A stretch of DNA of 11,991 nt from Candidatus Iainarchaeum sp. GTDB lineage: Archaea; Iainarchaeota; Iainarchaeia; Iainarchaeales; CSSED10-239. Below the pieces are notes generated by a model. The model searched no databases, was not told the DNA's origin, and saw only the letters and a list, made by a program, of their open reading frames with translations. The stretch covers positions 1-11,991 of the forward strand of contig PWLL01000022.1 in the NCBI GenBank assembly GCA_003559395.1, given 5' to 3'. Both the position numbers and the translations under genes were made by a program. Positions within the stretch are counted from its first letter, which is position 1. Each line of letters opens with the position of its first letter. Of this stretch, positions 1-11,991 are shown one piece after another.

Positions 1-172
1 GACATAATCAAAATGGAATCATAACTAACACTTCTACTTCTGGTATTGTTTCTGGTAGTAGCAGAGTTGGCGGTTTAGTTGGACATAATCAAAATGGAAT
101 CATAACTAACACTTCTACTTCTGGTATTGTTTCTGGTAGTAGCAGAGTTGGCGGTTTAGTTGGACATAATCA
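1..172 (+). repeat. Perfect 81-bp (27-codon) tandem direct repeat inside the GLUG CDS: two full copies plus 10 bp of a third
   Basis: nt 1-81 and 82-162 are identical base for base (gacataatcaaaatggaatcataactaacacttctacttctggtattgtttctggtagtagcagagttggcggtttagttg). nt 163-172 repeat the first 10 nt and then diverge (catcatagtg). The unit is in frame and encodes HNQNGIITNTSTSGIVSGSSRVGGLVG. The array touches the window edge, so more copies may lie upstream. Confidence 0.95.
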
Positions 173-728
173 TCATAGTGCTAAAATTTCTTACAGTTTT
201 TCTTTATGTGTTGTTTCCTCTTCAACAACTGAACAATATAGTAATGTTGGTGGGCTGGTTGGTTGGAATAATGGAGATGTTAGTTATAGCTTTGCAACTG
301 GCGATGTCAGTGGAAATAAATTAAACAGTGGTGGTTTAATTGGATACAATGCTCATGCAAAGGTAATTAATAGCTATGCAACTGGTGATGTTTTTGGCTT
401 TTCTAGAGTTGGTGGTTTGATTGGTAGAAATTGGACTAGTTCAAACATAGAAAACAGTTATTCTGTTGGAAAGGTTTCTGGTAATTCAAATGTTGGAGGA
501 TTAATTGGTGATGAAAGTGATTCGCCACGTCCAATTGTTTCTAACAGTTATTGGGATACAGAAACTTCAAAACAAGACACCAGTGCAAAAGGAGAAGGAA
601 AAACAACAGAAGAACTGAAACAACAATCTACTTTTGAAGAATGGGATTTTGATAATGTTTGGGATATTAATGAAACAACAACATACCCTTATTTAAGACA
701 AAATAAACAAACACCTTCCCCACAATAA
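1..728 (+). CDS. GLUG-motif repeat surface/adhesin-like protein, C-terminal fragment (5' end lies outside the window)
   Basis: The frame with codons starting at nt 3 is open from the window edge to TAA at 726-728. The TTG start at 417 in the ORF track is an ORF-caller artefact. The translation gives 27-30 aa repeats each carrying GGLVG/GGLIG (SRVGGLVGHN x2, SNVGGLVGWN, NSGGLIGYN, SRVGGLIGRN, SNVGGLIGDE), which is the GLUG motif. It ends with the module SYWDTETS...FEEWDFDNVWDINETTTYPYL that usually closes such arrays. Confidence 0.75.
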   Translation, partial: HNQNGIITNTSTSGIVSGSSRVGGLVGHNQNGIITNTSTSGIVSGSSRVGGLVGHNHHSAKISYSFSLCVVSSSTTEQYSNVGGLVGWNNGDVSYSFATGDVSGNKLNSGGLIGYNAHAKVINSYATGDVFGFSRVGGLIGRNWTSSNIENSYSVGKVSGNSNVGGLIGDESDSPRPIVSNSYWDTETSKQDTSAKGEGKTTEELKQQSTFEEWDFDNVWDINETTTYPYLRQNKQTPSPQ

Positions 729-733
729 AACAT

Positions 734-1678
734 TTACTTTATAAAAAAATTAATTTTGTGTTCTTTGTTTAAAAAAAGCAAGTTAATATCTTCAATAGTT
801 GAACAAAACAACGTGTTTATTTTGTTTATTTCTTTATAAACGTCTGTTTTGTTATCACTTTCATATTTTATTACAATTTCATATTCTCCTAATATTTTCA
901 TAATAAAAACAACATTTTTTAGGTTTTTAAGATAATCAATTAATTCTTTATTTTTACTATTTTTAAGTTTAAATAAAAAAAGAAAAACATTTTCTTTAAG
1001 ATCCGAAACAACACAATGTCCTAAAATAACACGTAAGTGGTTTAGTTTTTTTATTTTTTCTACAATTATTTCTGGTGTTGTATTATTTATTTTTGCAAGA
1101 TTTATGGTTGCAATTTTAGAGTCATAAGATAGGTTTTTTAGAATATTTAAATCTAGCTCATCTAAATCTTTTTTAGAAATCTTGTTTTTTATAGTTTTTT
1201 CGTATTTTGCATTTCTGTATTTTCTAAATAAATAATCTTTATTAAAAAAAGTTGTATCTATAATCGGAAAAAAACAAAAATTAGAAATAAAATTATAAAA
1301 ATTGTTTTTAATATTGTAAGTAAATTTTAAGATGTCGTCATCATTTTTATATAAAAAAGAAAAAACAAAAGAAAAAGACCCTTGTGTTTCACAAACCCAA
1401 TATGTTTTTTCTTGTTTTATTAGCCATAACAAAAGTTTGTTTTTTTCAAAAACGTTTTTTATTTTTATACAACAAAACAAGCTTTTATATCCTAGTTTAG
1501 TGTAGTCAATAATCGTTATGTATTTTTTTATTATGTTTTCTTTTTCTAAGTTTTGTAGTCTGTAACTAACCACTTGCTGAGAAGTTTTTAAAGTTCTAGA
1601 TATTCTAGACAAGCTTTGTCTTGAATTGTTCTCTAACTCATAGATTATTTTTTTATCTAGTAAGTTTAATGAGTCCAT
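734..1678 (-). CDS. Lrp/AsnC-family transcriptional regulator with two tandem HTH + RAM-like modules in one polypeptide
   Basis: The N-terminus LDKKIIYELENNSRQSLSRISRTLKTSQQVVSYRLQNLEKENIIKKY fits the AsnC-type winged HTH pattern. A second copy lies at about aa 172-220 (LDELDLNILKNLSYDSKIATINLAKINNTTPEIIVEKIKKLNHLRVI). Each is followed by a stretch like an effector (RAM) domain (VCETQGSFSFVFSFLYKNDDDI; MKILGEYEIVIKYESDNKTDV). ATG at 1678, TAA stop at 734-736. Confidence 0.7.
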   Translation of the reverse strand: MDSLNLLDKKIIYELENNSRQSLSRISRTLKTSQQVVSYRLQNLEKENIIKKYITIIDYTKLGYKSLFCCIKIKNVFEKNKLLLWLIKQEKTYWVCETQGSFSFVFSFLYKNDDDILKFTYNIKNNFYNFISNFCFFPIIDTTFFNKDYLFRKYRNAKYEKTIKNKISKKDLDELDLNILKNLSYDSKIATINLAKINNTTPEIIVEKIKKLNHLRVILGHCVVSDLKENVFLFLFKLKNSKNKELIDYLKNLKNVVFIMKILGEYEIVIKYESDNKTDVYKEINKINTLFCSTIEDINLLFLNKEHKINFFIK

Positions 1679-1770
1679 AAGTGTTTTTATTGGTTGTATA
1701 TCTTTAAATATTTTTTGTACAAAAACTATTAATAAAAAATAAAATAAACTCTAACAAAAAAAGAAATAAA

Positions 1771-3666
1771 CTATAAAGAAAAGAAATCAAAAACTTCCTT
1801 AGAAACATCTCTAGATATTTTTAATCTTAAATCTCTTGGAAAACATTTTCTATAGTTGTCCCAAAGATATCTTCTATCTATAAAAACAACAATCCCTCTA
1901 TCTGTATCTGATCTTATTACTCTTCCTGCACTTTGAATTACTTTTTGCATAGCTGGTTGAATATATGCATACAACCACCCGTTGTTATATTTTTCTTTAT
2001 AATAATCTATTTTATATTTCATCTCTAAAGTCATAACACCTAAAGGAATTCCAACAATCACAGCACACTTAAGATAATCTCCAGGAAGATCGATTCCTTC
2101 AGAAGCCTTTCCGCCCATTACAGCAAACAAAACGCCACCGTAGTTTTTAGAAAGTTTTTTAAAATCAACAATCATTTCTTCAAAATCTCTTGTGCTTTGT
2201 GCTTCTTGTTGTACTAGTGTTTTTTTCATAGTTTTTATATATTCAACAACGTTATTTAGTATTTCAAAAGAAGGAAAAAAAACAATAGAGTTTCCAGGAA
2301 CACTATTAATTGTTTTAGAAACGGAATCTGCAATCAGCTTATATTCTTTTTCAGATCTTTGTGTAAATTTTGTGGTTGTGTTTGTTACTAAAAGATTTAA
2401 TCTTTTTTTTGCATCAAAAGGACACAAATGTTCTTTTAATAAACAATCTGTTTTTTTAAAACCATAAAGTTCTCTGTACATATCTAAAGGAGTTAAAGTT
2501 GCGGACATTAAAACAGAAGAATAAACATTTTCAAAAATTGGTTTAGTTATTGAAGAAATATCTACTGTGTTGTGACAAACATACAACATGCCTTTTTTTT
2601 TAGTTATAAATCTAATTTTTTCTTTTTTATCTACTATCCAATCTTCAAGAAACAAAGCAAGTGAAACTAACGCACTTTTGTGTGATTCATTTTTTTCAAG
2701 ATATTTTATGCCTGTATCTTCAATTTCAGAAATAAAATCAAAAAGATTGTTTTCAATCTCAGGTATTAGGATTTCTTCTTTTTTAAGCACTTCTTCTTTT
2801 TTATTGTTTGTTAGCTTATTTTCTGCAAGTTTTTCAAAACAATCTAATAGTTTTTGAATAATGTTTGCTATGTTTTTTTTACTAATGGTTTTTGCTTCCT
2901 CTATACATCTATGAAGCATAAACGTACTTAGTTTTTTAGAAGCCAGTTTTACTAGTCTTTCTTGAAGGTTGTGTGCTTCATCAACAATAACAATACAATC
3001 AGATAAAGAAACATTTATTTCAGAAAGAACACTGCTTGCAACTTTTCCAGAAAAAACATGATAGTAATCTCCAATAATCAACTTACAGTCTTTAGCAAAC
3101 AACTTTGCAAGTTCATAAGCACATAGTGGTTGTGGTTCGTTGTTATATGATGTGTAGTTTTCTGCAAGAGAAATTATTTGGTGATGAGATAAAACTGTTG
3201 CATCTTTTATATATCCGTTTATTCTTTGTAAAGTAAATTCTTTTTTTATTTTTTCAGGAGGTTTTATATTATTAAAAAAAGGACAACTTCTTTGTTTTAT
3301 CATTTTATTACAAACTTCATAAAACTCAGCACCAGTCTTAGAAGCAACAGGATCAATACACATGTGTTTTTTTCCAACAAAATCAATGGCTTTTAGGTTT
3401 AGATCATATTTTTCATTAATTTCTTTAAGAACTTCAATGGCAATTTTATGTTGAGATGTTTTAGGTGTTAAAAAAAGCACTTTTAGATCATTATCAATAG
3501 CATATCTCATAGCTACAGAAAGAGCAGAATCTGTTTTTCCTGTGCCTGTTGGAGCGTGTAATAGTATGTTTTTCTTTTGACTTATGGTTTCATTAATATC
3601 TTTAATGATTTCTTTTTGGCCTTTTCTAAAGTTGTTGTGTCTAAAGTATATTTTCATTTTTTTCAT
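1771..3666 (-). CDS. xpd: XPD/Rad3-type (DinG-family) superfamily-2 DNA helicase with a 4Fe-4S cluster domain
   Basis: Start region YFRHNNFRKGQ. Motif I LLHAPTGTGKT. Four Cys between motifs I and II (HMCIDP, EVCNKM, RSCPFF, PLCAYE) match the XPD Fe-S domain. DEAH box VIVDEAHNL. Motif VI QSAGRVIRS. The 631-aa length is typical of archaeal XPD. The start could instead be the second ATG at 3657. Confidence 0.85.
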   Translation of the reverse strand: MKKMKIYFRHNNFRKGQKEIIKDINETISQKKNILLHAPTGTGKTDSALSVAMRYAIDNDLKVLFLTPKTSQHKIAIEVLKEINEKYDLNLKAIDFVGKKHMCIDPVASKTGAEFYEVCNKMIKQRSCPFFNNIKPPEKIKKEFTLQRINGYIKDATVLSHHQIISLAENYTSYNNEPQPLCAYELAKLFAKDCKLIIGDYYHVFSGKVASSVLSEINVSLSDCIVIVDEAHNLQERLVKLASKKLSTFMLHRCIEEAKTISKKNIANIIQKLLDCFEKLAENKLTNNKKEEVLKKEEILIPEIENNLFDFISEIEDTGIKYLEKNESHKSALVSLALFLEDWIVDKKEKIRFITKKKGMLYVCHNTVDISSITKPIFENVYSSVLMSATLTPLDMYRELYGFKKTDCLLKEHLCPFDAKKRLNLLVTNTTTKFTQRSEKEYKLIADSVSKTINSVPGNSIVFFPSFEILNNVVEYIKTMKKTLVQQEAQSTRDFEEMIVDFKKLSKNYGGVLFAVMGGKASEGIDLPGDYLKCAVIVGIPLGVMTLEMKYKIDYYKEKYNNGWLYAYIQPAMQKVIQSAGRVIRSDTDRGIVVFIDRRYLWDNYRKCFPRDLRLKISRDVSKEVFDFFSL

Positions 3667-3916
3667 ATTTTTGTTTTATAATAAAATAATATTATGTAAT
3701 ATAAATGTTTTTATAAAAAAGAATTGGTTTTTGTAAAATTGTTTTTGGTTATAAATAACATATTAAGTAAACAATATAAAACCTTTTCGGAAGGTAATGG
3801 CCAGTGCAGAAAAAGACTTTTATAAATCTGTTGTTTTACAAAAATGTTTTTCTTAGTAATTATGTCTTTTTAGATAAAAACAATAAAGTTAAAAAGAAGT
3901 TTTACATATATTTATT

Positions 3917-4711
3917 ATGAACAACAATAAATCTGATACCAAAGGAGTAATTTATTATTTTTCAGGAACAGGTAATTCGTTTTTTGTTTCAAAAGAATAT
4001 GAAAGCTTGTTTGAAGAAAAAAACATAACAGTTGATCTTGTAGATATTGTTGATATAGATGTTGTAAAAAGTCAAGCCAAATATGATTTTTTAATAATTG
4101 CCTTTCCTGTATATGCTTGGATGCCACCAAGAAACGTAACAGATTTTGTAAAAAAACTACCAAATGTTCAAAAAAAGAAAACCTATATCTTAGCAACCTA
4201 TAGACACTTTTCAGGAGGCTCTTTAAAATATTTAAGTAACTTGTTTTTAAAAAAAGGATATGATGTTTGTGGGTTGTTTGAATATCTTATGCCACAAAAC
4301 TTTTTTGTAAAAAAACAAGAAAAACAACAAATCGAAGACCTTATTCAAAAAACTAAAGCCAAAATAAAAAAAGACTTTCAAAAAATTGAATCTGAAGAAA
4401 AACATTTTAAAAAAACATCTTTTTTTGTGTATGTTATGTCTAAGATTGTTTCGTTCTTTTTTAATATATTTATTATTTCTAAAAAAAATTATATAGTAGA
4501 TCATAACAAATGTACTTTTTGTGGGTTGTGTGAACAAGTATGTCCTACAAAAAACATAATTGTTAAAAAAAAGAAAAGAAATGTTATTTTTTTAGACCAT
4601 TGCTTGTTTTGTACAAGATGCTATAATCTTTGTCCAACTAAAGCAATTAATTTTAAAAAAAGTAAAGCAAATTATGTGCGGTATGATTATTTTAAAAAAT
4701 ATTATAAATGA
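3917..4711 (+). CDS. EFR1-like flavodoxin-domain / 2x[4Fe-4S] ferredoxin-domain protein
   Basis: The N-terminal flavodoxin-like signature is GVIYYFSGTGNS. The C-terminus has two CxxCxxCxxxCP motifs (CTFCGLCEQVCP and CLFCTRCYNLCP). A hydrophobic stretch (TSFFVYVMSKIVSFFFNIFIIS) separates the two domains. ATG at 3917, TGA stop at 4709-4711. Confidence 0.7.
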   Translation: MNNNKSDTKGVIYYFSGTGNSFFVSKEYESLFEEKNITVDLVDIVDIDVVKSQAKYDFLIIAFPVYAWMPPRNVTDFVKKLPNVQKKKTYILATYRHFSGGSLKYLSNLFLKKGYDVCGLFEYLMPQNFFVKKQEKQQIEDLIQKTKAKIKKDFQKIESEEKHFKKTSFFVYVMSKIVSFFFNIFIISKKNYIVDHNKCTFCGLCEQVCPTKNIIVKKKKRNVIFLDHCLFCTRCYNLCPTKAINFKKSKANYVRYDYFKKYYK

Positions 4712-4769
4712 TTAAAAACATTATTTTAAAAATACTATACATGATATAATATATAAAAATCTTATCTTT

Positions 4770-4775
4770 AAGGAG
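4770..4775 (+). promoter_or_regulatory. Shine-Dalgarno site for ppsA (AAGGAG)
   Basis: aaggag at 4770-4775 lies 9 nt upstream of ATG 4785. It is a purine-rich island in an otherwise A/T-only leader. Confidence 0.6.
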
Positions 4776-4784
4776 AAGAAAAAT

Positions 4785-7187
4785 ATGAAAAATAAAAAAC
4801 TAATCTTGTGGTTTAATGAGATATCAATAGAAGATGTGCCTTTAGTAGGAGGAAAAAACGCGTCTTTAGGAGAAATGTATAGAAACCTTACTAAAAAAGG
4901 AGTAAAAATACCAAATGGCTTTGCAGTAACAGCACACGCCTATAGATACGTTCTTAAAAAAGAAAATGTAAAAGAAAAAATAAGAACAATATTTAAAGAT
5001 CTTAATGTTAACAATATAGAAAACTTAAGCAAAAAAGGAAATGAAGTAAGAAGAATGATAAGACATCTTCCACTACCAAAAGATCTAGAAGAAGAAATAA
5101 TAAAAGCCTATTATCAACTTTCAAAACAAGCAAAAGTTAAAGAAATGGATGTTGCAGTGAGATCATCAGCGACCGCAGAAGACGCACCAGATGCCTCGTT
5201 TGCTGGACAACAAGAAACATATCTTAACATAAAAGGCCCAGAAGATCTTTTAGATGCGTGTAAGAAATGTTTTGCTTCTCTTTTTACAAACAGAGCCATC
5301 TCTTATAGAGAAAGAAACAAATATGACCACTTTGATGCAGCACTATCTATCTGTGTTCAAAGAATGGTCCGAAGTGATCTTGCTTCTTCTGGTGTTTTGT
5401 TTTCTATAGATACAGAAACTGGATTTAAAGATGTTGTATTAATTAATGGAGCCTATGGTTTAGGAGAAAATGTTGTTCAAGGAGCAGTAAACCCAGACGA
5501 GTTTGTTGTTTTTAAACCAACCTTAAAGAAAAACTATAAACCAATCATCTCAAAAAGACTAGGTTCAAAAACAATGAAGATGATCTATAATACAGAAGGA
5601 AATATACCAGTTAAAAATGTTGCAGTAGATCTTACGCATAGAAAACAATTTTGTATAGATGATAATAAAATTCTTAAACTTGCAAAATGGGCAGTTATAA
5701 TAGAAGAATACTATACAAAAAAAGCAAAAACCTATAGACCCATGGATATAGAATGGGCAGTAGATGGAAACACAAACGAGCTTTTTGTTGTTCAAGCAAG
5801 ACCAGAAACCGTTCAATCACAAAGAAAAAGAAACAAATATGTAACTTATAAACTTTTAGAAAAAAAAGAACCTATCTTGCAAGGAATTGCAATTGGTCAA
5901 CAGATTGTTTCTGGAGAAGTTTGTATTATTAAAGATTCAAAAGAAATAAACTCTTTTAAAGAAGGAGCAATACTAGTTACAGAAATAACAGACCCAGACT
6001 GGGAACCAATCATGAAAAAAGCCAAAGCTATAATCACTAACAGAGGTGGAAAAACATGTCATAGTGCTATAGTTGCAAGAGAGATAGGCATTCCTTGCAT
6101 TGTTGGTACAAGCACAGCAACTAAAACATTAAAAGACAAACAAACAATTACGTTAGATTGTTCAAGTGGAGATAGTGGATTTATTTATGATGGAGAAATA
6201 AAGTTTGAAAAACAAGAACAAGATATAAAAAAGATGCCCAAAACAAAAACTAAAATAATGATGAACGTAGGTAATCCAGAAAATGCCTTTGATCTATCTA
6301 CTTTGCCAAACCAAGGTGTTGGTTTAGCTAGAGAAGAATTTATTATTAACTCTTGGATAAAGATACATCCTCTAGCACTGATAAATTATAACAATATAAA
6401 AGACAAACAAGTTAAATGGGAAATAGAAGATTTAACTATTGGTTATAAAGACAAGAAACAATACTTTGTAGATCTTCTATCATACGGTATTGCAAGAATT
6501 GCAGCAGCCTTTTATCCAAAAAAAGTAATCCTAAGGTTATCTGATTTTAAAACAGACGAATATGCAAACCTTATAGGTGGAAAAGAATATGAACCACAAG
6601 AAAGTAATCCTATGATTGGTTGGAGAGGCGCTTCAAGATACTATCAAGGAAACTATAGAAAAGGCTTTAAGCTAGAATGTTTAGCAATAAAAAAAGTAAT
6701 AGATGTGTTTGGTTTAACAAATCTAGAAATAATGGTTCCTTTTTGTAGAACCATAGAAGAAGCAAAAAAAGTTGTTCAAGAAATAAAAAATAACGGACTA
6801 GATAGAAGAAAGCTAAAGATTAACTGTATGTGTGAAGTGCCATCAAATATTGTTCTTGCAGAACAGTTTTTAGATATATTTGATGGATATAGTATAGGAA
6901 GTAACGATCTGACTCAATTAACTCTTGGACTAGATAGAAACTCAGAACTTTTAGCACACATTTATGATGAAAGAAACGAAGCAGTAAAAAAACAAATAAA
7001 ACAAGTTATAAAGATAGCACGAAATAAAAAAAAGTATATTGGAATTTGTGGACAAGCACCTTCTGACTATCCAGAATTTGCAGAATTTTTAGTTAGAGAA
7101 AAGATTGAGTCTATTAGCCTTAATCCAGATACAATTATTCAAACAACTATAGCAATTGCAAAAGTAGAAAAAAAACTTAAAAAATAG
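4785..7187 (+). CDS. ppsA: Phosphoenolpyruvate synthase (pyruvate, water dikinase)
   Basis: The N-terminal ATP-grasp region carries VPLVGGKNASLGEM. The phosphohistidine swivel motif is GGKTCHSAIVAREIGIPCIVG. The C-terminal PEP-utiliser barrel has MCEVPS (catalytic Cys region) and GSNDLTQLTLG. The 800-aa length is typical of PpsA. Confidence 0.95.
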   Translation: MKNKKLILWFNEISIEDVPLVGGKNASLGEMYRNLTKKGVKIPNGFAVTAHAYRYVLKKENVKEKIRTIFKDLNVNNIENLSKKGNEVRRMIRHLPLPKDLEEEIIKAYYQLSKQAKVKEMDVAVRSSATAEDAPDASFAGQQETYLNIKGPEDLLDACKKCFASLFTNRAISYRERNKYDHFDAALSICVQRMVRSDLASSGVLFSIDTETGFKDVVLINGAYGLGENVVQGAVNPDEFVVFKPTLKKNYKPIISKRLGSKTMKMIYNTEGNIPVKNVAVDLTHRKQFCIDDNKILKLAKWAVIIEEYYTKKAKTYRPMDIEWAVDGNTNELFVVQARPETVQSQRKRNKYVTYKLLEKKEPILQGIAIGQQIVSGEVCIIKDSKEINSFKEGAILVTEITDPDWEPIMKKAKAIITNRGGKTCHSAIVAREIGIPCIVGTSTATKTLKDKQTITLDCSSGDSGFIYDGEIKFEKQEQDIKKMPKTKTKIMMNVGNPENAFDLSTLPNQGVGLAREEFIINSWIKIHPLALINYNNIKDKQVKWEIEDLTIGYKDKKQYFVDLLSYGIARIAAAFYPKKVILRLSDFKTDEYANLIGGKEYEPQESNPMIGWRGASRYYQGNYRKGFKLECLAIKKVIDVFGLTNLEIMVPFCRTIEEAKKVVQEIKNNGLDRRKLKINCMCEVPSNIVLAEQFLDIFDGYSIGSNDLTQLTLGLDRNSELLAHIYDERNEAVKKQIKQVIKIARNKKKYIGICGQAPSDYPEFAEFLVREKIESISLNPDTIIQTTIAIAKVEKKLKK

Positions 7188-7281
7188 ATTTGACCAAACA
7201 ATAAGAAAGTTTTTAAAAAATGATGGTAGTATATATTATTTTATACTATAAATTATAAAAAATAATAGTATTGATTTAAAA

Positions 7282-7287
7282 AGGTGA
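7282..7287 (+). promoter_or_regulatory. Shine-Dalgarno site for lemA (AGGTGA)
   Basis: aggtga at 7282-7287 lies 6 nt upstream of ATG 7294. Confidence 0.6.
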
Positions 7288-7293
7288 AAAAAT

Positions 7294-7848
7294 ATGGGAG
7301 TATTATGGATTGTAATAATCATCTTAGCAATAATATTGTTTATTAGCTTTATAATATACAATAGTTTGATAAGAGTAAGAAATAAAGTAAAAAATGCATG
7401 GTCACAAATAGATGTGCAACTTAAAAAAAGATATGATCTTGTACCAAATCTTGTAGATACAGTAAAAGGTTATGTAAAACACGAAAGACAAACACTAGAA
7501 ACAATAACAAACATGAGAACACAAGCAATGCAAGCTAAAAACCCACAAGAAAAAATAAAAGCAAACAACAAGATGTCAAAAGCAATTGGTGGGCTGATTA
7601 ATGTTGTTGTTGAAAACTATCCAGACTTAAAAGCTTCTCAAAACTTTTTGATGTTGCAAGAAGAGTTAAGTGGTATAGAAAACAAAATTGCATACTCTAG
7701 ACAATATTATAACGACTCAATAATGAGATATAATAACAAAATAGAGATGTTTCCAACAAACATGTTTGCAAAAATATTTAATTTTGAGAAAAAAGATTTT
7801 TTAGAAACTGAAGAGAAAGAAAAAGGACCTGTAAAGGTTTCTTTTTAA
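7294..7848 (+). CDS. lemA: LemA-family membrane protein
   Basis: A single N-terminal TM helix (VLWIVIIILAIILFISFIIY) is followed by the characteristic LemA core: YNSLIRVRNKVKNAWSQIDVQLKKRYDLVPNLVDTVKGY...HE, then ENYPDLKASQNF..LQEEL, then R..YN. The 184-aa length fits the family. Confidence 0.9.
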   Translation: MGVLWIVIIILAIILFISFIIYNSLIRVRNKVKNAWSQIDVQLKKRYDLVPNLVDTVKGYVKHERQTLETITNMRTQAMQAKNPQEKIKANNKMSKAIGGLINVVVENYPDLKASQNFLMLQEELSGIENKIAYSRQYYNDSIMRYNNKIEMFPTNMFAKIFNFEKKDFLETEEKEKGPVKVSF

Positions 7849-7858
7849 TTTTTTTTTT
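7849..7858 (+). terminator. T10 tract immediately after the lemA stop; candidate archaeal-type oligo-T termination or pause signal
   Basis: Ten consecutive T residues at 7849-7858 directly follow TAA at 7846-7848. The next ORF starts only 7-22 nt later, so any termination would have to be leaky. T-runs are common in this AT-rich DNA, so confidence is low. Confidence 0.25.
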
Positions 7859-7864
7859 AAAATT

Positions 7865-8707
7865 GTGATGAAAATGGTTATGAAAAAAATATTAGTTTTA
7901 TTTATTGTATTGATTGTTAGTTTTATATTTGTAGGAGTTTTAAATACACAAGAAGTTAATGATCTAAACTCTTATGAAGATTTAGAAGGTTATGAAGAAT
8001 ATTTAGATTCAGAAGGAATTGATTATCAAGATTTTGATTCAGAAGACTATGAAGAATATTTAGAGGATTTTGGTTCAGGAGATGTTGATGTTGAAGAAAT
8101 ATTAGACTATATGGAAGAACATGATATTACTTCAGAAGATATTCAAAGATACATGGAAGAACACGATATCTCTCCAGAAGAAGTTCAAAGATATATGGAC
8201 GAATATGGTATAGACTATGAAGATGTTGGTCAAATTGTTGAAGAATACGAAGTAGAAGATGCCTTTGCACAACACATTTCATCAGAACTTATAATGGATA
8301 CTTTTTATCAAAATCTAGGTCTTGTAAAAGAAGGCCTTAATTATATAATAGGAGAAGAAATCGAAATTCCGGGAATCGTATCTTATTTTTATGGAAATAA
8401 AAGTTTTGAGTTGGTTTTAGGAAAAAATGATGGAAACACACATAATGTTTTTTTTGATTTTGAAGATAATTATTTAAAAAACCTTACTCAAGAACAAATA
8501 AGAGAAAAAATAGATATCAGTATATATGTTTCACAAAACGCAATAGATACTGTGTTAGAATCACAAGAAATAAACGATTTTGATGAAATGTTATTAATTA
8601 TACAAGAATTATTTCGAAACAAAGACCTTGACTTTAAGATACATGGGGTTTGGAATAATATTAAATATCAGTTGTTAACCTATTTTAAGTTTTTTATTAC
8701 GATATAA
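7865..8707 (+). CDS. Hypothetical secreted or membrane-anchored protein with a hyper-acidic D/E/Y-rich repeat region
   Basis: Long ORF. Its N-terminus MKKILVLFIVLIVSFIFVGVLNTQ looks like a signal peptide or anchor. The true start is probably one of the ATGs at 7868, 7874 or 7880 rather than GTG 7865. Residues ~35-130 are almost entirely D/E/Y/G/I with internal repeats. The C-terminal ~150 aa have normal composition. I recognise no family. Confidence 0.6.
   Translation: MMKMVMKKILVLFIVLIVSFIFVGVLNTQEVNDLNSYEDLEGYEEYLDSEGIDYQDFDSEDYEEYLEDFGSGDVDVEEILDYMEEHDITSEDIQRYMEEHDISPEEVQRYMDEYGIDYEDVGQIVEEYEVEDAFAQHISSELIMDTFYQNLGLVKEGLNYIIGEEIEIPGIVSYFYGNKSFELVLGKNDGNTHNVFFDFEDNYLKNLTQEQIREKIDISIYVSQNAIDTVLESQEINDFDEMLLIIQELFRNKDLDFKIHGVWNNIKYQLLTYFKFFITI
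8108..8233 (+). repeat. Three imperfect in-frame 42-bp (14-aa) tandem repeats in the acidic protein
   Basis: YMEEHDITSEDIQR (8108-8149), YMEEHDISPEEVQR (8150-8191) and YMDEYGIDYEDVGQ (8192-8233). A looser upstream pair is YEEYLDSEG / YEEYLEDFG. Confidence 0.8.
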
Positions 8708-8770
8708 TATATAGTTTTTAAAATAACATAACTTTAAATAAAAAACCCTACTTATATTAATATATAAGAG

Positions 8771-9463
8771 ATGAGAAATATGGTAGAACAAAGTAATAAA
8801 TTATTGAAAATGTTTGAAGGAATAAACAAAAACTTATATAGATCAAATAAGATTGTAGAACTATATAAACCCTTAAACGAAATACTGTTTGCACTAAACC
8901 AAGACTTAGATCAGTTAATAATTACAGACAAAAAAGAACCACACCTACACGAGCAAATAGAAAAAGAAATAAAAAAAAGAGGATTGATTTCTTTATATAA
9001 AAAAATGGATGAAACCATTTGTAATCTAAAAGAAGAAATAGACTATTTTTATGATCAAATACATAGAGGAGAAGAAATTTTTGAAAAATTTAGAAACTAT
9101 AGAACCTATGTTTTTGAAAATCCAAACAAATCTAAAGAATATTTAGATAAATTAATAAATATATTTAATATTGATAAATTTGTTTTAAAATTTAATGTGG
9201 TTGGAACAATAGACCTTTCAGAAGTAGCAAAGCTTATTAAAGGACAAAAACAAGGAATAAACATTGTGCTTCCTTCAGAAAACGTATCATTAATATACGA
9301 AGAAATACTAAAATCAAAACCAATAAAGTTTAGAATTGTTTATGGGCCTTTAGCCATCTATTTTGAAAAAGATAACGTGCTTTATATAGAAGCACCTAGT
9401 AAGAAAATAGAACTTTGTGATTCAACAGCAAAAGAATTTAATGCAAAACTACTAGACAATTAA
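8771..9463 (+). CDS. Hypothetical protein, 230 aa, no recognisable family
   Basis: Uninterrupted 693-nt ORF, co-directional with lemA and the acidic protein. There is no obvious SD. A TATA-like tttaaata at 8733-8740 sits about 31-38 nt upstream of the ATG, which would fit a near-leaderless transcript. The N-terminal half is helical and charged, and the C-terminal half alternates hydrophobic and polar residues (alpha/beta-like). The TAA stop at 9461-9463 overlaps the stop of the convergent ATPase gene. Confidence 0.55.
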   Translation: MRNMVEQSNKLLKMFEGINKNLYRSNKIVELYKPLNEILFALNQDLDQLIITDKKEPHLHEQIEKEIKKRGLISLYKKMDETICNLKEEIDYFYDQIHRGEEIFEKFRNYRTYVFENPNKSKEYLDKLINIFNIDKFVLKFNVVGTIDLSEVAKLIKGQKQGINIVLPSENVSLIYEEILKSKPIKFRIVYGPLAIYFEKDNVLYIEAPSKKIELCDSTAKEFNAKLLDN

Positions 9464-11991
9464 TCTAAAAAAACATTTGCTGTTTTTCCTCCATCCCATG
9501 TTTCTCTTGGTCTTATTTTAATAAGCATTACTTTTTCTGCATTATCATCAACTAAAATTGCAAAACCTTTTGATTTTGGCATCTGTGCATAAAATTTATC
9601 CATTGGTACGTTCAAATAACTTGGTCTTATTGTAGAAACCGCTTGAATATCCTCTTGAGCAGTCATTCTCATACTTAAGAAAAAATCACATTGACTTATG
9701 GCTTCAGAATGAAGCTTGTTTGGTCTTTGAGTTGCTAACAATAAAGACAAACCAGGTTGCCTTCCAACACGAATCCACTGTAAAAGAACATCAAGGGCCA
9801 TAGAGGGTCTATCTTGTGGCATAAACATGTGTGCTTCGTCAATCATCATCCAGATTATGGGCATCTCACTGCTCTTTTCTCTTCCTTCAACAAGATTGAT
9901 TTCTTCTTCTTTTCTATATAACATTCTTTCTTCATATAATCTTTTGCCAAGAATACCTACTACAAGTTCTTGAACAGACTCCATTCCAATAGACTGTTTA
10001 TAAGTAGACACATCTATTGTCGTTATGGTTCCAGGTTTAGCAAACTCTTTCATTGTTGTTCCAGATTTAGAAAAAAGACCCCATGTTTTTGCAACCTTTA
10101 ATCTGTTTATTAGTGCGTTTTTAATATCTTGGATTGTATCTTCGTCCTTTAAAGATACAGAAACAATATCATCTACATCATAAAAATTACCAAGCTTTTT
10201 TTTGAGTTTTTCTAAAGTTCTTGACAAAAGAGCTGCTTCAGGTTCTTTCCAAGATAATCTAAAAACAGCCAACCAATCTTCAAGATCAATCTGTGAAGTC
10301 TTTATTGAAAAAGAACTATCAAAAGGAATGTTTTTATCCTTATAAAACTCTTTTTTTCCTTCAGGAATAAGGTTTCTTACTTTAATTCCTTCAGGTTTTA
10401 TGTTCCAATCATCACATAGTTTTTGAGAAAGTTCTTCATTTTTGTATTTCATGGTCCAAAAGATTCCAACAGTATCTATAATGATTGCAGATAATCTTTC
10501 TCTAATTTCAAAAGGTTGTTTAGCAAACTCTTCAATAAGCACTGACATAGTGTAGCTATTGTGAACAATAATATTATTTGCAATAAAATTGTGTTCTTTA
10601 GGTACTGTAATATCATAAACTTCTTGTTTTTTATTTATTTTTTTAATTTTTTTAATTTCGTCCCAAAATATATCGCTTGTTGCTATTTTTTTTATGTTTT
10701 CATTATTATCATTTATTGCTATTTTTTCTAGTTTTTCTCTTGATGGTGAATAATTTATTGAAGATCTTAATGATTTTGGTGTTTTGTAGTTAAAAGCTTT
10801 ACCTACTGCACTCCAGTTTTTAGGCCTATAAATATCCCAAATGTCTTTAGGTATGGTATCTATATTAGGGTTGTTTTTTTTAAATTTTATATTTTTGGTT
10901 TTATTTTCTTTTTTACCAAAAAAACCAATTTCTTTTATATATGTGGGTATTTGTGAACTTATGATGTTAAGTTCATAGTTCAATAATCTTTTTGTTTTTT
11001 TTGTTCTTATTATCGAAATGATTCCAAATCTAAGAAGCAATCCTTGTACTTGTAAAATTAATTTTTTAGATGATGATGAGTAAGAGATGATATGTTGTTT
11101 TTTATTGTTGTCAAAATATATTGTTGCATCGCAAGAAAATAATCTATTTAAAAAAAGAGCTAGGTTTTTTTTAGATAACATAAATATTGTATTAGGAATA
11201 AATTTGGTTTCAGATTTGTGATTATATAATTGTATTTCCTCTAAATATTTTCTTAAAGAATTTCTTCTATCTAAAATTTTGTTTTTGGTGATTTGTTTTA
11301 CTTTATTTTTATCTGTTTTTGTTTTTTCGCCAATTATTCTATAATCACTAGGCCCATGGTTTTTGATTATGAGTCGTTTATCAAAATTAAACACAGCTTT
11401 TTTAAAATCATCAACTATCTTTTTATCTTTGTTAGAGAATAAAATAAATCTATTTTTTAAACACCCCTCTGCAATAAGATATGCCAGTAATTTAATTTCA
11501 TAAGTTTGCATTTTTTTAGAACCAAAAAAAGGAATTGTTCGTGGTGTTGCAATTCTACTCCCTTTTTTTAAATTTTCTGCATTTTTCCATCCATTAATGG
11601 TTAATAAAGGATGTTCTGGTGTTAAATTTATTTTCTTTCCAGTTCTTAAAGTTATTTCTAAAGTTTTGTTTATCGTTCTTTTATAAAATTTTTCTTTTTT
11701 TGTAGATATTATTTTTTGTTCTTTATTTAATGAAATTATTTTTTTATTTTCTTTTTCTAGATCTTTAATAGGAATTTCTCTACCATCTTCCAAAGTAATT
11801 AATGTATCTCCACAAAGACATTTGCCACCCCCTCTTTTTCCGCAAACAATTGCAACATGTGATCTAGAAACATCCATTAATACTTTTTTTCCAAGAACTG
11901 GTTCTTCTCCACTAGAAACAACAACTTTGCCTATATATCCAGTAGCCTTATCACCATATTTTTTTAAATCACCTAAAGTTCTTCCAACAAC
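9460..11991 (-). CDS. HerA-like FtsK/HerA-superfamily ATPase (HAS-barrel + DUF87-type P-loop domain) interrupted by an intein; 5' end outside the window
   Basis: The minus-strand frame stays open from 11877 to the window edge. It reads VVGRTLGDLKKYGDKATGYIGKVVVSSGEEPVLGKKVLMDVSRSHVAIVCGKRGGGK, so the ATG at 11877 is internal. After removing aa 20-440 of the track ORF, the Walker A reads GKRGGGK-SYTMSVLIEEF. The Walker B is PIIWMMIDEAHMFMP. The C-terminal LLLATQRP..L....ISQC and IRPRETWDGG are HerA/COG0433-like. Stop at 9460-9462. Confidence 0.85.
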   Translation of the reverse strand, partial: VVGRTLGDLKKYGDKATGYIGKVVVSSGEEPVLGKKVLMDVSRSHVAIVCGKRGGGKCLCGDTLITLEDGREIPIKDLEKENKKIISLNKEQKIISTKKEKFYKRTINKTLEITLRTGKKINLTPEHPLLTINGWKNAENLKKGSRIATPRTIPFFGSKKMQTYEIKLLAYLIAEGCLKNRFILFSNKDKKIVDDFKKAVFNFDKRLIIKNHGPSDYRIIGEKTKTDKNKVKQITKNKILDRRNSLRKYLEEIQLYNHKSETKFIPNTIFMLSKKNLALFLNRLFSCDATIYFDNNKKQHIISYSSSSKKLILQVQGLLLRFGIISIIRTKKTKRLLNYELNIISSQIPTYIKEIGFFGKKENKTKNIKFKKNNPNIDTIPKDIWDIYRPKNWSAVGKAFNYKTPKSLRSSINYSPSREKLEKIAINDNNENIKKIATSDIFWDEIKKIKKINKKQEVYDITVPKEHNFIANNIIVHNSYTMSVLIEEFAKQPFEIRERLSAIIIDTVGIFWTMKYKNEELSQKLCDDWNIKPEGIKVRNLIPEGKKEFYKDKNIPFDSSFSIKTSQIDLEDWLAVFRLSWKEPEAALLSRTLEKLKKKLGNFYDVDDIVSVSLKDEDTIQDIKNALINRLKVAKTWGLFSKSGTTMKEFAKPGTITTIDVSTYKQSIGMESVQELVVGILGKRLYEERMLYRKEEEINLVEGREKSSEMPIIWMMIDEAHMFMPQDRPSMALDVLLQWIRVGRQPGLSLLLATQRPNKLHSEAISQCDFFLSMRMTAQEDIQAVSTIRPSYLNVPMDKFYAQMPKSKGFAILVDDNAEKVMLIKIRPRETWDGGKTANVFLD
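10558..11820 (-). mobile_element. Full-length intein (421 aa; Hint splicing domain + LAGLIDADG homing endonuclease) inserted in the Walker-A loop
   Basis: Block A CLCGDTLITLEDG begins at Cys (11818-11820), right after GGGK. Block B is LTPEHPLLT (TxxH). LAGLIDADG motifs are LLAYLIAEGC and LALFLNRLFSCDAT, plus LILQVQGLLLRFGIIS. Block F is VYDITVPKEHNFIANN. Block G is IIVHN, ending at 10558-10560, followed by the +1 Ser (10555-10557) of SYT. The length is 1263 nt, exactly 421 codons. Confidence 0.85.

Follow-up and report, generated by a model that had tools for sequence, protein, structure and literature searches.

A large endonuclease-bearing intein in the P-loop of a HerA-type ATPase from a DPANN archaeon

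Introduction

The intein of the Thermococcus litoralis V-ATPase A subunit (TliVMA) is a P-loop intein with an experimentally active nuclease and a helix-turn-helix (HTH) accessory domain (PMC8966425). The RadA intein of Pyrococcus horikoshii (Pho) has also been described as inserted in the P-loop (PMC6195587); it disrupts ATPase function until it is spliced out, and its splicing is condition-dependent (PMC4513877, PMC6195587). In the main text of two surveys, the position between Lys and Ser/Thr of the Walker A motif is termed the 'classic' P-loop intein insertion, and HerA/DUF87 hosts are absent from that text (PMC5050341, PMC4760082).

Here we describe an insertion at this position, found in a window of 11,991 nucleotides (i.e., the whole stretch of DNA that was analyzed) from a DPANN archaeon of low GC content, a relative of Iainarchaeota. 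A predicted self-splicing intein with a DNA-cutting enzyme of its own, seated in the P-loop of a HerA-type ATPase, is confirmed as real. Very probably, positions 10558-11820 hold a canonical class-1, large, endonuclease-bearing intein in the P-loop of a compact HerA-clade ATPase, and its family spreads by homing. The insertion is textbook in kind and common in public databases; for this host protein, it has apparently never been described before.

Results

Position and anatomy of the intein

The minus-strand frame from 9460 stays open past the right end of the window, with 843 codons and a stop codon inside it, and these 2532 nt are open throughout despite a GC content of only 27%. Translation of 10558-11820 on this strand yields exactly 421 residues, CLCGDT...NIIVHN, with ...VAIVCGKRGGGK before them and SYTMSVLIEEFA after them; that is, the segment separates GKRGGGK from SYTMSV. 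A preliminary description of this DNA had placed an insertion of this length here, starting with Cys after GKRGGGK and ending with His-Asn before Ser-Tyr-Thr, and the translation reproduces it exactly; the junction string quoted there is identical to the junction DNA. In-silico removal of 10558-11820 gives back GKRGGGKS, i.e., the P-loop whose restoration had been claimed. The parts of the intein are as follows.

10558..11820, minus strand: complete class-1 intein of 421 aa, consisting of HINT, LAGLIDADG endonuclease and helical accessory module (PF14890, PF14528, TIGR01445/TIGR01443, AF2 model, Foldseek)
11521..11820, minus strand: HINT N-terminal half, intein aa 1-100 (invariance of C1, T67 and H70; match to the N-half of the Npu/Ssp DnaB mini-inteins; beta-strand-rich model)
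11803-11820, minus strand: block A, CLCGDT, with Cys1 (TGT at 11818-11820)
11611-11622, minus strand: block B, TPEH, intein residues 67-70
10921..11520, minus strand: two-domain LAGLIDADG homing endonuclease, intein aa about 101-300 (LAGLIDADG_3 at aa 220-298; helix/strand order of the model; Foldseek)
11461-11493, minus strand: LAGLIDADG motif 1, KLLAYLIAEGC, aa 110-120, with catalytic E118
11122-11157, minus strand: LAGLIDADG motif 2, LFLNRLFSCDAT, aa 222-233, with catalytic D231
10681..10920, minus strand: conserved helical accessory module, 3' of the endonuclease, intein aa about 301-380 (six high-pLDDT helices)
10717-10872, minus strand: core of the accessory module, NPNIDTIPKDIW...YSPSREKLEKIA
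10558..10680, minus strand: HINT C-terminal part, aa 381-421 (invariance of D403, N411, H420 and N421; TIGR01443; Npu DnaB C-half)
10576-10620, minus strand: block F, VYDITVPKEHNFIAN
10558-10575, minus strand: block G, NIIVHN

Hint blocks A, B (TxxH), F and G, which had been read from the letters, are thus all in place, and both LAGLIDADG acids are kept, as had been stated; among the 120 family inteins listed, E118 is conserved in 113 and D231 in 112.

Profile and fold matches

Profiles for both the Hint and the LAGLIDADG parts match strongly, in agreement with the preliminary description. Pfam Intein_splicing (PF14890) aligns with E=2.4e-33 and 115.5 bits (cut-off 35.8), over all 155 model positions and residues 8-421, while TIGR01445 and TIGR01443 score 50.6 bits (cut-off 24.5) and 32.2 bits (cut-off 15.6), respectively. 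LAGLIDADG_3 (PF14528; E=6e-16, 58.9 bits, cut-off 22.5) covers aa 220-298, namely nuclease domain 2; domain 1 has no match of its own in the Pfam profile search. The intein-containing DnaB model PRK07773 scores 256.6 bits, full-length over its intein part. With profile matches of this kind, the resemblance is far beyond chance.

The AF2 model of the intein has a pLDDT of 93.6 and a pTM of 0.92. Its nuclease contains a helix-strand-strand-helix-strand-strand unit that occurs twice, in a pseudo-dimeric alpha-beta fold, and is modeled with confidence throughout except for one variable loop (aa about 161-190). The top PDB matches in Foldseek are the TliVMA intein (7qss, TM 0.71), then PI-PfuI, PI-TkoII and PI-SceI; mini-inteins also match, with an rmsd of 1.2-2 Å across about 100 residues, and the nuclease matches I-DmoI, I-OnuI and I-Tsp061I. 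Because TliVMA, the best structural match, has an HTH accessory domain, we read the accessory module as the same kind of domain; by this analogy, it is probably a DNA-binding one.

The host ATPase and its gene

The host gene is incomplete in the window. Its first 10 codons (MVVNLSEKDL) lie beyond position 11991 and were supplied by JGI contig L001, which is 100% identical in DNA over all 2532 shared bases and carries a precursor, P0121, of identical protein sequence. The full precursor has 853 aa and the mature spliced protein 432 aa; the program-listed 805-aa ATG ORF begins at an internal Met. The features of the host are the following.

11821..11991, minus strand: N-extein of the HerA-like ATPase, partial, ending with Walker A GKRGGGK at 11821-11841 (translation and contig L001)
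9460..10557, minus strand: C-extein of the HerA-like ATPase, including the stop codon (translation; PDB HerA matches; DUF87)
10555-10557, minus strand: +1 Ser, at once splicing nucleophile and Walker A Ser
9829-9852, minus strand: Walker B, WMMIDEAH
9721-9768, minus strand: conserved HerA-type C-terminal motif, VGRQPGLSLLLATQRP

The assignment of the host as HerA-like, made in the preliminary description, is borne out by domain, sequence and fold. The spliced protein matches Pfam DUF87 (PF01935) with 44.2 bits (cut-off 23.2). Nearly all of its PDB sequence matches are HerA or HerA-like ATPases, and HerA chains 8wiv and 8xau align to it from Walker B to the C-terminal region. For a protein that is 87% identical to the host (P0001; AF2 model, pLDDT 87), all top 50 PDB matches in Foldseek are HerA, with TM up to 0.66. 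The NCBIfam HerA equivalog cut-offs are missed, the best scores being 53.9 bits (cut-off 850) and 44.6 bits (cut-off 970). Judged by its sequence, then, the host is HerA-like and no equivalog of the repair or antiphage HerA proteins. Ahead of Walker A, where HerA has its N-terminal HAS-barrel domain, the host has just about 60 residues, versus about 145-170 in 8xau and 8wiv, and this region of the P0001 model has a few short strands.

Upstream lies a gene for a polytopic membrane protein (228 aa), downstream a convergent gene for a 230-aa protein. Neither of these immediate neighbors has a Pfam or NCBIfam match, no NurA partner was found at either position beside the host gene, and the window contains no tRNA or Rfam features.

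Distribution and conservation of the same-site family

Intein-free homologues of the host, about 431 aa long and up to 87% identical to it, align without a gap through GKRGGGKSY in 120 of the 120 cases listed, in line with the gapless P-loop expected for the spliced protein. Hence, the 421-aa segment has been inserted and is no domain of the host. Among the matches listed, intein-bearing homologues carry the insertion at the identical site and with identical boundaries in 120 of 120 clusters, counted at 90% identity; the databases hold at least 120 such clusters, and the family as a whole has about 1000 members. Splicing residues C1, T67, H70, D403, N411, H420 and N421 are each found in all 120 family inteins listed, H410 in 119, and the +1 Ser in all 120 of the intein-bearing alleles listed.

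These data bear on the reading in which the segment is no intein but a host domain peculiar to this lineage, a chimera of the assembly or a pseudogenised insertion; we consider its probability practically nil. Nothing points toward it beyond the truncation of the gene by the window end, and it is refuted by the gapless intein-free homologues, the identical DNA on an independent contig and the strong profile and fold matches; the long open frame in low-GC DNA and the invariance of all splicing residues also stand against it.

Returning to the intein, its carriers at this site belong to Iainarchaeota/Diapherotrites (among them Candidatus Iainarchaeum andersonii SCGC AAA011-E11), Micrarchaeota, Woesearchaeota, Pacearchaeota, Nanoarchaeota and Aenigmarchaeota. 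A search with the extein only listed nothing but proteins free of the intein. Since a protein that is identical and does bear the intein exists and is missing from this list, we do not take the list as a sign that the intein is rare. Some relatives have a second intein site directly after Walker B.

The preliminary description had left open whether a HerA insertion at this site was catalogued. The sequences are in the databases, in the clusters counted above, under generic names such as 'LAGLIDADG family homing endonuclease' or 'intein/homing endonuclease'; but no paper describing this HerA-like insertion was found in the literature on inteins, HerA/DUF87 proteins and DPANN lineages.

Mobility of the family

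The presence of the intein is patchy: a neighbor-joining tree of 234 exteins requires no fewer than 37 gains or losses. Exteins that are 85-89% identical bear inteins of just 45-57% identity, in contrast to a pair in which a 79.6%-identical extein goes with a 71.7%-identical intein, and intein identity exceeds extein identity in 3627 of 6903 pairs; these mobility statistics refer to two similarity-selected samples and to a tree without support values. Across the family, identity is 46-52% in the endonuclease domain, 54.5% (mean pairwise) in the accessory module and 51% in the host. Because presence is patchy, intein and host similarities are discordant and the endonuclease is conserved like the host, we conclude that the family has been mobile. 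In some members, the nuclease has decayed: E118 or D231 is replaced in 7-8 of the 120 listed, and P0151, P0226, P0233 and P0138 have deletions in the nuclease and accessory regions. Such losses are what the homing cycle predicts.

With regard to the source of this copy, nothing speaks for a viral vector, as the relatives on viral contigs were all distant (26-29% identity). The idea that the intein is compositionally foreign was rejected: its GC content is 23% versus 33% for the extein, and its GC3 of 0.14 is near the 0.16-0.22 of the other genes. Given this match in GC3 to the genome, it is less likely that the intein came very recently from a donor of different composition.

In a bolder picture, the intein would represent a highly successful lineage that continues to move from one DPANN phylum to another, perhaps through the cell-to-cell contacts on which these episymbionts depend. 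A wider clade that includes this lineage would be specialised on the Walker A position between Lys and Ser/Thr and could jump from one P-loop ATPase to another that is not homologous to it (HerA, both compact and large, DnaB-b and many others), and the host would be a DPANN-wide, membrane-partnered HerA-type translocase gated by splicing. We regard this picture as rather unlikely.

The nuclease of this copy and its empty site

This copy alone, among the 120 inteins listed, has C120 in place of His (112/120), just after the acid of motif 1, and A232 in place of Gly (117/120), just after the acid of motif 2. The changes H120C and G232A could weaken the nuclease. Thus, of the earlier suggestion that homing could still be active, the part concerning the family is plausible, but the cutting activity of this copy itself is uncertain.

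On the coding strand, the predicted intein-less homing site consists of TGCGGAAAAAGAGGGGGTGGCAAA directly followed by AGCTACACTATGTCAGTGCTTATT. An intein-free allele with this junction was looked for in metagenome contigs and was not found: the exact 24-nt empty site gave 0 hits, and a codon-degenerate search for CGKRGGGKSYTMSV gave 7 loci, all at least 10 of 48 nt off the predicted site. The closest intein-free relative differs from that site at 15 of 48 nt. For the edges of the insertion, the protein alignment was used; pairwise DNA alignment against the nearest intein-free allele misplaced them.

It could be, then, that the intein splices but is a fixed, vertically inherited passenger at a late stage of the homing cycle, with a nuclease that is inactive or decaying and with selection acting on splicing only, since the ATPase needs its P-loop. 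We give this a chance somewhat below even. The two singleton changes adjoin both catalytic acids, the cognate empty site did not appear in the collections searched, the composition of the intein is fully ameliorated to the host genome, other family members are clearly decayed, and PhoVMA is a precedent for a homing endonuclease that looks intact yet is inactive (PMC8966425). However, both acidic residues are retained in an intein of full length, free of frameshifts and deletions and with a confidently modeled nuclease outside its one loop, and its deviation at 3 of 112 highly conserved columns equals the family median.

Maintenance as a regulatory switch

A different reading is that the host gains from the intein and for this reason retains it: as a post-translational switch, splicing, and hence activation of the ATPase, would respond to conditions such as redox state or metal availability. 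Across DPANN phyla, conservation of the intein family equals or exceeds that of the host, the intein sits in the nucleotide-binding loop, where it should block activity, and P-loop inteins of Pho RadA and M. smegmatis (DnaBi1) provide precedents (PMC4513877, PMC6195587). In principle, this copy could also form disulfides, as it has a C1-x-C3 pair and, at extein position -8, a further Cys. We nevertheless find this reading improbable. The intein is dispensable, because many close relatives, up to 87% identical, lack it, and selection for mobility explains the conservation of the nuclease and the accessory module better than regulation does. Cys3 recurs in just one other listed family member, residue 3 being mostly T, H, D, S or A; a redox role of the C1-x-C3 pair was set aside on this ground.

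Discussion

For an endonuclease-bearing intein of class 1, the sequence suggests the following course of events. The gene would be translated into the 853-aa precursor, with 421 residues interrupting the P-loop and, by comparison with other P-loop inteins, presumably without ATPase activity until spliced. The HINT domain of this copy would then splice by the standard four steps: the acyl shift would take place at Cys1, Ser+1 would receive the chain by transesterification, Asn421 would cyclise with the help of His420, and an acyl rearrangement would follow. The product would be an ATPase of 432 aa whose GKRGGGKS loop is intact and in which Ser+1 would be reused as the Mg2+-coordinating residue of Walker A. 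At the DNA level, the two-motif LAGLIDADG nuclease, helped by the HTH-like accessory module, would make its cut in the P-loop codons of alleles that lack the intein, and repair would copy the element into the cut allele.

The finding leaves the current understanding of intein function unchanged. Its consequences are in the first place for annotation, as hundreds of database entries are labeled merely 'LAGLIDADG family homing endonuclease' or 'hypothetical'. Such labels hide a HerA-clade ATPase that is conserved across DPANN, and recognition of the intein restores the real product and its mature size of 432 aa. For intein biology, a HerA-clade host is added to the P-loop ATPases that have been invaded at the classic position between Lys and Ser/Thr, and in this family the homing cycle of uncultivated, genome-reduced archaea can be studied on a large set of natural alleles in which the intein is full, degenerate or absent. 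DnaB mini-inteins are widely used as tools; the intein described here has a compact, confidently modeled HINT domain near these mini-inteins, and a nuclease with a predictable target of 40-50 bp.

Among the known systems, the best structural match is the TliVMA intein (VMA-b site; Foldseek E=2.6e-27). Like the intein reported here, it is inserted in a Walker A P-loop and combines HINT, a double-motif LAGLIDADG nuclease and an HTH-like accessory domain; unlike it, it resides in a V-type ATPase of Thermococcales rather than in a HerA-clade ATPase of DPANN, and sequence identity is about 20%. The closest characterised sequences are those of the DnaB helicase inteins (Npu/Ssp mini-inteins; 4o1r, 1mi8), whose HINT halves match with E=1.6e-20, with a 38-residue run of near-identity between the C-half of the Npu DnaB intein and the C-terminus of this intein. 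A search for intein relatives gave 7588, and these occupy both the RESG/SIEQD (DnaB-a) and the AARPSMGK/T (DnaB-b, P-loop) sites. The hosts of the DnaB inteins, however, are bacterial replicative helicases, and the crystallised forms are mini-inteins that lack the nuclease. Unlike the present class-1 intein, the P-loop intein DnaBi1 of M. smegmatis belongs to class 3 (PMC6195587). The Pho RadA intein is likewise archaeal and inserted in an ATPase domain, that of RadA, but is a mini-intein without a nuclease and with weak sequence similarity to this intein. Finally, the classic P-loop inteins (MCM-a, RFC-S-a, DnaB-b and TerL1-a of mycobacteriophages) share with this intein the same Walker A position, at which the nucleophilic Ser/Thr after the invariant Lys doubles as the +1 splicing residue; what sets the present case apart is its host, a compact HerA-clade ATPase of DPANN archaea.

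An intein within the Walker A motif

The segment from 10558 to 11820 is an intein, as profile matches, PDB sequences and an AlphaFold2 fold all show. The preliminary description, which had read it as an intein splitting the P-loop (Walker A) of a HerA-like ATPase, is confirmed in its observation and supported in its interpretation: the element is a canonical class-1 intein of the LAGLIDADG type, placed between Lys and Ser at the classic position in Walker A, Lys|Ser (vertical bars mark insertion points). By translation, the ATPase gene is a minus-strand open reading frame running from 9460 past the right end of the window, with 843 codons and a stop, and the intein is flanked by VAIVCGKRGGGK on its N-terminal and by SYTMSVLIEEFA on its C-terminal side; the junction DNA agrees with the string given in the preliminary description. 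A JGI contig (L001, record SL_3KL_010_SEDDRAFT_10009682), 100% identical in DNA over 2532/2532 shared bases, supplies the N-terminal codons lying beyond the window, which number only 10. This gives a precursor of 853 aa and a mature protein of 432 aa.

Table. Features of the window and of the adjoining contig (position, strand, feature).
734-1678, minus: 314-aa protein, two tandem Lrp/AsnC-type units; gene very AT-rich, 21% GC
1771-3666, minus: XPD/Rad3-type helicase
3917-4711, plus: EFR1-family flavodoxin-like ferredoxin
4785-7187, plus: phosphoenolpyruvate synthase, without intein-family match
7294-7848, plus: LemA-family protein
7865-8707, plus: 280-aa protein, without significant family match
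8771-9463, plus: 230-aa protein, without significant family match
9829-9852, minus: Walker B WMMIDE; the equivalent of the second-intein site of relatives lies just after it
10558-11820, minus: intein, exactly 421 aa, CLCGDT ... NIIVHN
L001 3967-4653, plus: 228-aa membrane protein, just past window position 11991

Searches with Hint and LAGLIDADG profiles, proposed at the outset, both gave matches above cut-off. Pfam Intein_splicing aligns end to end (model 1-155) over residues 8-421 (E=2.4e-33, 115.5 bits, cut-off 35.8 bits), Pfam LAGLIDADG_3 covers residues 220-298 (E=6e-16), and the N-terminal and C-terminal NCBIfam intein models both exceed their cut-offs. The top full-length NCBIfam match, at 256.6 bits, is the intein part of PRK07773, an intein-containing DnaB model. 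The nearest PDB sequences to both HINT halves are the Npu and Ssp DnaB mini-inteins, and a C-terminal run is near-identical between the window (DIFWDEIKKI...VYDITVPKEHNFIANNIIVHN) and the DnaB mini-intein (DIYWDEIVSI...VFDLTVPGLHNFVANNIIVHN). The AlphaFold2 model, built from 61 family sequences, reaches very high confidence (pLDDT 93.6, pTM 0.92). Its best PDB matches are endonuclease-bearing inteins, namely TliVMA (7qss, TM 0.71), PhoVMA, PI-PfuI, PI-TkoII and PI-SceI, followed by mini-inteins on the HINT part and by I-DmoI and I-OnuI on the nuclease part. TliVMA, which also sits in a P-loop, combines HINT, nuclease and helix-turn-helix accessory domain (PMC8966425); a conserved helical stretch at about residues 301-380 of the window intein takes the place equivalent to that accessory domain.

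Insertion site and family-wide residues

The alternative that the segment is a host domain was assessed by alignment, as the preliminary description had proposed: homologues without the intein run gapless through the P-loop. Thousands of homologues of the protein spliced in silico were retrieved, and the best 120 of these are all about 431 aa long, at most 87% identical, and gapless through CGKRGGGKSY. A search with the whole precursor returned at least 120 further clusters at 90% identity (780-1314 aa); all 120 intein-bearing clusters listed carry an insertion of 349-441 aa at the identical site, GKRGxGK|C...HN|S[Y/F/H]. Both 120-member samples were picked by similarity to the query.

Across the 120 family inteins, Cys1, the block B residues Thr67 and His70, Asp403 and Asn411 of block F, His420-Asn421 of block G and the +1 Ser, which is the Walker A serine, are invariant, and His410 of block F is kept in 119. 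By sequence, these residues constitute the complete set of a class-1 intein, and the window intein is almost certainly splicing-competent.

The intein opens with Cys-Leu-Cys (residues 1-3; 11812-11820, minus strand). A Cys at position 3 recurs only in P0149 among the relatives listed, and extein position -8 of the window gene is also Cys; a redox-sensitive disulfide with the catalytic Cys1 is conceivable, without support from conservation.

Some family members (P0212, 1302 aa; P0219, 1314 aa) bear a second intein of 442-447 aa beside that in the P-loop, directly behind the Walker B Asp-Glu (IDE|CLPY…VHN|CHE…). At least two intein sites, each in a nucleotide-binding motif, thus exist in this ATPase family.

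The host ATPase and its neighbours

As a statement on fold and superfamily, the label 'HerA-like' holds. The spliced protein scores 44.2 bits against Pfam DUF87, the HerA central domain (cut-off 23.2), and PDB sequence and profile searches retrieve almost only HerA and HerA-like ATPases, over Walker B to the C-terminal half. The model of an 87%-identical intein-free homologue (pLDDT 87) matches HerA in all of its top 50 folds, among them T. kodakarensis HerA-NurA and S. solfataricus HerA (TM 0.66). The label does not extend to equivalence with any characterised HerA: NCBIfam scores are about 50 bits versus cut-offs of 800-970. The part ahead of the P-loop is only about 60 residues long, versus about 145-170 in aligned HerA structures, and no NurA is among the immediate neighbours of the gene. 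The host is a compact HerA-clade ATPase.

Its upstream neighbour, which stops 6 nt short of the ATPase start, encodes a strongly hydrophobic, polytopic membrane protein that matches no Pfam or NCBIfam family. This gene is kept beside intein-bearing and intein-free alleles alike (contigs L002, L004-L006), which suggests that the host belongs to a membrane-associated HerA-type machine, not to a HerA-NurA repair pair. The 230-aa gene on the other side is convergent, overlaps the ATPase stop by 4 nt and is likewise kept in related contigs. The helicase, ferredoxin, phosphoenolpyruvate synthase and LemA-family genes are ordinary chromosomal neighbours, as would fit the chromosome of a DPANN cell and not a virus or plasmid. 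The 314-aa protein (HTH_AsnC at residues 7-45, matches of the second unit starting near residue 165) appears to be two regulators fused together.

Nuclease and homing site

Both catalytic acids are indeed kept (E118 in LIAEG, D231 in SCDA). However, two residues directly after them are unique to the window copy among the 120: C120 (11461-11463, minus strand), where 112 have His (EGH), and A232 (11125-11127, minus strand), where 117 have Gly (CDG). These substitutions may mark early nuclease decay. The earlier reading of the acids stands, and the nuclease of the window copy may or may not still cut. The window copy departs from 112 highly conserved columns at only 3, the family median, and is therefore not generally decayed. 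The exact empty site, sought as an intein-free allele, was not found in the metagenome contigs searched; the empty sites found differ from the predicted one at 10-16 of 48 nt, mainly at wobble positions. Third-position GC of the intein is 0.14, like the remaining genome.

Distribution and mobility

The source names given for alleles with the intein include Diapherotrites/Iainarchaeota, Candidatus ainarchaeum, Micrarchaeota, Woesearchaeota, Nanoarchaeota and Aenigmarchaeota. When one genome per GTDB species was scanned, 18 genomes proved to have the insertion at this site; among them are Pacearchaeota and a single-cell genome, Candidatus Iainarchaeum andersonii SCGC AAA011-E11. On an unsupported neighbour-joining distance tree of 234 exteins (118 with intein, 116 without), presence and absence require at least 37 changes, and the nearest neighbours of the window extein are of both kinds. 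Intein and extein similarity to the window are discordant:

Table. Identity to the window (extein, intein).
P0132: 88.7%, 57.0%
P0151: 87.7%, 54.2%
P0125: 79.6%, 71.7%

The closest exteins (P0132, P0151 and P0121, a precursor identical to the window gene) are mutually 85-89% identical, whereas their inteins share only 45-57%. Such identities imply independent invasions, or intein replacement, inside a narrow host clade. Intein identity exceeds host identity in 3627 of 6903 pairs (for example, 57% versus 36%); mean pairwise identity is 53% for inteins, 51% for exteins, 46-52% for nuclease domains and 54.5% for the accessory module. In a few family members the catalytic acids are replaced, or the nuclease and accessory regions carry deletions. 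Near-identical inteins in divergent hosts, the clearest mark of very recent transfer, were not seen in the samples compared. Patchy presence, discordant identities, a conserved nuclease and decayed members together bear the marks of a homing cycle in which invasion, decay and loss recur, as far as the two query-selected samples and the unsupported tree allow. The window intein belongs to a widespread, evolutionarily mobile DPANN archaeal family.

Relation to known inteins

A library-wide search gave 7588 intein relatives. Most of the closest outside the host family occupy the same Walker A position in other ATPases: GARGSGK|SY in larger proteins whose C-terminal region is HerA-like, AARPSMGK|T (DnaB-b), and many further xxxGK|S/T sites; some lie at the DnaB-a site, RESG|SIEQD. 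A viral contig (L007 3001-4200, IMG/VR UViG_3300018080_000224) carries a relative at a Walker A-like site (…CGRRFGK|C…HN|T…); at 29% identity it is too distant to point to a virus as vector of the DPANN inteins.

In the full texts searched, no published intein of this kind in a HerA or DUF87 protein or in DPANN turned up. Alleles of the family are already abundant in public databases, but poorly labelled. Lys|Ser/Thr is a 'classic' P-loop insertion (PMC5050341), and one survey describes the P-loops of DnaB, MCM and RFC as intein hotspots, its main text naming neither HerA nor DUF87 (PMC4760082). The window intein is thus a new host allele, so far undescribed, of a well-known kind of element.
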